Notes under the pieces: model-generated
Database searches by the model: none
Told to the model about the DNA's origin: nothing
The model's input: the letters and a program-made list of their open reading frames with translations, nothing else
Made by a program: the position numbers and the translations under genes
Source: Candidatus Heimdallarchaeota archaeon
GTDB taxonomy: Archaea; Asgardarchaeota; Wukongarchaeia; Wukongarchaeales; JBHIFL01
Assembly (NCBI GenBank): GCA_046761065.1
Contig: JBHIFL010000018.1
Location: 1-55,891 of the forward strand
Length of the DNA stretch: 55,891 nucleotides
Direction: 5' to 3'
In this document: positions 1 through 55,891 of the stretch, one piece after another
How the letters are laid out: each line of letters starts with the position of its first letter
How positions within the stretch are numbered: the first letter of the stretch is position 1

Positions 1-4
1 TTAT

Positions 5-1271
5 TAGCTTGTTGCCCTAAAAATTGAAATGCAAGAAGGCCTCCATGACATTCTTTTTCGATGATTTTAAGGAGAATGATGACCGAAACTGTTTTATACC
101 TTCTCGGGTTCTTCATTTTGGGTATACACTATGAAAAAACCCAAGAAGAATGCACATTCTAAGAAGCGGTTTCGGCCGAGATTGTCCAGCTTCATCAAAC
201 ACTTAAATTTTTCCAAGTATACCTCCCGCCTTCCCGGTCACACTCCCACCTCGTCTCGAGGGGGTTATCCCAAACTCGCTTACCTGAAGGCTCTCCTCCT
301 CAAAGGCTTCCTCCAACTCACTTACCGCGATCTGGAAGCCTTTCTCCGCCGCTATCCGAGCTATGCGACGGCCTGTGGGTTCCTCCGGGCCCAGATCCCC
401 CATTATTCTCGCTTTGCCAAATTCTTTACCCGCCTAGAGCCCTCTTTAGTCGATGATATTAGTATTGATGTCACCCGGAAGCTGATTCGGCGCCTCAGAA
501 TGCCTTGTAGGTTTCTAGGAGTCGATTCCACATCCTCCCGCGCTTACGCCAATTCCTTCACGAAAAAGGGGGATCCGGACGCAGAAGTGGGGAAATCCTC
601 GGTGAAGGGCTTTTTCTACGGCTACAAGATTCATCTGGTAGTAGACGGCCAAACCGACCTCCCAGTGGCCTTTGAAGTCACGGCAGGGAACGTGTACGAT
701 GGCCACCGCCTCCTGCCGTTATTACGAAAAGCTGTGAAAATCACCCGCAAGCGCCCAAAAGCCGTTATAGCGGACAAAGGCTATGATGCAGGGTACAACT
801 ATGTGGGAGTCGTGGAAGAGATGATGGCCGCGCCCGTGATCGCGATCCGAGGGCGGAGGCGGAGGGTAGTGGGCCGCCAAACGACCCTGGAGGATTTCTT
901 CCTGCAACGGCAAGGAAACCGCCGAAAGAAGAGGAGACGTCGCACCAAAACGCAAGAACAGCGGCTGAGGCAGAATCCTCCGATCGCGAGAGGGAGTGAG
1001 GAGTGGAAAGTCCTCGCCCGATTCCGAGCGAGTGCGGAGAGGGCGATCAGCCGGTTGAAGGCGATCTTTGGGTTGGAACGGCTAAGAGTGAGGGGATTAG
1101 CGCGGGTGAGAAAACATGTCGGATTGTGCATAATAGGACTCCTAGAGAGCGCCCTGTATCTGGCGAAGCGAGGGAGACCACGATTGGTGAGATCGTTCCC
1201 CTATATGGTGTGAGGGGCTCGATGGTCGAATTGAAATTGATTAGCTAGGATATGGCTTGGGCAACAAGCTA
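5..1271 (+). mobile_element. Complete insertion sequence (IS4 superfamily DDE; IS5/IS1182-like)
   Basis: Perfect 13-bp terminal inverted repeats TAGCTTGTTGCCC (5-17) and GGGCAACAAGCTA (1259-1271), flanked by TTAT at 1-4 and 1272-1275. An alternative reading is an 11-bp TIR with a TATTA duplication. Encloses one transposase ORF and is GC-richer than its flanks. Confidence 0.9.
131..1213 (+). CDS. DDE transposase (DDE_Tnp_1 type)
   Basis: GVDST, GYKIH, ADKGYD and RASAERAISRLK motifs; N-terminal helical domain (YRDLE..L...CGF...PHYS). Confidence 0.92.
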   Translation: MKKPKKNAHSKKRFRPRLSSFIKHLNFSKYTSRLPGHTPTSSRGGYPKLAYLKALLLKGFLQLTYRDLEAFLRRYPSYATACGFLRAQIPHYSRFAKFFTRLEPSLVDDISIDVTRKLIRRLRMPCRFLGVDSTSSRAYANSFTKKGDPDAEVGKSSVKGFFYGYKIHLVVDGQTDLPVAFEVTAGNVYDGHRLLPLLRKAVKITRKRPKAVIADKGYDAGYNYVGVVEEMMAAPVIAIRGRRRRVVGRQTTLEDFFLQRQGNRRKKRRRRTKTQEQRLRQNPPIARGSEEWKVLARFRASAERAISRLKAIFGLERLRVRGLARVRKHVGLCIIGLLESALYLAKRGRPRLVRSFPYMV

Positions 1272-1965
1272 TTATGGTGTTTTGAAAAATATGGTTATAA
1301 TTTGAAGATTCCTCAAGATAGATGCTCCACCTGGTATTAATTATAGCGTTTCCCATTATACTGTTGTTGTTTGCAGAAGATTGAAGCCAGATGCCAAAGT
1401 CTTGCATAGTTATAGCGTTGTCAGAGATGTTGTTTTTTGAAGAAGACTGGAGCACAGAAATACCAACCCAGTTGCCAGTGATGGTGTTCCCATGGATGTT
1501 GTTGTTTGTAGAGCCCTGGAGCACGAGGCCCAAATAGTTTCTAGTGATGATGTTGCCAGAGATGTTGTTGTTTGAAGAAGACTGGACATAGAGGCCACCT
1601 CACTTGACTTTCGTGTCATAGTATTTTATGGTGTTGTCAGAGATGGTGTTGTTTGAAGAATTGGAGAGGAGGATGTCATACTCCCACCCTATGACCGTGA
1701 GATTTTTGATGGTTACGTTGCTTCTGCCATCTAAGTAGATACCCGTACCTCTTCCTGTTCCCGGACCTTGTAACGTGTAGCCATTTCCGTCTATCACGAG
1801 GTTGTCCGCCGTCACTACGATTGGTTCGTCGAGGTTTTTGGTAAAGGTGTAGTCCGACGAGATTTCGAGGGTGGATCCTGCCCTCACTAGCGTTGGGGCT
1901 TGTGTTCCAAGCGTGACCGCGAACAGGCATGCAAGAATCGCCAAAAGACAAAAAGTTTTCTTCAA
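1272..1965 (-). pseudogene. Secreted right-handed beta-helix (NosD/PbH1 repeat) protein with an in-frame TGA, truncated by the IS
   Basis: Signal peptide, IDGNGYTLQG motif and repeated SSNNxIxGNxI units. ORFs 1600..1965 and 1201..1533 share one frame across TGA at 1600-1602 (KVK*GGLYVQSSSNNNISGN). The frame runs into the IS right end. Confidence 0.85.
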
Positions 1966-2410
1966 TTTATTGCCCCCTACCTCCTAAGGATGTTTTTTTG
2001 AACGGAGAAAGAGAAATAACGGAATGAGAAGCGAAAGAACCTTTTGAGAAAGATTAGACTTTTTATGATTGGCATACAAATTCCATCCTATGATGTATCC
2101 ATTCAATTAAACCTTCACTGTTACATTAATATACTTTTCTGCTGAAATTAGCAAGACAGATTTTATCTAAAAAATTAAGTAATATAGGAGTGCTTTCATC
2201 TTGTTGTAGAAGTTATTTGGCATTTTTCATGTTGGATGCTTTGTAATGTTTAGTCTTCGGTTTCATCAATAAGTGAGAAAATGATTAAATCGAAAAAATG
2301 TAAGTTTTTGCTTTATTTTTTGAAAAAAACATGAGATTAAGCTTTAAATGCGAAAAAACGAAAAGTATAATGCTTCAAAACTTCCGGTTTTGGAGCACTC
2401 AATTCTAAGT

Positions 2411-2437
2411 AGAAAAGTATAATTAGCAGAAAAGTAT
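2411..2437 (+). promoter_or_regulatory. Direct repeat AGAAAAGTAT x2 upstream of the antitoxin gene; possible autoregulatory operator
   Basis: Copies at 2411-2420 and 2428-2437, and a third GAAAAGTAT at 2360-2368. Confidence 0.35.
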
Positions 2438-2455
2438 TATAAATTATGATAAAAT

Positions 2456-2734
2456 ATGACGACCTCTATTAAAGTAGAAGACTCAACGAAGAGAAAGATT
2501 GATAAAATCCAAGCCCAACTACTTTTACAATCGGGGAAGAAAGTTACTCAGCAGCAGCTTATTGAGTTAATGGCTGATTGGGCCACTCAAAACTTAGAAA
2601 CCCTCAAAAATATTCTTTTAGATAACCCAATCATACTAACTGACGAAGAAATTACGGCTTATAAGAAATATCGGATCTCAACAGGAATAAAGACCAACCC
2701 ACAGACCATCGACCAGATTCTTTACGGAGAATAG
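2456..2734 (+). CDS. Putative VapB-like antitoxin
   Basis: 92 aa with an N-terminal TTSIKV strand plus helices and a C-terminal IDQILYGE; directly upstream of a PIN gene; paralog of 21082..21354. Confidence 0.75.
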   Translation: MTTSIKVEDSTKRKIDKIQAQLLLQSGKKVTQQQLIELMADWATQNLETLKNILLDNPIILTDEEITAYKKYRISTGIKTNPQTIDQILYGE

Positions 2735-2740
2735 GATAGA

Positions 2741-3163
2741 ATGAGCATTCTCATTGATACAGGAGTCTGGATTGGGTATTTCAACATCGATGATTCACAG
2801 GCCGAACGAAGTAATGAAATCATAGAAGAAGTCCAACGAGGGAAATATGGGATCGCATGGACCACTACCTTCATCATCGATGAATTGTTTACGTTTTTAG
2901 TACGAGCGACTCGCAATCTCCAGTTAGCGATAAACGCGACTACGGTCGTGTTGGGAAAAAAAGAAGACGTTAAACCGTTTTTGCGGATCTATTGTATCAC
3001 CTACGAAGAGTGTTTGGAGGCTTTGAATTTAGCTGAGAGATATAAAGATCGACAAATGAATTTCACAGATTTAGTTTCAATAGTTGCATATAATAAACTG
3101 GGATTATCTTATATTGCTAGTTATGATAACCATTTTACAGGAATTCTTACAAAAGTTGACTAG
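2741..3163 (+). CDS. vapC: PIN-domain VapC toxin
   Basis: ILIDTG, DE, FTD and SYDNHF acidic PIN motifs. Confidence 0.88.
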   Translation: MSILIDTGVWIGYFNIDDSQAERSNEIIEEVQRGKYGIAWTTTFIIDELFTFLVRATRNLQLAINATTVVLGKKEDVKPFLRIYCITYEECLEALNLAERYKDRQMNFTDLVSIVAYNKLGLSYIASYDNHFTGILTKVD

Positions 3164-3278
3164 CTTCTGTTGACCAATAAACCATAATACAATAAAAATC
3201 TAAGCTATAAACTATAAAATGTGAGAGTTAATCTCTTTTCGTAAAATTTCGATGTAAAACCTTCTTAACATAGGTGTG

Positions 3279-3635
3279 TCATGACTCTAATGCGGGAAGA
3301 ATAATCCCTTGAAATTTCTGGGCTTCAGGTAGTGGACCTTCTACCCTCAGCTTCTTTGCAAAAAAGGCCTCCACAATATCTTCCTCACCTTTGTAAATTT
3401 TTGCGATGGTATTAGTATCCGATCGCAAAGTGACGGTTGGGGCCTCATGCGAACTGTCCACAAAATCGGTTTGGTTTTGTCCTTTAAAGACCAAATGAAA
3501 TGGCCCCTTTTCTCCTTCTAATTCAAATTGGATTATGGCTTTCCACCCACTCATACGTTCTTTTGATTTTTCATTAGTGTTTATTAACTCAACGGCTTTT
3601 CGGAGTAGTTCTTTTCCTTCACCCATCTGTTTCAC
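3279..3635 (-). CDS. SCP2 sterol/lipid-binding domain protein
   Basis: IQFELEG...PTVTL...G..DIVEAFFAKKLRVEG, a typical SCP2 signature. Confidence 0.85.
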   Translation of the reverse strand: MKQMGEGKELLRKAVELINTNEKSKERMSGWKAIIQFELEGEKGPFHLVFKGQNQTDFVDSSHEAPTVTLRSDTNTIAKIYKGEEDIVEAFFAKKLRVEGPLPEAQKFQGIILPALES

Positions 3636-3743
3636 CTTCTCTTAAGAATTTAATTCAAATTTTCGACCTCTTAATCGGTTTTATCCTTCGAACTCTTTCA
3701 AGACATAGAATTTAAATATAGTAGTTTCTGTATGCATTTTCGA

Positions 3744-3764
3744 TATCGGCATTCAATACCGATA
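3744..3764. promoter_or_regulatory. Imperfect 21-bp palindrome; candidate PadR operator
   Basis: TATCGGCATTCAATACCGATA between the divergent SCP2 and PadR genes; an 11-bp half-site recurs inverted at 4230-4240. Confidence 0.55.
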
Positions 3765-3832
3765 GCTGCATAACTAAAAACGCAAAATACGATTCATTTG
3801 AAACCTTGATAAATAATGGGCTGAGGAATTTT

Positions 3833-4198
3833 ATGAACTCATATATACGCAGTCTTAAAAAGGGTATTCTACGAGGTTACATCCTTTACGTTCTTAATAA
3901 CCTACCTAATGCACCCAAGGGTCTCTGTGGAATCGAGATCCTTGAAAAAATCAAACAGGATTTGGAAATGAAACTTGGATCTGGGACTTTATATCCAATC
4001 TTACATGAGATGGAATCCCGAGGAGTTATCTCCGGAAAATGGGATGTAAGTGATGGAATCCGTAAAAAATATTATCGAATTACAGAAAATGGACGTGTTC
4101 TGCTTACCAAATTCTGCAAGCAGCTTAAACATACTGTCATGCCTCTTTTACAAATGGAGGCTCCAATTCCCGCCCATCCTGCCTCTTCAGTAGAGTAG
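3833..4198 (+). CDS. PadR-family transcriptional regulator
   Basis: LKKGIL, GSGTLYPILHEME..G and RKKYYRITENG motifs; GAGGA RBS before ATG 3833. Confidence 0.9.
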   Translation: MNSYIRSLKKGILRGYILYVLNNLPNAPKGLCGIEILEKIKQDLEMKLGSGTLYPILHEMESRGVISGKWDVSDGIRKKYYRITENGRVLLTKFCKQLKHTVMPLLQMEAPIPAHPASSVE

Positions 4199-4324
4199 AT
4201 TACTTCCAATATTCACTAAACACAAGAATAATGCCGATATTTTGTCATCTGGCGCATCGGTAGGGCCAACATAAGCTCTTTACAATGTAATGCGCTGAGT
4301 TACGTTCTAAAAGAGGTGCAGGTT

Positions 4325-5098
4325 ATGCATGAACTTGAAATAAAGGAAAAGAAAGAGGATATAATTGAACCCAAAAGCGAGACGGAAGTTCTCATCGATC
4401 TTTTGAGAACACGTCGAAGTGAACGCCGGTTTACCGGCGCAAACATTCCTGATGAACACATCGAACGAATCTTGGATGCTCTTCGCACTGCCCCCAGCCC
4501 GGAGAACATGCAAATGTGGCGTTACGTTGTTATTCGTAAGGATCAGGAGATGAAAAAGCTCCTAGCCGATACAGCACAAGCCGTTTCTGCAGCTGTCTTC
4601 GGAAGCTATCCTTACGAAGCTACGACTGGACGCCTCTGGTATCTCCCCTCTCAGAATCGAGCAGCTACATACGAAGAAATGAAAGACGGGGAACTTTTTC
4701 GCTATCCGGAGAAGGCTGATACGGTCATCCTCGGCTTAGGATCGGAATTTTGGCATGATGCTACGGTTATGTACCCGATGCATCTCTTCGGTTCGGTTGT
4801 AGTTGCTATGGGAATGTTTTCCGCTTGGCTTGTTGCCCATTCCATGGGATATGGAGTGGCATGGCAAGCATTTCCCTTGGCAGATCAACGGATTCAGGAA
4901 CTGATCACCGATAAGCTAGGGATTCCCCGGACGTGGATCCCAGTCGGAACTCTGAATATTGGAGTAATTGAAGGCGGTGTTCAGGCACGACGAATGCTAG
5001 GCCCTTCTCGCTGGCCTCTAGAAGGCGTCGTGTTTTCTGAGCGTTGGGGCAATCCGTATATTCGGCTAGCCTTCCGAAAAGAAAGGTGTGACCTATGA
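4325..5098 (+). CDS. Nitroreductase-family flavoprotein with extended insert
   Basis: RRSERRF, APSPENMQMWRYVVI, AHSMGYG and R.PLEGVVFSERW motifs; GAGGTG RBS. Confidence 0.88.
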   Translation: MHELEIKEKKEDIIEPKSETEVLIDLLRTRRSERRFTGANIPDEHIERILDALRTAPSPENMQMWRYVVIRKDQEMKKLLADTAQAVSAAVFGSYPYEATTGRLWYLPSQNRAATYEEMKDGELFRYPEKADTVILGLGSEFWHDATVMYPMHLFGSVVVAMGMFSAWLVAHSMGYGVAWQAFPLADQRIQELITDKLGIPRTWIPVGTLNIGVIEGGVQARRMLGPSRWPLEGVVFSERWGNPYIRLAFRKERCDL

Positions 5099-5358
5099 CA
5101 ATAGAGATAGAATTAGATGAGTCGACGAAAACAAAACTCGAAACCCTCGCCAGCGAGGCTGGTGGTCTCTCGTTAAAGAGTGCAATTGAACTCATTCTCA
5201 GGCAGTTTGTCGAAAACCCTGGGGGGCGAATCTACGTTGGAACCTGGTTTCGGGGTAATGTGGGATCTGCAAAAGGGTTTCGTTTTGTCGTCCAGTGGCC
5301 TTTTAAAACGGGTTTTGAACGCGTGAAAGGTGATATTGCAACTTCTTGGAAAAAATAG
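5095..5358 (+). CDS. Small protein: N-terminal RHH-like domain plus aromatic beta-rich C-terminus
   Basis: TIEIEL strand followed by two amphipathic helices; ATGA overlap with the nitroreductase stop. Confidence 0.65.
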   Translation: MTIEIELDESTKTKLETLASEAGGLSLKSAIELILRQFVENPGGRIYVGTWFRGNVGSAKGFRFVVQWPFKTGFERVKGDIATSWKK

Positions 5359-5373
5359 ATGGAGGATTTTATT

Positions 5374-5661
5374 ATGGCGAAATTTCGAAAACACCCTGAT
5401 TCAGAATGGCCCGGGTTCGGTCCATTTTTAAAACCAGAACACATCAGGCAGTTAGAATACTTCGGTGGGAATGAATATCTAGTACAATCTATGGTAGAAA
5501 ATCAAAAAGGCCGTATAATCGTTACCCTCGAACACGAAGCTCATCAAAAGTTCCTCAAGGCAGTTCGCAACAAATATGGGAATATGTTCGCAGAAACTGT
5601 GAACCGGGTGGCTCGAGAGGCAGTTATGAAATGGGTGGAAGAAAACCTGGAAACTGTATAA
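5374..5661 (+). CDS. Small protein with C-terminal RHH-like domain
   Basis: GRIIVTL...F..AV..KYG...AREAVMKW pattern of archaeal RHH proteins; GGAGG RBS at 5361-5365. Confidence 0.65.
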   Translation: MAKFRKHPDSEWPGFGPFLKPEHIRQLEYFGGNEYLVQSMVENQKGRIIVTLEHEAHQKFLKAVRNKYGNMFAETVNRVAREAVMKWVEENLETV

Positions 5662-5673
5662 GGTGTGAATGGA

Positions 5674-6048
5674 ATGACTAGTGAAGCAGTCAATCGTGTA
5701 CGTCAGTTCATGCGTCACATATGTTCGGCAGTTAATGCCAGTGAAGATCATAAAAAGTTTGTAGCTCAATGGTTAGGCCCGTATATAGGGAAAGTGCTGC
5801 AAGTTGATGCTGAAGGTGAAAAATTCTACACCGTGATAACGAAAGAAAAACTGTGGATGGAAGAAGGAGATTATCCTTCTCCTGATGTCATCTACCGCGT
5901 AAAGGATGCCCAAGTGCTGCTCGATATTTTTACTGGGCGAACTCCATTTCGAGATGTGATGAAGTCTTGGGACTTGGTGGTAATTGGTGCCGCCCATGAA
6001 TCAGTACCCCTCGCACAATTAATCTTCAACGTTATGCAAGCAATCTAG
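5674..6048 (+). CDS. Divergent SCP2-like lipid-binding protein
   Basis: VLQV...FY.VI...EG..PSPDVIY...LLDIFTG.......DLVVIG pattern. Confidence 0.7.
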   Translation: MTSEAVNRVRQFMRHICSAVNASEDHKKFVAQWLGPYIGKVLQVDAEGEKFYTVITKEKLWMEEGDYPSPDVIYRVKDAQVLLDIFTGRTPFRDVMKSWDLVVIGAAHESVPLAQLIFNVMQAI

Positions 6049-6066
6049 ATGGAGGTGCCGCAAAAT

Positions 6067-7203
6067 ATGGTAAAAAGAATAGCTGTCATCGGATGTGGAG
6101 CAATGGGTTCAGGTATTACCTATCAGGCTGCACGATTCGGGTATCCCGTATCTGTTGTAGAAGTCAATCAAGAGCTTTTAGACAAGGGTATGAACAAGAT
6201 CCGTAATGATATTCGGTATGGGATCGACAGAGGCAAAATCACGCTTAAAGATGCTGAAACCTTGTTTGCTCGGATCACACCCACAGTCAACCTCCAAGAA
6301 GCCGTAGGTACCGCCGATATGGTGATCGAAGCGATTGTGGAGAATATGCAAATCAAAAAAGACCTATTTGCTCAACTTGATCAGTATGCACCGGCTGATG
6401 CCATCCTCGCTTCCAATACAAGCTCTCTTAGCATCACAGAAATTGCAAGTGCTACCCAACGGCCTGAGTTAGTGATTGGGATGCATTTCTTCAATCCTGT
6501 GCCTGCAATGCGTTTGCTTGAACTGGTCATCACAGACCAGACCTCTGGACAAACAATCGAGATCGCAGAGCAAGTCGGCAAACAATTAGATAAAATCACA
6601 GTCCGCGCCAAAGATACCCCTGGTTTCATTGTCAACCGGGTGTTGCTCCCCGAGATTGGTGAAGCAATAGCTATCTTGGAAGAGGGTATTGCAACCCCTG
6701 AAGAGATTGATAAAATAACAGTAAGTCGTCTTGGATGGCCTGTTGGCCCACTTACCCTTAGTGATTTCACAGGACTTGATGTTGGGCTCTCAATAGCTAA
6801 ATATATGCATGAAATGCTCGGTGAGTGTTGGAAACCCTCTCCATATCTCGAAAAGTTAGTTGCGGAGGGGAAATTCGGTGATAAACAGGGAGGCGGGTGG
6901 TTACAACATTATCCAACTTTTGGTATAGAAAAGTCGCCAAAAGCCACCGAGTATACCCCTGAGCTCCTAGTTCACCGCATTGTGGTGCGTATCCTCGGAG
7001 AAGCGGCAAAGCTAGTTGATCTAGGTGTTACTGAAGAAGATATCAACACTGCATGCCGATATGGCTTGAATTGGCCAAAAGGACCTTTTGAATTGATTAG
7101 TGAACTTGGAGCCGCAGCTCTTCTCAGTATGAGCCAGAAACTATATTCTGAAAAGGGTGAGTGTTACAAATTACCTGCCACATTGGAAAAGATGTTGAAA
7201 TAG
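6067..7203 (+). CDS. 3-hydroxyacyl-CoA dehydrogenase with duplicated C-terminal domain
   Basis: GCGAMGSGI, EAIVE, ASNTSSL, GMHFFNP and PGFIVNR motifs; second WPKGP domain. Confidence 0.95.
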   Translation: MVKRIAVIGCGAMGSGITYQAARFGYPVSVVEVNQELLDKGMNKIRNDIRYGIDRGKITLKDAETLFARITPTVNLQEAVGTADMVIEAIVENMQIKKDLFAQLDQYAPADAILASNTSSLSITEIASATQRPELVIGMHFFNPVPAMRLLELVITDQTSGQTIEIAEQVGKQLDKITVRAKDTPGFIVNRVLLPEIGEAIAILEEGIATPEEIDKITVSRLGWPVGPLTLSDFTGLDVGLSIAKYMHEMLGECWKPSPYLEKLVAEGKFGDKQGGGWLQHYPTFGIEKSPKATEYTPELLVHRIVVRILGEAAKLVDLGVTEEDINTACRYGLNWPKGPFELISELGAAALLSMSQKLYSEKGECYKLPATLEKMLK

Positions 7204-7288
7204 AAGATCAATACCCAGCCTAGCAAACCCTTTTAGAACTCTTTTAAGAGGTAATAAACAACCAAAGAAACAGATAGGAGACAAAAAA

Positions 7289-8107
7289 ATGAGCACGTAT
7301 GAAACCGTCACAGTTTCAAAAGAAGGAAGTTTCCTCGCGCCAGAACCGAACATCGCAATTGTTAAGTTAAACCGCCCGGAAACTTTGAATGCCTTTAATG
7401 ACCAACTGATTACCGATTTAGAAGCCGCATTTAAGGAGATCGAGCAGGACGAGAGTATTCGCGCTGTTATCGTCACGGCTGAAGGCGAAAAAGCCTTTTC
7501 AGCTGGAGCCGATCTGAAACAAGCAAGTACAATCAGTCCAGAGGAAGCAGCGACTCAGGCAACGGCCTTAGTTGAAAAGGGACAGCGGGTCTTCACGTAC
7601 ATTGAAAACTTTCCAAAACCTACGGTCTGTGCGATTAATGGATTAGCATTAGGTGGTGGATTAGAACTCTCGCTTTGTTGTGATCTTAGAGTTGCTAGTA
7701 AAGAAGCCAAAATGGGCAGTCCCGAAGTCCAAGTTGGACTCATTCCCTCTTGGGGTGGCTGTGATCGTTTACCCCGTCTTGTAGGCCTTTCAAAAGCCAA
7801 GGAAATTGTCCTTACAGGCGGAATGTTATCAGCAGATCAGGCTGAAAAGATTGGGTTAGTCAACAAAGTTGTCCCTCCAGATGAACTACATAGCACTGCA
7901 ATGTTCATGGCTCAAAAGCTTGCGGATAATGCGCCAGTCGCCATGCGGTTAGCCAAGCAAGTGTTGAACAAATCCCTCGATCAAGACCTCGATGCAGGGC
8001 TTGCCCTTGAGCGTAACGCAACGGTGGAATGCTTCAAAACCGAAGACATTCAAGAAGGAATTAAAGCCGTCTTTGAGAAACGTAAAGCGCAATTCAAAGG
8101 CAAATAA
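7289..8107 (+). CDS. Enoyl-CoA hydratase (crotonase)
   Basis: AFSAGADL, GGGLEL and PEVQVG motifs; both catalytic Glu present. Confidence 0.95.
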   Translation: MSTYETVTVSKEGSFLAPEPNIAIVKLNRPETLNAFNDQLITDLEAAFKEIEQDESIRAVIVTAEGEKAFSAGADLKQASTISPEEAATQATALVEKGQRVFTYIENFPKPTVCAINGLALGGGLELSLCCDLRVASKEAKMGSPEVQVGLIPSWGGCDRLPRLVGLSKAKEIVLTGGMLSADQAEKIGLVNKVVPPDELHSTAMFMAQKLADNAPVAMRLAKQVLNKSLDQDLDAGLALERNATVECFKTEDIQEGIKAVFEKRKAQFKGK

Positions 8108-8140
8108 CTAGATGTGGGGTTTAGCCCTGTATGAGAAAGA

Positions 8141-8158
8141 TCTCCTTCTTCTTTTTTC
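8141..8158 (+). terminator. Pyrimidine/oligo-T archaeal terminator candidate
   Basis: TCTCCTTCTTCTTTTTTC about 35 nt after the crotonase stop. Confidence 0.45.
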
Positions 8159-8341
8159 TAATTAGGGGAAAAAGAATGTGATTTGATCTCAAGACTATCC
8201 TCATCTCACTTATTCTATTTAATTCCTTAAAAGGTAAACATGACTGAAGCCCTTGTTTTACTTCACAAATAATGATATTATAAAAATCAACGAAAAATAC
8301 AAATTTGAAACGATCATAACTCAACTACTTGAGGTTGATAA

Positions 8342-8629
8342 ATGCCAATCTACATTTTGCTCTCCAAACTAACCGCGGAAGGACGGAAAACTATCAAAGA
8401 CAACCCTGAAAGAATCCGAGAAGTCAATATGGAAATCGAAAGTTTTGGTGCCAAAATTGTCAAACAATACGCTGTATTAGGACCCTATGACTTCATCAAT
8501 GTGGTTGAGGCTCCAGATAATGAAACTATTACACGGGTATCTGTTGAGTTTGGCGCCCGAGGTACTGTGGAAATAACGAGCATGCCAGCGATGCCGATCG
8601 ACGACTTCATCGCCATGGTCAAGAAATAA
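8342..8629 (+). CDS. GYD-domain protein
   Basis: MPIYILL, LGPYDFINVVEAPD; followed by an oligo-T tract at about 8641-8657. Confidence 0.88.
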   Translation: MPIYILLSKLTAEGRKTIKDNPERIREVNMEIESFGAKIVKQYAVLGPYDFINVVEAPDNETITRVSVEFGARGTVEITSMPAMPIDDFIAMVKK

Positions 8630-8876
8630 GAACTACAAATCTTTCTTCCTTTTTTTTAAAGCCAAAAGATTGTTTAGGATTACCGAGTATTTTTAATTAT
8701 TATCCTATTGAGATTAATATGTAATAGTAGGAAATATGAATCGCCACAGGTTTCCTACGTATGTATGCACAATAATACAAAAAACATCGAGCAACTACAA
8801 AAAAGAATACCCAGTGAAAAAATTTCAAACTCGGAGAGTTGAGTATAAACTGATGTATTCTAGGAGATGAGATTTA

Positions 8877-10037
8877 TTGAAAGAAGAAGTCGCAGTTGTT
8901 GGTGTTGGACATGCCAAATTTGGCAAACGTCACGATGTCACTCTTAGAGAACTCGTGCATGAGGCGGCACGGGATGGGTTTGAGGATGCAGGTTTAACAC
9001 CAAACGACATAGAATCTAATGTTGTTGGTATTTGTGGTGATTATTTCACAGGCCAAGGGTCTCCCGCTCCGCTACTTAGTGATTATATCGGCATGTCCCA
9101 AAAACCCACAATTCGAGTCGAATCCGCTTGTGCTACCGGTACAGCCGCGCTTCGTACAGCTTGGGCTCAGATAAAAGCTGGACAACATGACTTAGTCGCA
9201 GCTATTGGTGTTGAACAAATGACTTTAGTTAGCTCTGCTCAGGCAACCGAAATGATGGCTCGTGGGGGTGATTTGCGTTGGGAATACCCCTTTGGCTGTA
9301 CGTTTCCCGGGTTTTATGCCCATTACGCTTCTGCACACATGAAAGAATTCGGGACAACCCGCAAACAGTTGTCATCTGTTGGCGTAAAGAATCACCATTA
9401 TGGCGCGAAGAACCCATACGCTCACTTACAGAAGGAAGTGTCTCTGGAAGAGGCCATGAAAGCGGTTTGGATTGCTTATCCTTTGAATCTTTATGATTGC
9501 TGCCTCATTTCGGATGGTGCAGCTATTGCAATCCTTGCAAGTGCCGAAAAAGCGAAAAAAATTACTGATACACCAATTTGGATCACAGGATTAGGCTCAT
9601 CTTCAGATACGATGCTCTTATCAGGCAGAAAATCTTTGGTTGGGTTACCTTCTGCGACCCGTGCAAGCCAAGCGGCGTTCAAGATGGCTGGATTAGGACC
9701 TGATGACATCGATGTAGCCGAAGTTCATGATTGCTTCTCAATCGCAGAGATTATGGCTTATGAAGACATTGGGTTTTGCAAAAAAGGTGAAGGAGGCAAG
9801 TTAGTCGAAGAAGGGCAGACCTACCATGACGGAAATATCCCAGTTAACGTGGACGGGGGATTAAAATCAAAAGGACATCCACTCGGCGCCACGGGTGTGT
9901 CCCAATGCTACACGATAGTCAAACAACTGCGAGGTGAAGCGCCCCAAGGATGCCAAGTGGCGGGTCCTGAGATTGGACTCCAGCACAACGTGGGTCAGCA
10001 TGGTCAATATGTCAATGTCCTAATTTATCAGAGATGA
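8877..10037 (+). CDS. SCP2-type (archaeal) thiolase
   Basis: ESACATG, EVHDCF, GHPLGATG and HNVG motifs. Confidence 0.93.
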   Translation: MKEEVAVVGVGHAKFGKRHDVTLRELVHEAARDGFEDAGLTPNDIESNVVGICGDYFTGQGSPAPLLSDYIGMSQKPTIRVESACATGTAALRTAWAQIKAGQHDLVAAIGVEQMTLVSSAQATEMMARGGDLRWEYPFGCTFPGFYAHYASAHMKEFGTTRKQLSSVGVKNHHYGAKNPYAHLQKEVSLEEAMKAVWIAYPLNLYDCCLISDGAAIAILASAEKAKKITDTPIWITGLGSSSDTMLLSGRKSLVGLPSATRASQAAFKMAGLGPDDIDVAEVHDCFSIAEIMAYEDIGFCKKGEGGKLVEEGQTYHDGNIPVNVDGGLKSKGHPLGATGVSQCYTIVKQLRGEAPQGCQVAGPEIGLQHNVGQHGQYVNVLIYQR

Positions 10038-10453
10038 ATAAAATGACTGATTTTGGCTATATCTTTGACAAACTTCAACGGAGTCCGTTTATGGAACAGT
10101 TCGTGACCTACCTAAAAGAAGGTAAACTTATGGCGACCAAGTGTACGAGTTGTGGAACTATGCATATGCCACCTCGCGAGCATTGCACCTGCTTGAACAC
10201 TGAGATGGAGTGGGTGGAGGTCACCCCGGAAGCGACCCTGAAAGCCTTTACCATGATCAACTTCGCCCCAGATGTTCTAGCTGACAAACAGCCTTATTTC
10301 GTTGGGATCGCGGAAACCCCGGAAGGCCTCCGCATGATGGGCTGGCTCACAGGCGATGCCACCCAGAATCCCCAGGTGGGCATGAAACTCAAGATCTCTC
10401 CCCAGGAACTCGAGGGCGACAAGATCGTCTACAAATTCACGAAAGTATTGTAA
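10034..10453 (+). CDS. DUF35 Zn-ribbon/OB-fold thiolase partner
   Basis: KCTSCG...PPREHCTC followed by an OB fold; ATGA overlap with the thiolase. Confidence 0.9.
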   Translation: MNKMTDFGYIFDKLQRSPFMEQFVTYLKEGKLMATKCTSCGTMHMPPREHCTCLNTEMEWVEVTPEATLKAFTMINFAPDVLADKQPYFVGIAETPEGLRMMGWLTGDATQNPQVGMKLKISPQELEGDKIVYKFTKVL

Positions 10454-10553
10454 CATATCTTTTTTTAATAATCCTAAGAGAAAATGAGTTTTAAGCCAAG
10501 GAAAATTGGTTATTATTGGATTCTTGTTCAATAGGGCAACGTTAGTTTATTCT

Positions 10554-11229
10554 TTAATAAATTAAGGGAATTAATCGCTTCGTTCGCCTCATGTACAAAA
10601 TGAACTCCTCCCCAAACTTGGCCGTTAAAAGACGTTCTTCTTCGTCCATTCGACTTCGATATATTAGGAAATAGCTGATCACACTCATAATAGTCACTAT
10701 CACGCTCCGAAAAACTAAGCCCATTCCAAGTGATCCAATGAGCGCCCCTAAATACATCAGATGCCTAATATGTTTGTAAAGCCCCTTACTAATTAATTCA
10801 TGATCATCTTCAATAACGAGCAATCCACCCCGAATCTTCCGAGTTGGCGCCTACTCAAAGTTATAATGAAACTTGCAAAAAGAAAATTAAAAAGCCCAAG
10901 ATAAGAAACCATTAGATTATCCCACATGACTATATATATCGTGTTATAATAAACTTATTTTCATAAAATGCTAATATTAGAATAAATGGGGTCAATATGA
11001 TAATCAATCCTATTATTCTTGCATACTTAGGGTCGCTTTCCTTTTTGTCAGAAATAGGTCTGATTAACGTGTCGAGGAAGGTCACTGAGTAATAAAGAAT
11101 CAGTGTAAGTTGATAAATGAAGATCTCAAATATTTCTGAGATGAAAAGCAAAAAACAAAGGTTATAATAGACCAAATAGACTATAATAAAAAAACCAACC
11201 TTTCTATAGAAGGTCTTCAATTTTTTCAC
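10554..11229 (-). pseudogene. Isoprenylcysteine carboxyl methyltransferase (ICMT/PEMT) family membrane protein, frameshifted
   Basis: C-terminal HELISKGLYKHIRH.MY...EEERLL..FG.EF..Y...TKRLIP motif. The hydrophobic N-terminal part is in another frame, with shifts at the (TA)n run near 10931-10939 and near 10830. Confidence 0.8.
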
Positions 11230-11300
11230 TCCATATCTATGAGTTTTGAATAAAAATAATATTCTTCTGGTGATAAAATGGAGAGGAGAGTATGTGAAAC

Positions 11301-12170
11301 TTAAACCTGAGGAAGAAGCGGCTGCGCGTTGTCAGCTAGGATGGCTGAAAGCTTATCTTCTGGAATATAGAGGTCGCGATGAGGCGCGTACCTATTAACA
11401 GACATAAGCATGTCCACATAAGGCTTCTGACGAACACCGGGGTAGTCGGTGCCAAAGATCATCTTGTTCAAGACCCCGAGGTTCAGCGCAGTGAGGAGGT
11501 CCCGCCAGAGGAGGTAGACGTAACTTGGATGGTTCACGTTGCCGTATGGCCAACTTATGTCACACCAAACATTCCTATGCTTCCGAACCACATATAACGT
11601 TTCAGTAACCCGTGGGTAACCCAGATGGGCGAGAACAATCTTGAGTTTAGGGAAGGAACAAGCAATGTTATCGATGAGTGTGGGATCCGCATGTTTCATC
11701 AGATCCTTGGGTTCCGGCATCCCTGCGTGGTGGAGTAACACGGGCATATCAATACCCACAGCTACCTCATAGACCCTACAGGCCTTCGGGTCATCTGCAA
11801 AGTAACCGTCAGTTGTAGGATAGAGTTTCAACCCGAATAGATCAAGTTCTTGCCTTTGTCGAAGTACTTCTTCCTCCGCCCCATGCTTTAAAGGATTGAC
11901 GTAACCGAAACCAACGAACCTGTCTGGTGCCTGTTTGACAAATGTAGAGACTTGTTCGGGGCTCGTTCTCATATCGGATAAAACCACAGCCTTGTTGATG
12001 CCAGCTGCATCAAGGTCGGTGATGAACTCCTCCTTAGTAACTGAAATCACCGTTGGATTCTCAAGATCAGAATACTCCATCATGGATATGTGGCAGTGGT
12101 AGTCCACTTTTGGAACTGACCTTTGTTCCTTGGACTCATGATCATTCCACTCTTTTCCGAGAAGTGACAA
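11301..12170 (-). CDS. Amidohydrolase_2 family metal-dependent hydrolase
   Basis: DYHCH, GLKLYP, LHHAG, AHLG and FGTDYP motifs. Confidence 0.9.
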   Translation of the reverse strand: MSLLGKEWNDHESKEQRSVPKVDYHCHISMMEYSDLENPTVISVTKEEFITDLDAAGINKAVVLSDMRTSPEQVSTFVKQAPDRFVGFGYVNPLKHGAEEEVLRQRQELDLFGLKLYPTTDGYFADDPKACRVYEVAVGIDMPVLLHHAGMPEPKDLMKHADPTLIDNIACSFPKLKIVLAHLGYPRVTETLYVVRKHRNVWCDISWPYGNVNHPSYVYLLWRDLLTALNLGVLNKMIFGTDYPGVRQKPYVDMLMSVNRYAPHRDLYIPEDKLSAILADNAQPLLPQV

Positions 12171-12282
12171 TCCTATAACCCCTTATTCTAGATAGGAAGA
12201 TATCTTAAGGATTTTAGGGTATACCGCCTATACATGAAAGATTTTTTATCTGAAACCTTTGACCACGCATCAGGTGTAGAAT

Positions 12283-12555
12283 ATGACTTGGGAAGAACCT
12301 GTCTTCAAAGCCACAGTTGAGTCCATCAAAAGCCACTGCAACGCAGGGCATAAGGTTGGCGATATATTTGAGATTAATACCCATAAAACTGGAGGTATTT
12401 GTGGTTGGTGTTACCACGACCTCTTTCCGACACTAATGACCCTTGCAATGGGGGGTTCCATTCCATGGCGCGAAAATCAAGATGAGTTCACTTACGAATG
12501 CCCAGATAGACATAACCTTGTTACCTTTAGGATCACAAAAATTCAGAAAAAATAA
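12283..12555 (+). CDS. TIGR04076-like small Cys-rich protein
   Basis: HC.AGHKVGD.F...ICGWCYH.LFP...PW...CPD..N.V.F pattern. Confidence 0.8.
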   Translation: MTWEEPVFKATVESIKSHCNAGHKVGDIFEINTHKTGGICGWCYHDLFPTLMTLAMGGSIPWRENQDEFTYECPDRHNLVTFRITKIQKK

Positions 12556-12583
12556 GAAATTGGGAAGTCATGTCATGTTATTT

Positions 12584-13648
12584 TCACCATACCTTCTCAC
12601 ACAACTTTATAAAGTTCTCACCCATGATCTTTCGGATTTCTATCTCTGAATAGCCGAGTGCGACCAGTCCTTTGGTCACATTGAGAAAGCCTGTCAAATC
12701 TTCAAACCCAATAACCCGTTTCTACTCAAATGTCCATTTTCCAAAGACGGCAGGCCATGTTTTCTGTTCTTCCTCCCACTCTTTTGGATTGGCAGAGCTA
12801 AAGACCCCAAACGGAAGATCAATGCCGAGTCCAACATGGTCGATGCCTGTAATCTCAATAATCCGCGTGAGGTGTGTGAAGTAATCGTCCAGTGTGGGAT
12901 GAATTCCTTCTTTTGTATATGTGATAGGAGTCCATGCCGCTACCCCAATGACACCACCTTTCTCTGCTAACGCTCTGAATTGGTCGTCTGTCTTGTTTCG
13001 GGGATTTCCATTAATATCTCGGCAACAGGTATGAGTGAAGGCGACTGGATCTTTCGAAAACTCCAACGCATCCGCTATTACTGCGTCACTGGTATGACTG
13101 AGATCTACTACGATTCCTAGGTGGTTCATTTCCTCGAGAACTTGGAGTCCGAAATCGGTCAATCCTTTCTGAGTCCGCTCAAGGCATCCGTCTCCAAGTA
13201 AATTGGCTTCATTATAAGCGAGTTGGCAGATTTTGATCCCAAGGCGATAGAGGATTCTTAAGAGTCGCAGATCGTCATCAATCATTTTCATGTTTTGTGG
13301 ACCAATAATCACAGCAATCTTGTGTTCATGCTTAGCTCTTCTAATATCATCCACAGTATTGACGAGTAAAGCATCCTCTCTGTGTTGTTCAAGAACCTTG
13401 TACCACTTACTAATTTCAGTGATAGCATTTCGAAAATTACCGCCCGTAGAAAAAGTTGTATTGTTGATAGCTGTTATACCCGCTTCGAGTGCGGATTTGA
13501 AATATCTTCCATCTGTGGATTTTACCCAATCTGCGTCTACAAGCGCACACGCATCAAAAACTAAGAGATCTTTATGTAAAGCAATAGCCTGCTCTTTTTG
13601 ATCCTGGCTTAAGCTTGGGACCACTACCTGTTTATAGTTTTCTCCCAA
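12584..13648 (-). pseudogene. Membrane dipeptidase (peptidase M19) with one in-frame TAG
   Basis: QLAYN, GLTDFG, DLSH, RNK.D and DHVGLGID motifs. After TAG at 12722-12724 the frame continues KRVIGFEDLTGFLNVTKGLVALGYSEIEIRKIMGENFIKLCEKVW to TGA 12584, the conserved M19 C-terminus. Confidence 0.85.
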
Positions 13649-13773
13649 ATTATTATTCCTCCAACTTATTCCTAATTTACCGCAAAACTGATCACCACTA
13701 ATTTAAAAAGTGGGACCTTGCTAACCACTGGAGAACATGTTCTGGAGATGTAAATAAAGGTTAGTGGTCGAAT

Positions 13774-15006
13774 GTGATCAAAACTCAACGTCTATCCGAA
13801 GAAAAGCGGGCGTCTGCAAAATTTCTACTCCCTTCACTGGCTATATCTTACTTTGCGACGGTACCTCCGGCGATTCTAGTAAGTTTACTTCTCATCGACA
13901 TTGGGGACACCTTCAACCGTTCTGTTGGTGTGACAGGACAGATTCAAACTGCCGCTTCTCTTGTCGGAGCCATTTCCGCAGTTCTCGTGGGCGCTTTGAG
14001 TGTGCGATTCAACTATAAATCATTACTCCTGCTAGGGCTATTATTCATCAACATCACTGCTTTAGGGTGTGCAGTTTCTTTAAATTTCGCCTTGATGCTC
14101 ATAGCGTTTTCTCTATCTGGATTAGGGATTAATATCGTTGAACCAATGCTTTTTTCGCTTGTTGGAGAGCATTTCCCTCTTGAGAAGCGAACAAATGCCA
14201 TTGGATGGGTACTTACTGGCGTATCCCTATCAAGCTTGATAGGAGCACCAATCATTGGTTTCATCGTCAGTTTAGAGTTTGGAAACTGGCGCTTAGCATT
14301 CCTAATGTACGTACTACCTGTGTCTCTCCTAGGTATAGCGATGGCGGCTAAAGGAGTGCCCACTCCCTCCCAGCAACCCCACCACCCAATAGTCAAAGGA
14401 AAGTATTTGGAGGGGTTTAAGGAGATCTTCACAAACCGCTCGGCTATGATGTGCTTGGTTGGTGCAGCCCTTTCAATAGCCGGCTTTCAAGCAATTGTAC
14501 TTTACGGTGCATCTTATTTCAGGCAAAGATTTCAGCTATCTATAGAATATGTATCTTTTTTATTTCCAGTCTTTTCCTTATGTTATATTTTTGGGAACCA
14601 GATTAGTAGCCGAGTAGTAAACCAATATGGGAGGAAGCTTATAACAGTTTTATCTGCTTTTTTCGCTGGCATACTCGTAATCTCTTTCATGAACGTGCCC
14701 AATATCTGGCTAGCTTATTTATTTACTTGCTTAGGGGGCATGTTATTCGGGATGCTAGCGACAGCATCTTTTAGTTTAACGCTTGAACAAGTCCCAAGAT
14801 TTCGGGGCACCATGATGTCACTTCGTTCAGCATCTACTAGTATGGGTGCAGCACTTGGCGCAGGAGTAGGAGGTTTGGCGCTGTTCTGGTGGGATTTTGA
14901 AAGTGTAGGAATTGCTCTAGGAGCACTGAGCATCGCTGCCGCAATAATCTTCAACATCTTGGTATTTGACCCTACGAGTACCGACTCCTATGCCAGCCAA
15001 TCCTGA
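13774..15006 (+). CDS. MFS transporter
   Basis: About 12 hydrophobic segments; GALSVRFNYK and NQYGRK loop motifs. Confidence 0.9.
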   Translation: MIKTQRLSEEKRASAKFLLPSLAISYFATVPPAILVSLLLIDIGDTFNRSVGVTGQIQTAASLVGAISAVLVGALSVRFNYKSLLLLGLLFINITALGCAVSLNFALMLIAFSLSGLGINIVEPMLFSLVGEHFPLEKRTNAIGWVLTGVSLSSLIGAPIIGFIVSLEFGNWRLAFLMYVLPVSLLGIAMAAKGVPTPSQQPHHPIVKGKYLEGFKEIFTNRSAMMCLVGAALSIAGFQAIVLYGASYFRQRFQLSIEYVSFLFPVFSLCYIFGNQISSRVVNQYGRKLITVLSAFFAGILVISFMNVPNIWLAYLFTCLGGMLFGMLATASFSLTLEQVPRFRGTMMSLRSASTSMGAALGAGVGGLALFWWDFESVGIALGALSIAAAIIFNILVFDPTSTDSYASQS

Positions 15007-15104
15007 AACCCAGAAGATAGGATCTATCAGGGCTTTTATTGTTCAAAGAAGTCCGATGTAACGGTTTAGTTGTTTAGGAATCACTTAACATGGTTGGAAA
15101 GTAA

Positions 15105-16301
15105 TTATACAAAATTTAAAGCATGCTCAAAGTCTCGTTTCAAATCGTTAATGTCTTCGATGCCGACCGAGATACGAATCAAGCTCGGGGTAATTCCCAT
15201 TTGCTCTTGTTCTTCTCTGCTAAGGTCGCCATGTGTGGTAAGTGTAGGGATCGTTGCTATAGTATCAACCCCTCCTAAGCTTGTTGCTAATCGGACGAGT
15301 TTGAAATGGTTGATTAAATTCGTGACCGCCTCAAGTCCTCCCTTAACTTCGAAGGAAAGCATGCCTCCGAACCCACGCATTTGTTTTTTAGCTAATGTAT
15401 GTTGGGGATGGGTCTCGAGCCCTGGGTAGTTCACTTTCTGAATTCTGGGATGAGCTTCAAGAAAGCGCGCTAACATAAGCGCATTGTGATTTTGACGCTC
15501 CACGCGAAGGGCCATCGTTTGCATTCCCATGATCAATAGAAAGGCAGCAAATGGATCTAAAATCCCACCATATATCGATCGTATGTGTCGAATTGCATTT
15601 ATATGTTCTTTATTGCTGACAGCCACTCCACACACAACATTGTGATGACCAGATAGGTATTTTGTTCCACTATGGATGACAATATCCATTCCCAGATTCA
15701 GTGGGTTTTGGTTGTAAGGAGACGCAAAGGTATTATCGATGACGGTAGTTATATTATGGGCTTTTGCAATTTGAGCACCTTTTGATATATCAGTCAGTTT
15801 CAAAGTAGGATTAGATGGGGTTTCAAAATAAAATACCCTTGTGCGATCAGTTATAAGTTGTTCTGCTTGTTCGATATATATAGAATCAACAAAGTGGGTT
15901 TTAATACCCATTTTAGCCAAAACTTCCGTAAAGAAGAGGTATGTTTCCCCGTAAAGATCCTGGGGAACGATAATCTCATCTCCTGCCGAGACTAAGCTGG
16001 TCATCGTCGTAGTAATTGCAGCCATCCCTGAAGAAAAGACTTTCGCGTCTTCTCCCCCTTCGAGGAGGGCAATTTTCCTTTCTGCGGCGCGTTGAGTGGG
16101 ATTTCCTGTACTTGTGTATGTGTAGGCTACTTCTCTCTTAGTTTTCTTTTTCTGGTACCAATCGAGAAGTGCTTCAACAGTAGACATAGCAAAAGTTGTG
16201 GTTTGGTGAATGGGCGTCACTAACGAGCCCCATGTCGGATCAGGTTCTGTTCCAGCATGGACACATTTTGTCGAATAACCAAAGGTCTCTTCCGTCATCA
16301 T
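15105..16301 (-). CDS. Cys/Met metabolism PLP enzyme (methionine gamma-lyase/cystathionine gamma-synthase family)
   Basis: GNPT, SSGMAAI, ETPSNP, DNTFASP, HSGTKYLSGH, SLGG and IRISVGIE motifs. Confidence 0.92.
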   Translation of the reverse strand: MMTEETFGYSTKCVHAGTEPDPTWGSLVTPIHQTTTFAMSTVEALLDWYQKKKTKREVAYTYTSTGNPTQRAAERKIALLEGGEDAKVFSSGMAAITTTMTSLVSAGDEIIVPQDLYGETYLFFTEVLAKMGIKTHFVDSIYIEQAEQLITDRTRVFYFETPSNPTLKLTDISKGAQIAKAHNITTVIDNTFASPYNQNPLNLGMDIVIHSGTKYLSGHHNVVCGVAVSNKEHINAIRHIRSIYGGILDPFAAFLLIMGMQTMALRVERQNHNALMLARFLEAHPRIQKVNYPGLETHPQHTLAKKQMRGFGGMLSFEVKGGLEAVTNLINHFKLVRLATSLGGVDTIATIPTLTTHGDLSREEQEQMGITPSLIRISVGIEDINDLKRDFEHALNFV

Positions 16302-16501
16302 ATCAGTACCACCTTTTTTCAATTAACCTCAAAGGAAGTGGAAGATAAGTCCTTTTTTGAAAGTTGCGCATATTCTTGAAAAAAGGAAGAAGCTTAAAGA
16401 ATCAATAAAATCAGTTGATAAGAAAGACGCAAGACACTTTTACTTCTTTCCTTCATAACTCCACTCCATAGGTCCAGATTCATATAAATTCGAAGTACAA
16501 C

Positions 16502-16705
16502 TTAATCGGTCTTTCCACATTTCGAACACCCATGGGTTTCTACAGATTCAGGATTTGTCCGACTGAACCCCTTCAGTTCATTTTTGAGGAGATCCCGAAT
16601 TGCTGTCCGAATGCATGCACTGCGATCAGAATACAATCCTATGCGTACTAGCTCATGGAGACATTCTAAGAAATATTCGGGAATCCAAACCGTTATCAGA
16701 TGCAC
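16502..16705 (-). CDS. CopG/Arc RHH transcriptional regulator
   Basis: LITVWIPE..L..L.ELV..GLY..RS..IR.AIRDLL. Confidence 0.8.
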   Translation of the reverse strand: MHLITVWIPEYFLECLHELVRIGLYSDRSACIRTAIRDLLKNELKGFSRTNPESVETHGCSKCGKTD

Positions 16706-16944
16706 GAAACCACTTCCATCAGAACAAAGCTCAAATGGGATTAGTGTCGGGAGGATTTAAATCAATTTTTGTGATCTCTGTATTACGCATTATTTGGGGC
16801 ATATTCCTATGAGGAGAGTTGATAAACAAATGACACCTTCACATCATAGATCTGGTAAATCAAAAGGCACTCAAGGAACTTGGAATGATGCTCTAGCTGC
16901 GGACCCAAAGGGTGTGAATCTTGAGACCCTCGAAAGAGGATAAT

Positions 16945-17045
16945 ATCGTTGATGGGGATTCTCACAAGGGTCTTAACATATTATAAGAAAAGACCGAATT
17001 AAACAGGTAATGAAAAGAGGAATGCTGGTGGTCAGGCAAACCTAA
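16945..17045 (+). pseudogene. Relic of an amidohydrolase C-terminus
   Basis: IVDGDSHKGLNIL* then, in another frame, DRIKQVMKRGMLV; resembles the DGDPLxDI...I..VMKxG terminus of amidohydrolases. Confidence 0.45.
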
Positions 17046-17135
17046 GAATGCTTTCTTCCTTTATTAGTCTTTTTACAGTTTTCCAGTCTTTTTAATCAAT
17101 CAGCCCATTAAGAGAAGATAATAAAAATAAGTTGT

Positions 17136-18587
17136 TCAGATGATCCCTTTCCATCGTGAGTCCTTAGTGAGTCTTTTGAGATAGGCTTTGGTTTCAGGTC
17201 TGAGTTGATCTATTTTAGCAGTGAGAAATTTCTTCAGTTTTTCTCCTATAGCTACCGTTTCCTTGTACCCCTGTTCCTCTACCAACTTATCGATTTCATG
17301 TTGAGATCTATGCTTTACTGGCCAATCAGCTGAATTCACAATTCTTACGGCTGCAAGGGCTGAATTAGCAATACACTCCCGAATGGTACGATAGTTGACT
17401 TTATCCACGGTATCGTGAACCGTGTGACCGAAACCTCGACCTTCTCTTTTTTTCTCTTCCTCAGGATCGCCCATAGTCGCTGTAGGGATACCTTTTAAGA
17501 GGAAAGGCCAGTGATCGCTGTAAGGGCTCACTTTTTGCCAGATTGGGATATCAACTCCAATGGCTTTCTCTATCTCTTTGAAAAAGGGTTCCAAACCAGG
17601 CCATCCATGAAGTTGAAAGCCCTGCCGCCCACCTCTACCCGCAGCGTCGAGGTTAAGCATAAACCGAATATGCTTCATTTCCTCTGGATATTGTTCAATA
17701 TAGGCCCAACTCCCAAAAAGCCCAATTTCTTCCGCTCCAAAGAGAATAAACTTCATGGATCGTTCTAAATGTTCTTTCTCCTTCGCGAGGATTCTTGCGA
17801 TTTCCATAACACAAACTGCCCCTGCCGCGTCATCCAAAGCGCCGACAGCGATGTCATGTCCTTCATAATGGGCGCCATAGACTATTACCTCGTCACTATC
17901 GCTAGTACTAGGTAAGTTTGCTACAACGTTCCAAGAGTCCACATCAAGATTTTTACACCGAATTTCTAACCGAAGTTTTACCTTGTCCTTGCGTTTAAGA
18001 AGTCGGATTAGATAATGACCTACCTCATAGCTAACTCCGACCGATGGAATTATAGGACTGATACCCCCCGTTGGAGGACCATAAGTTGGGTAATGGTTCA
18101 TAAAAATCCAGCCGACTGCTCCTGCCATTACACTTCTCTGATACTTTTCAACACGATGTAGGTGTCGGGTCATGCCAAAAGGAGTTCGACTCGTCACCAT
18201 AACGACCTTTCCTTCAATTTCATCCTGTCGCTCCTTATAACAATCCACTGGGCCGTCACCCAAGAAGATCAGCTCGGCTTCAATCTCTCCCTCGCAACTC
18301 ATAGGTAATGCGATGCAGGAGATCTCTTTCTCCTTGGACCCTTTGACTATTAAGGTTGAAGAACTCCGTATCCACCCGGGATGTGTAAACTTCTCCATAT
18401 GTGGATTTTCGAGTCCATATTCCTCAAGTTTTCCAACCATATACTCGCAAGCAGCTTTATCGTCCCCTGAACCGGGCCACCGGCTGCCGAATTCATCACA
18501 TAGAATGATAAGGTTATCCATGGTTTCAGTACTTCCATAAATTTCCCCGAGAATCCGTTTATCCAGCTCATTGTGGAGTTTACTCAT
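17136..18587 (-). CDS. M28 family metallopeptidase with PA domain
   Basis: AHYEGH, GALDDAAG, AEEIGL, NLD, SDH and HT.HDT motifs; start adjusted to the ATG after AGGTGG. Confidence 0.9.
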   Translation of the reverse strand: MSKLHNELDKRILGEIYGSTETMDNLIILCDEFGSRWPGSGDDKAACEYMVGKLEEYGLENPHMEKFTHPGWIRSSSTLIVKGSKEKEISCIALPMSCEGEIEAELIFLGDGPVDCYKERQDEIEGKVVMVTSRTPFGMTRHLHRVEKYQRSVMAGAVGWIFMNHYPTYGPPTGGISPIIPSVGVSYEVGHYLIRLLKRKDKVKLRLEIRCKNLDVDSWNVVANLPSTSDSDEVIVYGAHYEGHDIAVGALDDAAGAVCVMEIARILAKEKEHLERSMKFILFGAEEIGLFGSWAYIEQYPEEMKHIRFMLNLDAAGRGGRQGFQLHGWPGLEPFFKEIEKAIGVDIPIWQKVSPYSDHWPFLLKGIPTATMGDPEEEKKREGRGFGHTVHDTVDKVNYRTIRECIANSALAAVRIVNSADWPVKHRSQHEIDKLVEEQGYKETVAIGEKLKKFLTAKIDQLRPETKAYLKRLTKDSRWKGII

Positions 18588-18778
18588 TATTTCCCACCTT
18601 CTATTGAGACCATAACCCCAACACCCTTGTGTTTCTTTTTCGGTGTTAAAAATGCCTTTCATTGGTCCTATCTGATATGAGGAACAGGATCCGTTTAGAA
18701 AGTACTAAACAAAGCGTTCATTAAACCAGTTGATGGGGGTTTTTTCTAATGAAATAGAAAATTAGTGATTGGGACTCT

Positions 18779-19228
18779 CTATTTTTTTGTTATTGTCCAC
18801 TTACAACCGTTCTCTTTAAGTTCAATGTCGAGATGACAGCCATTTACTGCCGCTCCCGCAGGAAACAAGATTTGACACCAGCCACACATGTTTCCCAGAA
18901 TGGGTTTTCCTACTAGAGGTGTGACCTTTGGCATGACCCCTAATTTGATATTACAGTGTCTATTTTCGATAATTGATTTCGTTTTACCTATTGTCGCTTC
19001 ATATTTGTTATTATATACGTCATTAATTGTTACATAGGCGTTCCCAAGTTTCTCGACCGAGGTTTCACCAGGATATGATGAGTAAAACTGCCCGAAGCGT
19101 TCTCCCAATTCCTTCGCGGCTTTTTCAGTCCCTTCTTTTCCTAAAGCTCTTGCGAGTCCCCAAATTGCCCCAATTGCAGAAAGCTGGAGTCTTTCCACCT
19201 TCTCAGCATCGCTCATCTTTCTACCCAT
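18779..19228 (-). CDS. Hypothetical protein, V4R/metal-binding output-domain-like
   Basis: AKELGERFG helix, HC...MCGWC...GC.W Cys pattern; GAGGAG RBS. Confidence 0.55.
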   Translation of the reverse strand: MGRKMSDAEKVERLQLSAIGAIWGLARALGKEGTEKAAKELGERFGQFYSSYPGETSVEKLGNAYVTINDVYNNKYEATIGKTKSIIENRHCNIKLGVMPKVTPLVGKPILGNMCGWCQILFPAGAAVNGCHLDIELKENGCKWTITKK

Positions 19229-19583
19229 TTCACATTGCTCCTTTCTTTTAATACATGTATTGTTCTCCATTATGGAGTTCTGAATCTCCTAGATGGTAAT
19301 GTTGGGATGTTCACGTTCGAATTTTGTCTATTTCATTGCATTTTAAGTTTTTGTTGCATTTTAAGCGGCTTTTTCTATTTTTTTGGAACCATATAAAGAG
19401 CCCACCATACATAACGAGTAGCAACATTACAAATAAACGAATTCTAAAAGCCCGCGGATTCCTTCGTACATTTAAAAATTGAAATCTATGAATAAGACTA
19501 ATAATCATTCTAGTGCTGTATGGACATTTGAGCATTTCATTTTGAATAAAATTGATATCACAAAACGACTTGTCAGTGGTAAT

Positions 19584-20489
19584 ATGTCAAATCATGAAAA
19601 CCGAAGCAAATTGGTAATCCCTGATAGGTGGTGGACTAAACTCCCTAGAGCCATCTACGCCGAATTGGAAAGGGTTCCTTGTAGTGAGGAATGGTTTGAA
19701 GTCTATCGGATTACAGATGGAGTTTACGTCTTCTACGAGCCAGGTCAATTCGAAGAAGCCATAACTTACCTCATCGAGGGGGAGGAAAAAGCGGGTCTCA
19801 TAGATACCGGCTGTGGGATCGGTAACCTCCGGGAAGCGGTAGAGGAGGTCACCGATCTCCCTGTGATGGTGATCAACACGCATGTCCATAATGACCACAT
19901 TGGTCATAATCATCTTTTTGATGAGGTTTTAATGTTTGACCATCCAATCTCCCACGAAGTCGCAAAAAATGGACTTCCTAACAGCAAGATGGCCCCCTTG
20001 GTGGCTCCTGGCAAGGTTTGGAAACCACTACCCGAGGGGTTTGATGTTAAGAACTTCATAGTTCCGCCCTTCAAGGTTTCTTGTTGGCTCCAAGATGGGG
20101 ATAAGATTAACCTCGGCGGTCAGAAGCTTGAAGTCCTCCATACCCCGGGACACACCCCAGACTCAATATGCCTCCTTGAACGGGAGACACGTCTCCTTTT
20201 CACTGGTGATACCTTCTATACCGCTGCCATCTACCTGTACCTCCCGGGCAGCGACTTACCAACCTTCATTAAGAGCTATCACAAACTGCTAGAGTATTAT
20301 ACATACTTCGATCGGCTTATGCCCAGTCATAATGAGCCCTTTGTAGAAAAAGAACTCCTTAAAGAAGTCCTACAAGCTGCTGAGGATATCTATGCAGGTA
20401 AGGGCGAGTACTTTGAGGGTATCGACCGAGACATCCCCATCAGAAAGTACACCTATCCCCGGTTCTCTATTATTATTAAAGCTAAATAG
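19584..20489 (+). CDS. MBL-fold metallo-hydrolase
   Basis: IDTG, THVHNDHIG, TPGHT, TGD and PSH motifs. Confidence 0.92.
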   Translation: MSNHENRSKLVIPDRWWTKLPRAIYAELERVPCSEEWFEVYRITDGVYVFYEPGQFEEAITYLIEGEEKAGLIDTGCGIGNLREAVEEVTDLPVMVINTHVHNDHIGHNHLFDEVLMFDHPISHEVAKNGLPNSKMAPLVAPGKVWKPLPEGFDVKNFIVPPFKVSCWLQDGDKINLGGQKLEVLHTPGHTPDSICLLERETRLLFTGDTFYTAAIYLYLPGSDLPTFIKSYHKLLEYYTYFDRLMPSHNEPFVEKELLKEVLQAAEDIYAGKGEYFEGIDRDIPIRKYTYPRFSIIIKAK

Positions 20490-20651
20490 TGAACCCTTCA
20501 CTCGTTTCTATTTCCAATTCTCTATTATTCTATAATTGGAGGAGAAACCACATTTGGTGAATAAATTCATTCTCAGATATGGTAAATTATCCATTTTTGA
20601 ACTTAAACTCGATCACATTGACGAAAAGAGGTGATTAAGTTCTTTTGCCAC

Positions 20652-21080
20652 TCATCCTATGACAATCGCTCGTCCCTGAAAATGTGTGTCAAATGTAGCA
20701 ATCTTAGGGATCTCCTGCAATTTCATCAGGACCAGGGTCGTGGTATCGGTGAAACTCAGGCCGTCTTTGCAAGTGGTCTGGAACTCGGAATAAGCGAGCT
20801 CTTGGATGGTTTTATCAACGTTTAACATATGAATAAAGCGAGGTAACTCTTCCTGCTCTCCGAATATAAGTTTGTGAACACTGAGAGCGGCATTACATTG
20901 TCTAGTTATCGCCAAAGCAAGCGTGAGTGCTTCATTATAGATAAAGTCAGAGGTGAAAACGGTTCCATGGCGCCCCCGCATACACTCAGATAATGTATGA
21001 ACAGCTCTCCCATGATTCTGGTCTTTTTTGAGAGCATAAGCGACGAATACACCGGTATCAATAAAGATTCCAGTCGGCAT
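20652..21080 (-). CDS. vapC: PIN-domain VapC toxin
   Basis: FIDTG, NE, LSFTD and TFDTHF motifs. Confidence 0.88.
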   Translation of the reverse strand: MPTGIFIDTGVFVAYALKKDQNHGRAVHTLSECMRGRHGTVFTSDFIYNEALTLALAITRQCNAALSVHKLIFGEQEELPRFIHMLNVDKTIQELAYSEFQTTCKDGLSFTDTTTLVLMKLQEIPKIATFDTHFQGRAIVIG

Positions 21081-21081
21081 T

Positions 21082-21354
21082 CTAATCGCCATAGATTAGC
21101 GTGTCTTCCTCTCGTTTATCGACGATCTCATAATCAACGATCAATGACTTGTATTTTTCTAACTCTTCTTCGCTTAATTGCCTAGTATGAAATAGGTAGT
21201 TTCGAAATTCAACATAATGGTCTTTTATATAAAAAAGAATCTTTTCGAGGATTCTATATTGATCGATATTTTTTCCTGTGTCTAATCTCAACTTTGCTTG
21301 AATTTCTTCGAGGATTTGTTTTGCCGAACGTGTCATCTTGACGGTTGTTGACAT
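21082..21354 (-). CDS. Putative VapB-like antitoxin
   Basis: Paralog of 2456..2734 (TTVK...IQAKL.L.TGK...Q..ILE...D..IYG). Confidence 0.75.
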   Translation of the reverse strand: MSTTVKMTRSAKQILEEIQAKLRLDTGKNIDQYRILEKILFYIKDHYVEFRNYLFHTRQLSEEELEKYKSLIVDYEIVDKREEDTLIYGD

Positions 21355-21366
21355 CCACTACATCGG

Positions 21367-21389
21367 ATATACTGTTATACCCAGTATAT
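21367..21389. promoter_or_regulatory. 8-7-8 inverted repeat; candidate antitoxin operator
   Basis: ATATACTG-TTATACC-CAGTATAT, 12 nt upstream of the antitoxin ATG. Confidence 0.55.
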
Positions 21390-21562
21390 TTAGTTTTTAC
21401 GATATCTGAACTTGGATAAGACATATAAAATTAGATGTTATCAAAAGTTTCAATTTCGAATATATCAAAAGGTACGCTTATTCAAATGCTTTGTAAGGTG
21501 TAACCCCAAATTTATGTTTGCTATGTTCAAAGGTAAAATTTGAATACCATTTAGACGAATCA

Positions 21563-22399
21563 CTATCCCTTACTTGGGGTAAAACCCACCATACCTTGGA
21601 CGTAGTATTTCTGCAAGAGAACATAAACCACCACTGGAAAAATCATGACTAACAATGCTCCTGCCGTCATCATATCCCACGGGACATGGAACTGGCCCTT
21701 CATCCAAACAAGTCGCTGAACAGCGACGTACTTCTCTGGAGTTAACAAGATAAGGAGGGCTAAGAAAAAGTCATTCCACACCCAGGTGAATTGTAATGCC
21801 GTAACTGAAAGGATCGCTGGCAAGGTCATTGGAAGAGCGATCTTCCGAAAGATGGTGAAATCGGAAGCTCCATCCACCCGCGCAGCTTCTTCCACTTCTG
21901 CTGGGAGGGTCAGAAAGAAATTGCGTAAAAATAATATAATCCACGGAAGGCCCCAGGCAGTATGAACTAGGATCAACCCTATATAAGAATCTAAAAGCCT
22001 GAGGTTAGCAAGAATTTGAAAAATAGGGATTGCTACCATTTGTTGGGGCATCGCCATTAAGGCAACAATGACAAGGAAAAGATAGGTACGAATTCGAAAA
22101 GTAAAGCGTGCAAAACTATATGCTGCTAACGCTGCAATAAAGATTGGGATAACTGTGGCAAAACTCGCAATGAGGATGGAATTCTTAAGTCCTGACCCGA
22201 GTTGAGCCGTCGGACTGGTTAATGCGTTCTTAAAATTATCAAGGGTGAGATGAAATTCTCTGAAGTTCCACCAACCATCCAACACTTCACGGATCGGCCT
22301 TATGGCAACCATAAAAATACCTAAAATTGGTAAAATCCAGATAAATCCAATGAACGCGGCTATAAGATGCTTTGCTAGCCTGGAAAATTTGATTTTCAT
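21563..22399 (-). CDS. Carbohydrate ABC transporter permease (MalG-like)
   Basis: EEAARVDGAS EAA loop; WNDFF. Confidence 0.93.
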   Translation of the reverse strand: MKIKFSRLAKHLIAAFIGFIWILPILGIFMVAIRPIREVLDGWWNFREFHLTLDNFKNALTSPTAQLGSGLKNSILIASFATVIPIFIAALAAYSFARFTFRIRTYLFLVIVALMAMPQQMVAIPIFQILANLRLLDSYIGLILVHTAWGLPWIILFLRNFFLTLPAEVEEAARVDGASDFTIFRKIALPMTLPAILSVTALQFTWVWNDFFLALLILLTPEKYVAVQRLVWMKGQFHVPWDMMTAGALLVMIFPVVVYVLLQKYYVQGMVGFTPSKG

Positions 22400-22430
22400 C
22401 GTTGATCTCCTTTTTCAATTCATTCTTCTA

Positions 22431-23327
22431 TTATTTTTGTGCCACAGCAGATTTGGCAATCCATATTGCTGCTGGTAATGTCAGAAGAGTCAGGAAGGTT
22501 GCAATCACAGAAGCTTGATTAAATTTGAATGCCACAAATGCGAATTTCCACATTAATAATGCAAGAACATTCGAGGCTGCACCTGGTCCACCCCCTGTGG
22601 CCACAAAGATCACATCAAAAATCTTCAATTCATATAAAATGCTCATCACGACAATCGTAAGGGTTGCTGGTTTTAACAAAGGTACCGTTATATGAATGAA
22701 TTTGCGAAAGGATGAGGCTTGATCTATATCTGCAGCTTCATAATATTCCTTAGGGATCGTCGCTAGAGCTGCAGAATACACGATCATGCTAAAGCCTGTC
22801 CACATCCAAACCCCACTCAGGATCGTCGCTAATAATGCAGTTTCTGGCCATGCGGTCCAAGATTTTTCAGATAAGGAGGTTATACCGATTTTTCTTAAGA
22901 TTAAATTGATAATCCCGATATCTTTATCGAACAAAAATTCGGCTAGTAGCCCTCCGATCGCCATCGGAAGCACCATTCCCAAGAATACGATTGATTTGAC
23001 TATTGAAGCCCCTTTAACGTCTTGTAAAATGACTGAGAATATTAAACCTAAAAATACACAGAGGGGGAGGTGAAGGGCAATCCAGATGGCATTATGGACC
23101 AATGCGCCCCATGGGGGGATTTCAGATCCGATTCTATTCATATTCACGACATCTGGATCTTTTAACACTTCGATAAAATTATTAAAGCCCACAAATTCGC
23201 CTTCAGTAGAAAAAAAACTGAACGAAATCGTTTTAACGATCGGATAGATAATAAACAATAAGATAAGCACAAGAGATGGGGTTAAAAAAAGGTAGGGGGT
23301 TTTGGGGGTTTTAATTAAAAATCCCAC
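22431..23327 (-). CDS. Carbohydrate ABC transporter permease (MalF-like)
   Basis: YEAADID, ITVPLL and TGGGPG motifs. Confidence 0.93.
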   Translation of the reverse strand: MGFLIKTPKTPYLFLTPSLVLILLFIIYPIVKTISFSFFSTEGEFVGFNNFIEVLKDPDVVNMNRIGSEIPPWGALVHNAIWIALHLPLCVFLGLIFSVILQDVKGASIVKSIVFLGMVLPMAIGGLLAEFLFDKDIGIINLILRKIGITSLSEKSWTAWPETALLATILSGVWMWTGFSMIVYSAALATIPKEYYEAADIDQASSFRKFIHITVPLLKPATLTIVVMSILYELKIFDVIFVATGGGPGAASNVLALLMWKFAFVAFKFNQASVIATFLTLLTLPAAIWIAKSAVAQK

Positions 23328-23340
23328 CTGTTCGATTTTT

Positions 23341-24552
23341 TCATGCTTTCGCTTCGATTTCTGCTAATACTGTTGCTAAGTCCTCGGGATGGACCCAGAG
23401 AAACTTCAATTGATCCCAGAAATTGGTTTGGAATTCTCCACCAATCGTATCATCGAGATCTGTAACTGTTGTGGCTCCTTCTAAGAGCGCTCCTACTTCT
23501 TGATCGACGCCTGCTTTGTAGTCACTCATCTTCACATCAAGATGAGTTGCAACGTGCCCACCCTGGGCTACTTGGATTTTCTGACCCTCAGCACCAGCGA
23601 GGAACTGCGCGAGTTCTTTGGCATCATTTTCATTATCAGTGTATTTTGGTATACAGAAGAAGTCCGGTCCTGCAAAGACAAAGGCTTTTGCTTCAGGTAA
23701 TGAAAAGACACCCAGATCCTGTGGATCTTCAACCATCCCAGTGATCCAGCTACCCATAAAGTACAATCCATGTTTGCCAGCCCACCAATCTTCAAGGATC
23801 AATGTCCACTCTTTGGGTTCACTAAAGTGTCCATCCGCGATCAGTGGAACTAAATAATCCTCAAAGACTTTTGTAACCTCAGGACTTGTCCAGGAAACAG
23901 TACCAGCTTTCAGACCCTCGAAAAGGTCTACGCCACCATAAGCAAGCAAGAAGTGCTCTGTTACATCGGAAAGTGGCCATCCCACACCATCGCCACTTGC
24001 AATTGCTGTTTCCACACCATCAATAGCTTCAATCTTATCACAGAGCGAAACAAATTCTGCATAAGACGTAGGAACTGAAAGACCGTTTGCTTCAAAGAAC
24101 GATTTTCTGTACCAAAATCCTGGCTTGAGTTTCCCAGTATATGGTGCTGCATACATTGCCCCATCTACCATACCTTGATTCGCAACCTCTGTAAAGTCAT
24201 TGATATCGATGATGTCACTAAGGTCTAGTAGATCATCTTTATGTTCTTTGGCCCACCATGCCCACATGAACAAAAGGTCTCCGGGAGTTTTCTCAGCTTC
24301 AAATTGGGCTGGTAGGAGTGTTGCTAAGTCTTCTGCTCGAATCGATGTATAGTTAACTGCGATCCCTGTTTTCTCGGTAAAGGCGTCTAAGACAGGTTTA
24401 AAGACCTCATATTCGGCGCCAGACCACGGACCTACAACAGTGAAGACTGCTTCTTCTTGTCCTATACAACCAGCGAAGGCAAAGGATCCTAGTACAAACA
24501 CACTTACGAGTATAATTCCACTGAACACTTGTTTTTTAACTGTTGGTCGCAT
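23341..24552 (-). CDS. Sugar ABC transporter substrate-binding lipoprotein
   Basis: Signal peptide with FAGCIG lipobox; GPWSG.E, WYRKSFF, GWPLSD and YFMGSWI motifs. Confidence 0.9.
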   Translation of the reverse strand: MRPTVKKQVFSGIILVSVFVLGSFAFAGCIGQEEAVFTVVGPWSGAEYEVFKPVLDAFTEKTGIAVNYTSIRAEDLATLLPAQFEAEKTPGDLLFMWAWWAKEHKDDLLDLSDIIDINDFTEVANQGMVDGAMYAAPYTGKLKPGFWYRKSFFEANGLSVPTSYAEFVSLCDKIEAIDGVETAIASGDGVGWPLSDVTEHFLLAYGGVDLFEGLKAGTVSWTSPEVTKVFEDYLVPLIADGHFSEPKEWTLILEDWWAGKHGLYFMGSWITGMVEDPQDLGVFSLPEAKAFVFAGPDFFCIPKYTDNENDAKELAQFLAGAEGQKIQVAQGGHVATHLDVKMSDYKAGVDQEVGALLEGATTVTDLDDTIGGEFQTNFWDQLKFLWVHPEDLATVLAEIEAKA

Positions 24553-24818
24553 GATTTTTCCTCCATTTGCTTTTCTTTATTGATAAGGCTGTTCAATGCC
24601 TACAAAAGAATCACACTGCAGACGAATTATTATAGTTTTTGTTCCCTTAAGGGATTGATACGCTTTTCGATATTTTGGTCTTATATAAATAAGTTATAAA
24701 TAAAATATCATAATTTGTAAAATATATTAATAAATATTATTACTTAAACTGAATTATAAAACTAAGTAATTTTTGAAGGGAGATGGATTAAAAAGAAGGA
24801 CGCTGAATAAAATCCAGT

Positions 24819-26000
24819 ATGCGAAAAATGTTCATTGGTGTTGAAGCCACGACTGACTACTGGATCACATTCCAAGATTTATCACATCTCAAGGAACAAG
24901 AGCATCTTGGGGTCGGTTTGAGGAATGCCTATGCTCTCTTAAGTCAGGGTAGGGGAGAAGAAGAAGTGATTGATAACCTCTCTCTAACTGAAGTAAGGCA
25001 CTTCCTGAAAAAACTAGAGACACATGGTGTAAGCGTCGAAAGCGCTTTAGGGGGGAATGCCGCTCTTGAAACACTTGCTGGAAAAACACAGGGACTCTCC
25101 GTTTCTTTCTTTGGAGCACTTCCTCAACTGAATATTTCCAAAGCAGAACTTGATACGCTACGGGAATCGTTTATAGGAGAGGAGGTTAGGGAAACTCCGT
25201 TGTCCCTCATTATCCAGGTAACACATGGCACGACTGAACGGTACATATTGAATAAAGGAAATGGTCGTCGCGTAAATGACGTACTCCCCTCACTCTTGAA
25301 AGCAAAGAAGATGATATCTGGAGATGATATTCTCCTCGGCTTGGTCGGTGTGCACGTGTTATTTGGAACTAAACGGTTTGATTTGCTCAAAACCTATCGT
25401 GATGTTCTAGAAGAGTTCCGAAGAAATGTAGGAATGACCTTTTCGGATACTGGGGGATTTTCCACCTACACATTAAGCGAATTAAAGAAGCTCGTTGAAC
25501 ATATTTACACGAATGTCGATGCACTTGCATTAAATGAAGAAGAGCTTCTCAAGATTTACAATTCCTTCGAAGGCCCAGGGGTCGAGGAACACCCAGTCGA
25601 AATGCTAAGCTATCTTATTGAACAATTTGAAGCCCTTAAGACAGTATGGTTACATACAACTGACGTCCATATTTCCTTATCAAAGGAATTATCTTCCTCG
25701 AAAATGGCAGAATCAATGAAAAAAGCAGCTGCCGCTGGATGTTTTCGTGTAGAAGTTGGTAAACCGCCAACGCAAGTCGAACTCCTCAAAATAATCAAAA
25801 GTAGGCGATTGAACTCTAAAGGCATCAAAGTCGTTCAGGAGATCAAGAAGACATATGGTAAGACGTTCCAAGGGTTAAAAATTGTTGTGGAGCCTAGCTA
25901 TCTCGCGGAAAAATTCACCACATCAGTTGGGGCCGGAGATACGGCGTGTGTAACCTATTTTGGCAATTTCCTCTCCACAAGGGCAATTGGAATAAGTTAA
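24819..26000 (+). CDS. ADP-dependent glucokinase/phosphofructokinase family (ribokinase fold)
   Basis: GGNAA, NEEEL, LHT and VGAGDT motifs. Confidence 0.75.
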   Translation: MRKMFIGVEATTDYWITFQDLSHLKEQEHLGVGLRNAYALLSQGRGEEEVIDNLSLTEVRHFLKKLETHGVSVESALGGNAALETLAGKTQGLSVSFFGALPQLNISKAELDTLRESFIGEEVRETPLSLIIQVTHGTTERYILNKGNGRRVNDVLPSLLKAKKMISGDDILLGLVGVHVLFGTKRFDLLKTYRDVLEEFRRNVGMTFSDTGGFSTYTLSELKKLVEHIYTNVDALALNEEELLKIYNSFEGPGVEEHPVEMLSYLIEQFEALKTVWLHTTDVHISLSKELSSSKMAESMKKAAAAGCFRVEVGKPPTQVELLKIIKSRRLNSKGIKVVQEIKKTYGKTFQGLKIVVEPSYLAEKFTTSVGAGDTACVTYFGNFLSTRAIGIS

Positions 26001-26043
26001 GTTCTATTAATCGTTCTTATTCCATATCTCGGCATAGACAAGG

Positions 26044-27231
26044 TTGAGTCCTATGAACTTTGAAGAATTCAAAAACCAACTTCGCCAAGGCATCGAATCA
26101 TTGAGAAGCAAACATGGGTATCTCAACGCTGGGTATCCACGATATAACACCCTTTTTGGACGTGATTCGATCATATCCGCATGGCAGATGTTACAGATAG
26201 ATCCATCAATCGCAAAGGCTACTCTCTTGATGTTGTCAAAGTTTCAAGGAAGGTCTATAGATCCCAAATCTGAAGAAGAACCAGGCAAGATTTTACATGA
26301 ATATCGATTTGATCCACAAGACCAAGCGGAATTATGCGAATGGAAATTTCCGTACTATGGTAGTATTGATAGCACACCTCTCTTCATAATTCTAGCTGAA
26401 AAGTATCTCAAAGAGACAAATGATATAAGACTCATCTCCCAAATCTGGGAGAACCTTCTTGCCGCCTTAACTTGGATTATACAACATGGTGACACTGATG
26501 GGGATGGGTATATAGAATACCAAAGAAAAAATCCCTATGGGCTTTTTCATCAAGGTTGGCGAGATAGTAGCGAGGACTCACTAAAAATTAAACCCCCTGT
26601 CGCTATTGTTGAAGCTCAAGGATATGTTTACACGGCATATTATAGTATCATTTCTATTATGGAAGCAATCAACAAAAATAAGGACAAGGCTAGTGAAGAA
26701 ATACGAAAAAGAGCAATATTATTAAAGAAGAAATTTAACCAAGATTTTTGGATGCCTCGAGAAAAATATTTGGCGTTAGCTCTTGATGGTACGAAAAAGC
26801 AGAAAAAAGTTGTCTCTTCAAACGCAGGCCATCTCCTTTTCACTGGAATAGTTGATGATGACAAAAGAGACTTTGTGATAAACCGGCTTTTCCAAAAGGA
26901 TATGTGGACGCCCTACGGAATCCGGACGCACTCTGTATTAGCCCCGGATTATAATCCGTATAGTTATCATTTGGGCTCGATTTGGCCTCAGGATAATTGG
27001 ATTATCTATACGGGGCTACAAAAATTCGGTTATTTTCTACAAGCTGAGAAAATTAAGCAAGCACTACTTCGGACATATAAAGAGCTTCACAAAATTCCTG
27101 AATACTATATAGTCATTGATAATAGGATCATAGATCCCTCTATCCCTACTAAAAATTTGTTTTATGTGAGAGCGAATCCCCTTCAAGCATGGGCTAACGC
27201 AGCACTACTCGAAATGTTAATTAATGAATAA
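26044..27231 (+). CDS. Amylo-alpha-1,6-glucosidase / GDE-C-like (alpha/alpha)6 glycoside hydrolase
   Basis: AGYP...LFGRDS, EEPGKILHE, YYGSIDSTPL, QGWRDS, YHLGSIWP and QAWA motifs. Confidence 0.9.
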   Translation: MSPMNFEEFKNQLRQGIESLRSKHGYLNAGYPRYNTLFGRDSIISAWQMLQIDPSIAKATLLMLSKFQGRSIDPKSEEEPGKILHEYRFDPQDQAELCEWKFPYYGSIDSTPLFIILAEKYLKETNDIRLISQIWENLLAALTWIIQHGDTDGDGYIEYQRKNPYGLFHQGWRDSSEDSLKIKPPVAIVEAQGYVYTAYYSIISIMEAINKNKDKASEEIRKRAILLKKKFNQDFWMPREKYLALALDGTKKQKKVVSSNAGHLLFTGIVDDDKRDFVINRLFQKDMWTPYGIRTHSVLAPDYNPYSYHLGSIWPQDNWIIYTGLQKFGYFLQAEKIKQALLRTYKELHKIPEYYIVIDNRIIDPSIPTKNLFYVRANPLQAWANAALLEMLINE

Positions 27232-27469
27232 ACTTGTCATGTATGTTTATTTGTTCTCCATATCTAGATCCTGTTTTTGTTTGGGGAGTGGTTTCGTGAA
27301 ACGAAAACGTTATCTTCCCTTCTTTTTTGCGGAGGACTCAACTTAGAAAATAAGAAAGGGAAACCAATAGAAGAGATCATAAAGGTATTTTGTAAAACCA
27401 CCAAAATGAATCTTTTAAATTCTCATTTAGGATACAAATCTTTTTAGAATCTTAACTTTATGATAAGTT

Positions 27470-27781
27470 ATGCTATATTTGTACCGACGGCAGATCATTG
27501 ATCGATTAATTCAACTCTTAACCCAACATACGGATCAGATCGAACACGCTGTTCTTTTCGGATCAACGATTACTGGCACACATCACCCGGATAGTGACAT
27601 TGACCTTTTTGTCGTTGCCAATTCAACACTCCGACCTCTATTGGAGCAAGAATTAGACTCGATTTACATTGAAACAACGATTCCGGTGGTCATGATATTT
27701 CTTACTCCGACATCATATAAAAAAAGTAAGAAAGATCCCCTAATTGAAACAATTTTAAAAGAAGGCGTAAGGATTGTCTGA
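27470..27781 (+). CDS. Minimal nucleotidyltransferase (MNT) antitoxin
   Basis: LFGS...G....DSDIDL; ILKEG. Confidence 0.88.
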   Translation: MLYLYRRQIIDRLIQLLTQHTDQIEHAVLFGSTITGTHHPDSDIDLFVVANSTLRPLLEQELDSIYIETTIPVVMIFLTPTSYKKSKKDPLIETILKEGVRIV

Positions 27782-28157
27782 GAAGGCATATAATTTTGCG
27801 ATTGCAGATGAATATTTTGCCAAAGCGCGCTCTAATCTTGAAGCTGCTAAGTATCTTCTTAAAGGAAGCTTTTTGGAAGAAGCTATCAATCGAACATACT
27901 ATGTAGTCTTTCATGCGGCCCGCACAATTCTTCTTTTGTTAGGAGAACGCCCTAGATCCCATGAAGGGACGTTGTAACTATTTGGGCTTCGAGTAATAAA
28001 GCTCAAATTAACCGAGCCGAAATATGGGCGAGTCTTACGGATATTATTCTAGAATAGGGAGACTGCTAACTATGCTGTGTTACCCACAATTGAGGAATCC
28101 GAGACTAAAGAGCTGACCCGAGTTGCAGAGGAGTTTCTGATAGAGATGAGCAAATAA
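27774..28157 (+). pseudogene. HEPN-domain protein with two in-frame stops
   Basis: A..RTYY.VFHAA...RSHEG, TAA 27975-27977, LFGL...KYGRVL, TAG 28050-28052, then NRETANY...AEEFL, all in one frame. Confidence 0.85.
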
Positions 28158-28583
28158 CACGCGCAATTCAAGAGGGAAAGTTAACTTGTGGGATTTCATT
28201 GCTCTTTCTTAGTGAGACACGAATTTTTAAGCATGTTGGACGAATAAGGAAAAATATATACTAACCCAGTGTCTATTTTACGGTGACACCAATAGCCCAA
28301 TCAAGGTGAAAATCCCTTCATTGGGATGTTCCAGATTAGTTCATTGATGAAATCCTTGATCAAACCGACTTTTATCAGACTTCTGAAATTCAATCTCGGG
28401 ATACTAGGATTCTCAACGTTTTAGTAGCCTTTAAGATCCTCTGGTAGGTTGCAGATGTGGTTCATTTTCTTTCAAGACATTAAGAAGATGAAACAAAGCG
28501 ATGGGCTTTTGTTAAGGGAAAAATAGGCTAGGATACGTGATTTGACCAAATAAGTATGGCAAGGCTAAATCCTAAAAAAAGCC

Positions 28584-28782
28584 ATGAATGATGATGGACT
28601 CCCCACCTATATAGAAACCGTGTATCGTACAATCCAGGCTGGGGTAAAGCTCAAAGGATACTTAAGCTGAGCTTGCCGATAACTTCGAGTGGGCGGAAGG
28701 ATACAGTGAGCGGTTAGGTCTCGGCCATGTAAACATTCAGACGCTAACCTGCATACCGAAGAAGAGTTTTTAATTGGTATTA
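28584..28782 (+). pseudogene. Glycoside hydrolase family 1 (beta-glucosidase) C-terminal relic
   Basis: IQAGVKLKGYL then, after a shift, LADNFEWAEGYSERLGLGHVNIQTLTCIPKKSF; matches the GH1 WSLxDNFEWxxGYxxRFG...PKxS signature. Confidence 0.8.
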
Positions 28783-28818
28783 GTGGTTATAGAGAATACT
28801 GGTCTCTCTTTCTTTTAG

Positions 28819-28836
28819 ATGTGAATGCATTCACAT
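28819..28836. promoter_or_regulatory. Perfect 18-bp palindrome upstream of malK; candidate operator
   Basis: ATGTGAATGCATTCACAT, followed by GTGGA-N5-TCCAC at 28845-28859. Confidence 0.55.
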
Positions 28837-29022
28837 TTATCAAAGTGGAGAATGTCCACACTTTTAGTTGGGTAAGTTGGGTCTATCGAAAACATGAAAG
28901 TTAAAAAAGGATGTCATGTTTTTTGCTAAATAATAACAGGATAGACTTCCTTTTCTAAATTATCGAGAAACCAAAATACCTAATAAGGCTACAATTAGGA
29001 TAATCCGCATGGAGGCGGGTTA

Positions 29023-30111
29023 ATGGTTGAAGTTGTGCTCGAAAAACTAACGAAATATTTTGGTGAAGTCCGGGGAATAGAAGATATTGATTTACATATT
29101 CACGACAAAGAATTCGTGGCCCTCTTAGGACCCTCTGGATGTGGCAAAACAACCACACTGCGATGCATTGCAGGACTTGAAACACCAACTAGTGGGAATG
29201 TGTTTATTGGTGACCAGCTGGTTAATGAGATTCCCACAAAGGACAGAAACGTCGCTATGGTGTTCCAAAACTGGGCTTTATATCCCCACATGAAAGTATA
29301 TGACAATATTGCTTTTCCACTTCGAATGGGGAAATATCCAAAGGAGGAAATTCCAAAAAAAGTGAAAGAAGTGGCGGAAATCTTACAAATTGGAAAACTT
29401 TTAAACAGAAAGCCCGGAGAATTAAGTGGCGGGCAACAGCAACGAGTTGCATTAGGGAGAGCTATAGTTAGAGAACCGATGGTTTTCTTGATGGATGAGC
29501 CGCTTTCGAATCTAGATGCGAAGCTCAGAGTGTACATGCGAGCAGAACTCAAAGCCTTACAAAAGGATATAGGAGTAACAACCATCTATGTGACACACGA
29601 TCAAGTTGAAGCAATGACAATGACTGACAGAATTGCGCTTTTTAATGAAGGGCTTTTACAGCAAGTTGGCACCGCAGAGAAAATTTACAAATACCCTACT
29701 AATCTATTTGTTGGAGGGTTTATTGGGTCCCCTCCAATGAATTTTATGCCCGGGAGTTATGTAGAAAAGGATGGAAAGGGTTTGATAGATGCAGGATGTT
29801 GCATAATAAATGTCTCCCATATTAGTGATATTATCAAGAAAAATGCCACAAGTAATGAAGTGATTTTTGGAATTAGACCAGACGACATTATTTTGAGTAC
29901 AAAATCAATAGAAGACGCAGTTCAAGCGAAAGTTTTTGTAACTGAACCACTTGGAAATATGGTCATTGTAGACATCGTCATAGATGATTATCGATTCAAA
30001 GCTGAAGCCGATACAGAATTTAAAGTGGATCCCGGAGAAGATATTTGGATGCAATTTAAGAAAGAAAAAATGCATATTTTTGACAAAAGAACAGAAAAAA
30101 TTGTTGTCTGA
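29023..30111 (+). CDS. Sugar ABC transporter ATP-binding protein (MalK/UgpC-like)
   Basis: GPSGCGKT, LSGGQQQR, DEPLSNLD and VTHDQ motifs; TOBE C-terminus. Confidence 0.95.
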   Translation: MVEVVLEKLTKYFGEVRGIEDIDLHIHDKEFVALLGPSGCGKTTTLRCIAGLETPTSGNVFIGDQLVNEIPTKDRNVAMVFQNWALYPHMKVYDNIAFPLRMGKYPKEEIPKKVKEVAEILQIGKLLNRKPGELSGGQQQRVALGRAIVREPMVFLMDEPLSNLDAKLRVYMRAELKALQKDIGVTTIYVTHDQVEAMTMTDRIALFNEGLLQQVGTAEKIYKYPTNLFVGGFIGSPPMNFMPGSYVEKDGKGLIDAGCCIINVSHISDIIKKNATSNEVIFGIRPDDIILSTKSIEDAVQAKVFVTEPLGNMVIVDIVIDDYRFKAEADTEFKVDPGEDIWMQFKKEKMHIFDKRTEKIVV

Positions 30112-30240
30112 AATCCTCTCACCAATGAAATTTGTGAAGGTCCCCTTGCTGGCAAATCGTTATCCAACAAAGGTTTAGGTTGTATTTCTCTTTTAATGCA
30201 CCTTCTTCAATTCAAGTCCCATCTAATTGTATAGCAGTGG

Positions 30241-30936
30241 GTGGTGGCCAATTCGGTAAAAGAACAACCTTTCAGATTTTTTAGAACCACAACAATATTA
30301 GAGTTTGCGAGAAAACGTGCCTCTAACCTTTCTGAACTTCTAGATGGCATACGGTCTGTAGATGATCTTTCAATTGCATTTCATATGCTGACTCCGCTCT
30401 TCAAGACATATGAAACTATCTCAAAGCGGACCAACGACTTCAGCAATTGGACTAAAGAAATCCTCCAAGAAAAAGAACTTAGTGAACATTTAACAGCTAT
30501 TGATCCCTATCAACTAAGGAATATTACCGAATTGAGAAATCAACTCGAATTGGTTATAGAAGAATTCTTATTGAGACCTCAAGGTCGTCAACAAGCTCTA
30601 CGGGGAGATGAGTTCCAATTTCACACGATAACACGCTTTATTTTCCCAACAAACCATTTCGCTGACAACTTAGCAGAATTTGCTAACATTCTCAAACAGG
30701 TTGATGAAAGTTATATTTACCATCATTTTGTTGAGCCCAGGGCTGGGATTCGCCCCATTCGAGGAGATTTAGACTTATCTGATGATTTTACTATGTGGAT
30801 AGCAGCTAATTCAGAGAACAAAAGCTTAGTGAACCGTCTTGCTGAATTGGATCCCTACTTGCTGACTATGGAAGAGATTCGCCGCGCCATTCTGTCAATA
30901 ATTGAGGATGAAACCTCAGGAGGGAATCGAAAATAA
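30241..30936 (+). CDS. DUF5752-like TreT-associated protein
   Basis: Internally duplicated PF.F...A.NL.E...I..V...SI.FH...NDFS.W...IDPY unit; lies directly upstream of treT. Confidence 0.8.
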   Translation: MVANSVKEQPFRFFRTTTILEFARKRASNLSELLDGIRSVDDLSIAFHMLTPLFKTYETISKRTNDFSNWTKEILQEKELSEHLTAIDPYQLRNITELRNQLELVIEEFLLRPQGRQQALRGDEFQFHTITRFIFPTNHFADNLAEFANILKQVDESYIYHHFVEPRAGIRPIRGDLDLSDDFTMWIAANSENKSLVNRLAELDPYLLTMEEIRRAILSIIEDETSGGNRK

Positions 30937-32192
30937 CGAAAACTCCACCACAACTTAAAGATTATGAGCCAATTATAGGACGAGACGCCGTTGAAGAGAT
31001 AAAGGCCCTAGCTGAAGCACTTCGGGGTTCTTCGGTTATTCATGTCAATGCCACAGCCGAAGGCGGAGGAGTCGCAGAGATTTTGCATCGATTCAACCCT
31101 CTGATGAATTCCTTGGGACTAAACTCAGATTGGCGAATCTTGACAGGCACGGATGAGTTTTTCATGATAACCAAGTCGATGCATAACGCATTACAAGGGG
31201 AACCAATTGAATTCACAGAACAGATGTTCCGCTTATATTTGAAGATAAACCAAGAGAATGCAGAGCGTCTTTCTCCCTTGGATGCTGATTTTATAATAAT
31301 CCACGATCCGCAACCTGCGGCATTTGTTAAAATGAGACGGGGAAAAGATCTCGGCAAATGGATCTGGCGTTGTCACATTGATTTATCTACTTCTAGAGAG
31401 GATGTATGGGGTTTTTTAAAGCCCTTTATTGAGCAATATGATGCAACCATTTTTCATACCGCTCGCTTTTGTGACCCTAGATTACCTGTACCCCAATTCT
31501 TGATCCCACCATCAATTGACCCCCTCTCCCCAAAGAACCAAGACCTCTCGCAAGAGACTATCGAGAGAGTCTTACAACAATTTGATATCCCTCTTGAGAA
31601 ACCAATAATCACCCAAGTTTCTCGATTTGATAAATGGAAGGATCCTCGAGGAGTTATCCAAGCCTATAGGCGTGTTAAAGAGAGTATCGATTGTCAACTT
31701 GTACTAGCTGGGGGGTTTGCCACAGATGATCCCGAAGGTAAACCCATGTTCGAAGAACTTTCAAAAATTGCCCAAACTGACAAGGACATCCATCTTTTGA
31801 ACCTCCCCCCTTTTAGTGATGTGGAAATCAACGCCTTCCAGCGAGCTTCAGCTGTGGTAGTTCAGAAGTCCCTTAAAGAGGGATTTGGTTTAACCGTTAC
31901 TGAAGCACTTTGGAAGAAGAAACCCATAATCGGCGGAGCAGTTGGTGGGATTCCACTCCAAGTTCGTCATGGAATCACTGGCTTCCTCGTACATTCGATT
32001 GAGGGAGCAGCATATCACATTAAACTTCTCCTACGGCATCCGGAATTAGCAAAACAGTTGGGCGAAAACGGGTACCATCATGTAAAACAGAACTTTTTAC
32101 TTACCCGACATCTTCGAAACTATCTTGCTTTAATGCTTGTAGTACGAGAGAATTCCAAAACAAAATCAATAACACTACACAATAACTATTAA
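30933..32192 (+). CDS. treT: Trehalose synthase TreT (GT4), predicted ATA start
   Basis: HVNATAEGGGVAEIL, HDPQP, WRCHID, SRFDKWK and EGFGLTVTEA motifs. The conserved N-terminus lies upstream of the track start (31083); the frame is open from TGA 30909 with no ATG/GTG/TTG. Confidence 0.9.
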   Translation: MTKTPPQLKDYEPIIGRDAVEEIKALAEALRGSSVIHVNATAEGGGVAEILHRFNPLMNSLGLNSDWRILTGTDEFFMITKSMHNALQGEPIEFTEQMFRLYLKINQENAERLSPLDADFIIIHDPQPAAFVKMRRGKDLGKWIWRCHIDLSTSREDVWGFLKPFIEQYDATIFHTARFCDPRLPVPQFLIPPSIDPLSPKNQDLSQETIERVLQQFDIPLEKPIITQVSRFDKWKDPRGVIQAYRRVKESIDCQLVLAGGFATDDPEGKPMFEELSKIAQTDKDIHLLNLPPFSDVEINAFQRASAVVVQKSLKEGFGLTVTEALWKKKPIIGGAVGGIPLQVRHGITGFLVHSIEGAAYHIKLLLRHPELAKQLGENGYHHVKQNFLLTRHLRNYLALMLVVRENSKTKSITLHNNY

Positions 32193-32380
32193 TGAGCCAA
32201 AAATAGTTGTCTACAATTTCACAATCTCCTCAAACAGTAACAAAAGCCAATAATAACAGCATAAATAGTTAAAATTAACTTTGATGTATTATATGAGATT
32301 TCAGGGCTGTTTAATCGTTATGGCTTCTAATTAAAGTAAAATTCGCAAATTGTAGCTAATATTTAGGGATTGCTAATATA

Positions 32381-32593
32381 ATGAAGTTCACAACTAAAAA
32401 GTTAGCTATGATAGTTGAACGCTTGTTTAAAAAACGAGCAGAGGAAAAGCGAAAACAACAATGGAAAGAAATCATGGAATCTGATCAGTTCATCAAAGAT
32501 ATCCATGAATCAGATACTGGGATCAGTTTGAAGTCTTGCAAAGTCATCTCAGAAAAAATAAACAGAAAATGGGGTTATAAAAATCGAATTTGA
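32381..32593 (+). CDS. Hypothetical protein
   Basis: 70-aa ORF in an otherwise empty AT-rich interval; no recognised motif. Confidence 0.3.
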   Translation: MKFTTKKLAMIVERLFKKRAEEKRKQQWKEIMESDQFIKDIHESDTGISLKSCKVISEKINRKWGYKNRI

Positions 32594-32793
32594 AGCCATT
32601 CAACGGCTTGGAATAGATTTACTATCAATGCTCCACATCAATTCAAAATGAATGGTAATTTTCTACTCAGAAAAGTTGGTGAGGTTAAGTTATTCAACAT
32701 AGGATAATGTTAAAGGCATATACGATATCTCCCGGATTGTATCTCAAAATTTTACAGTTTCAAACTAAATATCTGCTCTTTTCCTTAAACTTA

Positions 32794-34065
32794 TCATTTT
32801 AGACTGGCACTTCCTTTGGCAGGTGCGGTTTCATCAACTAAAACATGTGCCAACCCTAAAATCAACCGTGCCACTGCTGCAACATATAACATCTTGACAA
32901 GAGCACTGAGCGCTCCAAAATTGGTAGTTAGGATCTGAGTAGTAGTTCCAGAAATTAGAGCTCCCATAAAACCTGCGATCCCTGTAAATGTAAAGGTAGT
33001 CCCAGTAAACAGGGCTTTTTGTTCTGTTGGAGCTAGGTCAAGAGCAATCATATTTTCTAAAAGCAATGAAAGACCCCAACCAATCCCTCCAAAACATTGC
33101 GCTACTAGAAGCAACTTCCACGATGGCCATCGGCTTGAAAGCGCAAAAAGAAATGGCACCACAAACAATAGAGAACGACTAAAGATTATTAGAGGTTTTC
33201 TTCCCATCCGATCACTAAGGGCTCCTCCGAATTTTTGCGCCATTGCCACGAAGCACATCCAAGCCGCCCAAATCATACTTAATTGAGTGTTTGTTGCTTG
33301 AACAACTTCCTTGATGACAAATGGAAACAAAGGCCACATCATTGCCATGAAAAAAATAAACGTGACATCGATGGTCAGGAACCGTCTAAACCTTCGGTGT
33401 TGTCGAATGATGCGCCAAGGAGGAGGTAGAGCCTCTAAAGGTCTCTTTTGGAGGGTTTCCTTCAAGATAAGTATCAGAAGAATAGTGAATACGATTACCG
33501 CGCTTGCTGCTAAAAAAGCTAAGTGGTATTGATTTGGGCCTGTTAGACCTTGACGATCAAGGAGATAGCCGAAGAGCATGATCACTGGAACCGAACCAAA
33601 CACACCAAAGCTAATTATTTTCCCGAGGACCGCCCCTCGTTCCCGTTCTAATGCTATGTCTCCAAGTGTGCTGTTCCACACTCCGCCAGTGACCACAGCA
33701 AAGCCACAGAACCCTTGGATTGCTACAAGCACTACGAACATGCTGAGGTTGAGATGGGCCGAAAAGGTGAACGAGAGTGCTGTAAGGGCTAGGATCACGT
33801 AACCGAAGATTAATACGGGTCGACGCCCATGTTTGTCTGATTGTGTTCCCCAAAGACTCTGTGTAAGAGAATTTCCAAGGGTCCTGACACTAGTAATGAG
33901 TCCTTGCTCCGAATAACCAGCACCAAGTGCAATGGCGAAATAAGGGACATACACCCAGATCAAATTTTGGGCGATAGAGCCTCCTAGAGAGATCGTGTAT
34001 AATTTTGTTCTCTGTCCATCTGTTTTAGATTTTAGGAGTGGGAGATCTTCTCCATGATCGAGCAA
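32794..34065 (-). CDS. MFS transporter
   Basis: G.QSDKHGRR and GALSDRMGRK motif A; about 12 TM segments. Confidence 0.9.
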   Translation of the reverse strand: MLDHGEDLPLLKSKTDGQRTKLYTISLGGSIAQNLIWVYVPYFAIALGAGYSEQGLITSVRTLGNSLTQSLWGTQSDKHGRRPVLIFGYVILALTALSFTFSAHLNLSMFVVLVAIQGFCGFAVVTGGVWNSTLGDIALERERGAVLGKIISFGVFGSVPVIMLFGYLLDRQGLTGPNQYHLAFLAASAVIVFTILLILILKETLQKRPLEALPPPWRIIRQHRRFRRFLTIDVTFIFFMAMMWPLFPFVIKEVVQATNTQLSMIWAAWMCFVAMAQKFGGALSDRMGRKPLIIFSRSLLFVVPFLFALSSRWPSWKLLLVAQCFGGIGWGLSLLLENMIALDLAPTEQKALFTGTTFTFTGIAGFMGALISGTTTQILTTNFGALSALVKMLYVAAVARLILGLAHVLVDETAPAKGSASLK

Positions 34066-34343
34066 TCAACAAGTCCCTCCAGAATCTTGCACAGTATGGA
34101 AAGTATTCGCTATAAGAACTCACATTATTGCAGTTGTACCTTTATTTTTCTTATGATGGAGAGCTGTCCTATCATTACAGTTGTTGCTTTATTGTGTTAA
34201 GAGAAATTTCTGAAACAACAGATGAGCTGTATTTGTATGGTCTCAACAAAGATTCTGTTGCTTTAATAGTCCTTGATCTGATAAAAGCCTTATGTAACAA
34301 TACTAGGAAACGTGTTCAAACTGCAGAAATTTATTTGAACACG

Positions 34344-35102
34344 CTAGGTCGAAGCTCTGCTTGCAACAAAGATAGCTTGGTTGGCATTTGGTATCCAAGA
34401 ATCCTGGGTGAAAGACGAGTAAAGACTCTCAACATGAAATCCCGCCTTGCCAAGCAACTGCTGCATCTCTTCTATGGTAAGAATTGCCAGGTGGGATCGG
34501 TCCCAATAAGTCTTCTGCAATTGTCCCGTATTATCGAGAATATCGAATCGTAAGGTAGTATCGATGATCCCCTCCGACTCGAGAATCCGTGTGGAAATGG
34601 AACGTGTGATTGCTCCTCCTTTAGGTAATGGTATGGTCTCTAGGCGCCGCCATGTACCAGAAGCATCAATTTGACCGACCCAAATGTCGAAAACGAACTG
34701 TCCTTGTGAGTTTAGATGGTTGTGAATGCAATGTAGACAGTTAACCTGCTTTTCCCGTGTATCCAGGTATTGAAAGCTCTGAGAGGGGATGTATATAAGT
34801 CGAAAAATTCGATTCAGTTGAAAATCGGTCATATCTTCTTTTAGGAATGTAAGCCGATTTGCAATCGTAGGGGGTGCTTGTTGGAGTTTTCTTCGCGCCT
34901 CTTTCAGCATGTATGGTGAGGTATCGATTCCTACTACTTCGATTCCATCGTTTGCGAGGAGAAAAGCGAAGATCCCCGTACCAACTCCCAGCTCCAAGGC
35001 TGGTGATCCAACCTTCTGTGCAATCTGCCTGTAAAACGCCTGTTCTTGCTCCTTTCCAATAGCAAAGAGATCGTAAAATTGAGCAGCTTTCAAGTAAGCC
35101 AA
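34344..35102 (-). CDS. Class I SAM-dependent methyltransferase
   Basis: AQFYD, LELGVGTG, GIDTS..ML, DMTDF and HL...G.FVFD motifs. Confidence 0.9.
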   Translation of the reverse strand: MAYLKAAQFYDLFAIGKEQEQAFYRQIAQKVGSPALELGVGTGIFAFLLANDGIEVVGIDTSPYMLKEARRKLQQAPPTIANRLTFLKEDMTDFQLNRIFRLIYIPSQSFQYLDTREKQVNCLHCIHNHLNSQGQFVFDIWVGQIDASGTWRRLETIPLPKGGAITRSISTRILESEGIIDTTLRFDILDNTGQLQKTYWDRSHLAILTIEEMQQLLGKAGFHVESLYSSFTQDSWIPNANQAIFVASRAST

Positions 35103-35579
35103 TATGACCCCCTTAAGAAACTGTATTACTTCTTCAATAAAGTCACAGTTACTATACAAATGAGTGATTAGTATCATTTTTATCTTATTTGCGTTATATA
35201 AATTAGAATATATTGCTTTATGAAGCCATTAACATATATTTGCTTCAATATCAGAAAATAAACCTTTAGAAGATTGTTTATGAAGAAATTGAAATATTTA
35301 GTGGTTTTTAAGTCTCTATCTATCAGATAATAAGTGATTTGTTATATCTTGGTCAGCTTGGAAAATAATATTTTTAATGTATTAGAAGTAAAAAGGTTTT
35401 CTTTAAAATAAGAAATATGTGTCGAAGATAGGAAAGATATCAGAGTGATCAATTAAGAAATTTTGATAACTTCTTCTCTTTGCTATTAAGGTCTTCTTGA
35501 ATGAATTACATGTTCTTCATTGAGTTCTTCCGATTCAAGACCTCTAAGCTTAAATAGGTAAGTTGGGGCACAGATCTCT

Positions 35580-36257
35580 TTGGTGAAATATGTGGGTACT
35601 GTCTGGGATTATCTTCCTTACATTACATGGGGCATTCCTTGGACGTTTGGGTTAGTCTTTGGAGGATTGGGTATAGGATTTGTATTGGGTCTCCCCACCG
35701 CGATTAGTCAAATTTATGGCAATAAAGAACTCAAAGCATTCCTCGACGTATATGTGTGGTTCTTCAGAAGTGTACCTTTACTCGTACTCCTCTTCTTGTT
35801 CTATTGGGGAATTTTCCCACTCATTCTGGGCAGAAAATTAAGTACCTTGGTCACTAGCATCCTTGTTTTAGGCATTCGAAGTGGTGCGTATCAATCTCAA
35901 GTCTTTCGTGGCTCTATGACTGCGGTTGGTGAAGGCCAATATGTCGCCTCCCGGGCTATCGGGATGACTCATTACCGAGGGATTTACCATGTCCAACTCC
36001 CCCAGGCTTTGCGCGTCGCAATCCCAGGCTGGTCGAATGAATATGCGATTATATTGAAAGATTCGGCTATTTGCTTCACATTAGGTGTGTTAGAAATTTT
36101 AACCAGGACCCGATATGTTGTCGCATCGACAGATGAGATCCTTATTCCTTACTTCTTCGCTGGCGCACTTTTCATCGTTTTAACCTACGGAGGAAATAAA
36201 TTCCTCAATATAGTTTACGAAAAGACCAGAATTCCTGGGTTAGTAGGGCGGATGTGA
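35580..36257 (+). CDS. Polar amino-acid ABC transporter permease
   Basis: FRSVPLLV, AY.SQVFRG, GQ..A..AIG and LPQALR motifs. Confidence 0.92.
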   Translation: MVKYVGTVWDYLPYITWGIPWTFGLVFGGLGIGFVLGLPTAISQIYGNKELKAFLDVYVWFFRSVPLLVLLFLFYWGIFPLILGRKLSTLVTSILVLGIRSGAYQSQVFRGSMTAVGEGQYVASRAIGMTHYRGIYHVQLPQALRVAIPGWSNEYAIILKDSAICFTLGVLEILTRTRYVVASTDEILIPYFFAGALFIVLTYGGNKFLNIVYEKTRIPGLVGRM

Positions 36258-36263
36258 TGTGAA

Positions 36264-37022
36264 ATGTCCAAAAATGTTGTATTAAAAGCGGAAAACATTC
36301 ATAAAACTTATGGCAACAATGACATATTGAGGGGGGTCTCCTTTGAAATCCATAGAGGAGAGATCAAGATCCTCTGTGGACCTAGCGGATCGGGTAAAAG
36401 CACGCTCCTGCGGTGTTTAAACATGTTAACCAAGCCAGATCAGGGGCATGTGTGGCTCGAAGGAGAAGAAATAACAACTTTAACAAAAGATATCAATTTG
36501 GTAAGACAAAAAATTGGATTTGTTTTTCAAGAGTTTAATCTGTTCAACCATCTAACAGCTTTAAAAAACGTCTCTATTGGTCTAGAAATTGTGAAGGGTA
36601 TGGAAAAGGAAGAAGCAAGAGAATGTGCTCTGAAAGAGTTACAGAAAGTAGGGCTTGAGGAACATGCCAATAAGTACCCTGCTGAACTCTCAGGAGGACA
36701 AAAACAACGAGTTGCCATAGCCCGCGCACATGCTATGAACCCAGTCATCATGTTTTATGATGAACCCACCTCTGCTTTGGATCCTCAGTTAATTGGCGAA
36801 GTTCTTGATGTCATTAAACAATTGGCACAGGAAAAACTGACGAGCCTCGTTGTGACTCATGAGATGGGATTCGCCCAGTCTGTAGGGGATGAGATGATCT
36901 ATATGGCAGATGGAAAGATAATAGAACAAGGATCCCCTCTTGACCTTATTCAGAACAGCAAACATGAAAGTACAAGGCAATTCTTTAAACACATCGCTGA
37001 GCTGTATGAGAGGAAGCGCTAA
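36264..37022 (+). CDS. Polar amino-acid ABC transporter ATP-binding protein
   Basis: GPSGSGKS, LSGGQKQR, DEPTSALDP and VTHEMGFA motifs. Confidence 0.95.
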   Translation: MSKNVVLKAENIHKTYGNNDILRGVSFEIHRGEIKILCGPSGSGKSTLLRCLNMLTKPDQGHVWLEGEEITTLTKDINLVRQKIGFVFQEFNLFNHLTALKNVSIGLEIVKGMEKEEARECALKELQKVGLEEHANKYPAELSGGQKQRVAIARAHAMNPVIMFYDEPTSALDPQLIGEVLDVIKQLAQEKLTSLVVTHEMGFAQSVGDEMIYMADGKIIEQGSPLDLIQNSKHESTRQFFKHIAELYERKR

Positions 37023-37681
37023 TGAGTTTCTGGGAACTCTTTCTTGATAAAATCATCGACGGATGGGTTTTATCAGTAAAGCTACTGATACCAACTATCC
37101 CCCTCGGCGTACTTCTAGCGATTGGACTCGCTGTAGCTCGAGTTTATGGGCCAATGCCGCTCGTTTATGTCTCCTCTGGTATAGTAGGACTTATTCGGGG
37201 ATTGCCCCTCGTTGTTACACTCTTTATTATTTTCTTTGCCTTACCAAAATTGGGTATATTCTTCCCTTCATTCTGGTCAGCAGTGTTAGGCTTTATTTTG
37301 TGTACTGGGGCGTATCAATCAGAATATGTCCGGGGGGCCATCCAGTCAATCGATGTTGGGCAATCATTGGCTGCCCAAGCCCTAGGTATGAGAAAGGGAA
37401 GAGAAATAATAAATATCATCCTTCCGCAAGCGTTAAGAAGGGCACTTCCGGGCATTTCAAACGAGATCATCTATTTAATTTTGTACTCCTCCCTAGCCGG
37501 CTATATAGGTGTATATGAGATCTTCGCCGTTGCAAGGCATTTCAATTCCCTACATTTCCGTCCTATCCAAATTTTTCTAACGGCTGGATTGATTTATGCT
37601 GCAATGGCCACAGTTGCAACCGTTGTGTTCAGATTAATTGAGAATAAGTTTAAGATTCCCGGTTTTGAGATAATACATTGA
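37022..37681 (+). CDS. Polar amino-acid ABC transporter permease
   Basis: RGLPL, AYQSEYVRG, GQ..AA.ALG and LPQALR motifs. Confidence 0.92.
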   Translation: MSFWELFLDKIIDGWVLSVKLLIPTIPLGVLLAIGLAVARVYGPMPLVYVSSGIVGLIRGLPLVVTLFIIFFALPKLGIFFPSFWSAVLGFILCTGAYQSEYVRGAIQSIDVGQSLAAQALGMRKGREIINIILPQALRRALPGISNEIIYLILYSSLAGYIGVYEIFAVARHFNSLHFRPIQIFLTAGLIYAAMATVATVVFRLIENKFKIPGFEIIH

Positions 37682-37783
37682 AATAAAGTATTATCTTCAT
37701 ATATCAACCATAATAAAGTGAATCGGAGAGGATCTGGTAGCTAGAATGAAGCCAATATCGTAATCACCTTAGGACAACGAAAC

Positions 37784-38209
37784 TCAAGATGTCTGCATTG
37801 TTACAGTGACAAAACCCTTGTCTGCATTTACTTTAACATAATTACCGGTATGAATGGCTTCGAACGGGCTTTTTTCTAATCGATCTACAAGCGGAACCTC
37901 TGCTATTACTGCAGAGGTAATGAGAACGGTCTCAACGTTCTGAACAATCATGGCTTTTGGCGCGACCTTGTTTTTTGCAAGTTTGAAGAGCCCATCAATT
38001 TGTACTACCGAACTACCCTTTCCTGATGGAAGTACGAGGATCTTATTTGCAAGATTTTTCCCCTCTAAGTCGTGATCACGTTCTGTAACGATCCCAGTTT
38101 TAGGATCTGTGAGGTAGAAACAGATTGGATCGGTGGAAACAATAGCTTCTCCCTCCCCACAACCCCCGACAATTTTATGGCATTTCAGTGTGACTTCCAC
38201 TCTTTTCAT
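37784..38209 (-). CDS. Aconitase X swivel (small) subunit, DUF126
   Basis: G.GEGEA.VS..PI...DPKTG...H.L.G...GKGSS; ATGA overlap with the large-subunit stop. Confidence 0.9.
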   Translation of the reverse strand: MKRVEVTLKCHKIVGGCGEGEAIVSTDPICFYLTDPKTGIVTERDHDLEGKNLANKILVLPSGKGSSVVQIDGLFKLAKNKVAPKAMIVQNVETVLITSAVIAEVPLVDRLEKSPFEAIHTGNYVKVNADKGFVTVTMQTS

Positions 38210-39423
38210 CCCCATTGTCCTTTTATTGCGGCTTCAACACAGTCCTTTAACCTCACAACAACCGCTCCTTTGAATCTTGGCCCTACTCCATAGTAGGCGC
38301 ACTTTGGTGAGTCTGTTACAGCTATTTTCTCTTTGTACATATGCGAAAAACAAGGTTCGTCTATGCAGGTATCTGGTACAACATGGCCTCCAGCCCTCTC
38401 GATTGTATCGACGTAACCAGCTCTTTTGGCTAGAAGTCTTCCGGTAGCTGATGTACAAATCCAAAATCCTACATCAGGATGGATTTTTTTTCCTTCTAAA
38501 AGCCTTGCTACCTCTGCAACTTGTTTAAGGGTGTAATGTGGACACCCAAGTAGGATAAAGTCGATTTTTCCGCTTGTTGTTTGAATTTCTTCATGGGTTT
38601 GGGTTAGGTCGTGATCCGTCACAGTCATTTTATCCTTAGGAGTGTCCCCTTGAAAGGCCTCTTCAAGTGTTGGAGCTTCCACAGTTATTCCAGGGATATG
38701 AAACATGGATACGGCTCCGGACGTGTTTAAAATAGCGCAAAGGTTGATAAGGTCCTCTGTTGTTGGCCGCTTTGCTATTCCCGTGAAAACTGGGATTTCA
38801 TAGCCAATATGCTTCCCAACATAATACCCTAAGAGGCTATAATCAAATTCATCTGTTAAAGTAGCTTCTACCTCCACTAAGAAGGTTCCTTTGCGGTTTT
38901 CTTTGAGATGGAGTCCATATAAAGGCGTTGAACCAATAACACCGGCCGCTAAGGCACTTTGAGCGGCTTCCCGATTTGTTGTCGCTCCTATCACCGAGTT
39001 GACATAGGGAGTAGCGCTGGATTCAGAAAACGCCACGGTTTCACCGTATAGTGGAATGTTTTCAGTTATATAGGGAATGCAACTCCAGCTTAAGATCGCG
39101 CCGATTCGCTTATAGGCCTCCCGTACTCTCACAGGGACTTCCGCCTTTTCTTCTGGGATTTTGATAATGCGATCGAAATACTCCACATCGTAAACGGGAT
39201 TGATTGATGTTGGTACTCGACATGTGGCACCTCCATTTGCCAATAGTTCGACGTAGTAGAGATCCCCTTCTTGCCCACTTGATGCCGCATGAGCCCGGGT
39301 TATGGGAATCATCCGTTCCGCATCATAGGCATCTCCTATTGCAACGAGTAATTCCATTGCTTTTTGCATTCCTTTGCCAAATTCTCCTTGGAGTGTTTGT
39401 TCTTCTTCATTCGTTAAGTGCAT
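38206..39423 (-). CDS. Aconitase X catalytic (large) subunit, DUF521
   Basis: M.LT.EE...L.GE.G, SCIPY, ESSA..Y.NSV.GA.TNRE, GCPH, DTC and TDSPK motifs. Confidence 0.92.
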   Translation of the reverse strand: MHLTNEEEQTLQGEFGKGMQKAMELLVAIGDAYDAERMIPITRAHAASSGQEGDLYYVELLANGGATCRVPTSINPVYDVEYFDRIIKIPEEKAEVPVRVREAYKRIGAILSWSCIPYITENIPLYGETVAFSESSATPYVNSVIGATTNREAAQSALAAGVIGSTPLYGLHLKENRKGTFLVEVEATLTDEFDYSLLGYYVGKHIGYEIPVFTGIAKRPTTEDLINLCAILNTSGAVSMFHIPGITVEAPTLEEAFQGDTPKDKMTVTDHDLTQTHEEIQTTSGKIDFILLGCPHYTLKQVAEVARLLEGKKIHPDVGFWICTSATGRLLAKRAGYVDTIERAGGHVVPDTCIDEPCFSHMYKEKIAVTDSPKCAYYGVGPRFKGAVVVRLKDCVEAAIKGQWG

Positions 39424-39467
39424 CTCAATCCAAACCTTTCCAGTTTGAGACGTCCACCGAGTTCATA

Positions 39468-40424
39468 TTATTCTAAATCTATTGGTTGACAAATGTTTTG
39501 TGGCTGGTCTTCTATAAATTTCACAATATTATCAATTAAAATATCAGTTTTACGTCTAATTGCCTCAACAGTATGAAAACCAGTGTGCGGGGAAAGGATC
39601 GTATTCTCTAGTTTGAATAATGGATTATCTTTGGCTGGAGGCTCTTCCCTAAACACATCAAGACCTGCACCAGAGAGTTTCCTCGATTGTAAAGCGTCAA
39701 TTAAAGCCTTCTCGTCTATTACTTTGCCTTGACTAGTGTTAATTATAATTGCCCCGTCTTTCATCGCGGCGATTTCTTTTTTTCCTATTAGATTTACCGT
39801 TTCCACGGTTAAAGTGACATGAAGAGTTATAATGTCACTTTCTTTTAATAACGTAGGCATGTCGACATATTTCATCCCGATTTCTTTGGCTTTCTTCAAA
39901 TTCGGATATTTATCATATGCTAAAATTTGCATTTTAAACGCTTTACTTATCTCTGCTACTCGAAGGCCTATCTTCCCTGTTCCTATTATTCCAAGAGTCT
40001 TTCCTGCGAGTTCACGGCTGCTAAATGGCCGCCAATCGAACTTGCCACTCCTCACATGCTTGTCGGTTTCTGGTAATTGCCTGATTAAAGTCAACAATAA
40101 CGCTATAGTATGTTCAGCAACGGCATCCGTACCATAACCTGGGCAATGGCAAACTACGATGCCTTTTACCCTCGCAGTCTCGAGATCTACATAATGACAT
40201 GTAGTAGCCCATATGGCGATCATTTTCAGGATTTTTGCTTTATTTATAACATCACTGGTGAATTGACTCCAACCAACGATTGCAATATCCGCCCCTTCGA
40301 TTCTCTCAATCAATTCATGGGTCGTTTTTGGTAAATCACTATAGACCTCTAGATCTCCAAGTGATTGTAGCCTTTGAATATGTTTTTCTTCTAAATAAAC
40401 GTTGTCGACAACTATTATCTTCAT
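39468..40424 (-). CDS. D-isomer-specific 2-hydroxyacid dehydrogenase family
   Basis: AVAEH, GIIGTGKIG, LHV.L, DVF.EEP and SPH motifs; NTSQG replaces the usual NxxRG. Confidence 0.9.
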   Translation of the reverse strand: MKIIVVDNVYLEEKHIQRLQSLGDLEVYSDLPKTTHELIERIEGADIAIVGWSQFTSDVINKAKILKMIAIWATTCHYVDLETARVKGIVVCHCPGYGTDAVAEHTIALLLTLIRQLPETDKHVRSGKFDWRPFSSRELAGKTLGIIGTGKIGLRVAEISKAFKMQILAYDKYPNLKKAKEIGMKYVDMPTLLKESDIITLHVTLTVETVNLIGKKEIAAMKDGAIIINTSQGKVIDEKALIDALQSRKLSGAGLDVFREEPPAKDNPLFKLENTILSPHTGFHTVEAIRRKTDILIDNIVKFIEDQPQNICQPIDLE

Positions 40425-40682
40425 TTTACCTCAACTTTCTTCAATTGTTGTGAATACTTAAGTTTTCTGTCAAAGCTTCTAATCGAGCGTAAATAATTGG
40501 TTTAAAGAAATAATTGTAAGTTACCGACAATTAACCAGCTTATTCGGGAAGTAATAGTTATTAATTGGCATTTTAACTACTAAACTTTTTTAATAGAAAG
40601 ATCATCTCAAACAATTGTTACTTTTATTTGTAGTATTTTTACAGTGATAAAAGAAATTTCACTCGATTTCAACTCAAATCAA

Positions 40683-40712
40683 GAGGAAAAAAAGGAAAAA
40701 AAGGAAAAAAAG
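40683..40712 (-). terminator. Tandem oligo-T tract, (T7CC)x3 on the minus strand
   Basis: GGAAAAAAA x3 on the + strand, just past the stop of the amino-acid binding protein gene. Confidence 0.55.
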
Positions 40713-40725
40713 ATTTATAATTGCG

Positions 40726-41544
40726 TTATACGCCCCACTTTTCCTTCATTGCGTCCCATTCAGGAGATGCCATTAATTCCGCCAATGCGTGGTTCAGGGC
40801 ATTCCTCAAACCATAGTCCTCTGGTCTCGTTGCATAAGCATACACTTCATACCCACCAATTGTACTAAGAATCTTAAGCTTTCCAGCTACCTCTGGATTT
40901 CTTTTAAAGTATGGGCCGGTGAACCCGCTATCGCTTATACACCCAGTTGCTCGCCCGTCTAACACTGCCTCAAATGCGAGCTCATAGGAGTCTAGTGCGA
41001 GTTTCTCGAAGTTGTACCCTTCTGCAAGTAGTTTTTCTGCCCATTCATCTGATGTGGCTCCCAGCTGGCATGAGATGGTATCACCAGAGTTTAGGACATC
41101 TTCCCATGTTCGCAAATCGTCTACAGAGACAATGAGTTGGTGGATGTATGTATAGTATGGAAGTGTGAACCACACTTTTTCGGCTCTTGCGGCTGTGTGG
41201 GTCATCCCTGACGCGACAAAATCGAGGTCACCTTCCAACACTGCTGTTACGATAGCCGCCCAATCCCATGCTTTGTGTTCAACTTCCCAGCCATATTTTG
41301 CAGCAATCCAATCAACGACTTCGACATCGAATCCAACTGCTTTACCGGTAGGATCTACTTCGGTGAATGGTGGATAGGCCGCGTCCATGCCGTGAATAAT
41401 TTTTGTACCCGCTGGGGGAAAGTCCGGTCCTGGAAATTTGGCTTCCGGAACTTCAGCACCAGGTCCTCTGATTGCCCAACCTACTCCCATTCCTATAATA
41501 AGGGCTATTATGATTCCCGCGTATGCGTACTCATTTTTGATCAC
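40726..41544 (-). CDS. Polar amino-acid ABC transporter substrate-binding protein (SBP_bac_3)
   Basis: N-terminal TM anchor; AAYPPF, GFDVE, SGMT.T..R and FT.PYY motifs. Confidence 0.92.
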   Translation of the reverse strand: MIKNEYAYAGIIIALIIGMGVGWAIRGPGAEVPEAKFPGPDFPPAGTKIIHGMDAAYPPFTEVDPTGKAVGFDVEVVDWIAAKYGWEVEHKAWDWAAIVTAVLEGDLDFVASGMTHTAARAEKVWFTLPYYTYIHQLIVSVDDLRTWEDVLNSGDTISCQLGATSDEWAEKLLAEGYNFEKLALDSYELAFEAVLDGRATGCISDSGFTGPYFKRNPEVAGKLKILSTIGGYEVYAYATRPEDYGLRNALNHALAELMASPEWDAMKEKWGV

Positions 41545-41825
41545 TTGTCCATTCCTCCAAATTTTATTTTGTGTAAATCTTTTATTCTATTAGTTTTTAA
41601 GGTTTTTCCCGAAATATACAAGCAATTAGCTGCTTAGGTTTGGTACTAAGATTTCCTAATGGGTTAATCATGTTTATCAAAAAAACAAACATAAATGATA
41701 TTACGAGATACCATGTCTAGCCAAAAAGGAAGTTTTTTTAGAAATACAATATTACTGACCATTCATAATTCACATCCTTGCAAATGCGGGATAAGATTTT
41801 TAATTCTGCTTGTCACAACTGAAGA

Positions 41826-43535
41826 ATGGTGAAGATCATGAGAAAGCCAGTCAAAGCCCCGACGGGAACCACGTTAAGTTGTAAGGGTTGGGGGCAAGAG
41901 GCCGCCTTGCGGATGTTGATGAACAATCTGGATCCAGACGTGGCTAAGGATTGGGAAAAGCTCATCGTCTATGGTGGAACCGGTCAGGCTGCTAGAAATT
42001 GGGAATCCTTCGATGCCATTGTTAAAGCGTTAAAAGAATTAGAGAATGATGAAACCCTATTAATCCAATCAGGGAAGCCAGTTGGAATATTCAAGACCCA
42101 TCCTGATGCCCCCCGGGTTTTAATTGCCAACTCACTTATTGTACCGCACTGGGCTTCTTGGGAATACTTCCGAGAACTGCAAGAAAAAGGCCTTACGATG
42201 TATGGCCAAATGACAGCAGGTTCGTGGATTTATATTGGGACCCAAGGCATCCTCCAAGGTACTTATGAAACCCTCGCTGAACTTGCGGCCCAACATTTCG
42301 GTGAAAAAGAGGCCTTGCGGGGGCGTTTGGTCTTAACGGGCGGCTTGGGGGAAATGGGAGGTGCACAACCACTCGCCATCAAAATGAACGAGGGTGTTGG
42401 AATCATTGTGGAGATAGACGAATCCCACATCACTCGTCGCATTCGAACAAACTATCTGGATACCATGATGGAAGATCTTGATAAGGCGCTTGAAGCTGCA
42501 CTCGAAGCGAAAAGCAATAAAGAACCCTTAAGTATTGGGTTGTTGGGGAATACCGCCGAAATTCTGCCTGAAATCGTTCATCGGGTGAAAGCAGGTCAAA
42601 AAGAAATTCTCCCTGACATTGTTACAGATCAAACCTCGGCGCATGACGATCTTCAGTATTATCCAACCGGATTGACTTTTGAAGAAGCGAATAGGTTGCG
42701 TGAAGCGGACCCAGAAGAGTTTCAATGGCGTGCAAGGGAATCCATGGCGAAGCATGTCCAGGCAATGATTGATTTCAAAGAATTAGGGTCAATCTGTTTT
42801 GACTACGGCAACAATTTAAGACAGCAAGCAAAGGAGTATTGGCAGGATCAGAACGATCCACGGGGCGCTCAAGATATTCACAATTACTATCCTGGGTTTA
42901 TTCCAGCTTTTGTGCGCCCGCTTTTGTGCGAAGGGCGTGGTCCGTTTCGTTACGCCGCGCTTAGTGGCGAACCCGAAGATATTTTCAAATTAGATGAGGC
43001 GATTAAGCGGGAATTCGCGGATAATCCCCGTTTAGTTCGATGGATTACAAAGGCGCAAGAAATGGTTAAATTTCAAGGGCTTCCAAGTCGAGTGGTCTGG
43101 CTTGGGTACGGGGAACGCGCGCACTTTGGGAAAGTCATGAATGATATGGTACGCACGAGCGAATTGAAGGCGCCTCTCGTTATTGGACGAGATCACTTAG
43201 ATACAGGATCGGTGGCCTCTCCCAATCGTGAGACCGAAGGGATGAAGGATGGATCTGATGCAATTGCGGACTGGCCTATATTGAATGCTTTGCTGAATAC
43301 TGCGGCAGGAGCGACATGGGTGGCCGTCCACCAGGGCGGTGGGGTCGGAATCCCCTATGCTATCCATGCAGGAATGGTTGTTGTTGCCGATGGGACGAAA
43401 GAGGCCGAGGTACGCCTTGAGCGTGTCTTGACCACAGATCCGGGAAGTGGGATTGTGCGACACGCAGATGCAGGCTATGAGAAAGCTATCGCTATCGCAA
43501 AGAAAAAGGGAATCAAGATGCCTATGTTAAAGTAG
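41826..43535 (+). CDS. hutU: Urocanate hydratase
   Basis: [41 protein letters not shown] and GRDHLD motifs. Confidence 0.98.
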
Positions 43536-43653
43536 AATCCTTCTTCTATTATTTTGAATCCGGTCAGAAAAAATCATAAACATTGTTTCCCTATTAATTC
43601 CTTAAAAATTTGCCTAACCCTAAAAAATGATCCAATAGAGTGGGGCATATAAC

Positions 43654-44631
43654 ATGAAGATTGACATTCACAATCATTTCTTTCCCGTGAAGTACATCAA
43701 AGAATTGGAAAAACGTAAGCATAGTCCCACAGTTGAACGAGATCACTTGGGAAGGATCCTGATCAAGTATGCTGGGGATTACAACATTGTTGAGAAGGCG
43801 CACACGGATCCTGAAATGCGACTCAAGGAGATGGATCGAAGTGGCATTGACATGCAAGCATTAAGCTTGACCACCCCGGGGATAGATAGCATTGAGCCGA
43901 TATCTCAAGGAGTTGCTCTGGCAAAAATTGTCAACGACAAGTTCTCAACAATTGTCGAAACTTATCCTGAGCGATTTGCGGCCTTGGCCGCGCTCCCCAT
44001 GCGGGATGTAAGTAGTGCGGTCTGTGAATTGGAACGAGCGGTCACAACACTTGGACTAAGTGGAGCGACGATCTTCTCGAATGTTGCAGGGAAATGTTTA
44101 GACGCAATTGAGTTCTGGCCTCTTTATGAAAGAGCGAGCAAACTTGATGTCCCCTTATTTATCCATCCCACAACTCCTGTCTATGGGCACGTGTTCGAGG
44201 ACTACCGACTTGTCCCGCTTCTTGGGTTTCCGTTTGATACGACATTAGCAATAACTCGGCTGGTGTTCAGTGGCGTGTTTGAAAAATACCCCAAGTTGAA
44301 GTTTGTCTTAGCTCATGCTGGCGGGACCATGCCATATCTCGCAGAACGGATAGATAATGGATATCGAGCCTATCCAGAGTGCAAAAAGCATATCAAAAAA
44401 CTCCCAAGCGAATATCTCAAGCTTACATATCTAGACACAGTCTCATTCCACCCACCAGCTTTAACATGTGCCTTTGTATTCATGGGATCCAATCATCTGG
44501 TTTTAGGGAGCGACTATCCCCATCAGATAGGAAACCTCGAACAGTCAGTCACGAGCATTGAGGAGCTGGATCTTCCGGAAAAAGAGAACATTTTTGGAGA
44601 AAACGCGGTCCGGTTGTTAAAGCTAGATTAA
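43654..44631 (+). CDS. Amidohydrolase_2 family protein (ACMSD/decarboxylase-like)
   Basis: IDIHNH, FIHPT, GFPFDT, AHAGG.MPY...R and GSDYPH motifs. Confidence 0.88.
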   Translation: MKIDIHNHFFPVKYIKELEKRKHSPTVERDHLGRILIKYAGDYNIVEKAHTDPEMRLKEMDRSGIDMQALSLTTPGIDSIEPISQGVALAKIVNDKFSTIVETYPERFAALAALPMRDVSSAVCELERAVTTLGLSGATIFSNVAGKCLDAIEFWPLYERASKLDVPLFIHPTTPVYGHVFEDYRLVPLLGFPFDTTLAITRLVFSGVFEKYPKLKFVLAHAGGTMPYLAERIDNGYRAYPECKKHIKKLPSEYLKLTYLDTVSFHPPALTCAFVFMGSNHLVLGSDYPHQIGNLEQSVTSIEELDLPEKENIFGENAVRLLKLD

Positions 44632-44754
44632 ATGATTCATGACCTATTAATACAGTAGGAATTTATTTATTGGTCTGTGTCGGGGCGGCAATTATTTTCC
44701 TCTTATATATTCCCTTCAATTCAAAGGGACTTTTCAATTTTTAACTTTCTCATT

Positions 44755-45378
44755 TTAGAACGGTTCATCTTGCCATTGTTTTTCAATTGGCCATGCTAGG
44801 ATTTCTCGGATCATAGGGCGTTTACTCGCTTCCTTTGCAAAGAAGTTCTCTTGGAAAGCTGACCGCACTACTATTGCGGTGTCAGCTCCCCTTTCTGTCC
44901 CACCTATTGCGATCACGTTCTCTCCCGGTGGTATTACACCTGCCCAACAGGCCATAAACATTACTTCCATAGCAACCTTGAGCCCTGCCCCTCCGATGGT
45001 TCTGAAAGTCATGTAAACGAGGGTATTGGGACTTGGGGTTTCCCAACGATTGTTATCCAAAACAGAACAGTAAGACGCATAGGGACTGTTCTCAACCACG
45101 ACCACTCCCAGGTCTTTTAATTGTTTCCTGGTTTTTTCAGTTATTGTAGGCCATTGTGCCTTCCAATCAAGTCTTTGAGGCGACTCGGTTACGCAAATGA
45201 TCTTAACATCTTTATTCTTCAATGCTTCTAAGAGTTTAAGGGCTGTTTTCCCTGAATTGGAAGCGATGACAATATATGTCACATCGCCTCGATTCACCCT
45301 TGCTTTAACGGCTTCTATGACATAGACGGTATTTTGTTCTCCCGCTTTCTCAAAATAGAATACTTCCCATTTACTCAA
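44755..45378 (-). CDS. Pyruvate-kinase alpha/beta domain protein (MTH1675-like)
   Basis: YFEKAG..NT, IASNSGKTA, G.KVA.E and AIGGT.RGADTA motifs; AGGAGG RBS before TTG 45378. Confidence 0.85.
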   Translation of the reverse strand: MSKWEVFYFEKAGEQNTVYVIEAVKARVNRGDVTYIVIASNSGKTALKLLEALKNKDVKIICVTESPQRLDWKAQWPTITEKTRKQLKDLGVVVVENSPYASYCSVLDNNRWETPSPNTLVYMTFRTIGGAGLKVAMEVMFMACWAGVIPPGENVIAIGGTERGADTAIVVRSAFQENFFAKEASKRPMIREILAWPIEKQWQDEPF

Positions 45379-45487
45379 CGATCTAGCCTCCTTTGGGAAG
45401 ATTGCCCTCAAACATTTTAAATTCTTTTTCAGACGAATTAAATATTTCACGTGAACTTAATCGTATTTAAAATAACGTTTACAGAAC

Positions 45488-46288
45488 TCATTTATCATAG
45501 GATTCTTTGACTTCGTTTCCTTTGAATCTAGCTACTCGATTAGCGATTAGAGCGGCTATGGTCCCGGCAGCAACTCCACCATCGATATTTACGACTGCAA
45601 GCCCGAGCGAACAGGCTTGAAGCATGGCCATTAAGGCGCTGACACCTTTTTCACCGAGACCGTATCCTATCGAGGTTGGAACCGCCACGATGGGGGTGTC
45701 GATCATCCCTGCAACTACAGAAGGCAGTGCTCCTTCCCGCCCTGCAACGACCACAAGCACATCCACCTCCTTCTCAATCATCTCTTTGAGTGGGGGAAAG
45801 AGCCGGTGAATCCCTGCGACACCTATATCATAAGCTGTTATGACCTCACATCCCATTTCCTCAGCTATGACCCTTGCTTCTTCAGCCACAGGAATATCAG
45901 AAGTCCCGGCCGTTAAGATCCCAACCTTTCCACCAGTTCTCTGAACCTCAAAATCCTTCATTTTAATGACCATCAACCCAACCTTATCATCCACTTGTAC
46001 CAAAGCTCCACTGGGAAATTCTTCTTTTAAGGCGTGGATCTGCTCCTTTGTGGCACGACTAATAATGGCTCTACCTTTTTTATTTAACACCCTCAACGCT
46101 ATTCTTGCTAAGTCACCCGTCATTTTTCCTTCCGCAAGGATGACCTCCGGGATACCTTTCCTAAACTCGCGCCCAACGTCTATCCTTGCCAGGTTGCCGA
46201 TTTCTTCAATAGATAAAACTTTAAGAAGCCGTTCTGCCTCTTCAATTGAAATTTTACCTTTTCTGAGCTTCTTCAACACTTCTCTCAT
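45488..46288 (-). CDS. larB: Nickel-pincer cofactor biosynthesis carboxylase/hydrolase LarB
   Basis: G.PEVI..EGK, TAGTSD.PVAEEA, D.GVAGIHRL, AG.EGAL.SV, VPTSIGYG and VVNID motifs. Confidence 0.95.
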   Translation of the reverse strand: MREVLKKLRKGKISIEEAERLLKVLSIEEIGNLARIDVGREFRKGIPEVILAEGKMTGDLARIALRVLNKKGRAIISRATKEQIHALKEEFPSGALVQVDDKVGLMVIKMKDFEVQRTGGKVGILTAGTSDIPVAEEARVIAEEMGCEVITAYDIGVAGIHRLFPPLKEMIEKEVDVLVVVAGREGALPSVVAGMIDTPIVAVPTSIGYGLGEKGVSALMAMLQACSLGLAVVNIDGGVAAGTIAALIANRVARFKGNEVKESYDK

Positions 46289-46358
46289 TATCATTCCCTC
46301 TTGCCAACTACCATAGCCATAACTCGACATCATCCTTTGAAATAAAGGGGTACTTTAA

Positions 46359-47633
46359 ATGGAAAGTGATAAGCGGATCGCTATTATAGATTGTCAAATG
46401 GCAGGAATCTCGGGAGATATGATCTTGGGCACTTTGCTTGATCTCGGTGCCGATTCCATGAAAGTTGTGGAAGCCATTGAGTCTGTTAAGGATTCTATGA
46501 AGGGGTGTAAAAATCTAGAAGTAACAATAAGGGATGTTGAACGAAAAGGATTTCATGCCAAAAAGATTGATGTTATCGCCAACGAAGTGGCCGAGATGAC
46601 AGGTCAAGAACTCATCAAAGCTACTATGAATTGCATAGAAAACATTAAATTGTCTGTGGGGGCTAGACAGTTTGCATCAGACTCCATCAACACTTTGGTA
46701 AATACCGAAGCCAGAGTTCACGGAATAGGCATTAATGAGCTTCACCTGCACGAAGCAGGGTCCGTAGATACTCCAGCAGAGATAGTGGGCACAACAATTG
46801 CACTGGATGACCTTAACTTCTTTAAGGATGTCAAGGTTTATTCAACACCTGTCGCTGTAGGAGGAGGATTATTCAAGTTCTCACACGGCACCGTTTCAAG
46901 TCCAGCTCCCGCCACGCTTGAGATCCTGAGATCTAAGGGTTTTCCTATGATCGGTGGGCCTATTGAATCTGAATTGGCAACCCCAACAGGAGTTTCCCTG
47001 CTTGTTAATCTTGCTCATGAAGCTACCCATTTCTACCCCCCGATACGACCAACCTTCGTAGGTTATGGTGCAGGGTCACGGGATTTTGCAGAAATGCCTA
47101 ACATCCTACGTGTCACGTTAGGCGAGCCCCTTGATTATCAGCTTCTTAGAGACGAAATCACAGTGTTAGAAACAAATCTTGACGATGTAACTGGAGAAAT
47201 AATTGGCTACACAGTTGATAAATTATTGCAAGAAGGGGCTAAAGATGTGTCAATTATTCCTATGTTTACAAAAAAGAATAGACCTGGCCACATTCTTAAA
47301 ATAATAGCAGATAAAACTAACACTGAGCGTCTCTCACGAGTCTTGATGGAGGAAACAGGTACTCTAGGGGTCCGAGTTTATCCATGTGAACGACACATCC
47401 TCAACCGAGAACTCATCCAGATTGATTTGTTAATCGAAAATGTGAAAGAGCTTGCTAAAGTGAAAGTTGCTAAGGATCGCAAAGGAAAAATTGTTCAAAT
47501 TAAACCCGAATATGAAGATGTCGAAAGGATCGCCGATAAATCCAACATTCCTCCAAGGAAAGTCATGGAATTTATTCAGATGAAAGCACGCGAAGTTTTA
47601 CAGAGAGGGAATTGTCATGATAGGTCTAGATAA
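46359..47633 (+). CDS. larC: Nickel insertase LarC
   Basis: AGISGDM.LG, EARVHG...HLHE.G..D, PAPAT, TPTG, ETNLDD, KKNRPG, ETGTLG.R and PEYED motifs. Confidence 0.95.
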   Translation: MESDKRIAIIDCQMAGISGDMILGTLLDLGADSMKVVEAIESVKDSMKGCKNLEVTIRDVERKGFHAKKIDVIANEVAEMTGQELIKATMNCIENIKLSVGARQFASDSINTLVNTEARVHGIGINELHLHEAGSVDTPAEIVGTTIALDDLNFFKDVKVYSTPVAVGGGLFKFSHGTVSSPAPATLEILRSKGFPMIGGPIESELATPTGVSLLVNLAHEATHFYPPIRPTFVGYGAGSRDFAEMPNILRVTLGEPLDYQLLRDEITVLETNLDDVTGEIIGYTVDKLLQEGAKDVSIIPMFTKKNRPGHILKIIADKTNTERLSRVLMEETGTLGVRVYPCERHILNRELIQIDLLIENVKELAKVKVAKDRKGKIVQIKPEYEDVERIADKSNIPPRKVMEFIQMKAREVLQRGNCHDRSR

Positions 47634-48447
47634 GAAGTTTGAGGAACTACGACGATACATCCATGAGAAGGGGCGAAACGGAGTAGTAATCGCTTTTTCA
47701 GGCGGTGTAGACAGCACGACCCTCGCAGCCATATGCGTTGATGTGTTACATGAACGGGCTATCGCTGTAACTGCGAAGTCTCCAAGTTACCCACCTGAGG
47801 AGATAGAAGACGCCAAGAAGTTAGCCAAAGAAATAGGGATAAAACACTATATCTTGGAGACAGATGAACTATTAAACGAGTTCTTTGTTAGAAACCCTGA
47901 AAATCGATGTTATTATTGCAAAAAAGAGCTTCTAAACGGTTTACAAGACTTCGCAAAGAGGTTGGGCGTTAATATCATTTTTGAAGGTACAAACTTTAGC
48001 GATTTAAGTGGCCACAGACCTGGGTATCAGGCTATTAAGGAAGAGGTAAATGTCTTAAGTCCTTGGGCCGAAAATAAATTTAACAAGAGGGAGATTAGAA
48101 CATTAGCCGAGCAATTAGGGCTGTCAATTTATGATAAGCCTGCATTGGCGTGCTTAGCATCACGTATCCCCTTTGGTGAGCAAATCACCGAGGAACGACT
48201 TAATAGGGTTGGAAAAGCGGAAAAAGTAATCAAACAAATTAGCAAAGTTCGTCAACTTCGAGTTCGGGATCATAACGGGGTGGCGAGGATAGAAGTTGGC
48301 AAAAACGAACGGAAGCTCCTTTATAGCAATGCAATCATGGATAAAATAGCTCATGAACTTAAAAGATTAGGTTTCAAGTTTGTTACCATGGATTTAGAAG
48401 GATATAGAACAGGAAGTATGTTAGATTCGATACCATGCTCCAAATAA
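47617..48447 (+). CDS. larE: ATP-dependent sulfur transferase LarE
   Basis: FSGGVDS PP-loop; RCYYCK, RPG, ACLASR, RVR.H and GYRTGSM motifs. Confidence 0.95.
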   Translation: MIGLDKKFEELRRYIHEKGRNGVVIAFSGGVDSTTLAAICVDVLHERAIAVTAKSPSYPPEEIEDAKKLAKEIGIKHYILETDELLNEFFVRNPENRCYYCKKELLNGLQDFAKRLGVNIIFEGTNFSDLSGHRPGYQAIKEEVNVLSPWAENKFNKREIRTLAEQLGLSIYDKPALACLASRIPFGEQITEERLNRVGKAEKVIKQISKVRQLRVRDHNGVARIEVGKNERKLLYSNAIMDKIAHELKRLGFKFVTMDLEGYRTGSMLDSIPCSK

Positions 48448-48494
48448 AGAGCTAATAACCCACCTTTGGATCTTCACATTTGGATTCTGGCCAC

Positions 48495-48698
48495 TTAATC
48501 TCCATCCTCAGATTCGGTAACGTAAATCTCATTTACTTCTTCTTGTCTCACAGAATTGGTAACGGTGACCTCCGCGTTCCACTCACAGGCAGAACAATTA
48601 ATAGAAAATGTCACATCGACGGTAAATGTCTCCGTAAGAGTCAATGTTTCGGTCGTATGGTCCCATTCCCGCTTGGCTCCACATTTTGGACAGTCCAA
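48495..48698 (-). CDS. Small acidic zinc-ribbon protein (CPxCG...CxxC)
   Basis: CPKCG and CSAC; GGAGG RBS upstream of TTG. Confidence 0.7.
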   Translation of the reverse strand: MDCPKCGAKREWDHTTETLTLTETFTVDVTFSINCSACEWNAEVTVTNSVRQEEVNEIYVTESEDGD

Positions 48699-48830
48699 TT
48701 GCGTATTAACCTCCGTTCAATTAAATCGGTACAATAGACGGTTTTTATTTTAAATAAAGGTAGTTATTAGATTTTCAGAAGGAACAGCTTTGTTTTTTCT
48801 TACCGATCATTTCATATAATTCCATAATTC

Positions 48831-49355
48831 TCATGCCATATCCTTAGCCTCTCTCATGGCTCGTTGGTCCTTTTTGACATTGTCCTTTTCGATTCCCCCT
48901 TCTCCGATCACTCCTCCAGCATATACGATGTGACGACCATAGAAATGCCTTATCGTGAACAACGTCAATTCCCCTCCGCGCCCCTTTCCATATTCGTCTT
49001 GTGTGACGACGGCAGCCCCGATCTTGTTTCTTAATTGATCATGGGGTTCACGGATAGAAACAGATCTATCCATTAGCATTTTCATTTGAGCACTTACCGT
49101 ACCAAAATAACATGGTGAGCCAAGTATCATTGCATCACACATTATCAACTCCCTGAGAAGCCACAGTATATCGTCGTCAATGACGCACTCCACATGCTCC
49201 TTCAAACATCTATCACAGCTAGTACACGGGTGAATATCAAGGTCAGCAAGCGATACAAACTTCTTTTTCCCTATTAAATGTTTTAACACTTCATTTACTA
49301 AAATGGTAGTGTTTCCCTCTTTTCGTGGGCTGCCAGATATTCCTACAACATACAT
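48831..49355 (-). CDS. Flavodoxin-fold iron-sulfur flavoprotein / NADPH-dependent FMN reductase family; possible C-terminal frameshift
   Basis: GISGSPRKEGNT, CTSCDRC.....C and GSPCYFG...QMK..MDR motifs. Confidence 0.88.
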   Translation of the reverse strand: MYVVGISGSPRKEGNTTILVNEVLKHLIGKKKFVSLADLDIHPCTSCDRCLKEHVECVIDDDILWLLRELIMCDAMILGSPCYFGTVSAQMKMLMDRSVSIREPHDQLRNKIGAAVVTQDEYGKGRGGELTLFTIRHFYGRHIVYAGGVIGEGGIEKDNVKKDQRAMREAKDMA

Positions 49356-49652
49356 TCTCTCTCAACCTTTGTACTTCGAATTCTATCATTGTTTAATTGC
49401 TGAGCTGATGGATCAACAAATAAGCAATATTACTCTTATTCAATAATGTATTAATGATACTCGCAAGATTCTGGCTTCTGGCATAACTTAGTTGAAAAAC
49501 AAGCTTAAATCCCTCTTCTTGTTCAAATGACCTCATATATTGTTTGGATTGTATGATGGAGCACAATAGCCACCAAGATTTTCACTAGCTTTACGCACAA
49601 AAAATTGGGCATATGGATCACGACTTAGAAATGAACCTGGTAGATTGGTCTT

Positions 49653-51005
49653 TCAAGTAAACATTAATATCCTTTTCTTTACTCTGCGGAGGTGTTCATT
49701 GACCTTAATTTCATATTCTGAGCTGGCAACTACTTTGCTGAACCATTCTTTGCTATGCTCAAGTTCGAGTGTGGTACCTGTCCAGCGCCAAATCCTCAGC
49801 TGACTCTTGAAGGGTGTTTCCTGAGGAGGAGGCTGATTGCCTATTATGATTCCTCGGTCAGCAGTTCCAACAAGTCCGCCGGTGATCAGCTCGGAGCCGC
49901 CGTCGCCATCCACATCCCCTACTGCAACCGACCAAACCGCGGTATCTCCGTCTGTGGCCCATTCTTCACTCTGTTCCAGGTGGAGTGTGGAGCCGGTCCA
50001 GTGCCAAATCCGCAGCTGTCCCTTAAAGCGTGTCCAAACGCGGGCCCGACCGCCGGTGATGATCTCAGGTATGCCGTCCCTATCCACATCCCCTACCGCA
50101 ACCGATCGAGCATATGTATCGCCTTTAGTGGCCCATTCTTCACTCCATTCTAGTGAAAGTGTACCTTCAGTCCAGTTCCAGATCCTTAGTTGACCTCTAA
50201 GGCGTGTACCAGCATCAGCCGATCCACAAGTTATGAGTTCGAGGGCACCGTCCCTATCTACATCTCCCACACAAACAGAATTTACCCTTGTATGGTATCC
50301 TGTTGCCCATTCTTCACTATGTTCCAAGGTGAGTTCGGAACCTGTCCAGTGCCAAATCCGCAGCTGTCCCATTAGACCTACCTCTGGACCATCGAGATTG
50401 AATCCCCCGGTAATGAGTTCGGGTACGCCATCACCATCCACATCACCTATTGCCACTGATTGAACATTTGTATCATCTCCGGTGAGCCATTCTTCGCTCC
50501 ATTCCAGGGTCAGGGCACCCCTTATCCAGTGCCATATCCTTAACTGACCATAAAGGCCGCCTGTACCAATATTAGCCCATCCACTAGTGATGAGTTCAAG
50601 GATGCCGTCTCCATCTCCATCCCCAACCATAACAGAATAAACTTTTGCACCGCGTCCTGTGGCCCATTCTTCGCTATGTTCTATGTTGATTGTGGTACCA
50701 GTCCAGTTCCAAATTTTAAGTTGCCCTTTAGGTAGTGGGCTATAAACTGTTGTTCTGCCTGCTGTGTACCATTCTGGACTCGAAAGATCACCACCAGTGA
50801 TGATTTCGGGTATGTTATCGTTATCCACATCTCCCAACGCAATAGACCGAACCGCAATGCCGCCTCTCCCGTACCATGCTTCACCAAATGACCATGCCGT
50901 CTTTTTTTCGATGCATCCTAGCGTGCTGAGAACCAGCAGGGTAATAACAGCCGCTATATGTGTTGCTCTCGAACTGAATGTGACGTTTCGTGTCTTTCGA
51001 TATAA
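49653..51005 (-). CDS. FG-GAP/VCBS-repeat beta-propeller lipoprotein; start codon non-canonical or mutated (TTA)
   Basis: Six GDVDxDGxxE(I/L)ITGG...GQLRIWxW...LExSEEW repeats. The frame extends 56 codons upstream of the track start through a signal peptide with an LGC lipobox. Confidence 0.8.
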   Translation of the reverse strand, partial: LYRKTRNVTFSSRATHIAAVITLLVLSTLGCIEKKTAWSFGEAWYGRGGIAVRSIALGDVDNDNIPEIITGGDLSSPEWYTAGRTTVYSPLPKGQLKIWNWTGTTINIEHSEEWATGRGAKVYSVMVGDGDGDGILELITSGWANIGTGGLYGQLRIWHWIRGALTLEWSEEWLTGDDTNVQSVAIGDVDGDGVPELITGGFNLDGPEVGLMGQLRIWHWTGSELTLEHSEEWATGYHTRVNSVCVGDVDRDGALELITCGSADAGTRLRGQLRIWNWTEGTLSLEWSEEWATKGDTYARSVAVGDVDRDGIPEIITGGRARVWTRFKGQLRIWHWTGSTLHLEQSEEWATDGDTAVWSVAVGDVDGDGGSELITGGLVGTADRGIIIGNQPPPQETPFKSQLRIWRWTGTTLELEHSKEWFSKVVASSEYEIKVNEHLRRVKKRILMFT

Positions 51006-51512
51006 GGTTGTTCACCTCTTTTTATAAGAAAACTGTTTCTTTAAAAAATTTTATTTTTTCACTATTCAGTTCTATGTTTTTGTTAACAAGAGTGGTAGGC
51101 AAATTATCATAAGTTGACATTCTTGGTATCCCTTTTTTCCGCGATCAAATGACCTGAGAGGTAAGGACGAAACGTATAGTACTTAGACCTCACCATTTAG
51201 TTTCTAATAACAAGAAAAGGGTTCTATCCACCCCAAGCCCACACGGACTTAAAGTTTATCTGTGGAACATGCAAACTCCTGTCTCTAACCCTTTTTTCTT
51301 GTTTAACCGAACTATCAAGGAGGTTGTATGAATGCTCTACTCTAAAAATAAACACTAATTAATATTACTTATTGATTTACAATTTGAATTCAATGTAGTT
51401 GGATCTGTATGTAATTCTCTTTGAGAATATCTCTTAACAAAAGACATCAAGATGCCAATATTGAAATAAAGCTCTCCCTCTTGTTTCTTGTCGAAGACTA
51501 AGGAGGTTTTAT

Positions 51513-53066
51513 ATGGAATCTGTGGTGATTAATGGGGAATCTCTTTCTCTTGAAGAGATCATTGCTGTTGCGCGTCGTGGGGCACATGTTAATCTCACTC
51601 CTCGGGTAAAAGAACAAGTGGAGCAGGGACGAAAGGTCGTTCAGGAAATTCTTGAGAGTGGGAAGGTGGTCTATGGGATTAATACTGGGTTTGGAGAATT
51701 GGCTCGGGTGAAAATTCCAACAAATGAAACTGGTATCCTTCAGGAAAACATGATCCTCAGTCATTCAGCTGGAGTGGGACCTCCGCTGGATCCTGAAATT
51801 GTTAAAGCAACGATGCTCCTTCAGGTCAATTCTATTGCTAAAGGCCACACTGGTGCTAGGATAGTGATTTGTCAAACACTAATGGATATGCTCAACAATG
51901 GGGTTGTCCCAATTGTCCCAGCAAAGGGCTCAATTGGCGCAAGTGGTGATTTGGCACCTTTGGCACATATTGTCAGCGTCATGCTTGGGCATGGGGGAGC
52001 CCGAGTCGACGATGGAGCCTGTGTTAACGGAAAAACAGCTATGGATCGGGTAAAAATCCCCATCATCCGTCTAGAGGCGATGGAGGGCCTAGCACTAATT
52101 AACGGGACCCATATGATGACTGCCATCGGGAGTCTTGCCCTCTATGATGTTGAAAATCTTGTGAAAGCTGCAGAAATTGCAAGTATGATGAGCCTTGAAG
52201 CATTAAAGGGGACAGACACGGCGTTCGAAGAGAGAATCCATGCCCTTCGTCCCCACCCGGGGCAATTGGCTTGTGCGGAAAACTTACGAAAGCTCACACA
52301 GGCAAGCGAGAATCTCCAGAGCCACAAAGAATACGTCCCAGATGCACACGAGATCATTCAAGATAGTTACTCGTTGCGATGTATCCCTCAAGTGCATGGG
52401 GCTATTAGGGATGCGATAAGCTATGTTAAACGGGTAATCAAAACGGAACTCAACTCGGTGACGTGTAACCCTCTTATATTCCCAGAATCCTCTGTCAAAG
52501 TTTCCTTAGGCGGCAATTTTCACGGGCAACCAGTAGCATTGGCATTGGATGTGCTAGGCATCACCATAACGGAGCTTGGAAACATTTCAGAAAGACGGAT
52601 AAACCGCCTTTTAGATGCCCATCTGAGCAACGGGTTACCTCCTTTTCTGACAGAGAAAGCAGGCACCCATTCCGGCTACATGCTTGCTCAATATATCGCT
52701 GCAGCATTAGTATCGGAAAATAAAGTCTTAGCCACCCCAGCCAGTGTGGATTCTATACCTGTTTCGGCAAATACCGAGGACTACGTTTGTATGGGAATGC
52801 ACGCCGCCATGAAAGCAAGAACCATTATCGAGAACACAATGTGCATTATTGCTATCGAACTCTTATGCGCAGCACAAGCCCTTGATTTTCGTGCGCCCTT
52901 AAGGTTTGGGCGTGGAACGCAAAAAGCGTATGAAGTGATACGGCACGAAATCTCTCATCTTGAAGAAGACCGAGAAACCTACCGGGATATCAAGAAACTT
53001 GTTGAGATGATCCGATCAGGCACCATTGTTCGATTAGTGGAAGACATTGTAGGTCAGCTAAACTAA
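51513..53066 (+). CDS. hutH: Histidine ammonia-lyase
   Basis: VYGINTGFG, GASGDLAPL (MIO-forming ASG), INGT, QD.YSLRC.PQVHG, GNFHG and SERR motifs. Confidence 0.95.
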   Translation: MESVVINGESLSLEEIIAVARRGAHVNLTPRVKEQVEQGRKVVQEILESGKVVYGINTGFGELARVKIPTNETGILQENMILSHSAGVGPPLDPEIVKATMLLQVNSIAKGHTGARIVICQTLMDMLNNGVVPIVPAKGSIGASGDLAPLAHIVSVMLGHGGARVDDGACVNGKTAMDRVKIPIIRLEAMEGLALINGTHMMTAIGSLALYDVENLVKAAEIASMMSLEALKGTDTAFEERIHALRPHPGQLACAENLRKLTQASENLQSHKEYVPDAHEIIQDSYSLRCIPQVHGAIRDAISYVKRVIKTELNSVTCNPLIFPESSVKVSLGGNFHGQPVALALDVLGITITELGNISERRINRLLDAHLSNGLPPFLTEKAGTHSGYMLAQYIAAALVSENKVLATPASVDSIPVSANTEDYVCMGMHAAMKARTIIENTMCIIAIELLCAAQALDFRAPLRFGRGTQKAYEVIRHEISHLEEDRETYRDIKKLVEMIRSGTIVRLVEDIVGQLN

Positions 53067-53127
53067 TGGGTGCTCCCTCAAACGAGATCAAGCTAAATTC
53101 CCCACTCCCGTTACATACGGAATCTGC

Positions 53128-53538
53128 TTAATGACTTTTGCCAATAACATAGACTTCGACCTTTCTGGTTCGCGGCCTTGTCTCCGTTTCCACCCAGAAA
53201 ATGCTCTGCCAGGTTCCTAGGGCAAGCCTCCCTTTTTGTACAGGAACTACCTTACTAGGGGTTAGGAACATGGATCTCAGATGAGAAAAGGCATTTCCAG
53301 CATGATGATAACTTCTATTTGCAGGGATGAATTTCTCTACGAGTTCCTGGATATCTTGTTTCAAACGTGACTCGAATTCCGTGATGACAATTACCCCTGT
53401 AGCATGTCCAGCAAAAACCAGGGCAATACCTTCTTCTATTCCCGATTTACCAATGATATCGTCGACTTTTTTCGAAAGGTCTACGAAATCGAACTCTCCT
53501 CGCGTCGAAAAGGTAAAGGAGTCGGCAAATACCTTCAA
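53128..53538 (-). CDS. yjbQ: YjbQ/UPF0047 family protein
   Basis: H.T, GNA.SHLRS and LGTWQ.I motifs. Confidence 0.88.
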   Translation of the reverse strand: MKVFADSFTFSTRGEFDFVDLSKKVDDIIGKSGIEEGIALVFAGHATGVIVITEFESRLKQDIQELVEKFIPANRSYHHAGNAFSHLRSMFLTPSKVVPVQKGRLALGTWQSIFWVETETRPRTRKVEVYVIGKSH

Positions 53539-53755
53539 AGCAATGTCACCATTCTATTCAATTTGTATTTTTAGAGAACTCTATTCAAAATTTTAGGACT
53601 TCATTATCTATAAGTCAGTAATGTCTTTCTTTAGTTACTTCAAATCATTTGACCAATCGTCTGGGGTTCCTCACGTGGCTTCAATCGACATGATAAACTC
53701 TTTTGTATTTATGAATAAAGATCCAATAAGCACAATGATAGAAAGAGGCGTTTAG

Positions 53756-54238
53756 ATGAAGATCGGTGTGTTGGCTGACACTCACGTTAATGAGTTAGAA
53801 GATCTACCAAAAAAGGTGGTGGATGGGCTTACAGGCGTAGATCTTATTGTTCATGCGGGGGATTACACTGGTAAGGACCTATTAGACGGGCTGCGAAAGT
53901 TGGGAGATTTCAAGGGGGTTTTCGGTAACATGGACCCGCCTGAGATAAGATCGGAATTAAGGGCGGTCGAGGTGTTTGAGGTGGCTTGGGTTAGGATCGG
54001 TATCACCCACCCAGCGGAAGGGGGAGCTCCATTCAAATTGGCGAAACGGGTTCGAAAGAAATTCCAGCAAGTAGACATAATTATATTCGGTCACTCACAT
54101 TGGGTAAAAAACGAAATGAAAGATCATACCCTCTATTTTAACCCGGGAAGCACAATTGGTTCATTTCTCACGAGATACAAATCATATGGGATCCTTAAGA
54201 TTGATAATGGGATTGAAGCAAGGATAATAAAACTCTAG
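53756..54238 (+). CDS. Metallophosphoesterase (YfcE/MJ0936 family)
   Basis: DTH, HAGD, GNMD, GHSH and NPGS motifs. Confidence 0.92.
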   Translation: MKIGVLADTHVNELEDLPKKVVDGLTGVDLIVHAGDYTGKDLLDGLRKLGDFKGVFGNMDPPEIRSELRAVEVFEVAWVRIGITHPAEGGAPFKLAKRVRKKFQQVDIIIFGHSHWVKNEMKDHTLYFNPGSTIGSFLTRYKSYGILKIDNGIEARIIKL

Positions 54239-54341
54239 CGAAAATGTTAGACCAATCAAATTTTTATAATAAGCACAAACCGTAAAAACGCCATTATAAC
54301 CCTCCAATCCGACCTTTTGCCCTTCCTAAACGAATAGCGTT

Positions 54342-54808
54342 CGCTATCGCCATTCTCTCTGCATTATTAGTCTAGCGGTGATATCTTACCTCCACTATGG
54401 CTTATCCTTCCTGAAAGTCGCCGAACTCCACTATGGCCTCTTTAAACTTTCTGTATCACATGTTACAATTAAGAATTGGTTATATCTCTTCTGGAAGCAA
54501 TCGAAGAGATTTTAAAGGGGATTAAACCTGCCCATTTCCGGAAATGGGCATCTTGATGAGACGTTTATTAAGCTACAAAGCCACTGGTATTATGTCTTCA
54601 CTTTTTTAAACGAATGGTGGCGGATGCTCTTAACTTTACGAATTATACCGCGGCATTCGCGGCAAGCTGTGATTAAGGTCTTAAAAAAGGGTGGAAAAAG
54701 AAATTTGAGCGTCCCCAAAAATGATTGTCACAGATGGTTTGGCATCTTCCCCCCAAGCGATTCATCACGTGTTCCCGAGATCATCCGTCGAATAATGTGA
54801 TAGAACGA
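54342..54808 (+). mobile_element. Degenerate IS6-family transposase relic
   Basis: IISLAVISYLHYGLS...VSHVTIKNW, HLDETFIK...WYYVF, IVTDGL and NNVIER motifs spread over several frames with stops. Confidence 0.8.
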
Positions 54809-55002
54809 TTGGGCTGAGTAGAAAACTTGGGCCGAGTAGGAGGGAGTAAAAATAAGTATCCTATCTTAATGGATATTAGGATGTGTTTAGTAAGATACTT
54901 CCCCTAGACCATTGGTTTTATCAAGCCGTTTAGTTTCAGTACTAGGTCGCAAGAGAGATTATCTTATATAGGAACGGCCTACTTTGTAAGAGGGAGTAAG
55001 AG

Positions 55003-55218
55003 ATGAAATTCAAAGTTATTGTGATAGAGGATGAAGAGGACGGAGGCTATAATGTCAGTTGTCCTGCATTGCGGGGGTGCCATTCTCAAGGAGAAACCAT
55101 CGAAGAAGCACTGACCAATATTAAAGAGGCGATTGAAGCGTATCTAGAAAGCTTAAAGAAGGACGCGCTTCCGATTCCTAATGACCCCCAAATCCTCGAA
55201 GTGGACGTATCTGTGTGA
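55003..55218 (+). CDS. hicB: Short HicB-family antitoxin
   Basis: GGY.V.CP.L.GC.SQGETIEEA..NIKEAI..YL. Confidence 0.9.
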   Translation: MKFKVIVIEDEEDGGYNVSCPALRGCHSQGETIEEALTNIKEAIEAYLESLKKDALPIPNDPQILEVDVSV

Positions 55219-55400
55219 CGAAACTCCCCATTATTTCTGGCAAAAAGGTGGTGAAGGCCCTCTCCCGAGTGGGGTTCTTTGTGCATCATCAAAAAGGTAG
55301 CCACATCGTCTTACGAAGAAATGAAACGGGTAAAGTCACGAACCGTTCCAATAAAGCGCTGAAATCTTCGTGCTCTCGAATGCAATTCTTGGGCTTATAG
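55215..55400 (+). pseudogene. hicA: HicA toxin, frameshifted and truncated
   Basis: KLP.ISG..VVKAL...GF....QKGSH is intact. The TVP motif appears only in a shifted frame near 55342 and is followed by a stop; the C-terminal GTL..IL helix is absent. Confidence 0.8.
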
Positions 55401-55467
55401 AATCGGTTCTTTATTTCAAGGACCAACTTCAAATTATTAAATTGGGAATTTACTATTTTATGATTTT

Positions 55468-55891
55468 TTAGTACTGCCAAAAAATCGGAAAAAAGTCAAG
55501 CAACCCATGGGCTATGAATGGAGCTAGCAAACTCCCATAACGCTGTCTATAATATCCAAGAACAAACCCTAAAAGGGCAACTTTAGCTAAATCAAAGAGT
55601 AAGGTCGCTATGGAAGTAAATTGCCAAAACCCAATATGGGCAATTGAAAACAAAATAGCTTGAATGGCATTTGCCCTCCATTTTGGTGTCGCCAGTAACT
55701 CAAGTTTTGGTTGAAGATGCCCTCGATAGATGTTCTCTTCTTGCCATGAAGCCACCCCAAAGCTCACAACGAATAATATTACTGCCGCCCCAACATCAAA
55801 ATCAAACGTTGGCAAGCTTGTGAAGGTCATCCTAAAATTAACTAGGAAAAATAGCACAACCCCTAGAAGAACTCCATAAACGATATCTCTT
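55468..55891 (-). CDS. CPBP (CAAX protease/Abi) intramembrane metalloprotease, 5' end outside the window
   Basis: EENIYRG, FSIAH and AHG..D motifs. Confidence 0.85.
   Translation of the reverse strand, partial: RDIVYGVLLGVVLFFLVNFRMTFTSLPTFDFDVGAAVILFVVSFGVASWQEENIYRGHLQPKLELLATPKWRANAIQAILFSIAHIGFWQFTSIATLLFDLAKVALLGFVLGYYRQRYGSLLAPFIAHGLLDFFPIFWQY

Follow-up and report, generated by a model that had tools for sequence, protein, structure and literature searches.

The transposase gene at the start of the window (the whole 55,891-nt stretch of DNA that was analysed) encodes the octapeptide QTTLEDFF, and the question raised by this locus is whether the peptide is a PIP box by which an insertion sequence (IS) docks on the sliding clamp PCNA of its host. 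The IS is ~1.27 kb long (window positions 1-1274, + strand), as delimited by its terminal inverted repeats and by the blastn end points of same-genome copies at 1271-1276. The left repeat (16 nt, 2-17, +) is 94% complementary to the right repeat (16 nt, 1259-1274, +), where the similarity to the copies on contigs C129, C25, and C58 ends, and a single ORF (131-1213, +) lies between the two, which is the structure expected of an IS. The left end of the IS is the contig start, the window opening within it, and other near-identical copies were likewise cut by contig ends when the same genome was searched using blastn. The element is multicopy: near-identical pieces were found at several contig ends (C129 at 97%, C35, and C58) and older copies at 78-88% on C45, C25, C8, and C182. 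The presence of near-identical copies alongside these older ones suggests, as far as sequence comparison goes, that the IS was recently active.

The ORF encodes a 360-aa DDE transposase (P0001) that was matched in Pfam to PF01609 (DDE_Tnp_1; 96 bits against a cut-off of 23) and, at the N-terminus, to PF05598 (DUF772; 33 bits). The top-ranked NCBIfam models were IS1182 (127.6 against a cut-off of 270) and IS5 (IS5_4, 92.3 against 140), and since all IS-family models (IS5_1-4 and IS1182) scored below their curated cut-offs, the transposase was filed as IS5/IS1182-like, unclassified, and as a member of neither named family. It has in common with the IS5 and IS1182 DDE transposases (DDE_Tnp_1, DUF772, DDE_Tnp_1_6) the domain architecture, the DDE triad, the R-x3-E-x6-K helix, and the terminal inverted repeats, but unlike most relatives, it has no Cys-rich insertion. 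The IS5a group presumably has the same DUF772 plus DDE_Tnp_1 architecture, as judged via Escherichia coli IS5. In an alignment of 94 homologues, the two catalytic Asp residues, D132 (524-526, +) and D215 in ADKGYD (773-775, +), were invariant, and the catalytic Glu, E303 in RASAERAISRLK (1037-1039, +), was conserved in at least 90% and lies within the usual R-x3-E-x6-K helix. The AF2 model built from this alignment reached a pLDDT of 91.7 and a pTM of 0.88, the nearest solved folds being Tn5 transposase (TMq 0.44-0.45) and piggyBac (0.46). A model built from a 13-sequence alignment had a pLDDT of 63, was too poor for judging disorder, and was superseded by the 94-sequence model.

The motif occupies residues 250-257 (878-901, +; codons CAA ACG ACC CTG GAG GAT TTC TTC), has the core R-Q-x-x-L-x-x-F, and agrees with the consensus Q-x-x-[LIM]-x-x-[FY]-[FY]. 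The sequence-only reading had placed QTTLEDFF at these positions, with RRRR and RRKKRRRR on either side and in the interior of the protein between the second catalytic Asp and the Glu helix, and this was borne out: the basic runs are residues 242-245 and 264-271, and the motif lies between D215 and E303. The surrounding loop (residues 241-270; 851-940, +) is basic in this subfamily and stands in place of the Cys-rich insertion of most relatives. In the 94-sequence AF2 model, low confidence was confined to the first ~10 residues and to this stretch (~241-270; block means of pLDDT 58-63), with the core above 90, and the motif is thus predicted to lie in a loop that is exposed and flexible and connects strand beta5 (PVIAIR) with the Glu helix, a place where this superfamily has variable insertions. 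A one-turn helix was modelled at residues 253-256, over L-E-D-F, in both the 13- and the 94-sequence models. The motif therefore has, in the model, the accessible disordered segment with a short turn that is looked for in a PIP box.

The strict pattern Qxx[LIM]xx[FY][FY] occurred 43 times in the ~997,000 residues of the long ORFs of the genome, which gives 0.016 expected chance matches per 360-aa protein and an estimate of roughly 0.7 per window-sized stretch, so one exact match alone is not significant. What exceeds chance, on sequence comparison, is the conservation of the motif. Homologues were collected by a word-indexed search, which returned 20, and by an exhaustive profile search, from which the best 150 of 2,940 were kept. 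Q250, L253, and F256 were invariant, and R249 nearly so, in a 13-sequence family alignment reaching down to ~41% identity, and the same three positions were invariant in all 23 family sequences covering the loop, a set in which one copy is metagenomic and another, from C45 of this genome, is diverged and broken (QTTLAEFC). Position 8 varied among the 21 distinct loop sequences (L in eight, F in seven, G in four, W in one, and C in the diverged in-genome copy), and the part under selection is therefore only Q-x-x-L-x-x-F; L or W at this position occurs in many accepted archaeal PIP boxes, whereas G and C are non-canonical. The Arg/Lys runs were confined to the closer relatives, and the flanks became neutral or acidic at 40-45% identity, a shift that can be followed through P0015, P0016, P0023, P0024, P0026, and P0030. 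In the five readable DNA copies, the codons of R249 (CGC/CGT), L253 (CTG/CTC/TTG), and F256 (TTC/TTT) vary synonymously, which argues for selection on the peptide and not on the DNA. The only selected feature of the loop, as far as the alignments show, is a short linear motif R-Q-x-[TS]-L-[DE]-x-F-[LFW], usually with a hydrophobic last residue, and the conservation of R-Q-x-[TS]-L-[DE]-x-F amid a diverging loop is the pattern expected of such a motif. The sequence-only reading had proposed conservation among homologous transposases as a check, and the core was kept in all homologues down to ~41% identity. Its picture of a canonical motif inside a basic insertion holds for the Q-x-x-L-x-x-F core only, the second F being variable and the basic flanks being a property of the closest relatives. 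Besides this genome, no relative above 35% identity was found in the species-representative genome collection; one close relative (86%) came from the metagenome scan. A close-family relative at 51% identity (QLTLDLFL) adjoins a TBP gene.

The host genome is a 234-contig metagenome assembled genome (MAG) of 4.4 Mb with a completeness of 91% and an estimated contamination of 8%. It contains one PCNA gene (PF00705 / PCNA_N match, C17:16061-16369), the closest named relatives of which are in Candidatus Bathyarchaeota MAGs, and a domain search of the genome gave no match to the C-terminal domain of DnaN. The host is an archaeon with PCNA, a Bathyarchaeia-like MAG. The contig of the PCNA gene also has, about 20 kb away from that gene, a remnant of the IS left end (90% over 64 nt). 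Several host proteins end in PIP boxes of their own: FEN1 in QVSLDSWF-A, a second FEN1-like protein in QVDLERWL-NES, and others in QKTLDAFF, QASLDKFF-GR, and QKTLGEFL-KRD. QTTLEDFF fits their consensus, Q-x-[ST]-L-[DE]-x-[FW]-[FL]. The MAG has two FEN1-like (C5:43459-44562 and C48:11452-12510) and two RNase HII-like genes (C8 and C54), and these duplicates either are paralogues or reflect the contamination, estimated at 8%.

Modelling of the peptide with the host PCNA, also proposed earlier, was done by co-folding the PCNA (30-row alignment) with transposase residues 238-282 (13-row alignment). The segment was placed in the PIP pocket with a score of 0.86 (0.86, 0.86, and 0.85 in three runs), compared with 0.02 for the best of three controls. 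Of 80 solved complexes, 58 reach the pass mark, as do 2 of 110 mismatched pairs; these counts hold only roughly here since our own alignments were supplied. The runs agreed in at least 72% of contacts, and the partner pLDDT was at least 51. In the modelled interface, transposase residues 246-257 face PCNA residues 42, 45-49, 127-131, 228-229, and 245-252, which we take to be the hydrophobic pocket, the interdomain connecting loop, and the C-terminal tail, i.e., the canonical PIP site. The pass may reflect the model's memory of many solved PIP-PCNA complexes, and because few peptide complexes have been solved as often, it is to be read as PIP-like likeness in context and not as binding. The PCNA-docking interpretation of the sequence-only reading is supported in part, the two computational checks that it proposed having had positive outcomes.

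Among the 94 aligned homologues, a Cys-rich insertion (at least four Cys) at the loop site was present in 51, an internal Q-x-x-[LIMV]-x-x-[FYW] in 21, and, among the first 25 residues, a motif of the QxxLFxF type in 10; the internal motif occurred together with a Cys-rich linker in two and with the N-terminal motif in one. The relatives named as bacterial (Dehalococcoidales and a deltaproteobacterial MAG; ~30% identity) have the Cys-rich insertion and no internal motif. The N-terminal motif, Q-x-x-L-F-x-[FW]-[EK] at residues ~5-12, resembles the bacterial beta-clamp motif QxxLF, and nearly all of its carriers (P0031, P0033, P0056, P0092, P0114, P0117, P0129, P0135, P0158, and P0162; also L108) have the Cys-rich insertion. 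The gene contexts of P0031, P0193, P0003, and P0010 contained no domain-diagnostic neighbours for the host.

A further group of relatives, ~520 aa long, has Q-x-x-L-x-x-F-G, the Gln of which was paired with Q250 by hhalign. In its members (L241-L245; Thermoplasmatota G187, G134, G221, and G249), the N-terminus has a long extension, and the insertion is helical and closes with G-Q-T-[FV]-L-T-x-F-G. Of 301 Thermoplasmatota genomes sampled, 7 contained the group, with the motif GQTFLTRFG or GQTVLTRFG, and one member, with the source name Thermoplasmatota, adjoins diphthamide synthase and NurA genes. G is the commonest residue at position 8, and the motif comes after a helical-looking, not a disordered, region. 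From these alignments, the group may represent another archaeal family, besides the one studied here, that has a clamp-type motif in its interior. No copy of the 520-aa type was found in the three named archaeal MAGs searched.

The reading that we prefer, with a probability of roughly 0.6, is that the motif is a functional PCNA-docking peptide (PIP box) that links the transposase to loaded clamps. The conservation of the core, the selection on the peptide, the loop's disorder, a host with PCNA, the likeness to the host's PIP boxes, the co-fold, the contrast with bacterial relatives, and the precedent of the IS200 and IS1634 transposases count for it. Against it count position 8, which is not conserved (four relatives have G there, and the diverged in-genome copy has C), the internal location near the active site, most archaeal PIP boxes being terminal, the 520-aa group with its mostly G at position 8 and its helical-looking context, and the 8% estimated contamination of the MAG. 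Actual binding to PCNA is what we infer, as is any influence it has on targeting or on the rate of transposition. In such docking, the Gln would enter the Q-pocket made by the PCNA C-terminal tail, the Leu and the Phe residue or residues would sit on a one-turn helix and fill the hydrophobic pocket beneath the interdomain connecting loop, and the flanking Arg/Lys runs of this subfamily might add electrostatic affinity for PCNA or DNA. Through docking on the clamp, the transposase or transpososome would arrive at replication forks, or at repair or gap-filling sites, and the host's repair synthesis could be drawn to the product of transposition. An extension that we consider a long shot is that an archaeal IS5/IS1182-like clade (the 360-aa and the Thermoplasmatota 520-aa transposases) swapped an ancestral Cys-rich insertion beside the active site for an internal PIP-box loop and that PCNA, beyond tethering, is a required cofactor of transpososome assembly or activation, in which case transposition would need a clamp loaded at a fork or repair gap.

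The main alternative, which we hold to be less likely but possible, is that the Q-x-x-L-x-x-F turn is intrinsic to the transposase, for instance as a hydrophobic anchor that packs, within the synaptic complex, against the other subunit in trans or against the DNA of the transposon end, or that it docks another host factor. The loop stands in for an insertion domain adjoining the active site, and Tn5 is among the closest solved folds. In Tn5-type transposases, the corresponding insertion helps handle the DNA ends. The basic flanks of this subfamily would suit DNA binding, the second aromatic residue is dispensable, and the aligned motif of the 520-aa group, mostly with G at position 8, follows predicted helices, all of which would fit an intrinsic role. 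However, AF2 leaves the motif unpacked on the monomer core (pLDDT 58-63), the motif agrees with the host PIP consensus residue class by residue class, the co-fold puts it in the PIP pocket far above the controls, and it is absent from the relatives known as bacterial.

Very unlikely, in our estimate, is descent of the motif from bacterial ancestors as a generic sliding-clamp peptide (beta-clamp type, QxxLF) with an incidental PIP likeness. The beta and PCNA motifs do overlap, peptides cross-bind between the domains (PMC4549789), and about 10 of the 94 relatives have the QxxLFxF-type motif at the N-terminus, but the named bacterial relatives have the Cys-rich insertion where the internal motif would be, the internal and the N-terminal motif hardly ever occur together (in 1 of 94), the spacing of the internal motif is that of a PIP box (Q-2-L-2-F), and it occurs in hosts with archaeal markers. 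A functionless chance match in a low-complexity loop, for which the 0.016 expected per such protein and roughly 0.7 per window would allow, is strongly disfavoured by the conservation of the motif core, i.e., three invariant positions in 23 sequences, with turnover of synonymous codons and fully diverged flanks, and is hardly credible.

Returning to the PIP-box reading, transposases that bind sliding clamps are known from several systems. In pull-downs, the PCNA of Methanosarcina barkeri is bound by a C-terminal peptide of this species' IS200 transposase that contains a Q-x-x-[LI]-x-x-F-F motif (Gomez et al. 2014, PMC3971601), and also by a peptide of its IS1634 transposase, which in addition cross-binds a bacterial clamp (Diaz-Maldonado et al. 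2015, PMC4549789). The present case is alike in the archaeal IS transposase, the Q-x-x-[LI]-x-x-F-F-type motif, the PCNA host, and the proposed coupling to the replisome, and differs in the enzyme, which here is an IS5/IS1182-like DDE transposase and there a Y1 HUH enzyme (IS200) and an IS1634 transposase. The IS200 peptide is C-terminal and was assayed, whereas the present motif is embedded in the catalytic domain between the second Asp and the Glu and is known from sequence and model. The beta clamp is bound by peptides from nine bacterial IS families (PMC3971601), and the bacterial beta-clamp-binding transposases (IS5a, IS30, IS66, IS91, ISL3, IS1380, Tn7 TnsE, and Tn3 TnpA; PMC3971601, PMC11417375) likewise have a short, weakly conserved clamp peptide, but the clamp proposed here is PCNA and not beta, the spacing is that of a PIP box, and the named bacterial relatives are without the internal motif. 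The Pogo/Tigger transposases and LINE-1 ORF2p also have PIP boxes, that of ORF2p being internal, between two enzymatic domains, and needed for retrotransposition (PMC5371812). The common feature is a PIP box in a mobile-element enzyme, internal in ORF2p, and since the proteins and hosts are unrelated, the likeness is one of convergence and not of homology.

No paper on this transposase family or on an IS5/IS1182-like archaeal PIP box was found in the open-access literature. What is new is the IS group, the host lineage, and the position of the motif inside the catalytic domain, where it replaces the Cys-rich insertion. The idea is less new than the sequence-only reading implied, as PIP peptides of archaeal transposases and the internal PIP box of ORF2p were already known, and the gain is incremental because the principle of the clamp-binding transposase is established. 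If the motif binds PCNA, clamp-coupled transposition would reach another IS group and the Bathyarchaeia and, by alignment, elements of Thermoplasmatota, and the docking site would be internal and near the active site, not terminal. The family would offer a natural comparison between relatives with archaeal markers and a PIP-type loop, named bacterial relatives with the Cys-rich insertion, and some others with an N-terminal beta-type motif, and this contrast could reveal how a mobile element adjusts to the replication apparatus of hosts from a new domain.

The remainder of the window was surveyed for markers of the host domain. Ten other genes of the window had metabolic Pfam matches, none domain-diagnostic, and no tRNA was found in the window. 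Urocanase was tried as an archaeal marker for the contig (C18) and was uninformative, its best matches (61-68% identity) being to proteins of many bacterial phyla and of several archaeal lineages. The urocanase and an aromatic amino acid (histidine-type) ammonia-lyase are encoded at 41826-43535 and 51513-53066 (+), which is consistent with a pathway of histidine utilisation.

Next to the IS, a gene for a secreted right-handed beta-helix or NosD-like protein (1204-1965, -) is broken into at least two frame-shifted pieces (1600-1965 and 1201-1533). The piece at 1600-1965 has a signal-peptide-like start, the gene has Pfam matches to Beta_helix and NosD, and its final open frame reaches into the right end of the IS. 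The IS was probably inserted into this gene, which would now be a pseudogene. Just beyond the IS, at 2456-3163 (+), a 92-aa ORF with no Pfam match is followed after 6 nt by a 140-aa PIN-domain ORF (PF01850, E = 1.3e-08), and the two look like a toxin-antitoxin pair of the VapBC type.

Follow-up and report, generated by a model that had tools for sequence, protein, structure and literature searches.

Described systems with related components

CLA-ER of Lactobacillus plantarum (4qlx/4qly), an enone reductase with a nitroreductase fold, works alongside a hydratase and a dehydrogenase. Together with Listeria Rha1, which is annotated as a nitroreductase and has been implicated in 4-hydroxynonenal reduction, it has been described as a reducer of lipid-derived enones and alkenals (PMC8174450). 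Both are bacterial, single-subunit flavoenzymes that lack RHH or SCP2 partners. The cyclodipeptide oxidase (CDO) AlbA/AlbB pairs a nitroreductase-fold FMN enzyme with the product of an overlapping small gene, which is required for the α,β C–C redox reaction; this partner, AlbB, is a dimeric four-helix bundle (PF19585; PMC11055893). CDOs belong to bacterial CDPS clusters, use O2 and form filaments. The RHH fold is classically a DNA-binding fold, and PutA and NikR link an RHH module to a flavoenzyme or to a ligand-sensing domain. Among stand-alone SCP2-fold proteins, UbiJ and UbiT (ubiquinone synthesis) and AF_1534 serve enzyme systems with hydrophobic substrates, a role that the SCP2-fold protein of the present locus may share.

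Organization of the locus

Positions 4325–6048 of the 55.9-kb window (the whole stretch of DNA analysed) code for a nitroreductase-fold protein (NTR), two small proteins (RHH1 and RHH2) and an SCP2-fold protein, in the following setting:

3279..3635, minus strand: canonical stand-alone SCP2 gene (PF02036, E 7.6e-17), local context outside the conserved cassette
3806..4198, plus strand: PadR-family regulator (PF03551, E 5.8e-15), upstream of the cassette and peculiar to this locus
4325..5098, plus strand: NTR, putative nitroreductase-fold flavoprotein (PF00881, E 6.1e-22), cassette gene 1, ATG start
5095..5358, plus strand: RHH1, predicted N-terminal RHH followed by a conserved tail (GG-IY-G-W...VVQWPF)
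5374..5661, plus strand: RHH2, conserved head (Y-KAP..EW-GYP-L..EDIE) ahead of a C-terminal RHH-like strand-helix-helix
5677..6048, plus strand: SCP2-fold protein of a distinct subfamily, final cassette gene
6049..7203, plus strand: 3-hydroxyacyl-CoA dehydrogenase (HADH; PF02737, E 1e-60, and PF00725), abutting the cassette
7289..8107, plus strand: enoyl-CoA hydratase (crotonase, ECH; PF00378, E 2.7e-72)
8342..8629, plus strand: GYD-domain protein (PF08734, E 8e-30), peculiar to the present locus
8877..10037, plus strand: SCP-x-type thiolase (PF22691, PF00108)
10034..10453, plus strand: DUF35 protein (ChsH2-like OB fold and zinc ribbon; PF01796, PF12172), thiolase partner

The four cassette genes are translationally coupled and lie on the plus strand, as do the HADH, ECH, thiolase and DUF35 genes downstream. 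NTR and RHH1 overlap in an ATGA stop/start at 5095–5098, RHH1 and RHH2 are separated by 15 nt with a GGAGG 8 nt upstream of the RHH2 ATG, and the gap between RHH2 and SCP2 measures 15 nt, or 3 nt if a GTG at 5665 is the start. HADH begins at 6049, right after the SCP2 stop, and thiolase and DUF35 again share an ATGA. The longest ORF of NTR begins at GTG 4316, ahead of the ATG at 4325, and for RHH2 the N-termini of the homologues (MAK[FY]RK) favour a start at 5374 over one at 5359. In its coordinates, ATGA overlap and gaps, the locus thus bears out the preliminary description of four coupled genes ahead of HADH and crotonase, with thiolase and DUF35 downstream. The GYD-domain gene was not found in the other cassette loci, and the adjacency of a PadR gene is not conserved in them.

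The nitroreductase-fold protein

NTR scored 79 bits against PF00881 (cut-off 23.5), which places it in the nitroreductase superfamily. Across 42 orthologues, R30, R31 and R34 of the RRSxR FMN-phosphate motif do not vary, S32 is conserved to at least 90%, and P57-S58-P59-E60-N61, which corresponds to the APS..N.Q motif, is invariant; judged by its motif, NTR probably binds FMN. The closest relatives in sequence are 4dn2 (E 3.5e-25), 4g8s (1.7e-22) and BluB (1.8e-17), the first two being structural-genomics nitroreductases without assigned function. All three align to NTR in the N-terminal part and in a C-terminal region whose GPSRxPLE motif they share with it. However, 4dn2 and 4g8s have no known partner proteins and lack an insert that distinguishes the NTR family, in which profile positions 88–124 find no alignment to these closest solved relatives. 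This aromatic-rich insert, previously put at about 40 aa, is real and family-specific and spans ~37 aa. It ranks among the best-conserved parts of the family (F92, G93, R103, R112, G122, L124, F125, Y127 and P128 are invariant) and is missing from CLA-ER and Rha1 too.

Similarity of NTR to CLA-ER, AlbA and FbiB is confined to the generic N-terminal FMN region. Against the NTR family profile, CLA-ER (4qlx) matched over the N-terminal 60 residues only (E 1.3e-6), and AlbA (8uc3) over the N-terminal FMN region (E 6.5e-15), no better than generic nitroreductases. Orthology to F420/FbiB or to BluB was considered and rejected, as the scores fell far under the NCBIfam cut-offs. Stand-alone NTR paralogues occur without the small genes at two loci (L055, L057) and with RHH2 only at a third (L062); the enzyme may therefore not need small partners.

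The small proteins RHH1 and RHH2

The two small proteins had been described as mirror images of each other, and this layout, RHH-tail in RHH1 and head-RHH in RHH2, is real; natural fusions join the two tail-to-head. The RHH1 profile matched CopG and ORF56 (E 4e-4 to 8e-4), and among 36 RHH1 members 10 matched FitA-like, seven NikA-like and four RHH_1 families, all under the Pfam cut-offs. These weak but consistent matches lend moderate support to an RHH (strand-helix-helix with a G-x-S/T turn) in the N-terminal half. The most conserved residues of RHH1 (G43, G49, W68, P69) are nevertheless found in the tail, not in the RHH. For RHH2, the AF2 model has an extended segment (44–53) and two helices (54–68 and 73–92) at pLDDT >90. 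Foldseek returned no match to this model at E up to 0.001, and the best hit of a wide VIA-align search (Z 4.8) was too low for a fold assignment. Those VIA-align alignments that cover residues 43–95 are to RHH proteins (Z 3.8–4.5, weak), and the PutA RHH aligns weakly with residues 45–93 (Z 3.8, rmsd 1.9). In hhalign comparisons RHH2 aligned in register with the RHH part of RHH1 (E 0.006). Whole RHH1 and whole RHH2 showed no similarity, and between the RHH1 tail and the RHH2 head a short (Q/E)WP motif alone aligned, which was not significant (E 0.22). The C-terminal part of RHH2 is, as modelled, compatible with an RHH and may be one. Look-alikes of RHH1 and RHH2 in the ESM Atlas yielded weak RHH-type leads only, and a profile of the fused protein retrieved CopG again, and nothing else, from the PDB. 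The RHH2 family has 67 representatives among 1.84 billion proteins.

In 19 of 20 Thorarchaeota genomes one ORF encodes both RHH1 and RHH2, and a second, distant lineage carries an RHH1–RHH2 fusion of only 31% identity with another linker. These natural fusions support the view that RHH1 and RHH2 act as one functional pair. Searches for longer fused forms of RHH1 and of the cassette SCP2 found none, which is weak evidence, and no fusion of NTR to RHH1, RHH2 or SCP2 came to light. A complex prediction with two NTR, two FMN, RHH2 and RHH1 gave ipSAE values of 0.00–0.01 and hence no evidence either way.

The pair differs from the RHH of PutA and NikR, a homodimeric DNA binder fused to an enzyme, in consisting of two different small proteins, and the RHH1 tail and RHH2 head are unique to the cassette. 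It also differs from AlbB, a four-helix bundle without similarity to RHH1 or RHH2, whereas RHH1 matches RHH families. PF19585 matched neither protein nor any of their 36 and 39 homologues, respectively, and no cyclodipeptide synthase was found among the annotated neighbours in the window and related loci. CDO works with a single partner and lacks an SCP2, in contrast to the two small proteins plus SCP2 of the cassette, and the comparison with AlbA/AlbB drawn in the preliminary description therefore stands as an analogy only. A toxin-antitoxin role for the RHH genes was set aside, given the lack of a toxin partner and the conservation of the four-gene unit across phyla.

The SCP2-fold protein

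No match of the cassette SCP2 to PF02036 was obtained at E up to 0.1. Its family profile, searched against the PDB, retrieved the archaeal SCP2 AF_1534 (E 4e-9), and Foldseek matched its AF2 model (pLDDT 95.8) at probability 1.0 to AF_1534, UbiJ-SCP2 and insect, yeast and human SCP2. These matches assign the product of the last cassette gene to the α/β SCP2 fold, as a divergent subfamily that the Pfam SCP2 model misses. The best structural matches are UbiJ/UbiT-type SCP2 and AF_1534, but unlike UbiJ and UbiT the protein belongs to a distinct sequence family and is not accompanied by Ubi enzymes. The stand-alone SCP2 gene at 3279..3635 is the second-best match of the genome to the cassette SCP2 profile (E 5.7e-11).

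Conservation across archaea

Orthologues of NTR (42–65% identity) were found in 69 non-redundant archaeal loci from Asgard archaea, Bathyarchaeia, Nitrososphaeria, Korarchaeia, Theionarchaea and Methanofastidiosia. The order and strand NTR-RHH1-RHH2-SCP2 are kept in ~65 of them, which answers a proposed search for conserved synteny in the affirmative. By tblastn all four genes were detected in 54 of the 69 loci, and RHH2 and SCP2 in 62–63; projected median gaps between the genes are about −10, 3 and −15 nt. No description of the cassette was found in the literature on nitroreductases with SCP2, RHH, archaea or enoyl-CoA. These observations support a conserved and previously undescribed four-gene unit. 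Within the Asgard archaea, the RHH2 marker is present in 103 of 301 genomes and its distribution is family-specific (67/76 in family f6, 17/19 in f12, 0/29 in f4 and 1/68 in f9).

Acyl-CoA genes, counted as HADH, ECH, thiolase, DUF35, ACAD (acyl-CoA dehydrogenase), acyl-CoA synthetase and ADP-forming CoA ligase, lie within 6 kb of the cassette in 49 of the 69 loci and in at least five lineages. This observation supports a repeated linkage of the cassette to acyl-CoA genes. HADH occupies the same position in loci of Thorarchaeota, Bathyarchaeia, Nitrososphaeria and Geothermarchaeales. In ~13 Hermod/Thor-type loci, genes for OsmC and a coiled-coil protein lie ahead of the cassette, and TPR and SPFH/Band 7 genes behind it. 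No acyl-CoA genes flank the cassette in the loci of Jordarchaeia, Korarchaeia, Theionarchaea and Methanofastidiosia; its neighbours there are, among others, the trp operon, UDP-glucose dehydrogenase and SMC.

Acyl-CoA dehydrogenases and the cassette

The preliminary description had pointed to an operon for β-oxidation without an acyl-CoA dehydrogenase. This holds for the 55.9-kb window, in which no ACAD was found, but not for the genome, which carries seven ACADs and three ETF alpha/beta pairs elsewhere. ACADs are absent from the contigs that carry the three HADH genes of the genome; for an HADH operon to lack an ACAD is thus normal here. Among 41 genomes compared, ACADs are present in all 15 cassette-positive relatives (2–13 each) and in 16 of the 26 that lack the cassette; the 10 relatives devoid of ACADs all lack it. 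Such co-occurrence counts overstate the association because kin genomes are not independent. The cassette was thus not found where ACADs are absent, and it fails as a functional ACAD substitute. An ACAD in every homologous locus had been named as a finding that would speak against a supply of the missing step by the module. ACADs are indeed often close by (within about 3 kb in ~12 Hermod/Thor-type loci), but not always. In f6 genomes, an ACAD is immediately followed by an NTR paralogue of ~30% identity.

Proposed function and alternatives

Our favoured explanation, which we hold tentatively as a real possibility somewhat short of probable, is that the module is an accessory FMN redox unit for a hydrophobic acyl substrate, beside ACAD/ETF metabolism. 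NTR would be the FMN-binding enzyme, with its conserved aromatic- and arginine-rich insert of ~37 aa. RHH1 and RHH2 would use their RHH halves to form one pseudo-symmetric heterodimer, to which the RHH1 tail and the RHH2 head would add a further, family-specific part, and this pair may contact NTR or SCP2. The SCP2-fold protein would hold the hydrophobic chain during a two-electron redox step on an acyl-CoA or a lipid-derived α,β-unsaturated carbonyl, and the cassette would work next to ACAD/ETF fatty-acyl-CoA metabolism without replacing it. Most likely, NAD(P)H would supply the electrons to reduce an activated C=C bond (enoyl or enone to saturated), a direction favoured because the hosts are anaerobes and the precedents CLA-ER and Rha1 run that way. 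Acyl-CoA-free loci, stand-alone NTR paralogues and the lack of fusions to NTR speak against this explanation.

If instead the RHH domains bind DNA, RHH1 and RHH2 might form a heterodimeric transcription factor that senses a ligand or the redox state through tail and head and controls the operon, and only NTR and SCP2 would be metabolic proteins (cf. PutA and NikR). The RHH1 matches to CopG, ORF56, FitA and NikA families and the weak alignment of RHH2 residues 43–95 to RHH DNA-binding domains, including those of PutA and NikR, are in line with this idea, as are the NTR paralogues without small genes, and an RKGR that most members conserve ahead of the RHH2 strand would suit DNA binding. Charge analysis was equivocal overall: the C-terminal part of RHH2 is mildly basic (median +3), but the RHH domain of RHH1 is net acidic (median −2). 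A divergent subgroup has lost the basic residues of the ribbon. A regulator is rendered rather unlikely by the concentration of top conservation in the non-RHH tail and head instead of the ribbon, and by the position of the RHH genes inside the operon, translationally coupled across phyla, at a locus that already has a PadR regulator. Visual inspection of the regions upstream of NTR, moreover, revealed no operator-like motif common to the lineages, but lineage-specific TATA-like boxes only.

The idea that the module is an α,β-dehydrogenase (or enoyl reductase) completing a β-oxidation cycle that lacks an ACAD, as first suggested for this locus, draws on the conserved order from NTR through SCP2, HADH, ECH and thiolase to DUF35 in Thorarchaeota, Bathyarchaeia and other groups, where the nearest ~4 kb are free of ACADs, and on nitroreductase-fold enzymes such as AlbA that dehydrogenate C–C bonds. 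The ACADs and ETF pairs of the genome, the restriction of the cassette to ACAD-bearing genomes, the adjacent ACADs of Hermod-type loci with the NTR paralogue beside an ACAD, and the cassettes situated away from any β-oxidation gene make it improbable. A low-potential FMN enzyme in an anaerobe would also be ill-suited to acyl-CoA oxidation, the couple of which lies near −10 mV. We consider it just as improbable that the module serves to detoxify electrophiles derived from lipids, hydroperoxide products or membrane quinones, with SCP2 extracting the damaged lipid. This would agree with the OsmC and SPFH/Band 7 surroundings and with the implication of Rha1 in 4-hydroxynonenal reduction (PMC8174450); however, only one lineage has this context, the hosts are mostly strict anaerobes, and the HADH-ECH-thiolase context is more widespread.

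Implications for archaeal lipid metabolism

The way in which Asgard archaea and Bathyarchaeia deal with fatty acids is relevant to how eukaryotic membranes arose. To our knowledge, these archaea have no acyl carrier protein, yet many genes of β-oxidation type. The accessory redox unit that we favour could be extended to a four-component enzyme system, with NTR on an RHH1/RHH2 scaffold and fed by SCP2, that catalyses the enoyl-thioester reduction or the dehydrogenation in an ACP-independent cycle of fatty-acyl elongation or degradation, based on CoA and SCP2, in both groups, the RHH proteins being structural and not DNA binders; this version we regard as unlikely. The cassette is nonetheless a concrete, clonable candidate for a missing or accessory step, because it is conserved lineage-wide, occurs only in ACAD-bearing genomes and heads an HADH-crotonase-thiolase operon in Thorarchaeota and Bathyarchaeia. 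The natural RHH1–RHH2 fusion of Thorarchaeota offers an easy construct for testing the idea of RHH proteins as enzyme partners, of which the cassette, if this is true, would be a rare case.

Organization of the cassette

A nitroreductase-fold gene (NTR), two genes for small ribbon-helix-helix-type proteins (RHH1 and RHH2) and an SCP2-like gene form the tightly coupled set, heading genes for 3-hydroxyacyl-CoA dehydrogenase (HADH), crotonase (ECH), thiolase and DUF35, that the preliminary description had reported.

Genes in and around the cassette (window positions, strand)
3279-3635, -, canonical SCP2 gene (PF02036), upstream of the cassette, on the opposite strand
3806-4198, +, PadR regulator, upstream of the cassette
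4325-5098, +, NTR, nitroreductase-fold gene (PF00881, E 6e-22)
5095-5358, +, RHH1, ATGA overlap with NTR
5374-5661, +, RHH2, preceded by a 15-nt gap containing GGAGG
5677-6048, +, SCP2-like gene
6049-7203, +, HADH, zero gap after the SCP2-like gene
7289-8107, +, crotonase
8342-8629, +, GYD-domain gene (PF08734)
8877-10037, +, SCP-x-type thiolase
10034-10453, +, DUF35

An 11-nt perfect palindrome (TTACAATGTAA, window 4280-4290) lies approximately 35 nt 5' of the NTR start, in the interval separating PadR from the cassette; it is a candidate operator for PadR or the RHH pair. The GYD-domain gene is separated from crotonase and thiolase by 234 and 247 nt, and no such gene was found at the equivalent position in other cassette loci. 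Near the start of the window, a DDE transposase (PF01609; 131-1213) precedes a stretch of low GC content (0.35 over 2001-4000), where a PIN-domain gene (2741-3163) and the 92-aa ORF ahead of it look like a VapBC-type toxin-antitoxin pair (2456-3163). The amidohydrolase_2 (-), M19 membrane dipeptidase (-) and MFS transporter (+) genes 3' of the operon (11301-15006) appear unrelated to the cassette.

Conservation and distribution

NTR orthologues were found at 69 non-redundant loci in whole-genome and contig searches. The proposed synteny was retained in archaeal genomes: tblastn with the window proteins recovered the complete set of four in 54 loci, and RHH2 and SCP2 in 62-63, while clustering retrieved a divergent RHH1 in most loci short of all four. 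Gene order and strand are invariable, and the projected median intergenic gaps are about -10, 3 and -15 nt. Asgard loci belong to lineages labelled Hermod-, Thor- and Jordarchaeia, with NTR protein clusters additionally named Hod- and Heimdallarchaeota; the others derive from Bathyarchaeia, one Nitrososphaeria MAG, Geothermarchaeales, Korarchaeia-type Thermoproteota, Theionarchaea and Methanofastidiosia. RHH2 itself is a very small family, with 67 representatives in a set of 1.84 billion proteins. It occurs in 103 of 301 Asgard genomes and is sharply family-specific (by Asgard family: f6, Thorarchaeota-type, 67/76; f12, 17/19; f7, 5/5; f18, 6/6; f4, 0/29; f9, 1/68). Its copy number of 3-4 in each f18 genome (seen in G046, G063, G069 and G087) suggests several paralogous cassettes per genome, whose neighbours include HEAT-repeat and HerA-like genes (loci L021 and L028). 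Literature searches on nitroreductases with SCP2, RHH, archaea or enoyl-CoA found no description of the cassette. These data confirm NTR-RHH1-RHH2-SCP2 as a real, undescribed cassette of operon-coupled genes with a link to acyl-CoA genes.

Component proteins

The database name of NTR is "nitroreductase family protein" and nothing more specific. Its sequence clearly predicts a flavoenzyme fold in which the FMN motifs are intact; the alignment of orthologues shows no variation in RRSxR or PSPEN. The best solved relatives of its profile are 4dn2 (E 3.5e-25) and 4g8s (E 1.7e-22), and the profile also matches the CLA-ER structure 4qlx (E 1.3e-6). Neither 4dn2 nor 4g8s has the segment of about 37 aa at profile positions 88-124, which is nonetheless very well conserved and bears out the insert of about 40 aa described earlier. 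In three Thorarchaeota-type (f6) genomes, an NTR paralogue of about 30% identity comes immediately 3' of an acyl-CoA dehydrogenase (ACAD) gene (L073:5047-5799, - strand; also L074 and L077); it has the C-terminal LGPxRxPxE...WGNPY motif in common with NTR but differs in its insert. The next gene encodes an unknown 194-aa protein with zero Pfam matches, and a thiolase/DUF35 pair is divergently transcribed.

The Pfam SCP2 model did not match the fourth cassette protein. Its claimed identity is nevertheless upheld, as a profile of 42 orthologues matched the Archaeoglobus SCP2 AF_1534 (E 4e-9) and the AF2 model (pLDDT 95.8) gave Foldseek probabilities of 1.0 to AF_1534, UbiJ-SCP2 and eukaryotic SCP2 structures; profile and model together firmly predict an SCP2 carrier. 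Directly after this gene, in some loci overlapping it, follows a solenoid-repeat gene (L036:11670-12689, L044:11725-12729, L021:5909-6886), of TPR type in Hermod/Thor-type loci and HEAT-repeat type in an f18 genome, which may encode a fifth, lineage-specific scaffold component.

That both small proteins are RHH proteins holds, with moderate support, for RHH1, whereas RHH2 is RHH-compatible, short of proof. The N-terminal RHH of RHH1 matches CopG and ORF56 (profile E 4e-4 to 8e-4), and 10, 7 and 4 of 36 members match the FitA-like, NikA-like and RHH_1 families, respectively; the most conserved residues (G43, G49, W68, P69) lie in the tail after this domain. In alignment and AF2 model, RHH2 comprises a conserved head, an extended segment and two helices (pLDDT >90). 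Foldseek returned zero matches to this model and VIA-align only low scores (Z <=4.8). Despite this, RHH compatibility is indicated because the alignments covering residues 43-95 all have an RHH protein as partner (MazE6, TacA, CopA, ParD, NikR, PutA) and because hhalign places the C-terminal segment in register with the RHH of RHH1 (E 0.006).

RHH1 and RHH2 evidently constitute one paired unit, as far as sequence can tell. The two are fused as RHH1::RHH2 in a pair of RHH2 representatives, of 175 and 166 aa. The former type is encoded by one unbroken ORF in 19 of 20 Thorarchaeota species genomes and is split only in CP070761; the latter shares 31% identity with it and has a different linker. 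In the fused proteins the RHH1 tail runs into the RHH2 head, so that the mirror-image layout proposed earlier reads RHH - tail - head - RHH, a predicted pseudo-dimer in a single chain whose central part spans about 85 aa. Searches for longer forms found no fusions of either protein to NTR or SCP2. Tail and head have in common a (Q/E)WP-aromatic-x-P/G motif (VVQWPFKTG, RHH1 residues 66-72, window 5290-5310; SEWPGFGPF, RHH2 residues 10-18, window 5401-5427), whose hhalign score (E 0.22) is below significance; it may point to a pair of equivalent arms that dock on a partner with two-fold symmetry.

Relation to acyl-CoA metabolism

Acyl-CoA genes occur within 6 kb of NTR in 49 of 69 loci. HADH-ECH-thiolase-DUF35 directly follows the cassette in Thorarchaeota, this genome, Bathyarchaeia, the Nitrososphaeria MAG and Geothermarchaeales, and an ADP-forming CoA ligase is nearby in several lineages. 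Hermod/Thor-type loci have an acyl-CoA synthetase upstream and carry OsmC, coiled-coil protein, TPR and SPFH genes. Neighbours in Jord, Kor, Theionarchaea and Methanofastidiosia loci are unrelated to acyl-CoA genes.

The preliminary description suggested that the cassette may encode a multi-subunit flavoenzyme supplying the step absent from an operon without ACAD. The window indeed contains no ACAD, but Hermod/Thor-type loci have one some 3 kb downstream on the other strand, and this genome encodes seven. Two of these adjoin genes for ETF alpha/beta, of which the genome has three pairs altogether. HADH is encoded three times in it and crotonase at least six times; HADH and ACAD never share a contig here, and the beta-oxidation genes of this genome are dispersed as a rule. 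A comparison of 41 genomes found 2-13 ACADs in each of the 15 that carry the cassette, and ACADs in 16 of the 26 that lack it; the cassette was absent from all 10 genomes without ACADs. The earlier interpretation is thus supported in part, but not its idea of a missing step: the cassette accompanies ACAD-type metabolism instead of standing in for it. Relatives are not independent, so the co-occurrence is to be read as a pattern rather than as a statistical test.

Proposed function

The nearest described system of a nitroreductase plus small partner is AlbA/AlbB, a cyclodipeptide oxidase (CDO), and by analogy the cassette may work somewhat like it. This comparison, drawn earlier, does not extend to membership of the CDO family, which was rejected: AlbB belongs to PF19585 and folds as a four-helix bundle (PMC11055893), the cassette neighbourhood lacks the CDPS of the CDO context, and the likeness of NTR to AlbA is generic. 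The RHH pair may, by analogy, be a PutA- or NikR-like regulator. A role as scaffold or adaptor is preferred, because conservation is highest in tail and head and the RHH domain of RHH1 is acidic (charge analysis). For the chemistry of the module, C=C reduction is favoured, because the hosts live anaerobically and the acyl-/enoyl-CoA couple has a far more positive potential than the FMN of a typical nitroreductase. A further reason is that the nitroreductase-fold enzymes CLA-ER and Rha1 are described as reductases of lipid-derived enones and alkenals (PMC8174450). Overall, the module would be an accessory one, acting on a hydrophobic acyl substrate in a two-electron step.
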